Positions 1-64,000 of a DNA stretch of 64,000 nucleotides are shown one piece after another. Position numbers and translations under genes: made by a program. Each line of letters opens with the position of its first letter. Positions within the stretch are counted from its first letter, which is position 1. This DNA comes from Candidatus Poribacteria bacterium (GTDB taxonomy: Bacteria; Poribacteria; WGA-4E; PCPOR2b): NCBI GenBank assembly GCA_022822785.1, contig JAJEAL010000134.1:75349-139348 (forward strand). Direction: 5' to 3'. The notes beneath the pieces are model-generated. The model searched no databases, had not been told where the DNA came from, and saw only the letters and a program-made list of their open reading frames with translations.

Positions 1-1269
1 TTGCGATACTGTATCCAATACCACTCCAACAACAATTAGGACGGAGGCACCACTGATTAGTGCCCCAGTGCCTAGCCATCCTTGCAAAAGCAGCGGAAAG
101 ACCGCAATTGCGGCAAGAAATACCGCACCGGGTAAAGTGATTCTGGTTAAGGTATCGTTGATATAATCTGCGGTCCGCTTACCAGGGCGAATGCCCGGAA
201 TAAAGCCACCATACTTTCTCAAGTCGTCCGCCATTTGCACAGGATTAATTTGAACAGCTGTGTAGAAATATGTAAAACCGATAATTAGCAGGGCGTAAAC
301 CACCCAATATAAGGGACTGCTTGCGCTGAAAACGGCAATGAGGCCTCCAATCCACGCCCATGAGGGAAATTGACTTTGCAAAAGCCCCAGAACTGTTGAA
401 GGGAATTGCATTAGGGTGACGGCGAAGATGATTGGAATCATGCCAGCTGCGTTGACCCGCAGCGGTATATGTGTTGCTTGTCCGCCCATTACCTTGCGTC
501 CTACAACTCGCCGCGCGTATTGGACGGGAATTTTACGGACGCAGAAAGTGATAAACACGGTTCCCATAATCGCCACAACTCCCAAGGCGAGGAAGATGAC
601 TAGTTTCGGCAGGTCAATCTGACGATTAAGGAGTTGGTTGAATATTGTTTGAATTCCGCCTGGCATTCCTGAGAGGATACCAATCGTAATAATTATGGAG
701 ATACCGTTTCCAATCCCTCGTTCTGTGATTTGTTCGCCGAGCCACATGACGAAAGAGGTTCCAGCCATCAGGGTAATCATGGTTAGCAAAGTCCACCAGA
801 TACCTGGATTCGTCACGATTTCGATGTTTTCAGTGCTAATAATAGCGCCGGGTCTTTGCAGCATCACGCTAATCATAACGCCCTGAATTGCACTCAGGAT
901 AACGGTGCCATAGCGTGTATATTGGGTAATTTTTTTTCGACCATCCGGTTCTTTGGAAAGTTTTTCAAGAAACGGGATAACGACGGTAAGGAGCTGCATG
1001 ACAATTGACGCACTGATATATGGTTGGATCCCGAGTGCAAAGATTGTCATCTGGGAGAACGCACCACCTGAAAAGAGGTCTACAAAGTCAAGTACGCTGC
1101 CCCCGGTCCGCCCTCTTAGCCCCTCAAAAAACTTTTCTAATGCGATATCATCGATACCGGGAAGCGTGATATGGGCGCCCAAGCGATAGACAATTAACAG
1201 TAGTCCTGTGAAGATCAGTCGTTGCCGCAGCTCTGGAATTTTGAAAGCGTTTTGAAATGCCTTAATCAC
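1..1269 (-). CDS. secY: Preprotein translocase SecY, partial. N-terminus at 1269 (GTG start, V/MIKAFQNAFKIPELRQRLIFTGLLLIVYRLGAHITLPGID); C-terminus runs off the window start.
   Basis: Manual minus-strand translation downstream of the rplO stop gives the canonical SecY N-terminus. Position after L15 is conserved. The ORF table lacks it because it has no in-window stop. Confidence 0.85.
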   Translation of the reverse strand, partial: MIKAFQNAFKIPELRQRLIFTGLLLIVYRLGAHITLPGIDDIALEKFFEGLRGRTGGSVLDFVDLFSGGAFSQMTIFALGIQPYISASIVMQLLTVVIPFLEKLSKEPDGRKKITQYTRYGTVILSAIQGVMISVMLQRPGAIISTENIEIVTNPGIWWTLLTMITLMAGTSFVMWLGEQITERGIGNGISIIITIGILSGMPGGIQTIFNQLLNRQIDLPKLVIFLALGVVAIMGTVFITFCVRKIPVQYARRVVGRKVMGGQATHIPLRVNAAGMIPIIFAVTLMQFPSTVLGLLQSQFPSWAWIGGLIAVFSASSPLYWVVYALLIIGFTYFYTAVQINPVQMADDLRKYGGFIPGIRPGKRTADYINDTLTRITLPGAVFLAAIAVFPLLLQGWLGTGALISGASVLIVVGVVLDTVSQ

Positions 1270-1716
1270 TTAAATCACCTCAATGCTACCGCCGGTGGAT
1301 TGTATCTTTTCAACAGCAGACTTTGAGAATCGGTGTCCTTTTACTGTTAATTGCTTTTCTAGAGCGCCTTCTCCAAGGATCTTAATTTTTCCGTTTTTCT
1401 TTTTTATAATTCCGGTTTCCCGCAAAAGCTCGGGGGTAATCGTGGTTCCATTATCAAAATAATTTAGTGTCTGGATATTCACGACTTCATACTCGACCCG
1501 TGTATGTGCGGTTCTTCGGGGACCACGCTTCGGTAAGCGTCTGACGAGTGGCATCTGTCCGCCTTCAAACCAAGCGGGGATGGAGGCACCGGATCGGGAT
1601 TTCTGTCCTTTATGACCACGTCCACAAGTTTTACCCCAACCTGAGCTTTCGCCACGCCCCACTCGCTTCCGGGCACGAGTTGCATTTTTTGCGGGCTTGA
1701 GTTCGTTTAATTTCAT
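1270..1716 (-). CDS. rplO: 50S ribosomal protein L15
   Basis: 148 aa, Gly/Arg-rich ([12 protein letters not shown] motif), position between S5 and SecY. Confidence 0.9.
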
Positions 1717-1834
1717 CTAGATTCACTCCATTTTATGGATTGGTAATTACGCTTAGCATTCCTCGCTTTTCTTCGAGGGTGAACTCTCTGAACGAATTAG
1801 GAATGTCCCCAATCAGGATGCTGAGAAGGGGCTG

Positions 1835-2362
1835 TTAATCGAGGAGTTCCTCAACTGTCTTACCCCGCAGCCGCGCTACGTCGTTGATATCCTTTAGGCC
1901 TTTTAGGGCTTGCATGGTAGCTTCTGCGGTATTCTTAACGTTTCGAGAACCAAGCCGTTTGGTCAGTACATCTTGGACGCCAGCAAACTCCAAAATGGCT
2001 CTCGTTCCGGGACCGGCAATAATCCCCGTACCAGGACTAGCGGGTTTGAGTAGCACCTTTGCCCCACCGTGCTTCCCGATAATTTCATGAGGAATGGTAT
2101 TTCCGGATAAAGGCACACGAATCAAGTTCTTCTTCGCATCAGCGATGCTTTTACCGATAGCTGATGGAATTTCATTTGCACTTCCAAAACCGAGTCCGAC
2201 GACCCCCGATTGATCCCCGACGACCGAAAGCGCATTAAAGCTGGGCGTCCGTCCGCCCTTACGAACACGCATCACGCGGTTGATGTCAATTGGACGTTCT
2301 TCAAACTCAAATTCATTCGGGTTTATTCTTTCCCTCAAAAGTGACTCTCCTTTATTATGCAA
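1835..2362 (-). CDS. rpsE: 30S ribosomal protein S5
   Basis: 175 aa, conserved S5 core ([26 protein letters not shown]), operon position. Confidence 0.9.
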
Positions 2363-2411
2363 GTGTCAGTTCATCTTGTGCACACGTTTATGGCATATTC
2401 TCTAAGAATAC

Positions 2412-2780
2412 TCAGAATCGCAGCCCCTCTTCCCTAGCAGCGTCTGCAAGGGCTTTAATCCTGCCGTGATAGAGATTTCCGCCGCGGTCAAAGACGACGG
2501 ATTCAATCTGACGCTCTTTCGCGCGACGAGCGATTAATGCCCCCACCTCTTTTGCAGCATTAACATTGCTTGGCACTGGCAGGTTGTTTTTCAGTTCTGG
2601 TGATAGGGTCGAGGCTGCAATGAGCGTGTTACCGGTTTCGTCATCAATAATTTGTGCGTAAATATGCTTCAAGCTGCGAAAAACCGCAAGCCTTGGCCTT
2701 TGTCTAGTCCCGATTATTTTTGTTCGCACCCGCTTCTGTCGTCTATGCCGGGCGAGATATTTTTCCTTTGACTGATTCAA
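2412..2780 (-). CDS. rplR: 50S ribosomal protein L18
   Basis: 122 aa, [18 protein letters not shown] motif, operon position. Confidence 0.9.
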
Positions 2781-2877
2781 TGATTATCCCTCCAGTAGTG
2801 AGAAAAAAGGTCGGCAAAACCGGATATAATATTTTTAACTTGCCGACTTGGGAATTCTCTCGGGTTCAATCGCTGCG

Positions 2878-3444
2878 CTACACCCCAGTTTTCCCTTCCT
2901 TCATCCGAACGCGCTCGCCCTCGTAACGGATGCCTTTAGAAGGTTCGTAGACTTCCGGTTTCTTGATTTGGCGGATTGAAGCTGCCACTTGACCGACAAG
3001 AGCCTTATCAATACCACTCACTGTTATTGGTGTGTGCGGCTGCCCTCCTATATTTTCGGAGGCCTCAACACTCAGGGTAATACCGTCAGGGGGCTCATAG
3101 ATTACCGGATGGGAATATCCGACATTTAAGACTAGACGTTTCTGGTTGTCTATTTCCGCACGATATCCGATGCCGACAAGGATGAGTTTTTTCTCAAAAC
3201 CGTCGGTCACACCGGCTACCATATTAGCGATGAGGCTGCGGGTTAGTCCATGCAGCGATTTGTGTGACTTCAGATCGGTCGATCTCTCAACTGTGATTAA
3301 TCCATCTGCCAAGCTAACTGCTATGCCTTCGGGAATTGTCCAATTAAGGCTGCCTTTGGGCCCTTCAACAGTAATATCGTTTTGGCCCAAAGCAATCTTA
3401 ACCTTTGTATCCGTCTGAATTGGCATTTGTCCTATTCGTGACAT
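2878..3444 (-). CDS. rplF: 50S ribosomal protein L6
   Basis: 188 aa, MSRIGQMPIQ N-terminus typical of L6, operon position. Confidence 0.9.
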   Translation of the reverse strand: MSRIGQMPIQTDTKVKIALGQNDITVEGPKGSLNWTIPEGIAVSLADGLITVERSTDLKSHKSLHGLTRSLIANMVAGVTDGFEKKLILVGIGYRAEIDNQKRLVLNVGYSHPVIYEPPDGITLSVEASENIGGQPHTPITVSGIDKALVGQVAASIRQIKKPEVYEPSKGIRYEGERVRMKEGKTGV

Positions 3445-3473
3445 TGTATTCGTCTCCGAACTTAAACTGAAAA

Positions 3474-3872
3474 TTACCAGATATAACAGAGCACCTCACC
3501 CCCAATGCCGGTTTGCCTGCATTGGGAGGCGGTTTTAATACCTTGGGAGGTCGATAATATAGCAATTCCTAAATTTCCGTACACATTGGGCAGCCGATCT
3601 GCTTTCGCGTATACGCGCCGTCCCGGTTTACTAATTCTCTTGAGTCCCGTAATCACCTTTTCTTTTTCTTCGCCATACTTCAAGTAAATGCGCAAGATAC
3701 CTTGTTTGCCGTCATCAATCCAACGATAATTACGAATGTACCCTTCCTCATGCAGCGTACGGGTAATCTCCATTTTGAGTTTTGATGCCGGTATTTCGAC
3801 GCGCTCGTGTCCAGCCATATTTGCGTTGCGAATACGAGTTAGCATATCCGCGACTGGATCCGTCATTGACAT
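3474..3872 (-). CDS. rpsH: 30S ribosomal protein S8
   Basis: 132 aa, [16 protein letters not shown]-terminus typical of S8. Confidence 0.9.
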
Positions 3873-3906
3873 GGGTTTTCTCCTTTATGTGCCGATAAAT
3901 AAGGGG

Positions 3907-4122
3907 CTACCAACTTGCCTTTGTGACTCCTGGAATTTTACCTTCTCTTGCGAAGAGGCGGAAACAGATTCGGCACAGATCGAACTTTCTCAGATAACCG
4001 CGGGCACGCCCGCAGTGGCGACAACGATTATACTTTCGGACCCGAAACTTCGGGGTTCTTTTCTGTTTGGCAATAAGTGCTTTTGTTGCCAAATGAAGGC
4101 TCCTTTCCTTTACTACTATCAA
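3907..4122 (-). CDS. rpsN: 30S ribosomal protein S14 type Z (zinc-binding, CxxC...CxxC). The true start may be internal to the 71-aa ORF.
   Basis: KQKRTPKF...[22 protein letters not shown]...GVTKASW matches the short Zn-ribbon S14 form. Confidence 0.8.
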
Positions 4123-4139
4123 AGGGCAGCGTACATGCG

Positions 4140-4682
4140 CTACGATTCTCTAAATGGCATGCCTAGCAGGCGTAACAACTCACGCCCCTCTTCATCGTTT
4201 GGGGCGGTTGTTCCAACTGTGATATTTAATCCACGTACTTCACTTATGGTGTCGTAGTCGATTTCTGGGAAAATGACCTGCTCTTGGAGTCCCAATGAGT
4301 AATTACCCCGTCCATCAAAGGAATCTGGGGAGAGACCCCGAAAATCGCGGATCTGCGGAAGGACGACGTTGACGAGTTTATTGAAAAATTCATACATGCT
4401 ATCTCGTCGTAGGGTCGTTTTACAACCGATGGGCATCCCGGCGCGGACCTTGAAGGCGGATACAGATTTCTTCGCGCGGGTAATCACTGCCCGTTGGCCG
4501 CCTATTTGTGTCAGTTCTTCGACGGCATTATCCAAAAGTCTTGAATCTTCTATTGCAGCACCAACCCCCATATTTAGAGTAATCTTGTCGAGTTTTGGCA
4601 CGCGCATAACATTTGAATAATTGAAGCGTTGTTGCAAGGCGGGGAAAACTTCCTCTTGATAAAAAGATTTAAATACACTCAT
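4140..4682 (-). CDS. rplE: 50S ribosomal protein L5
   Basis: 180 aa, conserved L5 sequence, operon position. Confidence 0.9.
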
Positions 4683-4734
4683 TGGTTTTTACCTTATGGA
4701 TTGCGGAACTCCGTTGAACCAGGTTTCATGTGAA

Positions 4735-5106
4735 TTAGTCGCGCTCGGCATCACTGCCACATTTTCTGCATACGCGCACACGGTACTTTTTCATCCGTCC
4801 GCTAGTCTCCTTCTCAAGGGTGCGCCGTCTGGTTCGAGCGGGCTGGTTACATTTTGGACAAATCAGCTTTAAGTTAGCAAGGTTGATGGTTCCTTCTCTT
4901 TCGACAACACCACCTTGTGGGGCTTGAGGACTGGGACGGGTGTGCCTTTTAATCATGTGGATGCCTTCAACAGTGGCTCGACGTTTATGGGGAAGCACTT
5001 CTAGAACGACCCCCGTTTTGTCCTTATCCTTGCCGGTCAATACTAACACGTGATCGTTTTTCTTTATATGAAATTTGGTGTGCAACGGGGCTACCTCCTG
5101 GGGCAT
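4735..5106 (-). CDS. rplX: 50S ribosomal protein L24 with a C-terminal Cys4 (CPKC...CRKC) zinc-ribbon-like tail
   Basis: KOW-type N-terminus (HIKKNDHVLVLTGKDKDKTGVV). C-terminus aligns to Bacillus L24 DPKT...VAKKSG, with the four positions replaced by Cys. Confidence 0.85.
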   Translation of the reverse strand: MPQEVAPLHTKFHIKKNDHVLVLTGKDKDKTGVVLEVLPHKRRATVEGIHMIKRHTRPSPQAPQGGVVEREGTINLANLKLICPKCNQPARTRRRTLEKETSGRMKKYRVRVCRKCGSDAERD

Positions 5107-5475
5107 CTAAATGACCTCTGGCGCTAAAGAGACGATTCGTGCAAATGCTTTTTCTCTGAGTTCGCGAGCGACGGGACCAAAAATACGTGTTCCCCGCGGT
5201 TGGTCTTGGGCATCAATGAGCACGGCAGCATTCTTGTCGAATTTGATATAGGAACCGTCGAGTCTTCGGTGTTCCTTAGTCGCGCGGACTACGACTGCTC
5301 GCACGACCTCTCCTTTTGTAACTTGGCTATTTGGATTTGCTTCTTTCACACTTGCCACGATTACATCGCCAACGCGTGCATAACGCCTTTTGCTGCCGCC
5401 GAGCACACGAATACACATAAGCTGCTTTGCTCCTGTGTTATCCGCGCAATTTAACATGGTATACGCTTGAACCAT
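5107..5475 (-). CDS. rplN: 50S ribosomal protein L14. Start moved to the internal Met ([17 protein letters not shown]).
   Basis: Homology to the L14 N-terminus MIQQES..VADNSGA; the ORF-table start at 5517 adds 14 unsupported residues. Confidence 0.9.
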
Positions 5476-5513
5476 TGTTATTACCTTCCTTAGTGTAGCT
5501 CCGTTTCCCCACT

Positions 5514-5789
5514 TCACGCATCAATGGATTCTGCCTGGGAAACGACTTGACGAACTTTCCAGCGTTTGCGACGACTGATTGGACGAACTTCAACAATCTG
5601 GACGAGATCGCCAACATGACATATATTCTGCTCGTCATGAGCCAAAATCTTTGTGGTTCTTCTGACAATTTTCTTATATAGGGGATGCTGAAAAGCACGA
5701 ACAATTTCAACAGCAACCGTTTTATCCATCCGATCACTGGTTACAGTACCTGTTCTGAGCTTACGATTCCCGCGGCTATGCTTATCCAC
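5514..5789 (-). CDS. rpsQ: 30S ribosomal protein S17. Start placed at GTG 5787-5789 ([25 protein letters not shown]).
   Basis: Alignment to S17 [20 protein letters not shown]. The longer ORF would overlap rpmC. No ATG between. Confidence 0.85.
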
Positions 5790-5811
5790 GCTTTTCCTCT
5801 CGTAGCTAAAG

Positions 5812-6018
5812 TTATGGTGACTCTTCAATCCCAAGTTCACGTAGACGAAGAATTGTACGGATACGTGCGATATCCTTCTTGACTTTTTTTAATTGGGATG
5901 TATCTTCAAGCTGTCCTAGTATTCTTCGAAACTTAATATTGAACGCAGTGTCTTTAAAATCTCGAAGTTCAGTTTCTAACTCCTCAGATGACTTGCTGCG
6001 CAATTCATTAGCAGTCAT
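5812..6018 (-). CDS. rpmC: 50S ribosomal protein L29
   Basis: 68 aa, helical, [26 protein letters not shown] typical of L29. Confidence 0.85.
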
Positions 6019-6024
6019 TGCTTG

Positions 6025-6438
6025 TTATTCTCCCGTTCGACTGACAAATTTTGTTTTAATCGGCAATTTGTGGGCGGCTCTGGTCATGGCTTCTTTTGCT
6101 TCTGCGACGGGGACCCCGCTAAGTTCATATAAAATGCGTCCCGGTTTAACGACAGCAACCCAGAACTCCGGGGCACCTTTTCCGCTTCCCATTCGAGTTT
6201 CAGCGGGTTTTTTTGTTACAGGCTTATGGGGAAACATTTTAATCCAAACTTTTCCACCACGGCGCACATGCCGTGTGATTGCAATTCGTGCGGATTCAAT
6301 TTGACGACTCGTAATCCAACCTGGTTCCATTGCTTTCAAACCGTACTCGCCAAAATCAATTTTCGCACCTCGATGGGGTGTACCGCGCCGTTTTCCACGC
6401 TGCACTTTACGATGTAAAACCCGTTTGGGCATTAACAT
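6025..6438 (-). CDS. rplP: 50S ribosomal protein L16
   Basis: 137 aa, [16 protein letters not shown]-terminus typical of L16. Confidence 0.9.
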
Positions 6439-6477
6439 TTTATGTGCTCCTTCTGATGCATATTCTTGAACAAGATT

Positions 6478-7329
6478 TTACGATTCTGTATTCTCGCGAT
6501 TACTTCTCCGCGGCCCTCGTCGCCGATCCTGATTTCTTCGCCGTCTGGGTCGATTGTCGGGACGCGTTGTTGAGCGTTCGTTTCTAGCAGGCGAAAATCG
6601 TGACTGGCGTCTTTGAGCGGTTTCAGTTGGAACTTGGGTAGCGCGACCGGACGGGGAAGTGACTCCTGGAAGCTCCGGTTTCCCGATAATCTCTCCCTTA
6701 AAAATCCATGTTTTAATACCAATCTTACCGTAAGTTGTATCCGCTTCAGCGAACCCGTAATCGATATTTGCTCTGAGCGTGTGTAGGGGCACTCTGCCTT
6801 CAATATTTGATTCTGAGCGTGCCATTTCGGCGCCGCCGAGCCGACCACCGATACTGATTTTAACGCCTTGGGCACCCGCTTTCATTGAAGCGATAATGCT
6901 TTTCTTCATCGCCTGTCTAAAATTCGATCGACGTACGATTTGGAGCGCGACTGCTTCAGCGACCAGTTGGGCATCTAACTCGGGACGCTTGATTTCAGTG
7001 ACATTAATCCGAACGTTCCTTTCAGTCGTCGAGTTTGAATCTGCTTGCAGGATCTGCTCTAAATCTGCTTGTAGTTTTTCCGCTTCAACACCACGCCGTC
7101 CAATGACGATACCGGGACGAGCTGTGTGTATATGAATATTACACCTATCTCCGACCCGTTCAATTTCGATGCGGGAAATGCCGGCACGCGACAACCTTTC
7201 CTTAATGAAGGACTGGATTTTCAAATCCTCATGGAGCCATTGCGCGTACTCTTTTTCGTTGTACCATTTTGAGTCCCAATTCTCAATAATTCCTAGACGT
7301 AGTCCACGCGGGTGCGTTTTCTGTCCCAC
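6478..7329 (-). CDS. rpsC: 30S ribosomal protein S3 with a long Arg-rich C-terminal tail
   Basis: [15 protein letters not shown]-terminus and KH domain. The last ~70 aa are low-complexity basic. Confidence 0.9.
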
Positions 7330-7424
7330 TAAAACCTCCTCATTAAAATCCAGTAGGGCAAAGGTTGCCGTGCAGAGGAGGTAAAGGAACGTACATCAGT
7401 CTATTCAGAAAGCTGATAGGATTT

Positions 7425-7799
7425 TCAATATCCATCTTCATCTTCCTCCTCGTCTATCACGACGGTAATATGACACCGACGATGTAAGATTCTGTTTGCC
7501 ATACCCCTTGCCCGTGGGCGAAACCATCTTCGGGTGATGCCATCGTTGACAACAATCTGTTTGACAACTAGATTGCTTTCATCAATAGTAGCTCCCTGCT
7601 GTTGTGCGTTATATCGTGCATTGGCTGCAGCCGATTGAATCAGCTTGCGAATTACCGGAGAGGCTGCTTTATGCGTGAATGCTAATTGGTCTATTGCCTC
7701 TTCGACATATTGATCTTTAACTAAATCAGCAACGAGGCGTGCTTTTCGTGGTGCAATCGGCACGTTTCGGATGCTTGCTCGAGCCTCCATGTTAGCCAT
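7425..7799 (-). CDS. rplV: 50S ribosomal protein L22
   Basis: 124 aa, ARLVADLVKDQYVEEAIDQLAF typical of L22. Confidence 0.9.
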   Translation of the reverse strand: MANMEARASIRNVPIAPRKARLVADLVKDQYVEEAIDQLAFTHKAASPVIRKLIQSAAANARYNAQQQGATIDESNLVVKQIVVNDGITRRWFRPRARGMANRILHRRCHITVVIDEEEDEDGY

Positions 7800-7881
7800 C
7801 TCCTAAATTAGCTTGAGCATTTGTAGTAACTTCCGCTCATAATCTTGATGATCGAGTTTACTTTCGCACTGGGGGTTTACT

Positions 7882-8148
7882 TTATCTTTCACCACTGCCA
7901 TGCGCTCTGAATGTTCGCGTGGGCGAAAATTCACCAAGTTTATGGCCGACCATGTTTTCTGTGATATAAACAGGAAAGAATTTTTTACCATTATGAATGG
8001 CAAGTGTATGACCAATCAGGTCCGGTGTCACCATAGATCTGCGTGACCATGTGCGGATCACACGTTTAGTTCCAGCCCGATTCATTGCGTCAATTTTTTT
8101 TAGAAGTTTTGGATCTACGTAAGGTCCTTTTTTTACGGAACGGGGCAT
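7882..8148 (-). CDS. rpsS: 30S ribosomal protein S19. Start at the internal Met ([12 protein letters not shown]).
   Basis: Canonical S19 N-terminus; the ORF-table start adds 10 aa. Confidence 0.9.
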
Positions 8149-8202
8149 GATATCCCTCCTAAAAATGGAAAAACACACTAACTTTATGCCAATCGAGAGA
8201 AC

Positions 8203-9027
8203 TTACTTCCGCCGACTCACAATATATCGTCCCGATCGCTTTTTAGGGTCTCTTGTTTTATACCCTTTGGTTGGGACGCCCCACGGTGTAACGGGGTGTC
8301 TTCCGCCTGCACTTTTCCCCTCACCACCTCCATGCGGGTGATCATGAGGATTCATTGCTACACCTCGCACTTTGGGACGGTGTCCTTTCCATCGGTTTCG
8401 TCCGGCTTTACCGATAGTTAGGTTTGCATGGTCAACATTGCCCACCTGCCCAATTGTTGCCATACATTGGATTGGAAGTAAACGCACTTCACCGGAGGGC
8501 ATTTGGATCCGTGCCTGCTTTCCTTCACGATCTACTAGTTGCGCTTCAGTGCCCGCACTGCGTACGAGCTGACCGCCTTTACCCGGCTGCATTTCTATAT
8601 TATGTATTGAGGTGCCGAGGGGGATCCGTTCAAGAGGCAAAGCGTTGCCAACTCTGATAGGCGCATCGGGGCCGGCATTTAAGACATCATCAACTTGGAG
8701 TCCGAGCGGTGCAATGATATACCGTTTTTCTCCATCAGCGTAATGGAGTAGGGCAATCCGTGCAGATCTACTGGGATCATACTCGATTGAGGCGACTTTG
8801 GCGGGGATACCGAATTTATCACGCTTGAATTCGATAGCGCGATAACGTCGTTTATGTCCACCACCGCGCCTCCGGACAGTCATTCGCCCGTGCGTGTTAC
8901 GTCCTCCCTTTTTCTTTAGTCCCTTAGTTAATGATTTTTCGGATTTTCGCCGAGTCACATCTTCAAAGGTATCTCCGGTGACAAATCGGCGACTGGGTGT
9001 GACGGGTGAATATGTTTTAACTGCCAC
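8203..9027 (-). CDS. rplB: 50S ribosomal protein L2
   Basis: 274 aa, [14 protein letters not shown] and C-terminal GGGEGK motifs. Confidence 0.9.
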
Positions 9028-9064
9028 GCTAAATCCCTCCTAGTAAGCCTTCAAACGTGCGCTG

Positions 9065-9364
9065 CTATATATTTTCAAAAGCGTCGATGGTTGTTCCTTC
9101 AGTGACGGTAATGATGACCTTTTTCCAGTTTGGTCGCCGTCCTTGTCGATATCGCCAGAATTGCCCCTTGGTCTTGCCACGGACCTGTATCGTATTAATC
9201 TTCAAAATCTTATCCTTGAGATCGAACAGCTCTTCAGCTGCTTTACGGATTTCTGCTTTGCTAGCTTTTACATCAACAACAAAAGAGTACTTGTCCGCCT
9301 CTCTGAGGATGGTGCTTTTTTCTGTTATTAACGGTTCCTTGATAATTCGATATGGATCTTTCAT
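9065..9364 (-). CDS. rplW: 50S ribosomal protein L23
   Basis: 99 aa, position between L2 and L4, L23-like sequence. Confidence 0.85.
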   Translation of the reverse strand: MKDPYRIIKEPLITEKSTILREADKYSFVVDVKASKAEIRKAAEELFDLKDKILKINTIQVRGKTKGQFWRYRQGRRPNWKKVIITVTEGTTIDAFENI

Positions 9365-10027
9365 TTATACTTCCTCGACTGGGACATCATCTGTTAGCTG
9401 AACGAATTTTGCTTCTATCTTCTCTGCTGCGCTTTCGGTAAAGACAATTTTGTCGTGCCACAGCACATCGTAGACATTTAAGGTATCCCAGACACAGCTA
9501 TTTACGTTGGGAATATTCCGTACAGATAGATAGATATTCAATTCGGGCTGACCGAGGACAAAGAGGACTTTATCTGTGAGTCCTAAATTACCTAGAACTC
9601 GAACTATCTCCTTTGTTCTTGGGGAGCCTAACGTGAAATCTTCAATCAGGATGCAACCATCATTTTGAAATTTATCTGCCAAAGCCGAGTGTAATCCAAG
9701 TTGGCGCACCTTTTTCGGTGTCCGTTGGCGATAGCTGCGTGGCTTGGGGCCGAATATAACGCCACCATGTACCCGTATTGGGGATTGATTGTCTCCCGCT
9801 CGGGCGCGCCCTGTTCCTTTCTGACGATATAACTTTCTGCCGCTTCCCCGAACTTCTGAGCGTGTTTTGGTGGATGCTGTTCCTCGACGTTGGTTTGCTA
9901 GGTGTGCAACGACGCATTGATGTATGACGGCTTCATTGACGTCTACTTTTATGAATGCGTCAGAGAGCTCTCTTTGTCTCAGGGTATCTCCAGAACGATT
10001 GTATACATCTAAAGCTGCCATAAGCAA
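9365..10027 (-). CDS. rplD: 50S ribosomal protein L4
   Basis: 220 aa, operon position, GTGRARAGDNQSPIRVHGGVIFGPKPRSY motif. Confidence 0.9.
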   Translation of the reverse strand: MLMAALDVYNRSGDTLRQRELSDAFIKVDVNEAVIHQCVVAHLANQRRGTASTKTRSEVRGSGRKLYRQKGTGRARAGDNQSPIRVHGGVIFGPKPRSYRQRTPKKVRQLGLHSALADKFQNDGCILIEDFTLGSPRTKEIVRVLGNLGLTDKVLFVLGQPELNIYLSVRNIPNVNSCVWDTLNVYDVLWHDKIVFTESAAEKIEAKFVQLTDDVPVEEV

Positions 10028-10048
10028 TAATCCTCAACAGGGGTATAT

Positions 10049-10687
10049 TTACTGTTTACCCTTCACTGCCTTCTTGATGATAAGTAAGCCGTTAGATGGA
10101 CCGGGCACGGCACCTTTAACGACTAATAGATTCCTTTCAGCATCTGCTTGGACGACTTGCAGATGCTGAGTTGTTACCCGCTCTCCGCCATGCCGTCCTG
10201 GCATCTTTTTGCCTTTGAAAACACGCGACGGCCATGCACTATGACCAATCGATCCCGGTCTCCGATGGTTTTTCTCACTACCGTGGGTCTGTTTCATACC
10301 GGAAAACCCCCACCGCTTAATCACACCGGTGAATCCGCGACCTTTCGACGTTCCGGTTACATCCACAAAATCTCCAGGCGAGAAAATACCGACATCAATA
10401 CTTGATCCCACGTCCAAACCTTCGGTGCTGTCAACGCGCATCTCTCGCAGAAATCGACGTGGTTCAACGTTTGCTTTTTGGAAGTGTCCGCTTTCGGGGC
10501 GATTGACTTTGTTTTCACGTCGGTAGCCGAAGCCTAATTGGACAGCATTATAACCCTCACGGTCTTGCGTTTTGACCTGTACTATCGGGCAGGGCCCCGC
10601 TTCGACGACCGTGACTGGAATGGCAGTTCCGGATTCATCAAAGATTTGTGTCATGCCAATTTTCTTACCTAATATTCCACTGCTCAT
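10049..10687 (-). CDS. rplC: 50S ribosomal protein L3. Start at the internal Met (MSSGILGKKIGMTQIF).
   Basis: Canonical L3 N-terminus. Confidence 0.9.
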   Translation of the reverse strand: MSSGILGKKIGMTQIFDESGTAIPVTVVEAGPCPIVQVKTQDREGYNAVQLGFGYRRENKVNRPESGHFQKANVEPRRFLREMRVDSTEGLDVGSSIDVGIFSPGDFVDVTGTSKGRGFTGVIKRWGFSGMKQTHGSEKNHRRPGSIGHSAWPSRVFKGKKMPGRHGGERVTTQHLQVVQADAERNLLVVKGAVPGPSNGLLIIKKAVKGKQ

Positions 10688-10731
10688 ATTACATCTCCGC
10701 AACGAGGGTGCTCAGGTGAAACGATATGTGG

Positions 10732-11043
10732 CTACAGGAGCGTGATTTTGACATCAACGCCAGCTGGTAGATCTAAGCGCATGAGCGCATTAACGGTCTT
10801 GGGTGTCGTTTGCAAAATATCGAGTAACCGTTTGTGAATTCGCATTGCGAACTGTTCGCGGGATTTCTTGTCTTTGAAGGTCGATCGCTGCACAGTATAA
10901 ATGTGCTGTTTAATCGGCAGCGGGATGGGACCTGAGACTAATGCGCCTGTCCGCTTGGCGGTCTCCGCGATTTGACCTGCGGAGTGGTCTAACAAACGAT
11001 AATCAAATGACTTTAGCCGAATCCGTATTTTCTGATTGTCCAT
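10732..11043 (-). CDS. rpsJ: 30S ribosomal protein S10. Start at the internal Met ([14 protein letters not shown]).
   Basis: Canonical S10 N-terminus MQNQRIRIRLKAFD. Confidence 0.9.
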
Positions 11044-11121
11044 CAGTACTCCAACCCAATTTGGTTCGTTAGTACATTGGCTCACTAGGCGACTAGTGAA
11101 CCAATGTACCTCATGTAGCTA

Positions 11122-12321
11122 TTACTCAATAACCTCTGAGACAACGCCGGCTCCGACAGTGTGTCCGCCTTCACGAATTGCAAATCTCAGCTCTTCTTCC
11201 AAAGCGATAGGTTTGGTAAGCTCAACAGTAATGCTGATATTATCTCCGGGCATTACCATCTCAACGCCTTCGGGAAGATTCATCACGCCCGTTACATCGG
11301 TTGTACGGAAGTAGAACTGTGGACGATAACCACTGAAGAAAGGTGTCCAGCGACCACCTTCGTCTTTGTTCAAAATATAGATTTCAGCTGCAAACTGTGT
11401 GTGTGGCGTAATACTGCTTGGTGCTGCGAGAACTTGCCCACGCTGGACCTCTTCACGCTCAGTACCACGGAGCAGTATACCTGCATTATCACCTGCGAGG
11501 CCTTCATCAAGCTGCTTACGGAACATCTCTACACCGGTTGCAACCGTACTGGTAGTCGGTGCGAGCCCAACAATTTCGACGGTGTCACCGACGTGAACAA
11601 TCCCACGTTCGATACGGCCTGTCACAACCGTACCGCGTCCGGTAATTGAGAAGATATCTTCTACAGGCATGAGGAAGGGCCTATCAACATCTCGAACCGG
11701 TTCAGGTATCCAGTCGTCACACGCCTGCATTAGCTCTAAGATTGGTTGACATTCCTCTGCATTCGGATCTCCACCACTTTCCATAGCTTGGAGCGCGGAT
11801 CCGCTAACGACTGGAATATCGTCACCGGGGAACTCATATTCGGTGAGCAGTTCTCGGACTTCAAGTTCTACTAACTCAAGGAGCTCTTCATCGTCAACCA
11901 TGTCCGCCTTGTTGAGGAAGACAACGAGGCTTGGCACGTTTACCTGTCGTGCGAGAAGGACGTGCTCACGGGTTTGGGGCATAGGCCCGTCCGCGGCGGA
12001 AACGACAAGAATTGCGCCGTCCATCTGTGCTGCACCGGTAATCATGTTTTTGATATAGTCAGCGTGTCCGGGACAGTCTACGTGAGCGTAGTGTCGATTT
12101 TCCGTTTCATACTCAACGTGCGCGGTATTAATAGTAATCCCACGCTCTTTTTCTTCGGGAGCTGCATCAATCTCTTCGTAAGTTTTTACATACTCGCTCC
12201 CAGATAGATTTGACAGCACCATGGTAATCGCAGCTGTTAGCGTCGTTTTACCATGGTCGACGTGTCCAATTGTACCGACATTAACGTGTGGCTTGGTCCT
12301 TTCAAATTTTTCCTTTGCCAT
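11122..12321 (-). CDS. tuf: Elongation factor Tu
   Basis: 399 aa, [19 protein letters not shown]-domain motifs; GAGGAG SD upstream. Confidence 0.95.
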
Positions 12322-12411
12322 GTATACTTCTCCTCATATTCTAACTAAATGATACTCACCGTCCTACCTGTTGAACGTTGGCGACAAGCCATATCAACAG
12401 GGGGGGGGTGG

Positions 12412-14505
12412 TTAAACAGAAATTTCTTTTAACGAGATAATTTCTTGAGCAATGCTCTGGGGTACACAATTATAATTCGCAAACTCCATTGAGTAAGTTG
12501 CGCGTCCTTGTGTCAGGGAGCGGAGTGTTTTAACATAACCGAACATTTCAGCCAGCGGTACGTAGGCTTTAATGACCTGCGTTCCGGACTTAGGGTGCAT
12601 ATCTGTCTGGAGAATTTGTGCACGACGCGCATTTAAATCCCCCATTACTTTTCCCAAATAGTCATCCGGAGCGATGACTTCGATCTCCATGATAGGTTCA
12701 AGCAGCATCGGATCTGCGCGTTTTACCGCTTCTTTGAAGGCGATCCGAGCGGCGTTTGAAAATGCAATTTCTGAAGAATCAACAGGATGGTAAGAACCGT
12801 CATACAATCGCACACCTATGTCAACGAGGGGGTAACCTGCTAAAATTCCGGCGGTTATCCCTTCCTCAAGGCCCTTACGGACAGCGGGTATATATTCTTG
12901 AGGAATAGCGCCCCCTTTGATATCATTGACGAATTCAAAACCGGTTCCTTGTGCTAATGGATAAATTTCAATGACAACATGCCCGTATTGACCGCGTCCA
13001 CCGGATTGGCGAACAAAACGCTCGTTGGCGTTTGCGGGGTGCTGGATAGTCTCACGATACGAAACCTGCGGTTGACCAATCTCTGCCGAGACCTTAAATT
13101 CACGAACCAAGCGATCTACGATTATTTCCAGATGTAACTCGCCCATGCCGGACAGGAGTGTTTGTGCTGTTTCTGGGTCCTGATGCATCTTGAAGGTTGG
13201 ATCTTCTTCAGCCAACTTTGATAGTGCTAGGTTCATCTTTTCGATGTCCGACTTTGTTTGCGGCTCAATAGCAATGGACATTACTGGAGAGGGAAATGCC
13301 ATTGACTCCAGAACAACCGGAGCATTCGGATCGCAAACGGTGTCGCCGGTCATCACGGATTTGAAGCCGATGATAGCGGCAATATCGCCCGCATAAATAG
13401 CTTGGCGTTCCTCACGCTTGTTCGCGTGTAGCTGCATCAATCGTCCGATTCGCTCAAATTTCCGTTGTGTGCTGTTGTATATAGTCGTCCCCTTAGCTAG
13501 GACACCGGAGTAGACTCGGAGGAATGTCAGCTTACCAACGTGCGGATCGGTTGCAATTTTGAAAGCGAGCGCCGAGAAAGGCTCATCATCATTTGCCGAA
13601 CGCGTTTCTTCCGCTTCAACTTCCGGATTCAAGCCAATTACTGGCGGCACATCGATTGGAGATGGTAGATAGTCAACCACTGCATCTAATAGCGGCTGTA
13701 CGCCTTTATTCTTGAGGGCAGTGCCGCACAAGACGGGAACAATTTTTCCGCTTAGCGTTGCGGTTCTCAAACCCATTTTAATTTCTTCTTCGGAGAACTC
13801 AATGCCATCGATATATTTAGCGAGGAGGTCATCGTCACACTCGGCAATTGCTTCCAACATCTGTTCCCGATATTCTAGCACACTTCCCATCATTTCATCT
13901 GGAATACTTGCTTCGTGCATTATAGATCCGAAACTAGCTTCATCCCATACAAGCCCTTTCAGTGAAATCAAATCAACGATGCCGCTAAAACTTTCTGCAG
14001 AACCGATAGGCAGTTGAATAGGTACCGCTACAGCACCAAGTCGCTCGACCATCATTTCGACTGTTCGGAAAAAGTCTGCCCCGGTTCGGTCCATTTTATT
14101 AATGAGTGCAATACGGGGTACCTGATATTTATCTGCTTGTCTCCATACCGTTTCTGACTGGGGTTCTACACCGCCGACTGCACAGAAAACAGCAATAGCT
14201 CCATCAAGGATTCGCAGCGATCTTTCAACTTCAACCGTAAAATCTATATGGCCGGGGGTATCAATAATGTTAATGCCGTGTTCATTCCATTGGCAGGTTG
14301 TTGCGGCAGCGGTGATGGTAATCCCTCGTTCCTGCTCCTGTGTCATCCAATCCATTGTCGTAGTGCCATCGTCAACTTCGCCTATACGGTGGACTCTGCC
14401 TGTATAGTACAACATCCGTTCGGTTACAGTTGTCTTGCCCGCATCAATATGCGCCATGATGCCGATATTGCGGGTATGCGTCAATGGAAATCGACGCTGC
14501 TCCAT
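12412..14505 (-). CDS. fusA: Elongation factor G. Start chosen at [17 protein letters not shown]; alternative upstream starts at 14529, 14553 and 14583 are possible.
   Basis: [18 protein letters not shown] motifs and five-domain EF-G length. Confidence 0.9.
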
Positions 14506-14628
14506 AGACCGTCGTTTTTCAGCGGTCATCCGATTTTGTTTTGTCGCTCTCATTTTTCCTAAAATTTCCCTATAGTACAACAAAAAGGTAAAAAATTACC
14601 GTTCCGATAAATCGCAATTTCGCTTAGC

Positions 14629-15099
14629 TTACCAACGATAATGTGCAAACGCGCGATTCGCCTCCGCCATCCGGTGTTGATCGAGTTTTCTGCGAATTGA
14701 AGCGCCGTCATTCCTAGCGGCATCTAATAGTTCTCCTGCTAGCCGCTCTGCCATTGTTTTTTCTCCACGATCTCTTGCAGATTGAATAATCCAGCGGAGC
14801 GCCAGTGTTGTACGGCGTTCCGCTTTCACGTCAACCGGCACTTGGTAGGTTGCCCCGCCCACACGCCGAGACCGAATTTCAAGAACGGGCTTAACGTTAT
14901 TAATTGCTTCCTGAAAAACGGTAAGTCCCTCCTGGTTCGTGCGTTTCTCAACGATGTCTATGCTATCATATAGAATTGCTCGCGCGACACTCTTCTTTCC
15001 ACGAATCATTAGGAAGTTAATAAATTTTGCAACTAGTTTACTGTCATATTTTGGATCTGGAAGTACGTCCCGTTTAACGACCTCTGCACGGCGTGGCAT
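14629..15099 (-). CDS. rpsG: 30S ribosomal protein S7
   Basis: 156 aa, [19 protein letters not shown]-terminus typical of S7. Confidence 0.9.
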
Positions 15100-15110
15100 A
15101 CCTTCCTCCT

Positions 15111-15482
15111 CTAGCTACCGCTCTTTGCACCATATTTTGATCTTGCCTGCCGTCGATTCTCGACCCCTGCTGTGTCGAGTGTGCCTCGGACAATATGATA
15201 TCTGACATTGGGCAAATCCTTGACCCTTCCACCGCGCACCAGTACAACCGAGTGCTCCTGAAGATTATGATCTATGCCGGGGATATAGCAGGTAGCTTCC
15301 TGACCGTTGGTAAAACGGACGCGAGCAACCTTGCGCAGCGCTGAATTCGGTTTCTTGGGTGTTATTGTCCTGACCTGCAAACAGATACCCCGTCGTTGGG
15401 GACAGCTATCCAAGACTGGGGATTTGCTTTTCTTACTTGTTCTTTTACGAGATTTTCTGACTAACTGATTAATTGTTGGCAT
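15111..15482 (-). CDS. rpsL: 30S ribosomal protein S12
   Basis: 123 aa, [11 protein letters not shown]-terminus, [10 protein letters not shown] motif. Confidence 0.9.
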
Positions 15483-15777
15483 ATGATTGACCTCGACTGA
15501 CTAATAATGTGCAGGCATAAATAAAGCCCCACTGTGGGGGCTCACAAAGTTGTCCTCTATAACGAAGTAACTGTGAAAAACACACCAAAGTGTTTTGGAA
15601 CTATACATTCCTCCCCGTTTTCCGCCCAATTTGCGGCGAAAATTCAAAGTTAGCGTCGAAGGACGAATTATACCAAACAGATTGCTGAATGTCAAGCACT
15701 TTTCTATTTTTTTATTATGTTTTTTTAGCCTGCCCCAAAATTAACGAAATATTGCAGATAATGTTTCGCACAATTGA

Positions 15778-16794
15778 TTACATCTGCACCGCGGGCTCTT
15801 GGACAGTGTCCAACAGCTGGGTGATTACGGCATCGGAATCAACGCCCTCAGCTTCCGCATGAAAATTGGTGAGCACGCGATGTCGGAGCACAGCATGTGC
15901 CACTGATTTAACGTCTTCTATAGATGCGTTCACACGTCCCCGTAGAATGCCGCGTGCTTTCGCGCCAAGGATGAGGTACTGTCCCGCTCGAGGACCTGCC
16001 CCCCACCGGACCCACTGCTGGATGAAATCTGGGGTATCTTTACTGTTGGGACGGGTTGCCCGGGCGAGTTTAACTGCGTACCGTACAACGTTATCGGCGG
16101 CTGAAACCCGTCGGACAATCTGGTGCAGCATTATAATATCCTCACCGGAGAGCACCGTTTCCAGGTCGGGTTCATCAACGCTTGTCGTCGACGAAACAAT
16201 CGTGACCTCCTCTTCCTCGCTCGGATAGTTAATTACGATTTTAAACATGAAACGGTCCAATTGTGCCTCTGGCAGTGGATAGGTCCCTTCCTGCTCAATC
16301 GGGTTTTGTGTTGCAAGGACAAAGAACGGTTGTTCCAAATTATACATAGTGCCCCCCGCCGTGACATGATACTCCTGCATCGCTTCGAGTAATGCGGCTT
16401 GGGTTTTGGGCGGGGTGCGGTTGATTTCATCAGCGAGTAGGATGTTAGCAAATATGGGCCCTTGGATGAAGCGAATCTCCCGGTGCCCGGTGGAACGTTC
16501 TTCTTCCAAAACGTCTGTGCCGGTGATATCGGCAGGCATCAGGTCCGGCGTAAACTGAATTCGCTTAAACTGGAGGTTAAGGATTTCGGCGAGCGTCTTA
16601 ATCATGAGGGTTTTGGCGAGACCTGGAACGCCTTCGAGCAGGCAGTGACCGCCCGCAAAGAACGCCATGAGCATCTGATCAATGACGTCGTCTTGGCCGA
16701 TAATTACTTTTTTGAGTTGCTCTGAGATGAGATCTCTACCTGTCATCAGTTTTTCGATTGCTTGAACTTCTTCTGTTGCTGGCATAGTATCCAT
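15778..16794 (-). CDS. MoxR-family AAA+ ATPase
   Basis: 338 aa, GVPGLAKT Walker A and MoxR-like overall sequence. Confidence 0.8.
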
Positions 16795-16930
16795 AACTCC
16801 TTTTTAATCTCAATAGTGGCTATTTCTTCTGAATAATCTTCACGATTGGGGTGAGTTCGTCCAACTTGCTACAAAATCATCAATGTTAAACGGAGGTATC
16901 TCGTTAAAGATGTAGGGGGTTGGCTCCTTA

Positions 16931-17872
16931 TCACTTTTTCTGAATCGCTGCTGTCTGCTTGGCAACCGTTTCAAGTTGGTCTTCATCCCACTGTTCTTGC
17001 TGCTGTAGTGCATACAACGATGTATAACCCCCCGACCAGTCTGGGGGTACGAGGCACGGACGGTCATCGTGGTGCGCCCAGCGGGCCGGTTTGCCCTTCA
17101 CAATGGTGCCCTCATATCGACTGGGTAACGGATTGGCGGTGTAGGTGAAGGCGTCGGCTGACGAATAGATATTCAGCAATAAAGGGCGTCCTTGATCGGA
17201 GAGGTTCGGCTTGGACCCGTGAACCACGCGGCAATTGTGAATCGTAATGGATCCAGCGGGCCCCTTCAGATAGTGGGCGTTCTCTGTGTCAACACTTTTG
17301 GCATCTTTGTCGCTGAGGCAACCGACCCATTGATTGTCCTCATTGTATTGATTGAAAAGTTCGCCCTTGTGACTTCCGGGGAGGGCGCCAAGCGGACCCT
17401 GACCATCGCCTACGTCATGGAGATAAACACCGATTGTGAGCGGACTATAGTTGGTGTGGGGCCAATAGGTGATGTCTTGGTGCCACTTGACCTCTTCGCC
17501 GCCCTCTGCCCATTTGAAATTCAATTTTGAGTGATGGAATTTCACGTCCGGTCCTACCAGATCTGCCGCTACGTCAACGATGATTGACTGCGACGCAAAC
17601 TCCCAATAGGTTGGGTGATGTTCAACCGGACTGGTCAAGCGGCGCAGACGCGGATTGTCCGCTGTGTGGCCTGGCTCCAGATCAAATATCATGTCGGACT
17701 TGTCCAAGGACCGGCTGCGCTGCACCATTTCGTCTGTAACGTCGATCAGCCGTTCGACCCAATCCTGCGGCACGATACTTTCAACGAGTAGGTATCCGTT
17801 ATCAAAGTAAAATTGACGCTGCTCTTGAGTGAGTGTTTCAGGTTTGTGGGACAATATCTGCTCAGGTGTCAT
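16931..17872 (-). CDS. Phytanoyl-CoA dioxygenase (PhyH) family Fe(II)/2-oxoglutarate oxygenase
   Basis: 313 aa, HQDITYW...HDV...HNCRVVHGSKPN His/Asp...His facial triad pattern of PhyH. Confidence 0.75.
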   Translation of the reverse strand: MTPEQILSHKPETLTQEQRQFYFDNGYLLVESIVPQDWVERLIDVTDEMVQRSRSLDKSDMIFDLEPGHTADNPRLRRLTSPVEHHPTYWEFASQSIIVDVAADLVGPDVKFHHSKLNFKWAEGGEEVKWHQDITYWPHTNYSPLTIGVYLHDVGDGQGPLGALPGSHKGELFNQYNEDNQWVGCLSDKDAKSVDTENAHYLKGPAGSITIHNCRVVHGSKPNLSDQGRPLLLNIYSSADAFTYTANPLPSRYEGTIVKGKPARWAHHDDRPCLVPPDWSGGYTSLYALQQQEQWDEDQLETVAKQTAAIQKK

Positions 17873-17921
17873 CGGATAACCTCCTTCTATGTGAGATCAA
17901 CAGTAAAATCTACCTTTTCTT

Positions 17922-18278
17922 CTAATCGGACTTTCGCTGATACAGAACCCGTCCATACGGTTCAGCGTCACCGTCGTATTTTGGATTCAGGCGGCGAACC
18001 ATCCTGGTAAAGGTTGAATTTTTGAACCCCATTGATTGCAACGCGTCAAGCGACAGCTGCCACGAAATCAGTTCCGCGAAAACCGGGTCCTCGTAAGTTC
18101 TGAACGCACTTCCTTGAGAGCGAAAATAGCTTTTATGCTCCTCTGTCATGTTTTCGCAGAGTTGGTCTGTCATGCTCCGAAGTTGGTCGAGTAGCGCATC
18201 GCTCAGGATATTCTCAAAGATACAGAACCCTTCGTTGAGGAGTTGGTTATATTTCTCTTTCGACATACAGCCCCTCAC
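17922..18278 (-). CDS. Hypothetical 118-aa protein, possibly an N-terminal PhyH-like fragment
   Basis: EGFCIFENILSDALLDQLRS resembles PhyH N-termini. It is too short for a full oxygenase. Confidence 0.3.
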   Translation of the reverse strand: MRGCMSKEKYNQLLNEGFCIFENILSDALLDQLRSMTDQLCENMTEEHKSYFRSQGSAFRTYEDPVFAELISWQLSLDALQSMGFKNSTFTRMVRRLNPKYDGDAEPYGRVLYQRKSD

Positions 18279-18400
18279 GTTATGGTTCGATACAGGTCAT
18301 AGGTTAAAGGTGTAGTTATTGTAGTCGAACAGGAAATGTAAAGTCAAGAATAGAAATTTTCAAAGCGAAGACCGGCACATAAACCTCTATCTTTATTTGG

Positions 18401-18430
18401 TTGACTTTTCGTCAACGGTTCATGTATGAT
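18401..18430 (+). promoter_or_regulatory. Putative sigma70-type promoter TTGACT-N18-TATGAT. A TTGAC-N5-GTCAA palindrome overlaps the -35 element.
   Basis: Read directly upstream of the YitJ-like gene start at 18499. Confidence 0.3.
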
Positions 18431-18498
18431 TAGACAGTTAAAATATACATTGGAAGGCGCGCTTTGTAAGCACGCTTTTCTTTGATAACCGAATTGAT

Positions 18499-20361
18499 AT
18501 GGATATGATTTCAGAACAAAAAGATAACTTCATGGAATCCCTCGCACACCGAATCTTAGTGTGTGATGGGCCTATCGGAACTGAACTCCGCAAACGGGTG
18601 CCGGCAGACTTGCGGTGCGTTGATGCTTGTAACCTCTCCGCCGAGTATGCTCAAGAAATTGAGGCGATTCACCGTGCGTACTGCGACGCGGGCGCCGATG
18701 TCATTCAGACCAACACCTATCAGGCGAATAGGGAAGCGCTGGCTGTTCACGGGTTAGCTGAACAGGTTGACGAGATTAACCGAACCGGTGTGCAGCTGGC
18801 ACACACAGCGGCGCAGGGGACGCGCTACGTAGCCGGTTCCGTGGGACAGATTTCGTTCCAAACGTTGGAGGTGCCCACCGCCAAGGTGATACGTGGCGTC
18901 TTCAAAGAGCAGATGGATGCCCTTGTTGACGAAGGTGTTGACCTCCTTGTACTAGAGACTTTTGTTTCGCCCAAACAGGCACAGATAGCGACAAAGCAAG
19001 CGCTCACTTACGGATTACCTGTCATTGTCGAGATTAGCGGCGTTTCCGGAGGGACGTTGGGCACGGGGTTAGATGTACGGGTCTTCGCCCGAGAGCTGGA
19101 ACAGCTTGGCGCACATGGAGTCGGCGTCAATTGTAGGGGCCCGCATGACTTGGTGGAGGCGATGGAGCTCCTCGCACCTATCATTAAAGTCCCGCTGGTT
19201 GTGCAACCTAATGCGGGAAATCCGAGGGTAGAACAGGGGGAAATTGCCGTTTCGTATACGGTGGGTGCGGAGGTTTTTGGCGATTACGTACGGAAGTTAG
19301 TTAAACTGGGTGCGAACATGATTGGCGGTTGTTGCGGTACGACACCGGCGTACACCCTCAAGATCCGAGAGGCGATTGCGGGGCAAGCGCCTATTAAACG
19401 GCGTTCGCGCATCTTCGTTCTGCCGAAGACGGCGTTTGTGTCCACGACCCCTACCGAGAACCCGGTTCAGCAGGTATTTGAAACGCGGGAACGCATTGTG
19501 AGTGTAGAAGCGCGCGCCAATACGTTCCCGCAATTACGGGCATTGATGAAGGAAGCAAAAGTGCTGGCTGCAAACGGTGTAGATCTGTTTGATGTAACCG
19601 ATAATTCAGGGGCTGCGGTGAACATCGGCGCTGTCGGCACGGCGTATCGGCTGCAGCAAGCAACACAGATTCCAACGCTCATCCATTGGACAACACGGTC
19701 GCGTAACCTCATCAGTATGCAATCGCACCTACTGGAGGCGGAGGCACTTGGCATCCGGGGTATAGTTGCGTTGTCCGGCGACCATCCGAAAGCTGGTCCC
19801 TATGAGGCAGCAAGCCTCGTCCCTGATATTCGTGGTTCTGTGCAACTGATGAAGCTCATCGCTCGGTTAAATCGCGGTGAACTTGCAGACGGTTCGTCGA
19901 TTGGAGAGCCGTGTGGCTTCTACTACGGCGGCGGGTTCACGATTACAGAGAATCTTCAACCGCATGTCAAGCATCTGACAAGTAAGATAGCGGAAGGCGC
20001 AAAGTTTGCTTACACACAACCGGTCTGGACCTATGAGGATATCGTACGAGCCCAGCGAGCAACGGAACATCTTGGTATAAAGATACTTTATGGGATCCTG
20101 CCGCTCACCAGTTTCCGGAGCGCCTCCTATCTGCGTGATAATTTGGGGCTTTACATTCCGCAGTTTATCATTGAAAAGTTCAGAGATCTTGGGGAGACAG
20201 CCGGTCAGGCGCTCGGAATGCAGTTGTGCTTGGAGCTGATACGAGACATCCGGAGTCAGGATGAATGCGCGGTAGATGGCATTTACCTCATCCCGCCTGC
20301 CCGCATGAATTGGAGAAACAGGCGGAAGGTCATCTCAGAAATAGTTAAAACCTATCGCTAG
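18499..20361 (+). CDS. Bifunctional homocysteine S-methyltransferase / 5,10-methylenetetrahydrofolate reductase (YitJ-like)
   Basis: 620 aa. N-terminal Hcy-binding domain (ILVCDGPIGTEL...GGCCGTTP) and C-terminal MTHFR domain (GIRGIVALSGDHP). Confidence 0.8.
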   Translation: MDMISEQKDNFMESLAHRILVCDGPIGTELRKRVPADLRCVDACNLSAEYAQEIEAIHRAYCDAGADVIQTNTYQANREALAVHGLAEQVDEINRTGVQLAHTAAQGTRYVAGSVGQISFQTLEVPTAKVIRGVFKEQMDALVDEGVDLLVLETFVSPKQAQIATKQALTYGLPVIVEISGVSGGTLGTGLDVRVFARELEQLGAHGVGVNCRGPHDLVEAMELLAPIIKVPLVVQPNAGNPRVEQGEIAVSYTVGAEVFGDYVRKLVKLGANMIGGCCGTTPAYTLKIREAIAGQAPIKRRSRIFVLPKTAFVSTTPTENPVQQVFETRERIVSVEARANTFPQLRALMKEAKVLAANGVDLFDVTDNSGAAVNIGAVGTAYRLQQATQIPTLIHWTTRSRNLISMQSHLLEAEALGIRGIVALSGDHPKAGPYEAASLVPDIRGSVQLMKLIARLNRGELADGSSIGEPCGFYYGGGFTITENLQPHVKHLTSKIAEGAKFAYTQPVWTYEDIVRAQRATEHLGIKILYGILPLTSFRSASYLRDNLGLYIPQFIIEKFRDLGETAGQALGMQLCLELIRDIRSQDECAVDGIYLIPPARMNWRNRRKVISEIVKTYR

Positions 20362-20541
20362 TCCTATATCCATCTTGAAATTAGAGGTCTACCTGCTTGT
20401 TGTCGTAGCGCAATTCATTGGACCTACAACTGTTGTCACTTCTCATGCTCTTGGCGTCTTGCACATTCTTTCTGTGGGATTAGGTAACCAACGGTCCGGT
20501 ACAGTTACACACATAGCAACGCTGATAATGGGGGAGCGCTC

Positions 20542-21414
20542 ATGATTAAACTCGGTTGCAATAGCTTGGTGAGGGACAGAGACAATCCCGGAAAGTGGAT
20601 CGATATTGAGACGATGATCGATTTAATCCATACGTTGAGATTGGATATCATTGATTTTCAGCTCGATAGGGGGTTCCGTTCTCTCGAACCGGCGTATCTT
20701 CGTAAGGTCAAGATTTTGTGCCATAAGCATGGCTTACCGATAGGTTTCATAGGTGCTGGCAGCGGGTTTGTCAGTGCTGCTCAACTGCCGAACGGGGGTG
20801 TGGTTGGTGTGGGGCTATCGCCGGACGAGTTACAAGGGCGGATTGATGAGGTCAAGAGAGCGGTGGACGTTGCCGTGTTCATGGGTGCTCCACTGATTCG
20901 CCTGTTCGGTGGCGGAGTGCCTGAAGGGACCGAGAACCGTGAAACGGTGTGGTCAACGATGATTTCCGGGTTCCAAGCGGTCTCCGATTACGCGGCTGAG
21001 AAAGGCATCCTGATCGGTCTTCACAACCATCCGCCGGCTGTAGAACCGACGAGCGATGACATTTTCCGCATCCTGAACGATGTTGACCGTGAGAACTTCA
21101 CCTTCATCTTGGATACAGGTCGGTGGCGCGGTGCACCGACAAGTAGGGAGAAAACTTCTGATTCAAGTGCGGATATCTACAGATACATGGAGGAAACCGC
21201 ACCCTACGCTTCATACGTGCGCGCTAAGATCTATAAGGTCGATAGCGGTGAGGAGGAGCTACTCGATTATAGACGTATTATTGCTATCCTCAAGAAAGCA
21301 AACTACAACGGGAATATGTCGATTGTTTACGAGGACCAGGGCAATCAGTGTGGTTACGCCGAAGCTATTGAGTTAGCAGTCAAACATTTACGGGGGTTGC
21401 TTGCGGAGGAGTGA
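20542..21414 (+). CDS. Sugar phosphate isomerase/epimerase (xylose-isomerase-like TIM barrel)
   Basis: 290 aa, AP-endonuclease-2/TIM-barrel pattern (GLPIGFIG..., IRLFGG, GLHNHP). Confidence 0.6.
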   Translation: MIKLGCNSLVRDRDNPGKWIDIETMIDLIHTLRLDIIDFQLDRGFRSLEPAYLRKVKILCHKHGLPIGFIGAGSGFVSAAQLPNGGVVGVGLSPDELQGRIDEVKRAVDVAVFMGAPLIRLFGGGVPEGTENRETVWSTMISGFQAVSDYAAEKGILIGLHNHPPAVEPTSDDIFRILNDVDRENFTFILDTGRWRGAPTSREKTSDSSADIYRYMEETAPYASYVRAKIYKVDSGEEELLDYRRIIAILKKANYNGNMSIVYEDQGNQCGYAEAIELAVKHLRGLLAEE

Positions 21415-21420
21415 GAAGGG

Positions 21421-23445
21421 ATGACCTCAACCGAAAAGCAGGAAATTCCGTGGGGCGACATAGGGGAACCGTTGGCAGATTTGCTTCGGTATGAACGCGA
21501 AATCGGCTGCTACGAGCACGCAAGCTACGCTCTGCTGTCAACGGTTGTCCATGAGATGGCGGATTCGGCGTGGCGGCAATTCCTGTTGGCGGGGGATAAT
21601 TTTGCTGAAATAGTTGGGCAGGTCATCGCCATATCTGACAGGGAATCCAAAAATCCCAAGAAGGTTCTTGACGCAATTTGCGAATTGGTCAATGCCGCTT
21701 ACACCCGCACGCCAGAAAGCGCACGACAGTTCCTGAAAACGTACCTAAAGTACAGACCAAGTTTCCCGTATTCTATCCGAGAGGAGTTGGATGCGCTCTC
21801 AAAACAGGGAAAACGTCGGGTAGCGCTACGTGCGGCTGCTTTCGCAGCGGAGATGGAGCGTTTTCAACCGTTCCAGCCGTATAGTGAGATGGAAGAAGCG
21901 GTATGTGAACATTGGTACGAGCAGATTCTTCGAGGCGACGTAACCGCGCGCCAAGGACGCAGGGTACCTGCACAGATGCTCACCGCGAAAAAATGTTTGC
22001 TCAAGCATTGGCGTGAGGCTGAAGGGGATAGCCAGATTGAGGAGGAGGCAATATTCAACAGATATGCGGATGTTTTTAAGTCAACCAATATTTCGGCATT
22101 GACGGACGTTATCGTTGGCATGCGGCGTTTCCATCTGATACACGGTTTTCATGTCAAGTTTGATGTGAAAGAGATTGAACTTTTCCTGAAAAACTTTCCG
22201 AAGGCGGAGGTGTTAAACCGGTTTGAGAAGTTAGAGCGGTGGCTGGATAAATACCACAAGACAAATCACGATGGCACGATATTAACTCCTCCGCTGATCG
22301 ACTTTTTATCGAACGATTCGGACTTTGACTCCCTACTTGCTGAACTTGATCGATATAGAGCGGATACACGGAACGGGCGATTCGATATAAATAACATCTT
22401 GCAACGAGATCTTGAATTTAGACGCTTCGCTTATGAGTACACACGTGTTTTGGAGCCGCTCACCTATCAACTCCAGAATCGATACCCCGCCCCAAGATCT
22501 AACAAAGAGCTGTACCGATTATTCAACCAACTTGAACAACTACCGACGGTGGCCGCAGATCCACCCCGTTTGGGCGAGCAGCACCTCGCAGAAGTCCGTC
22601 GTACTGCATACGAAGCTGTGGAGTTTCTCAAGTTTTTGAGAGGGTTCCGAGCGCGTACTAGCAGGCATATTGTGGTAGTGGGGAATGATCGTTATGGACG
22701 GCAGTGGGTTGTCGAGCCTATTGAGGCGTATCTTAAAAAGCGCTTCACGCTTAGGTATGACCGCGTGCGTTCCGGCACTTCTACGAGACTGAGTGTGCCT
22801 TCGGCGTTCCCAAGGGAATTTGTCAAAGAGATCAGTGCACGGATGCCCCATATCGTGATTGTCGATGCCTCCCATGCGCCGCCGAGAAACAACGTGATGC
22901 AACTTTCCCGCGGCCTCCGAGGCTATGCCCACTGGTTCGCTGTATTCAACGACCTCCGCGCTGAAGGCAACCTTGCTGTATACCAAGATGAAAGTTCTCT
23001 GCCCACGTCGCATTTTCCCGAACTGATGAAATGGCACGAATACGTTGCGCGGAGAGAGCAGTTACGGGAATGGGTTTCGCCGGGCGAAACTTACCGGGTG
23101 ACGACTTGGGCACCAGAGTTGAGGGACACTGTGATACTGGGTGATATGGAGGTGAAGCGTTATCCTCCGGTATCTCATGAGGAGATAGGGGGCGATTTAC
23201 CAGCAGTGATTCTAGCAAATCCTATAATATACCGCACAGAGGGCGAGGACCTGCCAGATGCGCTTCGGGGGACCACACCGCGCCACTTCGATGACCCAGA
23301 AGCTCATGCAGTGGATAGGGTTGTGTTCGGATTTGGTTCCCACGGGTTTGAGACCCGACTTGAAGGGATGAGCACAGAGCAGTTTGTCCAGACAGCTCAG
23401 GGGCACATCAAGAGAGAGATTGATAGGCTGTTAGAGGAATCGTAA
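21421..23445 (+). CDS. Large hypothetical protein (674 aa), no recognised domain
   Basis: Long uninterrupted ORF, 6 bp after the preceding gene, coding-like composition. Confidence 0.5.
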
Positions 23446-23473
23446 TCTTAACAATGATTTGGAGGAACCGATT

Positions 23474-24295
23474 ATGGCGAAAACAATTATCTCGGTAGCG
23501 GTGGTAGGATCGGGACCTACCAAGGAGATGAATCCGGCTGTACCGTATACACCTAAGGATATTGCACAAGCCGCGATTGAATCGAGTCGAGCGGGGGCAT
23601 CGATCGCACACATCCATGTCCGTGACCCTGAAACGGGAATTGTGTGTTCAAGGTTGGAGCTCTTCGCAGAGGTTGTGGATCGGATTCGCCAAGAAAGTGA
23701 CATCCTGATTAATCTCACAACGAGTGGGGGCAACATACCCGGAAAAAATATCATTGAGGAACGGCTTGAGCCTGTTACGTTAGAACCTGAAATCTGTTCC
23801 CTTGATGTCGGGTCACTGAACTTTGGAGAGCGCGTGTTTCTCAATCCGCCGGAGTGGGGACGAGCTGCGGCGCAACGGATGCGTGAGCGGGGGGTCAAGC
23901 CTGAAATTGAAGTCTTCGACGCGGGGCACATACGTCAGGCGATGCAGTTAATTGGCGAGGGACTGTTCGAGGATCCGCCGTTTATCCAATTGTGCATGGG
24001 CGCAGGTTGGGGTATCGAAGCGACGCCGGATAATATGCTGTTCATGAAGAACTTGTTGCCGCCCGATATCCCGTGGTCTGTTATGGGTGTTGGTCGAACC
24101 CAATTGCCGATGATTACGATGGGCATCATTCTAGGCGGTCATATCCGTGTCGGCTTTGAGGATAATATCTATCTTCGCAGAGGGGTACTGCTGAAAAGCA
24201 ACGCTCAGATGGTCGAGGTCGCTGTGAATTTGGTTCAGCAGCTACAAGGCGAAGTTGCTACACCGAGCGATGCACGTCAAATCCTTGGGATATAG
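23474..24295 (+). CDS. 3-keto-5-aminohexanoate cleavage enzyme family (BKACE/DUF849) beta-keto-acid cleavage enzyme
   Basis: [27 protein letters not shown]...[10 protein letters not shown] typical of DUF849. Confidence 0.75.
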
Positions 24296-24310
24296 ACTAA
24301 AACGTGAAGC

Positions 24311-25237
24311 GTGAGAAAGAAAAGAATCATTTGCGTCCATAGAAAGAGGTTTGTTCGTCTGATGTCACAGAAAAAGGGTTCACTGGATTTCCTAGAGGGG
24401 GTCACGGACGAGGTGGTTGAGTGGCGGATGCTCAACATGGACTCCGAGTTGGTCACAGCCAATCTGAGTCGCACAATCGGTCCTGGTATTCGTAGTACGC
24501 TCAGCCCTCACTGGACCTTTAACGCCAAACGCGGCGACGGTATTGTTCCGCTTAATAATATCCTGAGATTTGAGACCTTCGGTGTGCACTGTCCTTTGGG
24601 AACAAAGCTACAGCAGGAAACGCGGTTACGACTGGTGACGACGCGTGACGATAATGGGAAGTTGAAACGCGGTCACCTAGCGATGAACTGTGAATTGTTC
24701 AACAAAGACGCTGACTCTCGACTGCGAGTTGGACGTGCCGAATTTTGGATGGCGCTGACTCGTCCGCTAGCTCCACCGGGGCAACATAGACCGACCGACG
24801 TGCCGGAGGCGATCAGGTTCTTGGAGGAACATGAAGCGACCGAAAGTGATCTGGTCAGTCGGGGCATTGAGTCGTACCGTTGCCGGACAACTAACGGCGG
24901 ACAAGCCTTCCATGACACAATGCCGCTGGTTTTCCATATGGATCGCTCGGATATCTACCGTCACATTAATACGGCTGTGTATATGAACCAAGCACAGGAT
25001 TACTTAGCACTCCTGTATCACAAAGTCGGCGGAGATGCCGGGCGGCTGCGGTTCCGTGAAATCATGATCTATTTTCGCAAACCGTTCGTACCGGGACAGG
25101 CGGCAGAGGTGGAGTTGGACTTTGTCGAATACCCAGACCGTTTCCACGGTGCTGTCCGCTTCTACCATTCTGAGCGCGAAGGTGGTCGGAGTGAGCGGAT
25201 TTCTATGGCAATGGAGACGCGGGGCCCCCTACAGTGA
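24311..25237 (+). CDS. Hotdog-fold thioesterase-like protein (possibly double hotdog). The start may be the internal Met at about 24365.
   Basis: DIYRHINTAVYMNQAQD resembles the DxxGHVNNAxY thioesterase motif. Confidence 0.4.
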   Translation: MRKKRIICVHRKRFVRLMSQKKGSLDFLEGVTDEVVEWRMLNMDSELVTANLSRTIGPGIRSTLSPHWTFNAKRGDGIVPLNNILRFETFGVHCPLGTKLQQETRLRLVTTRDDNGKLKRGHLAMNCELFNKDADSRLRVGRAEFWMALTRPLAPPGQHRPTDVPEAIRFLEEHEATESDLVSRGIESYRCRTTNGGQAFHDTMPLVFHMDRSDIYRHINTAVYMNQAQDYLALLYHKVGGDAGRLRFREIMIYFRKPFVPGQAAEVELDFVEYPDRFHGAVRFYHSEREGGRSERISMAMETRGPLQ

Positions 25238-25278
25238 CAACCGGCTAGCGGTTGGTTTTAGATTGAGGAGGAGTGAGG

Positions 25279-26838
25279 ATGAAATACGACACAATTATCG
25301 TTGGAGCGGGTGCAGCTGGGGCAATACTTGCGACTCGACTCACGGAAGATTCGGGGCGATCTGTCCTGTTACTAGAGGCGGGTCCCGATTTCCCAGACTT
25401 TGAGCAACTTCCGGAAGAGATTAAGTACGGTTATGGACGAAACCGCAATATCTGGGCACGCGCTTTTGGTCGTCCGACCAAATTCGGTTGGGGTTACACC
25501 GCCCGCGCTACTGACAGTGTTCCCAACATGTTTGTCCCGCGCGGCAAGATAGTTGGTGGTTCAAGCGCGGTGAACGCGCAAATCTTCCTCCGTGGTGTGC
25601 CTGAAGACTACGACAGTTGGGCTGCTTTGGGCAACGACAAATGGAGTTACGAGGAGTTACTTCCTTGCTTTCGTAGAAATGAATCTGACCTCGACTATAG
25701 TGATTCCTATCACGGGAACACCGGACCTATCCGCGCTCGGCGGCATAGGTACGAGGAGTTGAACCCTGAACAGGCGGCTTTCTACGACGCTGCCCTGGCT
25801 GCTGGCTATCCGGATTGTCCTGACCACAACGACCCGGACTCTATGGGGGTGGGTCCACTTGCACTCAACAATCCGGATGGCATCCGCTGGAGCACGGCAA
25901 TCGGCTACCTAAACCCGGCGCGTCATCGTTTGAACCTCAGGGTTAAAGCGGACTGTTTGGTGCATCGTCTGCTCTTTGAGGGTAAACGGGCTGTCGGCGT
26001 CCGGGTGGAGAGCGACGGCGAGATGTTCGATGTCTATGGCGAGGAGGTCGTTCTGTGTGGCGGATCTATCGGTTCACCGCACATCCTCATGCTTTCGGGT
26101 ATCGGGCCCGCCGATCATCTCAAGGCAGTTGGTATTCCTGTGGTGGTTGATCTGCCGGGCGTTGGGCAGAACCTGAGAGACCATCCGCAGGTGTCGGTCA
26201 CTTTGAGGGTAAAGGAGGCGTTCCTGCCCAGTGGCATAGAGCCGCGACTTCAGATCGGGCTCCGGTACACGGCGGACGGCTCTGACCTTCGCAATGACAT
26301 GTTTCTCCTACCAACTGCTTTTGCTACGGAAGAGGGCTATCTTGTGGAATCGGACTCTGTGCCTTTAGGGTTTCTCATTGCTGCGTGTATATACCTCGCT
26401 GTCGGTTCGGGCGAAATCCGGCTCGCTTCTGCCGATCCGCATCAACAACCGGTCTTGGATTATAACTATCTAGCGGAATCCTTTGACCGTGAACGCCTGC
26501 GCGAATCTGTGCGTATCGCTATCGATCTGCTCGAACACGATGCGTTCAGGAAATTGGTTGCGGAACGGCTTGCGCCGACGGACGCTGATTTGGCGACGGA
26601 CAAGACCTTGGACGATTGGTTGCTGCGCCAAGTGACCACTAGTCACCACATCTCATCGACCTGCAAGATGGGACCGGATTCGGACCCGATGGCGGTGGTT
26701 GATCAGTACGGTAGGGTCTACGGTGTTGAGGGGCTGCGGGTGGCGGACGCTTCGATTATGCCCGACTGCATCCGCGCCAATACTAACGTGACGACGATGG
26801 TCATTGGAGAGCGTATCTCGGACTTCATAATCGCGTGA
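25279..26838 (+). CDS. GMC-family (glucose-methanol-choline) FAD oxidoreductase
   Basis: MKYDTIIVGAGAAGAILATRL Rossmann N-terminus and GMC C-terminal motifs (GGSSAVNA, MGPDSDPMAVVD); ATG at 25279 preferred over GTG 25273. Confidence 0.85.
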   Translation: MKYDTIIVGAGAAGAILATRLTEDSGRSVLLLEAGPDFPDFEQLPEEIKYGYGRNRNIWARAFGRPTKFGWGYTARATDSVPNMFVPRGKIVGGSSAVNAQIFLRGVPEDYDSWAALGNDKWSYEELLPCFRRNESDLDYSDSYHGNTGPIRARRHRYEELNPEQAAFYDAALAAGYPDCPDHNDPDSMGVGPLALNNPDGIRWSTAIGYLNPARHRLNLRVKADCLVHRLLFEGKRAVGVRVESDGEMFDVYGEEVVLCGGSIGSPHILMLSGIGPADHLKAVGIPVVVDLPGVGQNLRDHPQVSVTLRVKEAFLPSGIEPRLQIGLRYTADGSDLRNDMFLLPTAFATEEGYLVESDSVPLGFLIAACIYLAVGSGEIRLASADPHQQPVLDYNYLAESFDRERLRESVRIAIDLLEHDAFRKLVAERLAPTDADLATDKTLDDWLLRQVTTSHHISSTCKMGPDSDPMAVVDQYGRVYGVEGLRVADASIMPDCIRANTNVTTMVIGERISDFIIA

Positions 26839-26868
26839 CAAACCACTTTCTTTTTTTGCTCATCTAAA

Positions 26869-26933
26869 AAGAAAGTGCAAAGTACGAAGAGAAACCGAGT
26901 TTTGAAGAAAAAACTCGGTTTCTTTGCACTAAA
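26869..26933. terminator. Bidirectional rho-independent terminator between convergent genes
   Basis: Perfect 13-bp inverted repeat GAAACCGAGTTTT-gaagaaa-AAAACTCGGTTTC, extended by TGCAAAG/CTTTGCA and flanked by A/T runs. Confidence 0.6.
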
Positions 26934-26961
26934 TCTTAACATGAGCCCCATTTTTGATGCG

Positions 26962-27981
26962 TTAAGGAATTGAAGGGATTGGATAGCCTCCAATCCTTCG
27001 GTGGTTGTACGAGTTAGACTTAATTTCGCCCCAACGTGTTGGAACCACCCCTTGTGGTGTGACCGGCAACCGTGAATCCCATTCGTGGGGACCGAGATCG
27101 TCTTGGGGGTGATTGGTCAACTGGGTGAGCTGCCCGTCCTGAAGGCGGAAACGATATATCTCCCAGTTATTGCCATCCTTTCTAAAGGTTACCGCCCGAT
27201 TTCTGCCGGCAAACAGAATCGACTCCCCATCGGTGGACCAGATTTCGCTTGTCATATCCCACCGTGGCAATCGTAACGGCTCACGCTTGACCACCTCCCG
27301 CCGCCCCGTTGGGTGGAGTGTGGCAATCACCGTCACCGACTTATTTGAATCAAAGCCGACGGTTTCTACATACACCACCTTTTTCCCATCCGGCGACCAG
27401 CCGCCCAAAAGCATTCCTGTATTCGGCTTCGGTTGAGAGACCCGCCACATGCCTCTGCCGTTGGGTTGGATCGCATAAATCTGACGACCTTGGTCAATAT
27501 CTCCCTCAAAGAGAATCTGTTTCCCATCCGGCGACCATTGTGGGTTCGTGGCAAACTTCAGGCGTGTTATCTGCTTCACATTGCTCCCATCGGCGTCCAT
27601 CACGAAAATATTGAGTCGATGATTTTCATCGGCGTTCCGATTGCTACGAAACGCAATCTGACTTCCGTCAGGCGACCAGTAGGGAACACCATCAGATGCG
27701 GGATGACGAGTCAGGTTGCGTTGATTGCTTCCATCGGCGTCCATCACATATACTTCCCAATTTCCATCACGTTTACTACGGAACGCAATCTGTTGTCCGT
27801 TGGGCGACCAAACAGGCGCGGAATCACTCGTCTCATTGAACGTCAGGCGCCTTTGGTTGCTCCCGTCGGAGTTCATCGTGTAGATTTCAGTATTTCCGTC
27901 CCGATGGGAATAAAAGACAATTTTGCCCTGAAGGGGGCTCGTGACGAGCCAAAGGCTCGCCACAAGCATAGCAATCCGCAT
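26962..27981 (-). CDS. Secreted PD40 / TolB-like beta-propeller repeat protein
   Basis: Signal peptide [19 protein letters not shown]. Repeated ~45-aa units ([26 protein letters not shown]). Confidence 0.7.
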
Positions 27982-27991
27982 CGTACCTCCT

Positions 27992-28252
27992 TTATTCTAT
28001 TACAATGTCCAAAAACTCAGTGACTTTAAGTTCTGCTTTGCCCGGCACCTTGACCAGCTTACCACCTTTACGGATTTCAAGGCGTGTATACCCCTCAAGT
28101 TCATAATCGTTGTCCGGGTCCAAACCATAGACACTTGCACCGAGTCCTTGACTCTTGCCATCCCATTCGTACTGTTGTGTTATTTTCTTCCCTGTTTTTA
28201 GGACCTTAGTCTCTCTGACGATTGTGTGGTTAGGAATGCGTTGGCATTCCAT
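27992..28252 (-). CDS. Hypothetical 86-aa protein, co-directional with the PD40 protein
   Basis: ORF only; 10-bp gap to the downstream gene. Confidence 0.3.
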
Positions 28253-28723
28253 TGGGTGAGAACCATCAACTCTGCAATTCGCATATCCGATGGATATGTG
28301 GTTCTCTTTTTTACCAAGTATTCACAGTATTGATAATTTGGTTGCGCCTTATTTATCGCAGCGCAAAACTCATGCCAACATTTTGAATTATGTCAACGCT
28401 TCAGGCGTGGCGCGGGTTTGAAGGCTGGGCTGATATTTCGAAATGCCGGCAAAAGTCGGAAGCAGAACCGCCAAAATTGGCATTTGGTCAAAAACAGCGA
28501 TCTACCTCAATTTTCATCTGACAGTTTGTCGAAAACAGCGTTTTTTTGGGAAATAGCCTCGACATTTCGTCAAATTGAGACGTAATGTGCACTTCCTGCT
28601 GATTCAATAACGGTATGATACTCCAAACGTGGGAGTATGGGGCGGGCAAGTTGAGCGTAAGCGAAATCCCGATGGGGATGCCCAACCTACGGGGGCGTTA
28701 TGCTTTGATACACCTCGGTTGTT

Positions 28724-29943
28724 CTAGCATTTCGTTTTCAGGTTATCCCGTTGCCGTGAGGTTTCCGGCACCAGCCATAGGAAAATCGCTACCGCCATAT
28801 ACCCAACTCCTGCTAGAGCCACAGCGGAAAGCCCCAATCCCGACACATCTGCAATCTCACCGACGATCCAAGGTCCCGTTGCGTGACCGACATCACCGAT
28901 GAGTCGCCAGACTGCAAGGAACTCCCCCGTGCCTTCCCGTGGGGCAAGGTCTGCCCCCGTTGTCATCATTGTGCCGGAACCGAGTCCGTTGCCAAGTCCC
29001 ATCACAATGCCTGCAATCAGTAGGGTTAGGTAACTGCCTGTGAAGGGCACCATTGCCATCCCCGTTGCGAAAATGAAGAAGCAGGGAACGATGGCGTATC
29101 TCCTGCCGAACCGATCCATAATGAATCCCGCCACCGGAAACATCACCATATCGATGAATGAGGAGAGGCTGAAGATTAATCCGACGGTCTGACGGTCTAG
29201 CCCGATAACATCGCGTCCATAGAGGATAATAATAATGCGCCGCCCCGCTCGGAGGGTTTGGACGCAGATTTGCCCCATTCCAGCCGTGAGTAATGCGCGA
29301 TAGTGTGTCTTCAATATGTCGATAAACTGTTTCAGGTGTAACCGACGGGGACCGACTGCCGAAGAACGTCTTGTTTCGTGGATGAAGAAGAGGCAGAACA
29401 GGAAATTGACCCCCATAATCGCTGCACAGGCAAAAAATGGCGCACTCAAACCGTAATGTTTACCGATGAAGCCACCGATGGCGGGTCCCAAGAAAGTGCC
29501 AATTCGACTGACTCCGCCGAATAGTGCGAGCGATCTACCGCGTTCGGGGACTGGGACAGCATCCGTCAGATAGGTATATCGTGCAATGGTCCATAGGGCA
29601 CTGCCGATGCCCGCGATCAGTTGGTAGATAAGCAGCTCAAGGACAGTATGGGCAAGTCCAACGCCGAGGGTAGATAGTCCCACCACAGCGGCGCCGATTA
29701 ACATTGACGATTTACGGCCTGTCCGTTCAATCAAGATGCCAGCAGGCACATCCGCAATCAAGACGCCAACGCCTTGCATACCGAGGGCTAACCCCATCAA
29801 GCTGTAAGAGGGATTAAAAGATTTTGCGTATTCGGGTAAGATTGGGATGAGGATACCGCTACCGACGGAGAGCAGAAAAGCAGGAAAATAGATTGGCAGG
29901 ATGAGCGATCGCCGCGTGAACGGTTGCTCTGGTAAGTTCTGCA
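28724..29943 (-). CDS. MFS transporter. Start placed at MQNLPEQP to avoid overlap with the next gene.
   Basis: 12-TM-like hydrophobic periodicity; the ORF-table start at 30064 overlaps the MetE-like gene by 107 nt. Confidence 0.7.
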
Positions 29944-29957
29944 TGGTCGCGTTTTCG

Positions 29958-31025
29958 CTATCCGTACCTTTCGCGAAGAATTTCCGCTGCTTTTGCTTCG
30001 TTTTTGAGTTTCTGATATGCTTCGTCGATAGGGATTTCGGCGGCGCTGCCGGGCGCAAATCCACAATCTGGGTTCAGGGTGATACGTTCGGGAGGCAGAT
30101 GCCGAAGCGCACGTTCAACCCGGGCGACAATCTCTTCAGGTGTGTCAATGTGTTCGGCCCGACAATCGACGCAGCCGAGTCCAACGCTTTTATCTTCGGG
30201 GATCTCCTTCAACACCGCAAGATCGCCGGCAACTGGAATGGTGAACTCCATCAGGTATTGATCGACTTTGAGCCGCTTTAGGTGGGGCAAGATTGGCTCA
30301 TATCCCCCTTCGCCGATCCAGCCGTCACGCCCTTTATTACGTCGGCAGAGGTGAATGGCAATCTGAATTCCGTTGACACCATCAATAATCTGGTTCAACA
30401 GATCGACGCACACATCCATCTCGCGTTCAGGATTTTCATAACCTGCTCTAACAGACTCATCGACAAAGAGACACAGATGGGGATCATCAAACTGGGCAAC
30501 TGCCGCCCCTGCCTCCCTGATGGCGATAAGTTCATTCCGCAAAATATCGACGAGATCGTACATGAACTCCTCGCGTGTCGGGTAGGCATCGCGCGATTTT
30601 TCTGGGTCCCACATCCGTTGTCCCAATAGATATGGGGAGGGGAGACACACCTTTGTCAGTCGATCGGTGTGCTGCCTCAGAAATGCGGTCTCTGCTGCGA
30701 TAACCCCCGGCTGCTTGAGGCGTATTTTATCGACAGCGGTTGTCCAGTGCAGCCCGTCGCGCATACTCAGCTCGAATCCGCTTGCGATGTCTGCAATCAC
30801 ACCGATATAGGAGCGTCGCCGCCATTCGCCATCGGAGATGATGTCGATCCCAGCGGCTTCCTGCACGGCGATGATATATTGCACAGCGGCGTCCATTTCT
30901 TTTTGCATTTCGGCTTCGGAGTGTTGAGGCTCATTTTCTAGTGCAAGCAGATCGCGGACGAAATCAGACCGTGGCATACTGCCCACGACGGTGGTTGGGA
31001 ATAGCGGAAGTTTTTGATTTGACAT
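29958..31025 (-). CDS. Cobalamin-independent methionine synthase family, single-domain (core-MetE / UROD-MetE-like)
   Basis: 355 aa, PTTVVGSMPR N-terminal motif, C-terminal Zn-ligand-like region. Confidence 0.7.
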   Translation of the reverse strand: MSNQKLPLFPTTVVGSMPRSDFVRDLLALENEPQHSEAEMQKEMDAAVQYIIAVQEAAGIDIISDGEWRRRSYIGVIADIASGFELSMRDGLHWTTAVDKIRLKQPGVIAAETAFLRQHTDRLTKVCLPSPYLLGQRMWDPEKSRDAYPTREEFMYDLVDILRNELIAIREAGAAVAQFDDPHLCLFVDESVRAGYENPEREMDVCVDLLNQIIDGVNGIQIAIHLCRRNKGRDGWIGEGGYEPILPHLKRLKVDQYLMEFTIPVAGDLAVLKEIPEDKSVGLGCVDCRAEHIDTPEEIVARVERALRHLPPERITLNPDCGFAPGSAAEIPIDEAYQKLKNEAKAAEILRERYG

Positions 31026-31240
31026 AGAAGATAGAACCCACTACAGAGACGCGGAGACGCAGAGTTGATGGATGGAAGATTCGAAGCAGGGAAGATTGGG
31101 GGAGCGTGCGTCTGTCGGAGCGAGTGTTTGATTCGCCTCCACACCCCCACGCCTCCTCACTCCCTTGCCCCCTCGCTTCTTCCTCTCTTTTCTCTGTGTC
31201 TCTGCGTTAAGATAGAATTAATATAACATGCTTTGTGCCG

Positions 31241-31774
31241 TCATGAGAGCGCATTCTCATAGCCGGCGTAGGTTGCATCGTCAAAGAGAACGAAACGCAC
31301 CTCTTCGATCCCATCGTGTCCTTCTAGGAATTCTTTCACCGCATTAAGAGCGGTGCCGGCTGCTTTGTCAATCGGGTAGCCGTAGATACCCGTGCTGATC
31401 GATGGGAACGCAATCGTCTTGATACGGTGTTCTAGCGCTAGACTTAAACTCTCCCGATAACAACTAGCGAGGAGTCTAGGTTCGCCGGCATTTCCGCCCC
31501 GCCAGATCGGTCCGACGGTATGGATAACATGGTTTGCGGCGAGATTACCCCCTGTTGTGATTACCGCACTCCCCGTGGGGCACCCGCCCTGTTCGGCGCG
31601 GATTTCATTGCATTCTTCCATAATCGCCGGTCCGCCGGCGCGGTGAATTGCGCCGTCAACACCGCCGCCGCCCATGAGTTGCTCATTTGCAGCGTTGACA
31701 ATCGCATCAACTTGTTCCTTTGTAATATCTCCTTGTACGAGGGTAAGTGTCCCTTGGCTAATTTTAATTTGCAT
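31241..31774 (-). CDS. Macro-domain protein (O-acetyl-ADP-ribose deacetylase, YmdB-like)
   Basis: 177 aa, LVQGDITKEQVDAIVNAANEQLMGGGGVDGAIHRAGG. Confidence 0.8.
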   Translation of the reverse strand: MQIKISQGTLTLVQGDITKEQVDAIVNAANEQLMGGGGVDGAIHRAGGPAIMEECNEIRAEQGGCPTGSAVITTGGNLAANHVIHTVGPIWRGGNAGEPRLLASCYRESLSLALEHRIKTIAFPSISTGIYGYPIDKAAGTALNAVKEFLEGHDGIEEVRFVLFDDATYAGYENALS

Positions 31775-31814
31775 AGATACCTCCGTTAACTCTCGTTTTC
31801 TCCTCGTTTCTGTA

Positions 31815-33920
31815 TCACTCAGTTATGGGACTCATTAGAATATTTCCGTCGCTATCCAGATGCCCACGGTAGTCGGGTGGGACGACGATGGTCGAATCGT
31901 ATTCGTCGATAAGCAAGGGACCGGTTGTGCCTGCCTCGCCGAGCTCGTGACGTGAAATGACGGGGGTCTCAATTGTCCCCCATGATGCGCCGAAATACGC
32001 CTCTCTATTCAGTGCACGTGCTCCAAGCTGCTCCGCCGGGTTGAGCACACCTTGTTGTCCGCGTATGCCCGCTTGCCCAATCAACCGGACTGCTACAACT
32101 TCGATTGGGTTATCGGGATCGGATCGGTGCCCATAGAGTCGTTCGTGTTCTGTTTCAAAGGTAGTGTATAGCGTTTGCATCGTTGTTTCGGTGAAGTTTT
32201 CGTCTGTCATTCCAATGCGTATCTCCGAGGCTTGTCCCTTAAACCGGATATCAACGCTGCAACTGAGCGTTACTTGGTCGGCGGGGTAGCCTTCGGTCTG
32301 GAACTGTGCGAGCATATTGCGCTGCATCTCTGTTTTAATCTGCTGTAAAGCCTTTGCATTGAGCGTTTCGCTAGCGAGCAGACAGCTGCGGACATCGTGA
32401 TGCTCAACACCGGAGAAGAGTAAGCCCAAAGTGCTGAATAGACCGGGCAGCGGCGGCACAATCACTTGACGGATCAGAAGTTCTTTTGCCAATCCCGCGG
32501 CGTGAATTGGGCCAGCCCCACCGAAAGCCATTAGGACAAACTCCCGCGGATCGCGTCCACGTTCGGTGGAGACAGCGCGCAGCGCTCGCATGGTGCGGGC
32601 GTTGGCAATTCGATGGATCCCCTCCGCGGCTTGAAGCAGGTCCATTTCGAGGGGGACGGCGATGCGGTCGTGTATCGATTGTCGGGCGGCTTCAATGTCA
32701 ATGCTGACCTCTCCATCAGCCAATTCACCGGGTCGAATATAGCCCAATACCACATTGGCATCGGTGACAGTCGGTTCTGTCCCTCCGCGTTGGTAGCACG
32801 CGGGTCCCGGTACCGCACCTGCGCTACGGGGACCGACGCGCAAGCCACCAGCACCATCTAGATATGCAATGCTTCCGCCGCCGGATCCGACTTCGGCAAT
32901 GTCGATGCTCGGAGCCCGAATGAGCTCGCCGCCCCCGCCGACCAATCGGTTTCCCATCGAAATCGAAGCACCAACTTCGTATTCCGGACTGTAAGCCACG
33001 GCACCGTTTTCAATGATGGATGCTTTAGCGGTGGTGCCTCCCATGTCGAGTGTAATGAGGTTAGTCGTTCCTAGCCGTTGCGCTGTGAATCCAGCTGCTA
33101 ACACGCCGGCAGCGGGTCCCGATTCCAAGACAAAAACCGGCAGCCGTGCGGCGTCAGCTTCTGGCGTTAATCCACCGGCTGATTGCATCATCAGTAACGG
33201 TGCCTCAATTCCCATCTCCCCTAAGCCGCTACGCATCGCGTTCAAATAACGCTGCATAACGGGACGGACGTAAGCGTTGACAACAGTGGTAGCGGTGCGT
33301 TCATACTCTTTGCGTTCCGGGAGAACCTCAGATGAAAGGGAGACCGGGGTGTCTGGTAGGTGCGATCTCAGAAAATCACCGATAGCGTTTTCGTGTTGTG
33401 GAAAAGCGTAGGCGTGGAGGGTGCAGACCGCTATAGATTCGACCTCTTCTCTCTCTAGCTCCTCCTTGAGGCGCCACAGTTCTGGCTCCGAGAGTGGGGT
33501 CAGCACCTCTCCGGAGCCAGAGATACGTTCTGTGATTTCAAAGCGCAGGTATCGTTCAACGAGTGCTTCGGGCTTTTCAAAGAATAGGTCGTACATCTGG
33601 GGCGCACGAATGCGCCGCAGTTCGAGAACATCCCGGAAGCCTTTAGTGGTGATCAGTGCGGTTTTCGCGCCGCGTTTCTCCAGAACGGCGTTGGTTGCCA
33701 CCGTGGTGCCGTGTGCGACTTCGCTGACGCTTGTTCCGGCGGCGTCGGTTGTGCGCAGCAGATGCTCGATTGCGTTTAGCACCGCTCGCTCAAAGTTGGG
33801 AGGTGTGGAGGGGACTTTATGGGTCCAGAGATTTCCGTTGGCGTCGATTAGGACGACATCGGTGAAGGTGCCGCCGACATCCGCACCGATGCGCAATGTA
33901 TTTTGGTTGGTCATCGTCAT
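31815..33920 (-). CDS. Hydantoinase A / N-methylhydantoinase A / oxoprolinase family protein
   Basis: 701 aa, RIGADVGGTFTDVVLID N-terminus; Hydantoinase_A family length. Confidence 0.8.
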   Translation of the reverse strand: MTMTNQNTLRIGADVGGTFTDVVLIDANGNLWTHKVPSTPPNFERAVLNAIEHLLRTTDAAGTSVSEVAHGTTVATNAVLEKRGAKTALITTKGFRDVLELRRIRAPQMYDLFFEKPEALVERYLRFEITERISGSGEVLTPLSEPELWRLKEELEREEVESIAVCTLHAYAFPQHENAIGDFLRSHLPDTPVSLSSEVLPERKEYERTATTVVNAYVRPVMQRYLNAMRSGLGEMGIEAPLLMMQSAGGLTPEADAARLPVFVLESGPAAGVLAAGFTAQRLGTTNLITLDMGGTTAKASIIENGAVAYSPEYEVGASISMGNRLVGGGGELIRAPSIDIAEVGSGGGSIAYLDGAGGLRVGPRSAGAVPGPACYQRGGTEPTVTDANVVLGYIRPGELADGEVSIDIEAARQSIHDRIAVPLEMDLLQAAEGIHRIANARTMRALRAVSTERGRDPREFVLMAFGGAGPIHAAGLAKELLIRQVIVPPLPGLFSTLGLLFSGVEHHDVRSCLLASETLNAKALQQIKTEMQRNMLAQFQTEGYPADQVTLSCSVDIRFKGQASEIRIGMTDENFTETTMQTLYTTFETEHERLYGHRSDPDNPIEVVAVRLIGQAGIRGQQGVLNPAEQLGARALNREAYFGASWGTIETPVISRHELGEAGTTGPLLIDEYDSTIVVPPDYRGHLDSDGNILMSPITE

Positions 33921-35614
33921 CTCGTCCCGTTCCGAGGACTCCGATGGATCGGAGGGATTACCGGTAATGTGATGTGAGAAGGGTATTGTGTGTTATGATA
34001 GATTGTCTGATGCGCTGATTCTATTTCGGCGTCCAGTCCCGGTGTGCTGCCGGTGTTTTGGTTCCGGTCGAAGCGCGGGAAATTGCTACTGGAGACTTCG
34101 ACGCGAATTTGGTGTCCCGCCTTGAAGAGATTGCTTGTTTCCCAGAGTATAACCTTGTAAGCGCAGATGGTTTCGGGTTCGATTAGTGTTGGTTCTTCAT
34201 AAGAATTGCGGAATCGTGCACGCACAATGCCTTCGCAGATGTTAATGGCTTTCCCGCCCGGATGGACATCAACGAGCGTTGCGGTGAAGTCAGTATCCGG
34301 TGCACTGGAGGCGGCGTAGAGCGTTAGTTCAATCTGTCCTGTGACTTCTAGATCCTCGGTGAGCGGGGGTGTGGAATAGACCAACACATCGTCTCTGCGT
34401 TCCACAGATCGCCGATCCTTTGGACCGGTGTTATCAATAAACATGCTCTGGCCGCCCACAGTGGGGACAGGGTTTTCGGGATCATAAATGAAAGAATCGA
34501 CAGGTTCGTTTTGTGGCGGTTGAGTTGTAAGCTCGCCGTCTCCGTGGAGGGAGTTGGCACGTCCGCCGCTGTGCAGATAAAACTTGGTATATTGCGTCCG
34601 TGCGGGGGGCCACTCATGCTCGTGGCGCCAGACGTTCTCTCCCATGACGAAGATTCGGATGGGCGGTTCGTCGTCTATGCCGGTACCAATCCCTTTTAAG
34701 CGTTGATCGTACCAACGGATGTGCGCGTCCGGAATATCCACCATTGCGTTTGAACCGAAGTCGATGTCACCGAACGGTTCGGCGCTGCCGATCGCGGTAT
34801 GCGTCCACGGACCCACGAGGAGTTTTGTTTTTGATCGAGTTTCTGGGCTTCGAGCTTGTGTCGTCCACCCATTAAAACATTTGAAGCCTTCGTGCACGAG
34901 GTTATCGTACCACCCGGTGATAAAATATGCAGGGGTATCGACTTCTGCGTACCTATACTTCATGCTGTAGGATTTCCAGAAATCGTCAAAGGTATTGTGT
35001 CTAATCACCTCTCGATAGAACGGTCGATCGCCGATGCTGTCAAGCGCGGAAATCAGCGGCAACCGCCGGTAGACCTCCTCCCAATCGATCAGATCTCTCG
35101 GCGCGTTCTGGTTTGTGCGATCCCCAAGCCAGATGAAGTTCATGGCGTTCTGGAGCTGCAGGACGCCGTTATAGCGCATGTGCCCGTAGTTGTCCTCTTG
35201 GTTGGCGATTGGGACAAGCCCCTTGACGTAGAGGCTGCGGAGCGCTGCTGGTAAAATCTGTGTGAATCCGGGATAAGAGATGCCGAAAGTTCCGATGTTC
35301 CCATCGCACCACGGTTGGGCGCCCAGCCACTGTTGCGTGTCGTAGCCGTCGTTGGTCTCGTCGATGTAGGGCCGCCACACCCCCTCCGAGTCGTAGCGTC
35401 CACGGGAGTCCTGCATCACCACGGCGTAACCGCTTTGCGCGAAGCGTACCGCCCAATCCACGTACCGCGGGTGCTGGGTGCTGTAGGGAGATCGGATGAG
35501 CAGCACGGGAAACTTATCGCCTACAGCCGGACGGTACAAGGCACCGTAGAGTTGGACACCATCGCGCATGGGAATTTTGAGATCTAACTGGATGCGGAGA
35601 TCGTGGTTTGGCAT
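33917..35614 (-). CDS. CocE/NonD-family alpha/beta hydrolase (S15 X-Pro dipeptidyl-peptidase-like)
   Basis: 565 aa, RDGVQLYGALYRP...FPVLLIRSPY...GISYPG nucleophile elbow. Confidence 0.8.
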   Translation of the reverse strand: MPNHDLRIQLDLKIPMRDGVQLYGALYRPAVGDKFPVLLIRSPYSTQHPRYVDWAVRFAQSGYAVVMQDSRGRYDSEGVWRPYIDETNDGYDTQQWLGAQPWCDGNIGTFGISYPGFTQILPAALRSLYVKGLVPIANQEDNYGHMRYNGVLQLQNAMNFIWLGDRTNQNAPRDLIDWEEVYRRLPLISALDSIGDRPFYREVIRHNTFDDFWKSYSMKYRYAEVDTPAYFITGWYDNLVHEGFKCFNGWTTQARSPETRSKTKLLVGPWTHTAIGSAEPFGDIDFGSNAMVDIPDAHIRWYDQRLKGIGTGIDDEPPIRIFVMGENVWRHEHEWPPARTQYTKFYLHSGGRANSLHGDGELTTQPPQNEPVDSFIYDPENPVPTVGGQSMFIDNTGPKDRRSVERRDDVLVYSTPPLTEDLEVTGQIELTLYAASSAPDTDFTATLVDVHPGGKAINICEGIVRARFRNSYEEPTLIEPETICAYKVILWETSNLFKAGHQIRVEVSSSNFPRFDRNQNTGSTPGLDAEIESAHQTIYHNTQYPSHITLPVIPPIHRSPRNGTR

Positions 35615-35795
35615 AGAATATTCTTTTCACCTCCTTAAAGGATTTTTATTTTAACGCAAAGTCGCAAGGACGCTAAGAAATATCAATATAGGACTTACGC
35701 AGCTCGAAATTGGGCAGGCACAAGGCCTGCCCCTACAATGGATTGATTCCCCGTAGGGGCAACCCTTGTAGTTGCCCTTGCTACTGAAAATTCTT

Positions 35796-36533
35796 CTATC
35801 CTGAAAATCCTGATTCGGTTTTCGCTAGTTGTTCAACAAATACTGCATGAACGGTGGTTTGTAGCCCTGCCCTCAATTCTGATGAGACCTGTGTCATATC
35901 TCCTGCCAACAGTGCTGCCACCGCCAAGCGTAAACCGGGAAAGACTTGACTCTCAATGACTCCCTCCGCATTGGGGGTAAACGCTACATATTCTTCACTC
36001 ACGAGCTGAAACCAATCAAGTTGTCCATCCTGCGTTTGCCATACAATGTATTCCTGCACACCGCACCGCTGGTAGACCTCAAGTTTTTCGTGTAGATCGT
36101 AGTCCGCGCTGGTGCCTGCAACTTCGACGATTAACTCTGGTGCACCCTCTACATACCCTTCGTCAATGATTCGTGACCGTCCTCCCTGTGCAGGTTCTAT
36201 CCGTAACAGTGCATCGGGTTGGTGTTCGTTGTTGGCATCGAGATAGACTGTGCTGTTATCCGCCAAGTCAACACCGGGGGTTGCTATCCAATACGCCCCT
36301 AACCATGCCATAATTTGAGCGTGGGGTCTGCCATGAAAATCTATTCGTACAGGTGATGGCATGTACACAACTTCTTCAATTAATTCTGCTTTTTTCAGAT
36401 GGGGCATCCCCTCATAGCGCCGTTCAAACTCCTCCCGCGTCAGCCGTTCACCGTGCTTCAGTGGTGGAACATTCTCACTGCGCATTGTCGGTTGTGCACG
36501 AACTTCCTTCTCTGTCGTTCTTTCGACACTCAT
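35796..36533 (-). CDS. Uma2-family (DUF820) putative restriction-endonuclease-like protein
   Basis: PD-(D/E)xK-like Uma2 pattern (LTREEFERRYE...AELIEEVVYMPSP...PDALLI). Confidence 0.6.
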   Translation of the reverse strand: MSVERTTEKEVRAQPTMRSENVPPLKHGERLTREEFERRYEGMPHLKKAELIEEVVYMPSPVRIDFHGRPHAQIMAWLGAYWIATPGVDLADNSTVYLDANNEHQPDALLRIEPAQGGRSRIIDEGYVEGAPELIVEVAGTSADYDLHEKLEVYQRCGVQEYIVWQTQDGQLDWFQLVSEEYVAFTPNAEGVIESQVFPGLRLAVAALLAGDMTQVSSELRAGLQTTVHAVFVEQLAKTESGFSG

Positions 36534-36730
36534 GATAAGCTGTCCTCCTTTCATTACTTCAGTATCGTAGGTTGGGTTGAACGGTTAAGGCTAAGTCCCT
36601 ATCAACGACAGTAGGTGTGCTGCCTTTCAACACCACCGTCTTGTAGATAGAAGGAGTGAAACCCAACATCTTGATCCGTCACCGGTCAAATAAGATTTCT
36701 CCATCGGCATTGTGCACGCTTCGGTGTATG

Positions 36731-36880
36731 GATTAGACATTGCGCCCCGCTGGAGCGCGGGAATTGGACCTCCCATCAACTATAGACATATCGCTCCTCT
36801 GGAGCGAAAACGGTTCACCTGTCAACCTGCTGGGGCTTTCGGATATTTGTTTATCCGTGTACTATAGACATGTCGAAAAT
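36731..36880. repeat. Three tandem copies (the last partial) of a ~35-bp hairpin repeat TATAGACAT(A/G)TCGCyCC-NCT-GGrGC
   Basis: Copies at 36731-36770, 36781-36820 and 36861-36880. Each stem is complementary with compensatory changes. Confidence 0.45.
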
Positions 36881-37059
36881 ACCCACAGCGTTGCATAAAG
36901 TGCTAGGCTCAATGAGCCAGGAATAGACGGACAACATACCGGGTATTCGGGGCTAAATAAACCGATGAACCAATGATTTTCACAGGTCACGCATCACGTT
37001 ATTAACAGCTGCAAACTAGCACCATTGGTTTATATCATAAGGCTAAAGTAGGGTAAATT

Positions 37060-40000
37060 TTACTTGAGTATCAGCATCTTCCTCGTTGCTGTGAACTCTC
37101 CTGCTGTCAATGTATAGAAATAGAGTCCACTGGCGAGGGACTCTCCAAGTTGATTCCGTCCGTCCCAATATACCGCACGGCTGCGGCTTCGATAGATACC
37201 CGCTGCCTGATGCCCCACCGCCAACCGTCGTAATAGCTGCCCAGCCCCATCATAAATTGTCAGCGTGACTTCTGCTGGTTCCGCTAACTGATACGGAATC
37301 CATGTCTCCGGGTTAAATGGGTTTGGATAGTTACGGAGCAATGCAGTCTCATCGGGAATCAGTGAGGCTAGCAGTTTTTCGAGATTTTCGATGCCCTGCT
37401 TGAAGGCGAGTGAACCGTCATTCTCCAACCGTGCCTGTGCGATCCACGCTTCTATCATTTCCGCATCTATGTTGTCTGTCCCAACCGGCGGTGCTGCAGG
37501 AGCGGTGGTGCTACCGATTGCCTGTGCAACGACAGCCAGATCAAGGATGTTGACAACACCATCACCGTTGACATCCGCAGGATCGTCAGCAGAAACCGTT
37601 TGATTCAGTTTCTGTGCAACAAGCACCAGATCTACAATGGTGACAACCCCATCTCGATTTATGTCTCCCATAGTAAGTTCTTCCTCGACAGTGATGCGGA
37701 TGCCGTGGGCGATTGCATCAATCGTAGCACCGCCAAGCGAGACGAACTGGAGGTTACGCAGTGTTACCTCCGATTCTCCACTCGCTTTCGCCTTAAATCG
37801 CGCCTTCACCAGGGTGCCGGTGCCACTGACACCTTGAGTAGATAGCCGCGCAGCGGCGAGTCCAGTGATTTGACCGCTACTATTATCAATGCTCCCACCC
37901 TGAAAGAAGGTTGCTGCGCCTGTTTTTAGGAAATCACCTTCGGTTACATCAACGGCTTCAAGTATGTTGGGATCAAACACAATATCAAACTGCCAACCCA
38001 TCAAGTCCGAGACATTTCGGGCGTGAATATTGAGGGTAAACGTCTCGTCGCGATGAATGGTTGCGGGGGTGACCGTGTATTCAACGCCGATATTTGTGAC
38101 GGTATATTCCGTCCCCGGTTCAAAGCCGAAAAAGGCGTTGTTATCTCGATATCTGATGTGCATCGCGACCAACAAGACATTTATCCCTTCCTGAAGTGTG
38201 ACCGGGAAAAAATCTTGGTAATCAGGATGCTCATGCCAACTCTTACGGAGACCCTCGTGAATCAAAGTCCCGTTGAGCCAGACCTTAAGCTCGTCATCGC
38301 TGCCGGCGTACATCGCCGTTTCCTGTTCCCGCGGTGAATAGAGAGACACAGTGCCATAGATGACTCCATCACCGAGGGAGCGTTGAAACATATCTCCAAT
38401 GTTGTCATCGCCTATAGGCAAGAGTCTACGAGAGGTCCACACCGCATCCCCGACCGACTTCCCTTCTGTTACCCCATGTGTCGCAATCTCCACCTCTGTC
38501 ACCATCCCTCCACTCGCGCCTGATAGTAAATCCTTGCTGCCATCTATTTCTGTATCCGGTAACACGACCCATAGCCACGGTCCCTCTATCTTCGGTCCGC
38601 CTTTTGGAAACCCTGGATTGTTGTACCATGTAAGTTTTGTGTTCTCGCGTAACCCTGCAAGCGGAGATATGTCTGATATGTTATTGTTATCAAGTGTGGT
38701 CCATCGCAGGTTAGTTAACCCTGCAAGCGGAGATACATCGGATATATTATTGTTGTCAAGTGTGATCCATCGCAAGTTAGTTAAACCGGCAAGTGGAGAT
38801 ATATCCGATATTTTGTTAACTTGGAGATCCAATTGTTCCAAGTTAGTTAACCCTGCAAGCGGAGATATATCCGATATTGCATTATTGTCAAGTACGAGCC
38901 ATCGCAAGTTAGTTAAACCGGCAAGCAGAGATATATCGGATATTGGTATTCTGTTACTTCCGAGATTCAGTATTGTTAAGCCGGTAAAACTCGCCAAAAG
39001 TGTTAGGTCCGATATTTCTGCACTAGGGATATATAGAATCTCCAGTTTTGGTAAACCAACAATGGGGGATAGATCGGATAGAGGGAGGCCGGCCGCGTGA
39101 ATTTTTTTTAGATTGATTAATCCCGCAAGTGGGGACAGATCGGAGATCGGCATGTCATCAATTTCTATATTAGTGAGATTCGTTAAGCCCCGTACAGGAG
39201 ATAGATCAGATAAGAGATTTTCTTGAATCAAGAGTACGCGCAGGTTGATTAATGTAGCAATTGGCGATAGGTCAGAAATCTGATTGCGGTCAAGGGCTAA
39301 AAATTCCAGATTTTTTGCAAATTGCATACCCGTCAAATCTTGGATATCCTTGTCCTTTGCGTCAAGTTCTTCCAACCTTTCCATCTCCCTCACAGTGATT
39401 AGGGCGTTAGGATTCTTGCCGAGAGTCTCTGCAATTGCAGCACGGAGGTTGGGGTCAGGAATACGAACAACGGTTCCCGGCGGCTGGTCAGGCTGCGAGG
39501 GACTGTCTACCTGTTCGTCAGGGAAGTCCAACGCGTAAATGATCGCAGGAAAATTAGATGTCCATGCGTCCCGTTTCATGCTGCCATTGGGACTGTCCAA
39601 TACCAATAATCCCGCGTTCTGTAGCCCTATATTCTCACGTATCTTCTCTTGGAAGGTTTCCATCTCTAACCCAACTGATGCAGCGGCGTATGCAGCGTCC
39701 ACAGCCCCTTGAAACACCTCATGGAAGCGGGAGATTGGCTCTATATCATCAACCGCACCGCCTGTCGCTTCCAACGCCTCTTTGTACGTATCCATATCCT
39801 CCTGTAAGAGTGCGTCCATCTCTGATCGTTCCACGTAGAGGCGTAACGCCTGCGCCTTGTCATACGCTGGATTGGTATTTGCCTCAATCACCGAACGCAC
39901 CTCATCCTCAAAGGTGTTCATACCCTCTATATGGCAGCCGAGACAGGATAACCCATTCCGCACCGTCGGGTCACTCGCTGCGGGATTGGAAACAATACTT

Positions 40001-41180
40001 ATCGGTGCCTCGTTTAACCGAGAACCGGACGCATTGGTAATGTAGTAACCTTGTAGCCCGTTGGGCAGGTTGAAGATAACCTCCCCACCATCATGGGTGA
40101 AAGCGAGGGGGTGGGTGAAGATGTTCTGTGTGCCGACACTGCCAGCGAAGTCGTAACTTTTCCAATACGCGCCGTAGCGAGAGGTATGCCGCTCCAACAT
40201 CCGGTTATTCGCGGAGACCCCCGAATTGTTCGTGCCTGCTCGCCAGACACGCACACCCGGTGCATTTTGGAGGTTGCGGACGACATCGACCTCCAGTCGG
40301 GTCTCTAACTCCCTGTCGGTTAATGGTAGAGACAGTAGGTCGTGGTATAACGGGGGTAGAGATGCATTTGCCAGAAACCAGTCAATATGAATCGATGGTA
40401 TATCACACGCCATCTCCGTCTGTAACCGCGTCAGTTGTGCCTTCAGTGCGGTCTGTGTGGGTGCATCATACGAGATATGATAGGGATATTCTGCTTCTAT
40501 CTGCGTCCAGGCGTCATTGACATCCCACTCGTAGTGTCTGAGGTCGATGTAGAAAATCGTCCCCTGAGTGTCTATCGGCTCTGGGTTGGTAACGGCACTT
40601 CCCCATGAGAGACTGTTGACTAACTTGTTAAGTCCCTTACGGTATTCTTGGAGGATGCTCGGTGGCTCGCCTGCGTTGTAGAGATGTGTCATTGTGAAGT
40701 AACGGGCAAAAGCACGGTCAAATGACGAAAGTGACATCAGGTGTGTCTCAATGGTGGTGAGTACTTCACTAGGCGAGATAAAGTTACCATTGGTTGTGGT
40801 GGTCGCTGCCCAGTCAGGGGCACCGGCTAAAATCCAATTCCGAATGGTGTTAATTTCTTGATCGGATAGGGGAGGCTGATTGAGTGGCATCCGTTTGGCG
40901 GTGTCAGTGGTTATGAGTCGGTTATAGAGTTCGGAGGTCTGCGGGTTTCCGGGGACGACGGTGCCATTTTCGATGAGTGCGTTGTGTTCAATTAGGAGTG
41001 CATCTTTAAAGGATCCTGTGGGACCGTGGCAGACGAAGCATTTCTGTTCAAGGATAGCGTGGGCATCGAGTGCTACCCCCTGTTGAGCGGTTACGGTTTG
41101 AGAACCGACCATGAGAATTAATAAACTGATGAGTACGATGCGATACTGCTGCTTACAAACCACTGAATAACGCTTAAACA
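37060..41180 (-). CDS. Giant secreted multidomain protein: signal peptide, two CXXCH haem-c sites, ~12 leucine-rich repeats, cohesin-like domain, two dockerin repeats, T9SS (Por) C-terminal sorting domain
   Basis: Start taken at MFKRYSVVCKQQYRIVLISLLILMVGSQTVTA. Motifs CFVCHG and CLGCH. LTNLRWLVLDNNAISDISPLAG x many. GWQFDIVFDPNILE. DINRDGVVTIVDLVLV / DVNGDGVVNILDLAVV. C-terminal NYPNPFNPETWIPYQL...GLYFYTLTAGEFTATRKMLILK. Confidence 0.75.
38650..39330. repeat. Intragenic 66-bp tandem repeats encoding the 22-aa LRR units
   Basis: Periodic ...gcaagcggagatat.tc.gatat... on the plus strand; the antisense ORF shows a repeated LVNPASGDISDI. Confidence 0.7.
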
Positions 41181-41300
41181 TAGAGAGTAACTCCTGAAAT
41201 GCAAGTTTGTAAAGGTTACGGCACACGGCGTCCCGACAAATTGGGACGATAATCTGTGCCCTCTGTGTCCTCCGTTGAATCCGCGATTCAGACAAATGCC

Positions 41301-41380
41301 ACATGTCGCCCCGCTGGGGCTTGGAAGGAAGAGCCTATCGCCTGGCTATAAACATATCGCCCCTCTGGGGCTAAATGCCC
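41301..41380. repeat. Two further copies of the hairpin repeat family, upstream of the giant gene
   Basis: ACATGTCGCCCCGCTGGGGCT (41301-41323) and TATAAACATATCGCCCCTCTGGGGCT (41348-41373). Confidence 0.45.
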
Positions 41381-41525
41381 CCAAATTATAGCATAATTCC
41401 CCCATAGAACGGATAAAAAAGTGCTGAACGCCCATGGTAACACTTGATACGAGACGCGCAATGAATCCCCGATAAATCGGGATTACGAAATGCGCTACTA
41501 CGAACTGAAGTGTGTAACTCCTATT

Positions 41526-42416
41526 TCATGCAATCTTGTCCAATTCTTGACGCAAGGCCGATGGTAAGGGTCCCATTTCTGACGCTTGGGCGACATCCTC
41601 AAGTTCGGAGATGTTCGCTGCGCCGCTGGAAACCGTGGTTACCCTTGAATCAGCGAGGATGTATTGGAAGGCATTTTGTGCGTGTGTGCCCGGCAGGTCC
41701 TGAAGTCGTCCGAGGACACGCTGGACCCGTTTCCGTTCCGCTTCATCCTCTATCGCTGCGACCGCCTCTGATCGCCGGGGTTCGTCGGCGAACAGCAGCC
41801 CCGCCAACGGTGTGGCGATAACGATCCCCATATTGTGAGCGGCGGCAGCAGGAATAACCGCTTTCGCTGCCTTTTGCGAGCAGGGGTGGTAGTCGTGATA
41901 TACTAGCACTGTGTCAAACTCCCCGGTGTCGGCGAGTTTGGCTAAGAGTGGAATGGCTCTGCCCGTGATTCCGATTTTTTCGCAAAGTCCGCGCTTTTTC
42001 GCTTCCTTCAAGCCGTCGAGCGTTCCGCCCGGTTCTGTGATCCGTTCCCAACCCGCCATGTTGACCTCATGGATCTGGGCGATGGAAAGTTTTGGGATGC
42101 GCAGCCGTTGCAAGCTCCGTTCGATGCTCCAAACGACGTTGTCTCCGCGGTAGTCGAAGTTTGGAGGATCGTAACCGACTTTGGTGGCGACGTAAAAGTG
42201 TTCCGCTACGCCTTCGAGGGCACCGCCCAACAGTTCCTCGCTCTTGCCGTAGAGCGGGGCGGTGTCGATATAGTTGATCCCTAATTTGAGTGCACGCCTC
42301 ACCACTTCATCGGTACTCTCTTGGGCACGTTCGGGATCGGTTCCCATCAGGTACGCGCCGCCGAGGCTAACCTCGCTGATCTGCCAACCTGTGCTTCCCA
42401 TCGTTCGATAGTTCAT
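41526..42416 (-). CDS. Aldo/keto reductase
   Basis: 296 aa, AKR family overall sequence (INYIDTAPLYG). Confidence 0.8.
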   Translation of the reverse strand: MNYRTMGSTGWQISEVSLGGAYLMGTDPERAQESTDEVVRRALKLGINYIDTAPLYGKSEELLGGALEGVAEHFYVATKVGYDPPNFDYRGDNVVWSIERSLQRLRIPKLSIAQIHEVNMAGWERITEPGGTLDGLKEAKKRGLCEKIGITGRAIPLLAKLADTGEFDTVLVYHDYHPCSQKAAKAVIPAAAAHNMGIVIATPLAGLLFADEPRRSEAVAAIEDEAERKRVQRVLGRLQDLPGTHAQNAFQYILADSRVTTVSSGAANISELEDVAQASEMGPLPSALRQELDKIA

Positions 42417-42453
42417 TTGTCACCTCACAGTTTTCGCTCATGTTAAGAAATGG

Positions 42454-42747
42454 TCAGAACTTACGTAAGGTCAGCGTACCTTTCCGTGCCATGTGGTACG
42501 GAGAGTAGCCCACCGGACAGGGTGGAGCGACGGTGACTTGGGGGTAGAGCTGCAAGGCGGCTTGCTGAGAGATGAACGTAGAGAGGACAATATCTAGGTC
42601 TAGGCTCAGGTGTTCGTTGTGCTGCTCAACTGCGCCGATGGGGATGATAGCGGCTTTCAGCCTGCCGCTCTGCAACGCTTCCCGAATCTCTTTCCGGGTG
42701 CACTCGCCTAGCATGACTCGGTAGGGGTTGACGTATCGGTTCGCCAT
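42454..42747 (-). pseudogene. Creatininase-family (creatinine amidohydrolase) N-terminal fragment, 97 aa
   Basis: AAIIPIGAVEQHNEHLSLDLD matches the creatininase V.PVGS.EQHG.HLPL.TD motif. It is only about one third of family length, with no room for the remainder. Confidence 0.45.
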
Positions 42748-42760
42748 GATTTAGGCTCCT

Positions 42761-44014
42761 TTATCCTTCCAATCGTCGGACGGTGCTGCCGCCCTGCACG
42801 GCATCATAGATTTCCTTGAATCCATCGCTTCCATCGTCGGGCACGGCTTCCAGATTAGATCCTGCCTCGCAGGTCGGCATGGCGTCGTTCGGATAGACTG
42901 CGTGGAGGTCCTGTTTGTTGCAACCGTAGTAGGTGACTTCTCCGCTTGCGCGAGAATAGCGGTAGATGTGACGGGGAGTGTCTACAAAGGAGTAATCCAC
43001 CTTGTATTTCTGCACCGCTTCTTCGTCAACCTCCACGCCGATGCCGGGCTTCTCTGGGACACGGTAGAAACCGCCGCGCAACTCGATCGGTTCGGTGATG
43101 AGTTGGCTCTCCCAGATGTTCATGCAGGTGATCGCGGGCCACTTGGCTTGAGCGCATACGACACCGAGGTGGGCTGCCCATGTGGTGGTGATACCGGTGC
43201 CGACAAGTTGTAACCAGAAGGGTTTGTTCGCTTCTTCACAGACGGTTGCCTGTTTCAACAGACGGTGTGCACCCGCGCAGATGACAAAGCCATCCGCTAC
43301 ATCTTCCTGCAGCGTAGTCAGGATAGGCGGGGAGCCGTAGTGCATTGCCACGGGCCTGTTGATACGTTGGCGGATCTGTTTGTTCCCGGCGACATCGCCT
43401 TGTGGAATTGGACTTTCGATCATGGCGACCCGTTCGTACTGTTCGAGGGTCTTGAGGAACTCGACAGCGTTGGCTGCGTTTGCCAAGGTTGCATTGAAGT
43501 CCAGATCCAGCTTGAACTGTGGGGGCACATCTTCGATGATGGCTCCGATGGCTGCGTGTAAGTCGTACCAGGTCCGCGCCTTGAGTTTAGAGGACATATA
43601 CCCTTGTTCGGCTGCATCAGCGCATTGTTGCGCCCAATCTTTCGGGGGCATATCCATCGCCCACCAAGAGAGCGGGCACCACTCTCGGACCTTCGTCCCC
43701 AGAAGGCGATAGGCAGGCGTATTCAAGGTTTTACCGACTGCGTCGAAGAGTGCGATTTGGACGCCGGCACCCAAACCGTCCTCCCACAGCAGATCTCCAG
43801 CCTCGCGTCCCACGATCTGTTCTTGGATATCATCGGACACCCTTGCCCAAGTGTAGTTGGGGATGGTCTCGCCCCAGCCGACCACACCGTTATCGAGGGT
43901 GATTTTGCAGATTTGGACAATATGCCAGTGCGGCAGCCAATACTGCATATGTTCGTTTGTATGTGGCGTGAAGGGAACGTCTAAATAGGTAAGTTCAACA
44001 TCGGTGATTTTCAT
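42761..44014 (-). CDS. Enolase-superfamily enzyme (mandelate racemase / muconate lactonising enzyme-like)
   Basis: 417 aa, MR_MLE N-terminal capping domain and barrel-domain pattern. Confidence 0.7.
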   Translation of the reverse strand: MKITDVELTYLDVPFTPHTNEHMQYWLPHWHIVQICKITLDNGVVGWGETIPNYTWARVSDDIQEQIVGREAGDLLWEDGLGAGVQIALFDAVGKTLNTPAYRLLGTKVREWCPLSWWAMDMPPKDWAQQCADAAEQGYMSSKLKARTWYDLHAAIGAIIEDVPPQFKLDLDFNATLANAANAVEFLKTLEQYERVAMIESPIPQGDVAGNKQIRQRINRPVAMHYGSPPILTTLQEDVADGFVICAGAHRLLKQATVCEEANKPFWLQLVGTGITTTWAAHLGVVCAQAKWPAITCMNIWESQLITEPIELRGGFYRVPEKPGIGVEVDEEAVQKYKVDYSFVDTPRHIYRYSRASGEVTYYGCNKQDLHAVYPNDAMPTCEAGSNLEAVPDDGSDGFKEIYDAVQGGSTVRRLEG

Positions 44015-44170
44015 GGTAGTATCCTTCCGTTGAGATGTTATGTACTTCCTTGATAGTCAAAATAGATTGCATCTGTATCGTAAAAACTACTGATTCTCTT
44101 AGCAAAAACCTCGGCTGCGTCAAACCTCAACCGGCGGGGAATTTGGAAAAATTTTTCCTTCTGACCTGTC

Positions 44171-45067
44171 TTAACGGTTAAAGAAGAAATCTTCCGCTGT
44201 CTTGAAAAGGATTTGTTCTTTATCCGAATCACTCAGAAAATCAGCGTGGTCGTTGATAAGCGCGATGGCAGCGGGAAAATCGGTGTGTGGGTTGTTCATT
44301 ACTACGGGACCGCCGCTGTCGCTTTCCCACATACAGCGCTCCGGACCGAAGGCGTCGACTACCCGACGGATCAGCGGCAGGAGATCCAGATACGGTGCCT
44401 TCCCATCCCCTAACGCCTGAAAGGGCCCCAGCTTGACCATCACACGCTTGTGCTTTGCCATATCGCAGAGCGTTTTGAGGTCATCTTCGGGGAAGATGCC
44501 GTCTCGTATCCGCACCCCGCAGATGTGATCCAGAATCACAGGGGTGTCGGGGAAGCGGGTGCACATTCGATCCAGATCTGGCAGATCGTCGAGTCCCATG
44601 AGGAAACTCAAGGCGAGGTTATGCGCTGCCCCTGCTGCAAACATCGCCTCATACCCCGGATAGTCGAGCCACCGGGAGACATCACCAATCGGCATACGCG
44701 CGGTTTTGCCGCCACGCACACGGAAGGCATAGATGCCTTGACGGGATAGGGCAATCATCGTTTTATCCGGACTGGCGAGCGATACATCCGTCACCGCTGG
44801 CACGATGCCTGTGCCCACAAAGGTGTCCGGAGCGTTGGCGATAAGGTCTATGATGTAGCTGTGATCGAGACCGTACCACGTCATCTGGACAAGGTTTATC
44901 CGGACTTTGCCGACCAAGCGACTGTACTCGAAATGTTGTTCTGGGGTAAAGGAGGGCAGCCATAGGTCACTTGGATTGAAACCGGGTGCTAACGGATAGG
45001 TTTCAAAGTCGTCTGTCCACACGTGGATATGTGCGTCGATGACTCTATCTTGTATATTTATCCCCAT
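44171..45067 (-). CDS. Amidohydrolase-2 family metal-dependent hydrolase (lactonase/decarboxylase-like TIM barrel)
   Basis: 298 aa, VIDAHIHVW N-terminal His-x-His motif. Confidence 0.7.
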   Translation of the reverse strand: MGINIQDRVIDAHIHVWTDDFETYPLAPGFNPSDLWLPSFTPEQHFEYSRLVGKVRINLVQMTWYGLDHSYIIDLIANAPDTFVGTGIVPAVTDVSLASPDKTMIALSRQGIYAFRVRGGKTARMPIGDVSRWLDYPGYEAMFAAGAAHNLALSFLMGLDDLPDLDRMCTRFPDTPVILDHICGVRIRDGIFPEDDLKTLCDMAKHKRVMVKLGPFQALGDGKAPYLDLLPLIRRVVDAFGPERCMWESDSGGPVVMNNPHTDFPAAIALINDHADFLSDSDKEQILFKTAEDFFFNR

Positions 45068-45265
45068 TTGCTTTTCGTTCCCTTTGCCTTAGAGTTGGAA
45101 GAGTGGAAGAAGGTCCCCTAATCTCCCATGCTTTCACCCATCTAGTATGTTTCTTGAGATATTATCACAAATGCCAATGGGAATCCATGAGAAACTTCGG
45201 AAGAAAAGCGGTTTTCCAGTGAACCTTTTCAGTTCGCCCAACACTAAAGGGGGTAGGAGGGCATT

Positions 45266-45805
45266 GTGGCAAGGGATATCGGAGAATATCACCCCCAGAT
45301 TGCACAGTTCGTTGATCAACTCTGTCGTGTCTACTATAAGCACAGTCAGCCTGAAGACCGCAGGGATATCAGCAGCGAGGTTGCCTTAATCGCGCATCAG
45401 AACCGCGAGCAGATTGCGGACGAATCCGAACGGGCATTTCTGGGATGGCTCCATCAAATTGCACAAAATGTGGTTCGGAACTGGTCACGCCGTGAAGGAA
45501 CTGCTGCCAGACGTGCGCTTGGCAGTCTTGACGACGAAAATTTTGGGACTGGGCAGATACTATCGGATGCACATACACCAGAGACAGATCTTCTCTTTCA
45601 AGAGAGAATGACAGTTGTTCGGAACGCAATCTCGGAATTGCCTTTGATTCATCAACAGGTGATTTGGTTATTCTACATTGAAGGACTTTCGGTGAAGGAG
45701 ATCGCAGGGAAGCTCGGCATTAGGAAAGGAACGGTTAAAAGCCGTCTATATCATGCAAGAGAACAACTCGCGACACGCTTGGCATCCTATTTTGCCGAGA
45801 GTTAA
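45266..45805 (+). CDS. ECF (sigma-70 family, group IV) RNA polymerase sigma factor
   Basis: 179 aa, region-4 HTH (IEGLSVKEIAGKLGIRKGTVKSRLYHAREQL) and region 2. Confidence 0.8.
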   Translation: MARDIGEYHPQIAQFVDQLCRVYYKHSQPEDRRDISSEVALIAHQNREQIADESERAFLGWLHQIAQNVVRNWSRREGTAARRALGSLDDENFGTGQILSDAHTPETDLLFQERMTVVRNAISELPLIHQQVIWLFYIEGLSVKEIAGKLGIRKGTVKSRLYHAREQLATRLASYFAES

Positions 45806-45825
45806 TAATAAGAGGAAAGGAAACT

Positions 45826-46173
45826 ATGAAGCATCAAGCACTACTTCTTGTCATCTCTTGTATGACACTCTCGATCGTTCTTGGTGGGTGCCATGTAGAA
45901 ATAAATGTAAAAGAAGAAGAAGAGGGTTTTTTGACAGTCAAGAACCGTTCAAATGTAACAATCACGAGTATTTTTATCGCTGCTGCTGAAGATGATTCTT
46001 GGGGGGCAGATCAACTCAAATCCGATATTCTACTACCTGGTGCTATAGTAACTTTTACTATTGAACCTGGCGCCTATGATGTCAGGGTTGTATCTGAACA
46101 TCATCGAGATTTCATATATGAAGCTGACATCTCGAGTGGGTGGACGACAACCGTGGCAATCAGATTCAGATAA
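45826..46173 (+). CDS. Small lipoprotein (lipobox LGGC)
   Basis: 115 aa, MKHQALLLVISCMTLSIVLGGC signal plus lipobox. Confidence 0.45.
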   Translation: MKHQALLLVISCMTLSIVLGGCHVEINVKEEEEGFLTVKNRSNVTITSIFIAAAEDDSWGADQLKSDILLPGAIVTFTIEPGAYDVRVVSEHHRDFIYEADISSGWTTTVAIRFR

Positions 46174-46422
46174 GAAAGCTGCAAGAACGACCTTCCTGCA
46201 AAGAAACCACGTTGAGAGCGAGGGTAATTCGGCGGATGATCCGATCGCGGATTGGGTTACGCTACTTTCTGTCAACTGCGTAACGCTTAAACAAGTTGAG
46301 CGTAGCGAAATTCTAATCTTATCAGGGTTGTTCTGAATCCCGATGTCCACGTCGGGGGCTTTGACGGTTCAGTTGTGTAAGTCCTATTGATACTAAAATA
46401 AAACGGAAGGAATAAGGTAATA

Positions 46423-48921
46423 GTGAAACATCTCTTGTCGATATGGGAGGCGAATTTGTATCTGTTCTTCGCCCTTGTGATGCTCATTCTCGTAATGCCG
46501 CTCGCGGCTCTGTCCCAAACCGGGACGATTGAAGGCACTGTTTATGATGGGAACACCAACGCCCCGGTCGTCGGCGCAGATGTTCATATCCTCGGGACCG
46601 ATGAACGCCAAACAACCGATACGGAAGGGAAGTTCTGGTTTATAGAAATGGTTCCAGGCACCTACACCGTGTCAATTATTCACAAAATGTACGACACCCC
46701 TACAGAAACCGATGTAGAGGTCACCGCAGGTCATACCACTCAAGTAACGCTGTACCTAGGCGAGGTACTCATGCTAGAAGAGGTTATTGTTGAAGGGGAA
46801 CGCCTCCCGCCAACAATCAGTCGAAAGGACATCCGCGGGAGCGAATTGATACGTATCCCCGGCGTTGGTAATGATGCGCTCAAGGGGTTGACAACGCTTC
46901 CGGGCATCGGTGTTCCCAATGATTACTTCGGCATTCTCTATATCCGTGGAAGTGAGCCGGGATCTAACCTCTACTATTTTGACCGGACACCGCTTGGATA
47001 TCCGTTTCACTGGGGCGGTCTACTCTCGACTGTCAGCTCGGAAGTCATTGATAAAATTGATATCTATGCCGGTGGATACGGCGGGGAATTTGGGTTGGAT
47101 TCGCAGGCGGTGTTGGACATCCACTCACGTGATAGCATAGAAGAACGGATAAGCGGTAAATTTAACCTGAACATCCTCTACTCCGAAGGGCTGCTTGAGC
47201 GCAGACTTGGGGATGAGGGATATGTGTCTATTGCCGGACGACGGAGCTACATCGATCTCATTGTTGGACGGTTCATTGATGAACAGCAGTTTCCCTACTT
47301 TTCGGACTATCAACTCAAATTTGCCTATCCTCTTGGTGAAAGGCATTGCTTGACACTCAACAGCTTTGCTGCAACCGATCATTTCCACGTTGAGGAGGCG
47401 ACATCTGTAGAAGTTACAGAAGTGGAGAGCGGTCAGATGGAAGAAGAAACGCAGACATTTGAAGGTGCACGCGCCTCTGCTTTTTTCAAAAATGGGTTTA
47501 ACGCACAAGGCCTCCATCTCCATTCCAATTTCACTGAAAATCTTACCTCCCAGTTCTCGCTCACCCGTTCGTTCAATTTCCTCACTATCAACTTTGAAGC
47601 GCCCATCACGGAGTCGTATGAATTCGGTTCGGACGGTGAACTTGTGTCTGAAGTGGACTACGGTCACTACGACATAAATATCAAGGTTCCGGTCTATACG
47701 TTGAGAGAAGACGTGTCCTACCGATTAAATCTACGTCCTGACGATACTAGTCATCAAAGTGAGTCTACCGCATTGGAAACAGGATTCCTTCTTTCCTTCA
47801 GTCCTGCCAACAGTTTCGAGGACAGCAGGATTCCACAATTTGAAGAGCGCGATGACCGCGAAGAAACGGTTACCCTAGTTGTTGATGAAAATGGGGAGGC
47901 GGTCGAAGAAACTATCGTGGGTGGAGAAGGATTGGAGTTAGTTAGTATTGAAGAGAATCACTACGAATTCGGGCACGATTTCCGGCGCGCTGAGGGTTAC
48001 CTACAGGGGCGATATGACCCGTTGCCGTTTCTCTCTGCTGCGCTAGGGATTCGGTTGGATTATCTGGACGTGACAGGGCAGACCTCCATACAGCCGAGGG
48101 GGAGCTTAAGTTTTGCGTTGCCGGGCGGTTCTAACCTCCGGTTCGCGTATGGACATTATGAACAGAGTCCACAACCGCATCAGATACTGTCGGAGAACGG
48201 GAATTCTGCGTTGGAATCAAGCCTTGCGCGACACTATATCATGGAACTTGAAGGCGAACTTTCATCTCGCACGGAATTGAAGTTCGCTACTTACTACAAA
48301 GATATGCAGAAGTTGGTCACAGCGGATGAGATAGCGAATTATCTTAATCAGGGAACTGCGTATGTTAGCGGGGCAGAGGCGTTCCTGCGGCACCGTGTGC
48401 CAGATAAGTTCTTCGGCTGGATCTCGTATGCTTATACGCACGCTGAACGGCGCGAGAATCCGGGGGATTTCTACCGACCTTATTTTTTTGATAACACGAA
48501 TATTGTTAGCGTTGTTGCCAACTACAACTTCACGCCTAAGTTTGAGATTGGCGCGAAGTGGCAATATTTGAACGGAACCGCTGAAGTGCCAATCAGCTCC
48601 GTTGTTCTCGTTCAAGACCCGCTGACACGCGGGTTGAACCCGCTTTTGGCGGATATTGATGAATCCGTTACTGCTGAACTGACCCCGTACCATAAGTTGG
48701 ATCTCCGGGTGAGTTACAAATTCGACTTTATGGGCTTACGGATAGGTGCGTTTCTCGATATTCTGAACGTCTACAACCGGAAAAACAGTGTGAAATTTGT
48801 CTTTACCCCGGATGAGCTGCTTGAGGTTCAAGGTGAAGAGGTGGAAATCGAAGAGCCTGAAATCTTTGAGGCGCAGCAATTCCCGCGCATTCCCTATTTT
48901 GGTCTGACTGTTGAATTTTAA
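46423..48921 (+). CDS. TonB-dependent-receptor-like outer-membrane protein with an N-terminal CarboxypepD_reg domain
   Basis: 832 aa, signal peptide, GTIEGTVYDGNTNAPVVGADVHI, plug-like region, long beta-barrel-like C-terminus ending in Phe. Confidence 0.65.
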   Translation: MKHLLSIWEANLYLFFALVMLILVMPLAALSQTGTIEGTVYDGNTNAPVVGADVHILGTDERQTTDTEGKFWFIEMVPGTYTVSIIHKMYDTPTETDVEVTAGHTTQVTLYLGEVLMLEEVIVEGERLPPTISRKDIRGSELIRIPGVGNDALKGLTTLPGIGVPNDYFGILYIRGSEPGSNLYYFDRTPLGYPFHWGGLLSTVSSEVIDKIDIYAGGYGGEFGLDSQAVLDIHSRDSIEERISGKFNLNILYSEGLLERRLGDEGYVSIAGRRSYIDLIVGRFIDEQQFPYFSDYQLKFAYPLGERHCLTLNSFAATDHFHVEEATSVEVTEVESGQMEEETQTFEGARASAFFKNGFNAQGLHLHSNFTENLTSQFSLTRSFNFLTINFEAPITESYEFGSDGELVSEVDYGHYDINIKVPVYTLREDVSYRLNLRPDDTSHQSESTALETGFLLSFSPANSFEDSRIPQFEERDDREETVTLVVDENGEAVEETIVGGEGLELVSIEENHYEFGHDFRRAEGYLQGRYDPLPFLSAALGIRLDYLDVTGQTSIQPRGSLSFALPGGSNLRFAYGHYEQSPQPHQILSENGNSALESSLARHYIMELEGELSSRTELKFATYYKDMQKLVTADEIANYLNQGTAYVSGAEAFLRHRVPDKFFGWISYAYTHAERRENPGDFYRPYFFDNTNIVSVVANYNFTPKFEIGAKWQYLNGTAEVPISSVVLVQDPLTRGLNPLLADIDESVTAELTPYHKLDLRVSYKFDFMGLRIGAFLDILNVYNRKNSVKFVFTPDELLEVQGEEVEIEEPEIFEAQQFPRIPYFGLTVEF

Positions 48922-48974
48922 CGGTTCGCAAAATAGGTTTGAAGCATTAAATATTGAAGGGAGGTTGAACAAAG

Positions 48975-49646
48975 ATGAAATGTAATCAAGTACAGGAAAA
49001 GCTACTTCACTCTATTGACAAGGAGTTGTCTCCACAGATTCGAGAGCATCTGCTTGGCTGTAAAGAATGCGAGCAGAAATATCGAATCTTACAGACGACG
49101 CAGAAATCGCTAGAAGATTTTGGCCGTGCTGTTCGAGATGGTTCTATTTCAATGGAGGCACCGCCATTTCCGCCGGTTCGACGCCGTTCCTTCTGGATCG
49201 AAATACGCGATAGCCTGAAAACGCCGGTGCCGGTGTGGATACCATCTGCTATCGGTGTGGTTGGGTTGCTGCTGTTCGTTGTGTCGATTTTTTCGCCGCT
49301 CACGCCGTCGGTGGAATGGGGTACACAAAAAGGGAGTGAAAATGCAGGTCGCATCGCTCCACCACTCTCAGCGGAGGGGATGTTGGAGTTTCTCATTATG
49401 CCTGAACCAACGGATGCAGCACAACTCGCCGCCTCAATCGAAACAGTTGAAACGTTCCTGAAGATGCATCCCGACGATCTCGCGATGCATGCCAAACTGG
49501 TTGATCTGTATCAATCTCGACTCAAGTTGGGGGAACTGTCCGCCGGCGAGCGCGACGCCATGGCAGAGAAATTATCACTTGAACGACAACGTTTTTCAGC
49601 GCTGCTGGAAAATTTTACGAAAGGGGTAGAGAATGATTCAGAATAG
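48975..49646 (+). CDS. Anti-sigma factor (zf-HC2 putative zinc finger plus a single TM helix)
   Basis: 223 aa, CxxxxxxLLxxxDxELxxxxxxHLxxCxxC motif and one TM segment (VWIPSAIGVVGLLLFVVSIF). Confidence 0.7.
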   Translation: MKCNQVQEKLLHSIDKELSPQIREHLLGCKECEQKYRILQTTQKSLEDFGRAVRDGSISMEAPPFPPVRRRSFWIEIRDSLKTPVPVWIPSAIGVVGLLLFVVSIFSPLTPSVEWGTQKGSENAGRIAPPLSAEGMLEFLIMPEPTDAAQLAASIETVETFLKMHPDDLAMHAKLVDLYQSRLKLGELSAGERDAMAEKLSLERQRFSALLENFTKGVENDSE

Positions 49647-52600
49647 CTTGGGACAAACAGGTGGATGGAAGGAGGGAAAGATGGAAGGATGGAACCAATC
49701 TTCCATCTTCGCTTCCGCTTGCATCTTGATTCGATGGGCGCTTTCGGTCTGTAGTTTATTTGTAATTTTTTCACAGCCCATCCACGCTGAACAATATGCC
49801 ATCCTCGTGGGCGTTTGGGACTATGAAAATCCAAACTTACAGCTTGATGCGCCGCCAAACGATTTGAAGCTGATGGAAGCGGTGCTCTCGGCACAGGGTG
49901 TCACACAGGAACAGATGCACATCCTCCCCAATCCGAACAAGGCACAGATTCAACGTAAATTTCGGGAACTCAGCCGCCGCCTGACCCCTTCCGATAGCCT
50001 GCTTTTTTATTTTAGTGGGCATGGCACGCAGATTATTGACAAACTCGGAACTTTTCCGGGGGATGAAGCGAAAGGGCGATACCCGGACAGGAACGATGAA
50101 GCACTGTTGCCTGTGGACGCGGATCTGGCATCGCCCAAGACGTACCTGTTGGATGACGAACTCAATACCCTGCTCCAAGAACTGCCGACGCAGCAGGTCT
50201 CCTGCATTATTGACACATGCTACTCCGGCGACATACTTCGAGAGATTCGTCTGGGACGGCCCAAAGGCTCGCCGGTGGCGGATACCCCAACGGGGATCGC
50301 TCAACCTACCCAGATTGTAAGCCATACGGAGGACATCTTGGATGAGTCCGCCGATTTTGCGCTGCTGTTAGCGGCTTCTGCATACAATCAGGTCGTCCAT
50401 GAACTGCGCATCCCGATTGGCGAGACCTATCTACCTGTCAGTGCGATGACCTATTCTCTCTATCGAGGGGTGTTTGCGCGCTCGCAACCTCCTGCAGATC
50501 AGATGGACGCGAGACAATGGGACGGCAAACTGACGTACCGCCAAATTATTCAGCATATCCAGAACGACCATAGGCAGTGGAATCTAGCGTGGCAGCCTGT
50601 CCTTGAGGGACCAGGAAATCGCTTCAATGAGGTGTTTCTCCCTACTGACTTGATGCCGCAATTAAACGACACATTAACCCTGACAACAATAAAGGGGCAG
50701 TCGATATCGGTGAGTCGGCGGGCGTTGGCGCTTGCCGGTGGTGGCAATTTTCAGCTTGGCGCTGCGAGTGGTATCAACACCCGACATTGGGCGGTTGTTA
50801 TCGGCGTGGATGCGTATCCGTCACCCTTTCAGTCGCTCAAGTATGCTGCCGATGATGCCAAAGCGGTCGCGCAGGTGTTCCAAGATGCAGGCGCCAATGT
50901 GACGCTGATGACGCCTGATAGCCTGATTCAGCCGACGAAGGCGAATATAATTGAACAGCTCCAACGACACGCTCAACTTGAAGGGGTAGATCTGCTGACC
51001 GTTTATCTCTCTGGGCATGGCGAGGATGTCAATGGAACAGGTTACTTTCTACCGATGGATGTCGCCGATCCACTCGTGGACGGTGGACTGAGTCTTGAAA
51101 ATCTGTTTGCGATTCTCAACCGCGCAAACGCCAAGCATCGGTTCGTCATCGTTGATGCGTGTCGAGTGGCACCGAAGGCCCACTTCGTTGCGGCGCTGTC
51201 GCGCTATAGTGAGGAGAGCAATATCATCTTCACAGCGTGTGATAGCAACCAGTGGGCACCGGAAGTTCCACGCCTGAAACATGGACTGTTCACCTACTTC
51301 CTGCTCAAAGGGCTGCGCGGCGGCTCCCAGGACCGGGGCGCAGCAGGTGCCGATGGGACCGTCACGGTATTGGGGTTATTGGATTATGTGACACGCGGCA
51401 TTGAGGAGTGGCATTCCCACCTGTCCGAGGAGCAACACTATCCGCAGCAGATTACGCCCCGCGTCTTTTATAACGGGAAATATATCTCACTGTTGAACAA
51501 CCAAGGGATTGACCCGGCGGTGATCAACAATGAAGGGCTGCTTCCCCAAATTACCAATACGTTCCGACATCAACTCGCCCGTAGCTTGGAATTAGCACCT
51601 TCTTCAGAAAGAAATGATGGTGTTACACCGTCAACCCCAAAAGGTAACGATTTACATCTGCCTGTGACCATTTCACTAATTCCGTGGATTAGTAGTGTTG
51701 GCGTCCATGACTTCAACCGTAATATCACAACGAACCTGTCACTCAATATTATTGCAGGTTATCATACCAAGTTGGATGGCATCGAATTGGGTGGGGTTTT
51801 GAACATAAAGGGGCTTGAGGCGAAGGGCTTACAATTCGCTGGGGTTGGGAATATCGTCGGTGGGGATGTAGACGGTTTCCAAGTTTCAAGTGCACTTAAC
51901 GCTGTGGGCAGAAATATGGAGGGTTTCCAAACGTCGGGTGGAGTCAATGCTAGTGGTCGCGACGTTAACGGGTTCCAAGTCGCGGGTGGTGCCAACATCG
52001 CCGGCAAAAACGTGGAAGGTTTCCAAGCGTCAGGTGGAGTCAACGTTAGCGGTGGTAATCTCGATGGTTTCCAAGCAGCGGTGGGCGGCAATGTGGTTGG
52101 CAGAGATGTGGTCGGTGTCCAAGCCACAGTCGGGGCGAATCTGGGTGGGCGTGACCTTCGAGGTTTGCAGGCAGCTGGCGGCGCGAACTTCGTCGGTGGG
52201 AAAGTGGGAGGTCGAAGTCTACAGGCCGCGGTCGGACCCAACATCGCTGGGCGTTTAGAGGGGACACAGCTCAGCGTGTCTGCTAATATCGCGCTTGATC
52301 GGTATCAAGAGACAAATCTCTCGTACGCAGGTACACAGATTGGGATGGTCAATATTGCGCCCGGTGATATTGGGACACAGATTGGGCTTCTCAATATTGC
52401 TGGTCATGTGGGTACGTCGCAGGTGGGCCTGCTTAACGTCTCCGGACGGATGTCGGGCGTCCCGATCGGATTGATCAGTTTCGTCAAGGATAATCCACTA
52501 CACCTGCAACTGTGGAGTAGCGATACGGAGGTTGCAAACCTTGGGATTCGACTCGGTAGCCGACACGTTTACAGTCTGTTGATGATCGGCAGTTACCCAC

Positions 52601-52950
52601 ACGGCGATTTGGGCAGATGGTCGTCCGGGTTTGGTATCGGTGGGCACATTCCGCTCGGCAGGCAACTCTTTCTGAACGTTGACTTTATTACGCGCCAGGT
52701 GGGTTATACCGACGAATGGGCGGAGGAGACTTGGCGGTATGATGAACACACCGTCTTGAACAAACTGCGCCTTGGGTTTGGCTGGGAGCAGCACAAATGG
52801 TTCAGCTTCTTTGGTGGTGTTTCGCTCAACTTCCTCGTCTCGGATAGAGGGGACACTTCGGATTTTGGGTACGGATTTGATCATGTATACCGAAGGGATG
52901 ATACGACCGTTCGTATTTGGCCCGGGTTCTTTGCGGGGGTTCAGTTTTGA
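49633..52950 (+). CDS. Secreted tandem-caspase (peptidase C14 x2) protein with Gly-rich 16-aa repeats and a beta-barrel-like C-terminus
   Basis: His/Cys dyads FYFSGHG...DTCYSGD and VYLSGHG...VDACRV. Signal-like N-terminus. Repeats GFQxxGGxNxxGxxxx. C-terminal ...GFFAGVQF. Confidence 0.7.
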   Translation: MIQNSLGQTGGWKEGKMEGWNQSSIFASACILIRWALSVCSLFVIFSQPIHAEQYAILVGVWDYENPNLQLDAPPNDLKLMEAVLSAQGVTQEQMHILPNPNKAQIQRKFRELSRRLTPSDSLLFYFSGHGTQIIDKLGTFPGDEAKGRYPDRNDEALLPVDADLASPKTYLLDDELNTLLQELPTQQVSCIIDTCYSGDILREIRLGRPKGSPVADTPTGIAQPTQIVSHTEDILDESADFALLLAASAYNQVVHELRIPIGETYLPVSAMTYSLYRGVFARSQPPADQMDARQWDGKLTYRQIIQHIQNDHRQWNLAWQPVLEGPGNRFNEVFLPTDLMPQLNDTLTLTTIKGQSISVSRRALALAGGGNFQLGAASGINTRHWAVVIGVDAYPSPFQSLKYAADDAKAVAQVFQDAGANVTLMTPDSLIQPTKANIIEQLQRHAQLEGVDLLTVYLSGHGEDVNGTGYFLPMDVADPLVDGGLSLENLFAILNRANAKHRFVIVDACRVAPKAHFVAALSRYSEESNIIFTACDSNQWAPEVPRLKHGLFTYFLLKGLRGGSQDRGAAGADGTVTVLGLLDYVTRGIEEWHSHLSEEQHYPQQITPRVFYNGKYISLLNNQGIDPAVINNEGLLPQITNTFRHQLARSLELAPSSERNDGVTPSTPKGNDLHLPVTISLIPWISSVGVHDFNRNITTNLSLNIIAGYHTKLDGIELGGVLNIKGLEAKGLQFAGVGNIVGGDVDGFQVSSALNAVGRNMEGFQTSGGVNASGRDVNGFQVAGGANIAGKNVEGFQASGGVNVSGGNLDGFQAAVGGNVVGRDVVGVQATVGANLGGRDLRGLQAAGGANFVGGKVGGRSLQAAVGPNIAGRLEGTQLSVSANIALDRYQETNLSYAGTQIGMVNIAPGDIGTQIGLLNIAGHVGTSQVGLLNVSGRMSGVPIGLISFVKDNPLHLQLWSSDTEVANLGIRLGSRHVYSLLMIGSYPHGDLGRWSSGFGIGGHIPLGRQLFLNVDFITRQVGYTDEWAEETWRYDEHTVLNKLRLGFGWEQHKWFSFFGGVSLNFLVSDRGDTSDFGYGFDHVYRRDDTTVRIWPGFFAGVQF
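51870..52265. repeat. Intragenic ~48-bp tandem repeats (about 8 copies) encoding the Gly-rich 16-aa units
   Basis: Periodicity is visible in all frames. The antisense frame gives PPTxxP repeats. Confidence 0.6.
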
Positions 52951-53016
52951 ACACAATATGCCAGATGCCCTTTTTATGTATGTGGGTTGGGCTTCCTAGC
53001 CCAACATCAAAGGCAT

Positions 53017-53032
53017 CGGGGCAAGATGCCCC
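53017..53032. repeat. 16-nt hairpin CGGGGCAAGATGCCCC, copy 1
   Basis: Identical to 56825-56840; lies 35 nt beyond the 3' end of the PLD-SNF2 gene. Confidence 0.6.
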
Positions 53033-53066
53033 TCCCACTGGCCCGAACGGATTTTTCGGCGTTAAT

Positions 53067-56000
53067 TTAGACCAATGCTGCGCTGCAAATAATCTTTGGA
53101 ACGGTTTCATTTTCAAGTTGTGCGGCTTGCTGCCTCGATTCCCATTCCCGCATGTTGTGTTGACGATACAGGTCTCTCAGATTTTTCAGCAAGGCATCTC
53201 CGGTCACGCCGTTTCGACGCAGTAAATTGAGTTCTCGATTCACCGCGGTTGTAATTGTCCCACGAAACGCCTTTTCCAGTGTGCTGACTTGAGCGGAGAC
53301 ATCTTCATCACCACCCCCCGCCCCCCCGCCGCTAGCGGGGGGGAGAGAGGGGGTAATGATTTTCAATTCCCTTAACACATACCGTTGCCCCTGTGTCAGG
53401 GAGAGGGTGTGCTTGCGTTCCGATTGCAGGTCTTTGATTTCTTGGATGAATAACCGCTTGACCCCCATGATAGTCGCATTGTAATCCGTAGGCAACTCGC
53501 CCCCGGGAAGTTCCGGTTCGCACTCAATCTGATTGAGGATGCGGGAGATGTCTCTGGAGGTAATATCGCCTTTTTCATCCAAAAGGAACAGTTGTTGATA
53601 ACGTCCCGCTTGACAGAACAGATAGGTGCCTTCTGAGCCTTTTGGGATTGCTGTGCGAATCCCGTCTCTCAGATTCGCGATTCGCTCATACTCCTCCGGA
53701 TCCTCACGCCGCAGCTGTCTCAGAATTTCTTCGGCTTCGTTGAGATCGATTACCTTTTCATCTTCGCTTTCTTCAAACAGACTCAACTGCTCGCCTTCCT
53801 CCTCATAGATAGCATACATCGCCGCTTCGTTAAGTTGTTCGGAGTTATCGAGGATAGCTGCGTCCTCACCAATCGTATCGTGAATTTCTTGGATACGGCG
53901 TTGAAGGATTTGTTGCAATCCCAAATTTTGTTCGATGCCGGTTTCTGGCAGAAAGTTAAAGCCGTAAATCACATCGTGCTCGCTACCGATACGGTCGATA
54001 CGCCCGAATCGCTGGATCAGTCGCACAGGATTCCAGTGGAGATCGTAGTTAATGATTTTGTCGCCGTCCTGTAGGTTAAGTCCTTCCGCCAATACGTCGG
54101 TAGCGATAAGGGTGGACAGTTCCGATTCTCCACGCTGAAAACGGTACTCTGAATTTGCTTTCGGCGCAAAACGCCCCACGACCCGTTCTTTGCTTTTATC
54201 ACCGCTATAGATCACGTCAATATCAGTCCGTTTGCTGTTGGGGTTAATATTGTCAAACAGATAACGCGCTGTATCCGCATATTGGGTGAAGATTAGGCAC
54301 TTTCCCTCGTTAAGAGGCGGTTCTGCCAACCGTTTTTTGAGGATTTGCAGCTTCGCATCTTGCTCAGCGGTGATTGGTGATACAAGGTCTGACATCGCTC
54401 GTAGCAGCTGGAGGTCATGCTCAATATCCCCACGTAGCTCGTCGATTTTGAAATCTGCAATGTTGTATCGCGCTGAAGCTTGCCTCAACGCATCCATCAG
54501 GTCCTGTTCCTCTGCTTCGTTCGGTTCGTAGAGGAGGTCTTGTGCTTGGTCACCGGCGGGAACAATGCCTTCTTCTATAGCTTTGAGAAAGCGTTCGTGA
54601 ATCTTCAACAATCGACGCACTGATATCTTAAAGGCGTACACACTGGATTCAAATCGCTTGAACAGGAGTATCCGCATCAGCCCACGAAGGTTGACCCCTG
54701 AACGTTGCAGGTTGGTGTAGGGCTCCTGTTTCTGCTTTGACTTAATTACGTAATTCCAGAGCCCATAGCGGGCATAGGTTAGTGTGCTAACTGAAGAGGA
54801 AGGTGATCGGCTGCCTCGCGGTTTTCCCAGATGTTCCCGCAGCTGAAGGTAAAGCCCCTGATAGGTGTCTTCAATATTGTAGGAGATGGTTTCCAAGACA
54901 CGATTGGGGAAGAACTGCTTGTTTCCACCGACAACGACGTAAGCCTTTCGATGTCCGTCAAGATACTCCTGAAATTGGGACGGATCAACGGGTTGGTCGG
55001 TCTCTCCGTCGAAGCCGTACCAACGCAAGATATGATTGCGGGTGCGTCGGATGAGGATATTTCCTAACAGGTCGGGGAGATTTTTTTCTCGCTTCTCAAT
55101 CTGGCGAAAGTATGTCCGCAGGTTGGGGGGATCTATTGGTAAGTCAGTGATGTCTTCGGGGTGAAAGAGTTTAATCTGGTGGTATACGTCCCAAGCACTC
55201 TTGTTGCGTGGTGTCGCGGTGAGAAAACAGCATTGTCGCCCGGTGGCTAAAAAGGCCTGCAGCACTCTGTAACGTTGCGTGTCACGATGGCGGAAATTAT
55301 GACTCTCATCAACCAGTACAAAGTTCCGGTCGCGGTATATCACATCATCAAGAATTGTCGAAGTGAGATCGTACCCCTGTTCATCCGGTCGATCCTCACC
55401 TTCTCGTAAATGTCCCATAGAAAGGACGCGGGCGTTGAGTTGATAGACTTCGTTGTAGCGTTCCCACATTTGGACCAACGGGGCGGGGCAGACAATTAGT
55501 GGACGTGCATTTTCCGCCCATTCAAAATACTTGACAATTGCTGCACCGATGTAGCTTTTACCGAGACCGACGACATCTGCGACAAAGGCACCGCCGTAAT
55601 CCCGAATAATCTGCACCGCTTGCTGGACCGCAACTTTCTGAAAATCCGCTAACTGTTTGGTAATGTCCTCCTCCCAGAGTATGTCCCCCTCGTCGCCCCC
55701 TTCAAGTCGATCTTTAACCAACTCATAGAGTGTCTTCATGTAAATGTCGTAGGGGGACACGGGGGCGATTGCCCACGATGATTTCATTACCTCCATTAGG
55801 GATTCATCGAAATTTTGCGCTTCATCCCAGAGTTCGTCGAACCAGCGACATAGTTCGGCGTGGTTTGCGTTCCCTTGCACCACAACGTTTAGCTCGGTAT
55901 TGTGGCTTACACCGGCTAGTGTGAGGTTAGATGATCCGACAACGGCGATGCCTTTTTCATAGCGTCCTTCGTCGTTATAATCGAAGATGTAGGCTTTGGC

Positions 56001-56465
56001 GTGTAGTCTGCCTTTGGTGTAGACGCGGACCCGCAGCCGCTTTTCTTTTATCATCTCGACCAACGTTTTGATCAACAATTCACCGTCGTCGGTCTGATCC
56101 ATTAACTCCACAGACTCTATGATGTTCTCTGCGGTTTCTGCCCCCATCTGTTGACTTTCGATGCGTTTGGGGTAGGTCTGGGCTTCGGCGACATCGGCGA
56201 CCTGTTCTAACCTGGGATACCCTTCGGCGAGCTGCTCCAACGTCTCACGATTGGTGGTATTACCGATCAGCAAGCGGAGTTCTTTGACGCCCTGTAGTTC
56301 TTTCGCAATGCTTTGAAATCCCGACAGAAAAAAATACCCTACCGCGAATCTCGCTTTTTCGGTGGAGTCGAGGATGAGGTTGATGTGTTCTGCCAACTTT
56401 TCGCTTCGGTTGTCAATGATGTCGTGTTGCATTTCGGTTGCTTGCCCTAGTTTTTTGCCGTTCAA
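53067..56465 (-). CDS. PLD-family (HKD) nuclease fused to an SNF2-family SF2 helicase, 1132 aa
   Basis: HKD motif RLHAKAYIFD in the N-terminal domain. SNF2/DEXH motifs GLGKS, FVLVDESHNFR, LIATDVLAEGLNLQ, QRFGRIDRIGS. Confidence 0.75.
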   Translation of the reverse strand: MNGKKLGQATEMQHDIIDNRSEKLAEHINLILDSTEKARFAVGYFFLSGFQSIAKELQGVKELRLLIGNTTNRETLEQLAEGYPRLEQVADVAEAQTYPKRIESQQMGAETAENIIESVELMDQTDDGELLIKTLVEMIKEKRLRVRVYTKGRLHAKAYIFDYNDEGRYEKGIAVVGSSNLTLAGVSHNTELNVVVQGNANHAELCRWFDELWDEAQNFDESLMEVMKSSWAIAPVSPYDIYMKTLYELVKDRLEGGDEGDILWEEDITKQLADFQKVAVQQAVQIIRDYGGAFVADVVGLGKSYIGAAIVKYFEWAENARPLIVCPAPLVQMWERYNEVYQLNARVLSMGHLREGEDRPDEQGYDLTSTILDDVIYRDRNFVLVDESHNFRHRDTQRYRVLQAFLATGRQCCFLTATPRNKSAWDVYHQIKLFHPEDITDLPIDPPNLRTYFRQIEKREKNLPDLLGNILIRRTRNHILRWYGFDGETDQPVDPSQFQEYLDGHRKAYVVVGGNKQFFPNRVLETISYNIEDTYQGLYLQLREHLGKPRGSRSPSSSVSTLTYARYGLWNYVIKSKQKQEPYTNLQRSGVNLRGLMRILLFKRFESSVYAFKISVRRLLKIHERFLKAIEEGIVPAGDQAQDLLYEPNEAEEQDLMDALRQASARYNIADFKIDELRGDIEHDLQLLRAMSDLVSPITAEQDAKLQILKKRLAEPPLNEGKCLIFTQYADTARYLFDNINPNSKRTDIDVIYSGDKSKERVVGRFAPKANSEYRFQRGESELSTLIATDVLAEGLNLQDGDKIINYDLHWNPVRLIQRFGRIDRIGSEHDVIYGFNFLPETGIEQNLGLQQILQRRIQEIHDTIGEDAAILDNSEQLNEAAMYAIYEEEGEQLSLFEESEDEKVIDLNEAEEILRQLRREDPEEYERIANLRDGIRTAIPKGSEGTYLFCQAGRYQQLFLLDEKGDITSRDISRILNQIECEPELPGGELPTDYNATIMGVKRLFIQEIKDLQSERKHTLSLTQGQRYVLRELKIITPSLPPASGGGAGGGDEDVSAQVSTLEKAFRGTITTAVNRELNLLRRNGVTGDALLKNLRDLYRQHNMREWESRQQAAQLENETVPKIICSAALV

Positions 56466-56791
56466 TCCTGTGAGGATTCTGTTCGCAATGCTTGTCCAAT
56501 ATATTCGTCGTGTCGTTCGCTGAGATCTGTGGAATCACATTCCAATGTACCTGCCAAGGCTAGTAGTGGATCGGGGTTGCCAGACATCATTTTCCGTAAG
56601 TGACTGTCGTTTTCTACTATCCCGTCTAGGGCACTTTCGGCAGATAAATTTGTCTGCTCACGTTCAAACCGTTCAACCATAGCCGCAACCCATTGAGCGG
56701 TCATTTCTTCGGGAGTTTTCCCGAATTGTTGGGCGATATGTTTTAAGGAACGATACAAACTGTTCTCAAGTTTGATTGTTAATGTTTGCAT
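56462..56791 (-). CDS. Small putative ribbon-helix-helix (CopG/Arc-like) protein, translationally coupled (ATGA overlap) to the PLD-SNF2 gene
   Basis: 109 aa. N-terminal TLTIKLENSLYRSLKHIAQQFGKTPEEM is a strand-helix pattern typical of RHH. The assignment is tentative. Confidence 0.35.
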   Translation of the reverse strand: MQTLTIKLENSLYRSLKHIAQQFGKTPEEMTAQWVAAMVERFEREQTNLSAESALDGIVENDSHLRKMMSGNPDPLLALAGTLECDSTDLSERHDEYIGQALRTESSQD

Positions 56792-56824
56792 TGACTTGTA
56801 TCTCCTACGGATTGTTTTGATGGG

Positions 56825-56848
56825 CGGGGCAAGATGCCCCGCCTACGG
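56825..56848. repeat. 16-nt hairpin CGGGGCAAGATGCCCC, copy 2, extended as GCGGGGCAAGATGCCCCGCCTACGGG
   Basis: Identical core to 53017-53032, in the same orientation. Confidence 0.6.
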
Positions 56849-56860
56849 GATATGGTGTTA

Positions 56861-57331
56861 TTACTCCCTTGCCCAACCTATCAGTGCTTTATCGGGGGAG
56901 GCAATGTCGTTGATGGATGTATAATAGTAGCGTTCCCATCCGAGACGAGGCAGACCGGTGAAAATCATCAGGTTGAGTGGATATACATCACTATCGACAG
57001 CACGTCGAAAGTCGTCCCGAAATAGGAAGGTGGGCTTACCGAGTGCTATCGCTATTCCTAGCTCGATCATGACCCCTTCATCTGGGGGCACTCCGTTTAT
57101 GACCGCAAAAATTGCGTCCGCATCGAATACGTCCTGTTTGTCCTTCTGTCCAATTCGGTACGCCCAGTCGGAGGATAACCTGTCCTGGTTATTGCGTTCA
57201 AACGGCTCCCATACTTCTAACCCAACCGCTTCCAATGCCTTAACGAGAGCGGGTAAAGCGGTCTCTCGCAGTTGCTCTGAGAAGCCGTAGGGATTTGCCA
57301 GATATATTGTCTTTTTTTTTGTTACGGTCAT
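56861..57331 (-). CDS. Nucleoside 2-deoxyribosyltransferase / DNPH1 (Rcl)-fold protein
   Basis: 156 aa. IYLANPYGF...AVINGVPPDEGVMIELGIAIALGKPTF matches the NDT/DNPH1 D..G...E.G.A.A.GKP nucleophile motif. Confidence 0.6.
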   Translation of the reverse strand: MTVTKKKTIYLANPYGFSEQLRETALPALVKALEAVGLEVWEPFERNNQDRLSSDWAYRIGQKDKQDVFDADAIFAVINGVPPDEGVMIELGIAIALGKPTFLFRDDFRRAVDSDVYPLNLMIFTGLPRLGWERYYYTSINDIASPDKALIGWARE

Positions 57332-57336
57332 CGGTT

Positions 57337-58560
57337 CTACGATTCGCTCTCTTCTTGCAGAGATTTTGCCGCAAAAATTGTTAAGCGTAATTCTTCGCCG
57401 AACAGTTCGTATACAGGGATTTTGCCGCTAAGCTGCTCACTCTCGTTCAGGATGATACCAACCCCCTCACCCCGACGTTCTAAAAAGTGTCGCCGAACTA
57501 CCTGTGAACCCATATCATCGTCGAGCGTAATTTCCGAAAGTAGGCGAGCGAGGAGTTCGTTACGGGTTGCCTGATTATAGCGCAAATCGTCCACTGTTAA
57601 GGTATTTGCCAATGCACCCGGCGAATAGAGCTCTAGCCGGTCCGTGAACATAAATAGACGAATCTTCGATCCGGCTTTTGAATAATCTCTATGTACCACG
57701 GCGTTAACCACTGCCTCAAAAACCGCTCTCATACTGTATTGTGATCGCTCTATTCTGCCGATTTCCTTGCGAGCCGAGACTTGGTTATATCTCTCAACAA
57801 ATTTGAAGGCATCCACAATCTGTTGATCCAACGGTCCTCTAAAATCTTTACCATCAATCTGGTAGTTCGCATCCCTTTCCACGCCATTATAGAAAACAGC
57901 TTGAATGAAACTGTTGTAGAGGTAATCGTCGGGTCTATCATGACACATCAACAGACCAGCCACCGAGGCGCGATCCTCCTGCCCCTCTTTGACCAGCAAA
58001 CGCCTTTTCAATAGCAGGTCTTCTACCTTCTCACGTTCAGTCGCTTCTTCTGTGATAAATCGTTGATACAGTGTTTCCCTTAATATGTCTTTGTGAGTGC
58101 TCGGCACAAACTGTTCGTCAAAAGCGATGATACGTGCCTGTGAGCGGCTTTGTAGCAATCGCCCTAACTGCTCGGTGGTCATCCTGCTCTTGCTGCTGCC
58201 TTGACGAATGAAGTAACGGCCGGATGATTCGTGGACAAACAAGCTACGGGGCACCTCTATTTTTAACAGGTTTTTGTCATCAATCCGCAGTTTTTCGGTA
58301 AGGATGTGAACCATGGGGTCAATGTTATCCCGGCATACTTCAACCATTGTTCTCTCTATCCTGTCCAGATCTTGGCGATCCATACCGACAATTTCACTAT
58401 CGTCGTCAACACCGATCAGTATCACCCCACCGTTAGCGTTGGCAAAAGCAGCGACTTCCTCGGCAAGACTCTCTCTGTGAGGTAACTCTCTTTTGAATTC
58501 AATCGTTGAGTCTTTCCCTAGGTATATTTTTTCGGTGAGCTCGGTCAAACTGTCAAACAT
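57337..58560 (-). CDS. COG2865-type protein: AlbA_2 (Schlafen-like 'divergent AAA') domain plus C-terminal HATPase_c_4-like domain
   Basis: 407 aa, N-terminal ...KDSTIEFKRELPH...ANANGGVILIGVDD typical of AlbA_2. 5-bp gap to the NDT-like gene. Confidence 0.6.
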   Translation of the reverse strand: MFDSLTELTEKIYLGKDSTIEFKRELPHRESLAEEVAAFANANGGVILIGVDDDSEIVGMDRQDLDRIERTMVEVCRDNIDPMVHILTEKLRIDDKNLLKIEVPRSLFVHESSGRYFIRQGSSKSRMTTEQLGRLLQSRSQARIIAFDEQFVPSTHKDILRETLYQRFITEEATEREKVEDLLLKRRLLVKEGQEDRASVAGLLMCHDRPDDYLYNSFIQAVFYNGVERDANYQIDGKDFRGPLDQQIVDAFKFVERYNQVSARKEIGRIERSQYSMRAVFEAVVNAVVHRDYSKAGSKIRLFMFTDRLELYSPGALANTLTVDDLRYNQATRNELLARLLSEITLDDDMGSQVVRRHFLERRGEGVGIILNESEQLSGKIPVYELFGEELRLTIFAAKSLQEESES

Positions 58561-58676
58561 CGCTTATTCCTTAGATGAATATGCTATTGTCTGAATCGTG
58601 GATTGTCGTGGATTAACGCATGACACGGATTAAATCCCCGGTTTCCCATTGCTGGAAATTGTTACTTCCCTTGCGG

Positions 58677-58964
58677 TCAAGTGGGTTCTCCCACAGATAT
58701 GAGCGAAAGATCTTCAAGAAATGAACGTACATTTTCAATCTGCGAATCGTCAATATCCCAATCATACTCTTTAGCAACTTCTTGGATCTGTTCGGTTGTG
58801 GTTCTGCCTTGCCGGTTGACAATATAGTAGTGCGGACCGAAACCAAGATCAGTTTCCTCTAATACCGAAAGAAAATAAAGTTTCTTTTGGAGGGTGGTTC
58901 GCCCCCGGAGACTTTTATTGTTTTCGCTTCCAATGACAAGCAAAATCAGGTCTTGAATGTGCAT
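58677..58964 (-). CDS. Hypothetical 95-aa protein, weak resemblance to the Panacea (DUF4065) antitoxin-associated domain
   Basis: GRTTLQKKLYFLSV resembles the Panacea (T)KLQKLLYFAQ motif. Weak. Confidence 0.25.
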   Translation of the reverse strand: MHIQDLILLVIGSENNKSLRGRTTLQKKLYFLSVLEETDLGFGPHYYIVNRQGRTTTEQIQEVAKEYDWDIDDSQIENVRSFLEDLSLISVGEPT

Positions 58965-59102
58965 AGAACCTCTTTTCTTTTCGGGACAATGTCCTTTGAC
59001 TCCCTCTTGTCAGGAAGCTAGCAAAATATCTTACTTATTTTTACTTCATTTTGGCATTGATCATAGGAGGGCGATTTACTACGACGAGGTAGTCCAGCAG
59101 AT

Positions 59103-59516
59103 TTACGTCTTGACGATGACAAATACACCGATGATGAAGGCAATCTCTATTATGTAAAAAATAATGAGGGTGAGGGAAAAGATAGCGGAAAGCCAGCTAC
59201 ATTTCGGTTTATCTCTGTGCTTTAGGGAACTCATCTCAAAATCGGTATCGGATTGAACCCTGATTTCGTTGTATACTTGTCGAAACAATCTTTCTTGCCA
59301 GAGAAAGTATCCGTCCAGAATCCAAAACCCAAGGGCGGGCAGGATAAGCACTAGGACAAAGTACGGGTTTTGTATTTCAGGTTTGGCGATTAAAACCATC
59401 GCTGCGACAATAATAGTCATACTCCAACTTTTGACTAAGAAACTATTGCTCCCCAAACGGTTGATAACAGCTTGGGTCATTTCCAAGTGCTTTACGACCT
59501 TTTCCGTACCATTCAT
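59103..59516 (-). CDS. Small membrane protein with three predicted TM helices
   Basis: 137 aa. Three hydrophobic segments (TIIVAAMVLIA, FVLVLILPALGFWIL, LSAIFSLTLIIFYIIEIAFIIGVFVIV). AT-rich gene. Confidence 0.45.
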   Translation of the reverse strand: MNGTEKVVKHLEMTQAVINRLGSNSFLVKSWSMTIIVAAMVLIAKPEIQNPYFVLVLILPALGFWILDGYFLWQERLFRQVYNEIRVQSDTDFEMSSLKHRDKPKCSWLSAIFSLTLIIFYIIEIAFIIGVFVIVKT

Positions 59517-59612
59517 GGTTTTATCCTCCTGTGCCGCATTTTGAAATTTGGTGATGTAATCATAAGGTTAATTTTTTATTAAGGATTTTCTCTACAATGC
59601 AGATTTCCTCGC

Positions 59613-60281
59613 TTATTCTTGCACCATTTTCGTTATGTTGTAATCATCTATTTTTTCTTTTATGTCTTCAGCCGTTTGAAGGTATGTTTCTTTATCTGCT
59701 ATAAAATCGCACCATTTAACTGAATGAATGTACGAGGACGCCCCTGTGTAAACAGGATAGTTGCTTGGATGGTTTGCACAGTTATTAAATGCAGGTTCCT
59801 TTATATTGAACATATTATCTTTCAGTATCTGAAACAGTCTATCAATATATAGAGATCTACAATGGCAAATGATACATGTGTCATCTGCAAGAAAGTAGCT
59901 ATATGATAAATATTCATCTGGCAAAACAACTGCTAACATTGCATTTGTTCGGCTTGTACGTCCATTCCGTGTAATTTCTTTCAGAGAGTATGAAACTTCC
60001 CACGGAATCCATTGGTCAGATTCCTTTTGCTCAGAATCTTTCATTTCTGGTGAAATTAGGACAAGCGTTAAACTACTGTCGTATATTTTGTCTTTTAGAT
60101 GAGATTCGATGGTTTCATCCTTAAAATCACTTAAATCTTCATCACCCTCCCCTTTGTAGATTTCATCATCTTCAAATAAATCAATTAGCTCATCAACATA
60201 AGCACGGGCAGTTGTTTCACCGTTAATAGGTTGAACACTATCATCAGCATGTTTATAGGAAACAAAAATTTTTCTTGCCAT
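59613..60281 (-). CDS. TIR-like protein (DUF1863 / ThsB-like)
   Basis: 222 aa. N-terminal KIFVSYKHADD and SLTLVLISPEMKDSE...WIPWEVSYSL resemble ThsB RVFFSFHYQD / TCVLIGSQT...WVRYEI. Confidence 0.55.
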   Translation of the reverse strand: MARKIFVSYKHADDSVQPINGETTARAYVDELIDLFEDDEIYKGEGDEDLSDFKDETIESHLKDKIYDSSLTLVLISPEMKDSEQKESDQWIPWEVSYSLKEITRNGRTSRTNAMLAVVLPDEYLSYSYFLADDTCIICHCRSLYIDRLFQILKDNMFNIKEPAFNNCANHPSNYPVYTGASSYIHSVKWCDFIADKETYLQTAEDIKEKIDDYNITKMVQE

Positions 60282-60433
60282 TTAGTTGTTGCTCCTTATC
60301 AATTTCCCAATTCCTATCAAAATATTTGCTTTCTGCATCCGTGCCCCCACAAGATAAACAACCCCTTAATGCATACCATCCCGTTCTCCTCGCGTGACGT
60401 TGAGGACGTTTGAAAATGAGCGTTTTACCACGA

Positions 60434-61648
60434 TTAGAGTGGGCAAATTCCATCTACTTGGATAGTAGAAGGTTCAACATTTGTATACTGCTGGGGGCGA
60501 CGCCCTTTGAATCTGACTTGTAACCGCTTTGAGTCTAGAAGCCTTAAATCCAATTGAAGTACATCTCCGACTGTGTTTGACAGTTTCAAATAAAGCACCG
60601 AAATTAAACGGGCGAATTTCTTGAACCTCCCGGCCGGTTGTCCAAAAGACTGATAGAGCTGTGGGATAGGGGATTCGAGAATTTGTAGACCGGTTTCATG
60701 GTATGATGAACTTCCGCCCCCAATAAAAGCCTCTAACATTCTTTGATTTATTAGATCAGATTGATCGAACCAAGGACTGACAGTCTCTAGCTTTTCATCA
60801 AGAAGAATCCTTCTTGCTCGCATTTTGGCAATCTGATCTGGTGAGATGTTGTTGAACGCCATATCATCAAGGGGATTGCTCTGTTGTCTACGACTATCTT
60901 CCTCCAAAACAACTTTCCAAACGGTTTGAGAGCTAGACGTAGCTTGAGAGATCTCCCGTGGACTTACCCAGGCGGCCTCCTCCCATAGCGCAAAAGCAAG
61001 TCTGTTACGAATAGGCACTATGCCACCACGATTGTTCCGCAATGAACGAAGAAAGGCAACTTCGTCGGGCGATGCTGGAAGCAATTCAAGAGAGATTTCT
61101 GTTGCCCCCCAATGCATATTTTGAAATGGGATAAAATACGGTTTCCCATCTTCTGTGTGGAACAGTACAAATTCACCAGGATCGCTCTCTGCGGCAGTCA
61201 AGGTTGATATATTAGCGTTCACTGGCTGTGATGCAGTGCCCGACAGTTTCTCCACTAAAGCTTGGTAAATTTCTTCCATGTTCGTCGGATCTAAATCAAG
61301 ATATCCGACTGTTGGCAAAATTCCCGGAATCTCTGTGTCATCAATACGAATTGGAAGAATATACTCCTCGTTTTCCTGAAATGCCCTTGCTTGAGCATTT
61401 TGGAGTTCGTGTTGCGCCCATAATTTCTGTGCATAGTGTTCAGACAGGAATATGACACAGTAACGCGCTTGATCCTTGTAAACCGATGAAAAGTGAACGT
61501 AGAGATCTTTACCCCAAAGTTGCGCCCGTTCAAATTCGTCATAAAAGACGGAATACCCCTCTGCTTGGAGACGGTTGGCTAGCTGTTCAGCGTAGGGACG
61601 ATCTTCTCCAGCAAAGGACAAGGCAACATCGTATTGTTTTTCTGTCAT
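60434..61648 (-). CDS. TIR-domain protein (canonical TIR_2 N-terminus) with an uncharacterised ~260-aa C-terminal domain
   Basis: 404 aa, YDVALSFAGEDR...YSVFYDEFE...CVIFLSEHYAQKLWAQHEL TIR signature. Confidence 0.65.
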   Translation of the reverse strand: MTEKQYDVALSFAGEDRPYAEQLANRLQAEGYSVFYDEFERAQLWGKDLYVHFSSVYKDQARYCVIFLSEHYAQKLWAQHELQNAQARAFQENEEYILPIRIDDTEIPGILPTVGYLDLDPTNMEEIYQALVEKLSGTASQPVNANISTLTAAESDPGEFVLFHTEDGKPYFIPFQNMHWGATEISLELLPASPDEVAFLRSLRNNRGGIVPIRNRLAFALWEEAAWVSPREISQATSSSQTVWKVVLEEDSRRQQSNPLDDMAFNNISPDQIAKMRARRILLDEKLETVSPWFDQSDLINQRMLEAFIGGGSSSYHETGLQILESPIPQLYQSFGQPAGRFKKFARLISVLYLKLSNTVGDVLQLDLRLLDSKRLQVRFKGRRPQQYTNVEPSTIQVDGICPL

Positions 61649-61818
61649 TTTTTACCCTTCCTCAACATATTTTGATTTTTGATTTACTATTCCTGATAAT
61701 ATACCATATAATGTTAAGTATACCCTACAGATGTTAAGTTTGCAATTGTCGCGGGTTAACGGAGAACATGGGTTCAAAAAAACAGCATCGGCAACACTTA
61801 ATCCTCGCAATTGTCTGA

Positions 61819-62862
61819 CTACCCACGAATACCAAAGAATCCCTCAATCACATTGCCCCACTTCGACCAAATTTCAGCCAAGCCTCCACCTGCACTGAGA
61901 GTCGCAGCAAGTGCTGATAAGGTAGGCTTGATGAGCCCTGCTTTTCTGCCGGGTGGTGCTAATGTGGCTTGTGCACTGAGTAACTCCAACTGTTCTAGGA
62001 TTTCAAGCTGTTGTTGTGATGAGATATCTTGGCTCGCTGTTATGGCTTCAATTAAATTCTTGAATGCTTCTGCTATCTGATGTTGATTAAAATCAACTAG
62101 AGTGGAAACGTTTACAGCAATTGATTCGACTTGCTTTATCTCTCCTGCGTTCAACATTCCTACTGTGCTGTTGGATATTTCGACTTTCATTTCAGTTCCT
62201 CCTTTCTGGATTAGTTGTTTAATGTTGAACGTAATGTTGCTCGCAGTTTCCTTCTCGTTTGCAGAAAAAACTAGTCCTTCTCCAAGAATGCCGTTTTCCT
62301 CTAATTTCAAAGCCCATTCTAAAATTATGTTTCTGACAGCCTCTTGGATTTTACGAAATTGAGACTTAGGAACATGGCATTCAGGTTCAGAATTAATATC
62401 TCCAAGATGTTCGCAAAGTTTAAGTTTTAGATCATCGGGAAAGGTTATCTTAACAAGAGAGGAACTTTTGTTGTCAAGTATAGTTTCTATTACTCCAATT
62501 GGATCGAGGACTGACCTTCTTGATAATCGTTTGCCTTCTTCAGGTGATTCAAATGTCCATGGTACCAACCTCTGATTAAGAAGAAGCCTAACCTTTAATT
62601 CCCCATCTACCCAGCGGTATTTAGGCAGCTTTTCCAATCTGTTTTCAGGACAATCCCAATCTAACTCTGCTAGATGATAATAACCGTTCAATTCTAACTC
62701 AATCCACTTTTCAAACTCTTGAATTTTCAGTTTTTTAGCTGCTACGAGTGCTTTTCTCAGTAAGTTGGAAATACTAATATCTGCATTGAGTGCATCACGT
62801 TGTAGTTCTATAATTAATGAGTCCATGAAAGAATCCCTACCTTTCAAAATTATACCGCTCAA
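61819..62862 (-). CDS. AbiTii-like abortive-infection protein
   Basis: 347 aa, N-terminal LLRKALVAAKKLKIQEFEKWIELELNGY resembles the AbiTii domain signature. Confidence 0.5.
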   Translation of the reverse strand: MSGIILKGRDSFMDSLIIELQRDALNADISISNLLRKALVAAKKLKIQEFEKWIELELNGYYHLAELDWDCPENRLEKLPKYRWVDGELKVRLLLNQRLVPWTFESPEEGKRLSRRSVLDPIGVIETILDNKSSSLVKITFPDDLKLKLCEHLGDINSEPECHVPKSQFRKIQEAVRNIILEWALKLEENGILGEGLVFSANEKETASNITFNIKQLIQKGGTEMKVEISNSTVGMLNAGEIKQVESIAVNVSTLVDFNQHQIAEAFKNLIEAITASQDISSQQQLEILEQLELLSAQATLAPPGRKAGLIKPTLSALAATLSAGGGLAEIWSKWGNVIEGFFGIRG

Positions 62863-63029
62863 TCTCTCAAATAATAGTATCAGAGACTATACTGAATTAT
62901 AGCAGCTACAATTTGGGAAGGCAAGTTAAAAATTGCTCTTGTCACTATATATTGTATATTAATTAGCATTTATACACAATATATGGAAAAATTTACCATG
63001 TTGATTGTCCTATTTCAAAACTTAACTGC

Positions 63030-64000
63030 TTAGGTTTTCAGGCTTTTTTCTTTACCGAGCCTGTCAGTAACATGTACTATGAAATCGTCCAAAATTTGCT
63101 CATAACAATCTACAAGTCCAAGAGGTTTTAAGATTAGCATATCGAAGATTTTCCTATCGGAGGCATTTATCTCCTGATCAATTGGCATTACCTCTCTCTT
63201 AGATAGAATGTTAAATGCCTCTATGATTTCGGCAGCTTCTCTATCGGAGAAATTTGAGGGATTGGGAATTAGAAGTGGTTTTATTTCAGGCCCGTATATG
63301 TTAATTCGACCACTTACATTGATACGTCCCATAAGTTCAAGCAGAAAGTACGCTAAAGTTGAGTTGAGCAACGCCGCGGCAAGTTCGCTTGTTTTACGAT
63401 TCCGAAATTTGCCATGAAAAAACATGTCACCTATACGGAAATGATTTTTGTTCAGTGGCACAAAAAATCTCGATCGGATAAGTCTAGGAATTATAAAATC
63501 TCCACCCTCTTGATCCGGAACAGCATACCAAATACTTCTATTACGAATTGTGCTGGCTTGGGGTAAGGGAACGCCCCCGACTGTATGAGACGCTTTTTTG
63601 CTAGTCTTTAAATTTTCACCATATTTGATATATGCTAAGGTTCCCTTTGCAGCCCGCTTTCTTAGTTCCGTTTTAGACAGATCACAAAGGAATATACGTT
63701 TTTGAATATGAGGAGTTTCAATGACAAGCCGCTCTATCTCGTGCATTGAAGTTATAACAGGCTTGAGAAACTCCTCCTCAATCCTCTGCTCCTGAACCTT
63801 TTGATCATCAAGGTAGAAAAACTCATTTGCCCCCGTTGTAAAACCGCGCCGCACGTCTGCAACATCTCCCAAACGAACCAACTTATCCTTCCCCTTTTCT
63901 ATAATTGTCCAGTAGATGTCCGGGGCGCGGAGATACTTTCCGCCCCACTTGTCGCCTGTATACTTTGGGTTGGGAGCGGTATCATCGCTGCCCGTTTTCA
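63030..64000 (-). CDS. C-terminal region (target-recognition part) of an Eco57I-like N6-adenine DNA methyltransferase / type IIG restriction enzyme. The gene continues past the window end.
   Basis: LGDVADVRRGFTTGANEFFYL motif. The frame stays open upstream of the ORF-table TTG start through 64000 (...YLRAPDIYWTIIEKGKDKLVRLGD...). Confidence 0.6.
   Translation of the reverse strand, partial: KTGSDDTAPNPKYTGDKWGGKYLRAPDIYWTIIEKGKDKLVRLGDVADVRRGFTTGANEFFYLDDQKVQEQRIEEEFLKPVITSMHEIERLVIETPHIQKRIFLCDLSKTELRKRAAKGTLAYIKYGENLKTSKKASHTVGGVPLPQASTIRNRSIWYAVPDQEGGDFIIPRLIRSRFFVPLNKNHFRIGDMFFHGKFRNRKTSELAAALLNSTLAYFLLELMGRINVSGRINIYGPEIKPLLIPNPSNFSDREAAEIIEAFNILSKREVMPIDQEINASDRKIFDMLILKPLGLVDCYEQILDDFIVHVTDRLGKEKSLKT

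Follow-up and report, generated by a model that had tools for sequence, protein, structure and literature searches.

The described system closest to the locus analysed here is type V Thoeris, in which a TIR protein, ThsB, is paired with a membrane effector, ThsF, and which was validated from Bacillus thuringiensis DAR 81934 and Bacillus sp. 1NLA3E (Yirmiya et al., bioRxiv 10.64898/2025.12.03.692087). According to the same preprint, type V ThsF has three transmembrane (TM) helices and is modelled by AF3 as a homo-heptamer with positively charged pockets; 3'cADPR is produced on infection and poisons cells that have the system, and the Tad1 sponge relieves the defence. One type V variant was unresponsive to added 3'cADPR (bioRxiv 10.64898/2025.12.03.692087). 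The PADLOC database holds a similar candidate, PDC-M50, which consists of a membrane protein (M50A) and a TIR-like protein (M50B). PDC-M50 is a computational candidate whose mechanism is unpublished; a literature search on PDC-M50, 8xMP and 'octameric membrane protein' returned nothing relevant and no paper mentioning PDC-M50.

We analysed a 64,000-nucleotide stretch of DNA (the window) from a Candidatus Poribacteria bacterium. Three co-directional open reading frames of 404, 222 and 137 aa, which the earlier note had picked out, were confirmed on the minus strand, with a gap of 152 bp between the 404-aa gene and thsB and of 96 bp between thsB and thsF. The features of the locus are as follows.

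49633-52950, plus strand: caspase-domain protein, 1105 aa
[quoted passage not shown]
59613-60281, minus strand: thsB, 222-aa ThsB-type TIR protein (Pfam ThsB_TIR, PADLOC ThsB model)
60434-61648, minus strand: 404-aa TIR protein, probably a separate defence gene (Pfam TIR_2)
61283-61627, minus strand: TIR domain of the 404-aa protein, residues 8-122
60437-61177, minus strand: C-terminal domain of the 404-aa protein, unannotated, residues ~158-404
61819-62862, minus strand: AbiTii-family abortive-infection gene (Pfam AbiTii, E = 1.2e-36; PADLOC AbiTii, E = 1.8e-39)
63030-64000, minus strand: type IIG (MmeI/Eco57I-like) restriction-modification (R-M) gene, 3' part, running out of the window (PADLOC REase_MTase_IIG, E = 2.3e-25)

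The three-gene stretch was rightly described before as AT-richer than its surroundings (41.2% GC against 49.5% for the whole window, a value equally low in only 4% of equal-sized windows), although the AT-rich zone extends over 58.6-64 kb, includes AbiTii and the R-M gene, and is not peculiar to the three genes. The stretch is part of an AT-rich defence island. We consider it likely that two distinct defence units lie side by side here, a type V Thoeris pair and a stand-alone 404-aa TIR protein.

[quoted passage not shown] This validated ThsF matches the profile of the family with an hhalign probability of 100% (E = 8e-49) and has its hydrophobic segments at the same positions, while the other neighbour of the validated ThsB has no hydrophobic segments. 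All four PADLOC PDC-M50A models match the 137-aa protein (best E = 1.3e-37), and the same four models also match the validated ThsF. The earlier note had given the protein three TM segments, and three hydrophobic segments were found, at about residues 30-46, 52-68 and 108-136, by hydropathy and from the helices of an AF2 monomer model (mean pLDDT 96; helices 3-43, 51-86 and 115-136). The charge distribution suggests a topology with an N-terminal amphipathic helix inside, TM1 at ~30-46, TM2 at ~52-68, a cytoplasmic helix and loop at 69-107, and TM3 at ~108-136. All 16 invariant or nearly invariant residues of the ThsF family are kept in the 137-aa protein (H10, L11, Q15, R20, F26, K29, W31, F64, W65, L67, D68, L72, E75, R79, Y82 and S114). 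They are concentrated in the cytoplasmic helices, with the basic residues H10, R20, K29 and R79 among them, which fits the mechanism proposed in the preprint.

Pfam DUF2270 (PF10028), the label under which the preprint places type V effectors, was of no help here. The 137-aa protein gave no hmmscan match to it at E ≤ 10, nor did the validated ThsF, and among the relatives of the 137-aa protein 15 of 99 showed sub-threshold matches (best E = 0.0044). The label was probably obtained with a more sensitive method, and it does not discriminate in this case. There were likewise no matches to curated Pfam or NCBIfam families, nothing significant when the ThsF model was compared with the PDB by Foldseek, and no match in a profile search of PDB sequences. 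Standard hmmscan with DUF2270 misses the validated ThsF family, which is detected by the PADLOC PDC-M50A models or by a profile made from its own members; ThsF will therefore be overlooked wherever annotation depends on Pfam. A SLATT or Macro identity of the 137-aa protein was ruled out, as neither gave a match. The preprint's separate '3TM' effector category was rejected because direct comparison groups the 137-aa protein with the validated ThsF.

For the 222-aa protein, Pfam ThsB_TIR (PF08937, called DUF1863 in the earlier note) scores 25.5 bits against a cut-off of 21.2, and the protein matches the PADLOC ThsB model PDLC00428 over its full length (E = 4e-81). In a sequence alignment its residue E95, in the motif WIPWE, shares a column with the Glu in RWVRYE of B. 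cereus ThsB, which we take to be the catalytic residue, and with the corresponding Glu in the validated type V protein. The alignment points to residue 95 as the catalytic Glu. The protein is 61% identical to IMG 2501732538 of TIR cluster 2742576382, a cluster to which Table S1 of the preprint gives the label 'DUF2270 - Type V' (bioRxiv 10.64898/2025.12.03.692087). The validated type V ThsB proteins belong to clusters 2734579397 and 2612357774 instead, so we infer the signal of this ThsB; the preprint shows 3'cADPR, for the B. thuringiensis system, only for TIR clusters other than this one (bioRxiv 10.64898/2025.12.03.692087). A B. cereus plasmid carries a ThsB homologue, 60% identical, beside a SIR2 gene. 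This is normal for Thoeris, in which a single TIR cluster is found with effectors of several types (bioRxiv 10.64898/2025.12.03.692087). The earlier note had proposed that homologues next to a canonical ThsA, in genes never co-conserved, would speak against its reading. This one homologue does adjoin SIR2; the ThsB/TM pair is nevertheless co-conserved.

We examined 80 genome loci containing ThsF. In 14 of them the gene immediately upstream of ThsF is of the type of the 222-aa ThsB, and in 43 a TIR gene of any of the preprint's type V clusters is adjacent. On plasmids of Priestia, Terribacillus and Klebsiella, ThsF relatives of ~136 aa abut type V-type ThsB genes; these were found with the 137-aa protein as the query, while plasmid loci found with the validated ThsB as the query lacked ThsF or were incompletely annotated. 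The adjacency of ThsF and type V-cluster ThsB is kept across phyla. When the DNA upstream of thsB was aligned for the 14 loci, only the Shine-Dalgarno sequence was common to them. The remaining 37 of the 80 loci have no recognisable TIR gene nearby, so ThsF may also act with distant or other partners, and the question arises whether such effectors can be triggered in trans. These 37 loci, together with the missing matches to curated families, could also be read to mean that the 137-aa protein is not a signal-activated effector, being instead a leftover or unrelated membrane protein (a holin-like or immunity protein, for example) beside a ThsB that is solo or inactive. We regard this as scarcely credible, given that the ORF is full-length with every conserved residue of the family present, that a validated system has a strongly homologous effector gene, and that a ThsB of a type V cluster is immediately adjacent, an arrangement conserved across phyla.

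From its sequence and gene order, then, we assign 59103-60281 to type V Thoeris (ThsB and ThsF). Like the validated systems, it consists of two adjacent co-directional genes with a three-TM effector of ~140 aa of the same family, a TIR gene of a preprint type V cluster with the conserved catalytic Glu, and a location in a defence island. It differs in the TIR cluster, in the host (Poribacteria, apparently of metagenomic origin and sponge-associated, rather than Bacillus) and in the extra 404-aa TIR gene upstream. Compared with PDC-M50, the effector agrees; for this ThsB the match to PDC-M50B is weak (E = 0.0048) and that to the PADLOC ThsB model strong. The earlier suspicion of a Thoeris-like system with a small membrane protein as effector, belonging neither to type I nor to type II, was therefore well founded, and the profile and co-conservation checks it had called for came out in favour of the ThsB/TM pair. 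Its view that the arrangement is undescribed does not stand: the type V preprint, with experimental validation, dates from December 2025, and PADLOC had catalogued the pair earlier as candidate PDC-M50. Conceptually the pair brings nothing new; what it widens is the range of type V Thoeris, which now takes in uncultured lineages apparently associated with sponges, and ThsB cluster 2742576382, whose signal is presumed.

Other Thoeris types fit the locus less well. Type I (ThsB with a SIR2-SLOG ThsA) uses the same kind of ThsB and probably the same signal, 3'cADPR. However, no SIR2, SLOG or Macro gene was called within 10 kb on either side of the three-gene stretch, in agreement with the earlier report of no ThsA nearby, no neighbouring gene matched PADLOC ThsA, and the effector here would act on the membrane rather than by NAD+ depletion; type I was rejected. 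Type II was rejected for want of a Macro domain in the 137-aa protein and its neighbours. Type IV was ruled out as well: the caspase-domain protein is encoded on the other strand, ~6 kb off and separated by five ORFs, and is not adjacent to a TIR gene. Type II (TM-Macro ThsC), type VII (SLATT ThsH) and the TM effectors of CBASS and Pycsar would share with this pair the principle that a small-molecule signal acts through an effector spanning the membrane, with death or arrest of the cell as the outcome. They differ in that Macro and SLATT domains are absent here, in effector family and in their signals (His-ADPR and canonical cADPR).

By analogy with the systems of the preprint, the pair may work as follows. 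The 222-aa ThsB, presumed to be both phage sensor and signal synthase, would sense phage infection, and its TIR domain would make a cyclic ADP-ribose from NAD+ as the signal, with 3'cADPR the likeliest form. ThsF would form a ring-shaped homo-oligomer in the inner membrane, with the signal binding to positively charged cytoplasmic pockets between protomers. Signal-bound ThsF would then breach the membrane, which may halt both the infected cell and the phage ahead of progeny release.

The 404-aa protein is a TIR protein of another kind. Residues 8-122 match Pfam TIR_2 (E = 1.4e-20; 74.5 bits, cut-off 28), so that both TIR assignments of the earlier note hold in profile searches. A putative catalytic Glu, E81, is invariant among homologues. 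The solved TIRs closest in sequence are 7uxr, 7uwg and AbTIR 8g83, which we take to be makers of cADPR isomers, and a profile search of PDB sequences with the whole protein returned TIR matches only. Residues ~140-404 matched nothing in Pfam, NCBIfam, PADLOC or PHROGs, and a metagenome scan with the C-terminal domain returned only two remnants of 62 aa. PADLOC PDC-S66 was rejected as an identity for the protein, since residues 2-100 (the TIR) match only positions 145-240 of 282, the match is not full-length, and the domain order differs.

In its genomic contexts the 404-aa gene behaves differently from the pair. A type IIG R-M homologue lies upstream of it in 14 of 15 distinct loci, ThsB and ThsF are absent from 7 of 8 of its contexts, and about 10 of 14 pairs of the 222-aa-type ThsB with ThsF have no 404-aa gene beside them. 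These patterns argue against the three genes forming one unit, as the earlier note had supposed, and suggest that the 404-aa protein is probably an independent defence gene that merely neighbours the Thoeris pair.

At least 8 distinct loci do, on the other hand, have the gene beside a Thoeris V module, to one side of it or the other, and at least 17 of the gene's best 120 homologues share a contig with one of the best 120 ThsF homologues; some functional tie is therefore possible. The three genes could together make up one type V system in which two TIRs act as sensors, the 404-aa protein being a second ThsB whose C-terminal domain reads another phage cue, possibly tail-tube-like proteins, and which sends the same cADPR signal to ThsF, widening the phage range. 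The order 404-aa TIR, ThsB, ThsF recurs in loci L006, L010, L035 and L092, and the order ThsF, (ThsB), 404-aa TIR in L025 and L032, co-directionally and with short gaps of 57-160 bp. No promoter-like site was found on the coding strand between the 404-aa gene and thsB in a promoter and terminator scan that was barely above background, so co-transcription is possible. Thoeris operons also often carry several TIR genes, and the nearest solved TIRs named above would suit a signal synthase. We nonetheless hold this to be unlikely in view of the many contexts in which the 404-aa gene and the pair occur without each other, and of the constant R-M neighbour. In addition, none of the preprint's Table S1 rows considered here contains a TIR with the conserved N-terminal motif of the 404-aa protein, 'SFAGED(R)'.

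The 404-aa protein might instead be a second effector, whose C-terminal domain binds the ThsB signal and whose TIR then depletes NAD+, by analogy with the TIR-SLOG effector of type IX. Type IX does use a TIR-containing effector, one member of this ThsB cluster appears under type IX in the preprint, which also remarks that an effector role is possible for some of the TIRs in operons of this kind (bioRxiv 10.64898/2025.12.03.692087); the invariance of E81 would also agree. This is very improbable, since by sequence the C-terminal domain matches neither SLOG nor Macro, SAVED or STING-like domains and the gene mostly occurs without a nearby ThsB.

In the more likely case that the 404-aa protein stands alone, its C-terminal domain would most likely recognise a phage component and turn on the TIR NADase, and the unit (60434-61648) would be part of a hotspot that follows a type IIG R-M gene, not of the Thoeris pair. 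A role of the domain as a sensor is plausible by analogy with DSR2, which is activated by a tail tube protein, and with other stand-alone TIR or SIR2 NADases, which also combine an N-terminal NADase-type domain with a large C-terminal domain that may sense a phage structural protein. The 404-aa protein differs from DSR2 in having a TIR rather than a SIR2 domain, and the C-terminal domains are unrelated in sequence. Going by a structural model of moderate confidence, the domain would itself resemble the tail tube/Hcp fold, whereas DSR2 binds such a protein with an alpha-solenoid. We tentatively put forward, as a rather doubtful possibility, that the family is an undescribed one combining a TIR NADase or signal synthase with a tail-tube/Hcp-like domain, which would sense phage by co-assembly with, or displacement by, tail components, and would either deplete NAD+ alone or feed cADPR to ThsF; its position may then reflect functional coupling with restriction and not a shared hotspot.

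The near-constant place of the gene downstream of diverse type IIG R-M genes was seen in sponge-associated bacteria of several phyla. The 404-aa protein represents a well-conserved uncharacterised family with a genomic signature and a structural hypothesis. In locus L001 the type IIG R-M gene is complete (1223 aa, with MmeI_Mtase, Eco57I and M_Eco57I_C). The place of AbiTii, flanked by the R-M gene and the 404-aa TIR gene, is variable: in related loci it is taken by DUF6602, an AAA_15 ATPase or other genes.

The earlier note had proposed three co-directional open reading frames as a Thoeris-like system with a membrane effector, and all three were found on the minus strand at 59103-61648. They are separated by gaps of 152 bp (404-aa gene to thsB) and 96 bp (thsB to thsF), and they sit within a dense defence island, as annotated with Pfam, NCBIfam and PADLOC. 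The loci nearest to that of the window belong to Candidatus Poribacteria MAGs.

Genes of the island (coordinates, strand, description)
49633-52950, plus: caspase-domain protein, 1105 aa; central Peptidase_C14, Pfam E = 2e-35, PADLOC 'caspase' E = 4e-34
53067-56465, minus: PLD (HKD) + SNF2 helicase, 1132 aa; PADLOC C3a139 'HKD+Snf2', E = 2.6e-87
56462-56791: 109-aa island ORF upstream of the PLD-SNF2 gene
56861-57331, minus: nucleoside deoxyribosyltransferase-like gene, 156 aa
57337-58560, minus: Schlafen AlbA_2/HATPase_c_4 gene, 407 aa
58677-58964, minus: 95-aa ORF, downstream of thsF
59103-59516, minus: thsF, 137 aa; ORF, three hydrophobic helices
59613-60281, minus: thsB, 222 aa; ORF, Pfam ThsB_TIR, PADLOC ThsB
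60434-61648, minus: 404-aa TIR protein gene; ORF, Pfam TIR_2
61819-62862: AbiTii, after the 404-aa gene in island order
63030-64000: type IIG R-M gene, continuing beyond the window end

The AT-richness ascribed to the three genes is real (41.2% GC against 49.5% for the window), but the low-GC zone takes in the entire end of the island, 58.6-64 kb. Gene calling over 10 kb to each side gave no SIR2, SLOG or Macro gene, in agreement with the claimed absence of ThsA. We did not regard the 1105-aa caspase protein as a type IV Thoeris effector, because it lies ~6 kb from the TIR genes and is not adjacent to them.

The 222-aa protein scored above the Pfam ThsB_TIR threshold and aligned along its entire length with a PADLOC ThsB model (E = 4e-81), confirming its assignment as a ThsB-like TIR protein, and sequence alignment indicated that the catalytic Glu is kept (E95). 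In Table S1 of Yirmiya et al. (10.64898/2025.12.03.692087), many members of TIR cluster 2742576382 are listed as 'DUF2270 - Type V', and one of these members is 61% identical to the window ThsB.

Thoeris types V to XI were defined by Yirmiya et al. (bioRxiv 10.64898/2025.12.03.692087, December 2025); type V consists of ThsB and ThsF, a three-TM effector labelled DUF2270. For the 137-aa protein, the AF2 model and hydropathy show three hydrophobic helices, and it matched all four PADLOC models of PDC-M50A, a candidate membrane-protein family (best E = 1.3e-37); we found no mention of PDC-M50 in the literature. hmmscan gave no match of the protein to DUF2270 even at E <= 10, and only 15 of 99 diverse relatives gave matches, all sub-threshold. 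Because the DUF2270 label could not be reproduced, we made a direct comparison with the validated type V locus of B. thuringiensis, where the ThsB sequence from Table S1 retrieved an identical protein (P0391). A 141-aa gene lies 14 bp after this thsB. Its product is 42% identical to the window protein (E = 8e-32), aligns with the family profile (hhalign probability 100%, E = 8e-49), matches the same PDC-M50A models and has hydrophobic segments in the same positions, whereas the other gene flanking the validated ThsB has none. This 141-aa protein also had no significant Pfam DUF2270 match, so DUF2270 is unusable as a criterion. Moreover, plasmids of Priestia, Terribacillus and Klebsiella carry relatives of the 137-aa protein, themselves ~136 aa long (E = 1e-47 to 1e-52 against the family HMM), that adjoin ThsB genes of the type V kind. 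On the homology with the 141-aa gene and the company of these plasmid relatives, we identify the 137-aa protein as ThsF. Instead of DUF2270, the ThsF family (alignment A1) and positions 4773-5198 of a fetched locus (L096) gave weak near-full-length matches to DUF3278 and to Pfam 8xMP (PF24838, 'octameric membrane protein family', 136 positions), on which no literature was found.

Judged by sequence, the window ThsB and ThsF are a type V Thoeris system: the pair agrees with type V in every feature testable in this way except the Pfam DUF2270 label, which the validated ThsF likewise lacks. The proposed mechanism with a membrane effector was essentially right, but the system is one already described in the preprint.

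In the AF2 model of ThsF, which was very confident (pLDDT 96), an amphipathic helix at the N-terminus continues into TM1; a short outer loop leads to TM2, which continues into a cytoplasmic helix, and a charged loop precedes TM3. The charge distribution suggests that the N-terminus and residues 69-107 are intracellular. Fifteen of the 16 invariant or nearly invariant residues, including H10, R20, K29 and R79, fall in the two juxtamembrane and cytoplasmic helices, consistent with the proposal that positively charged pockets for the ligand lie between ThsF protomers (10.64898/2025.12.03.692087). In the B. thuringiensis DAR 81934 system, infection leads to 3'cADPR production, adding 3'cADPR poisons cells that have the system, and the Tad1 sponge relieves defence (10.64898/2025.12.03.692087). 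By analogy, the signal made by the window ThsB would be 3'cADPR, since it is the product of validated type V and IX TIRs (10.64898/2025.12.03.692087) and a B. cereus plasmid carries a 60% identical ThsB homologue next to a SIR2 gene, the ORF of which is short and possibly degraded. A phage trigger would activate ThsB, and ThsF would then oligomerise and breach the membrane.

The ThsF family is large, comprising 829 clusters at the 90% identity level and 3632 representatives at the 50% level. We fetched 80 ThsF loci (L004-L083), mostly from apparently sponge-associated MAGs of Poribacteria, Binatia, Nitrospirales, Gammaproteobacteria and other phyla. TIR genes were sought in all 80 with a limited seed set and one Pfam batch. 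A gene of the 222-aa ThsB type lies directly upstream of ThsF in 14 loci, and a TIR gene from any cluster listed as type V in the preprint adjoins ThsF in 43, often immediately downstream. In the other 37 loci, this search detected no TIR gene within 2.5 kb; ThsF there is flanked by ordinary genes of defence islands (AAA_15/AAA_21 ATPases, Schlafen, TPR and PIN) and is apparently an 'orphan' effector.

ThsF is present more than once in some genomes: contig CBDBFT010000001.1, for instance, has three copies (L060, L062, L063). The window ThsF is 55-86% identical to those of L004-L083 across MAGs of at least ten labelled lineages (Poribacteria, Binatia, Nitrospirales, Gammaproteobacteria, Terriglobia, Opitutales, Latescibacteria, Bdellovibrionales, Fibrobacteria and Owenweeksia), yet just 42% identical to Bacillus ThsF, suggesting that it has spread horizontally in recent times, apparently among members of sponge microbiomes. 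For both ThsB and ThsF there is a full-length match to a PHROG family without known function (phrog_13658, E = 6e-40; phrog_19896, E = 7e-34), and the pair is therefore present in phage or prophage genomes too. A recurrent ~30-nt motif like TCTGAATCACAGATTAAATAAATGATGAAGA, with an internal inverted repeat, occurs ~60-110 bp upstream of thsB in loci with and without the 404-aa gene (L006, L010, L041, L047, L049, L092); none was evident upstream of thsB in the window.

The 404-aa protein has an N-terminal TIR_2 domain (Pfam, E = 1.4e-20, residues 8-122), and for its ~260 further residues Pfam, NCBIfam, PADLOC and PHROGs gave no match, bearing out the description of a canonical TIR with an unannotated C-terminal domain. 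All 49 homologues compared keep W77 and E81, and the solved structures closest to it in sequence are those of bacterial TIR proteins, the NAD+ hydrolase AbTIR among them. The order 404-aa TIR, ThsB, ThsF recurs in four fetched loci (L006, L010, L035, L092), and in two (L025, L032) the 404-aa gene is on the opposite side of ThsF. At least 17 of its best 120 homologues lie on a contig equal in length to that of one of the best 120 ThsF homologues. However, ThsB and ThsF were present in only one of eight other 404-aa loci, a fraction that understates co-occurrence because these loci were drawn from contigs outside the ThsF list, and about 10 of the 14 pairs with the 222-aa ThsB type lack the 404-aa gene, so that the proposed three-gene unit is not supported. 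The constant neighbour is a type IIG R-M gene, upstream in all eight look-ups with variable genes between, and upstream and co-directional in 14 of 15 distinct loci (the window, L006, L010, L032, L035, L037, L092-L095 and L098-L101). This linkage reflects either a hotspot or functional coupling. Given it and the partial linkage to ThsB-ThsF, we concluded that the 404-aa gene is most likely a separate gene in a common hotspot with the Thoeris pair. The MmeI/Eco57I-like R-M genes are highly divergent, and the variable genes in between include AbiTii, DUF6602, an AAA_15 ATPase, an acetyltransferase and a TIR-TPR gene.

The 95-aa ORF matches, as two separate halves (~50% coverage each), 184-195-aa ORFs in related loci (L005, L022, L035), so the window copy is only partial; the 195-aa L035 version had no Pfam match. 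The PLD-SNF2 helicase, whose start the 109-aa ORF overlaps by 4 bp, matched an NCBIfam phospholipase-D anti-phage protein below cut-off, and its homologues are kept in several related islands. The Schlafen gene is followed after 5 bp by the nucleoside 2-deoxyribosyltransferase-like gene, and these two genes may be a defence module of their own. Either or both have close homologues (70-95% identical) beside ThsF in eight Poribacteria loci (L005, L006, L007, L022, L035, L038, L056, L092), and in another fetched locus (L004) the transferase-like gene comes directly after ThsF.
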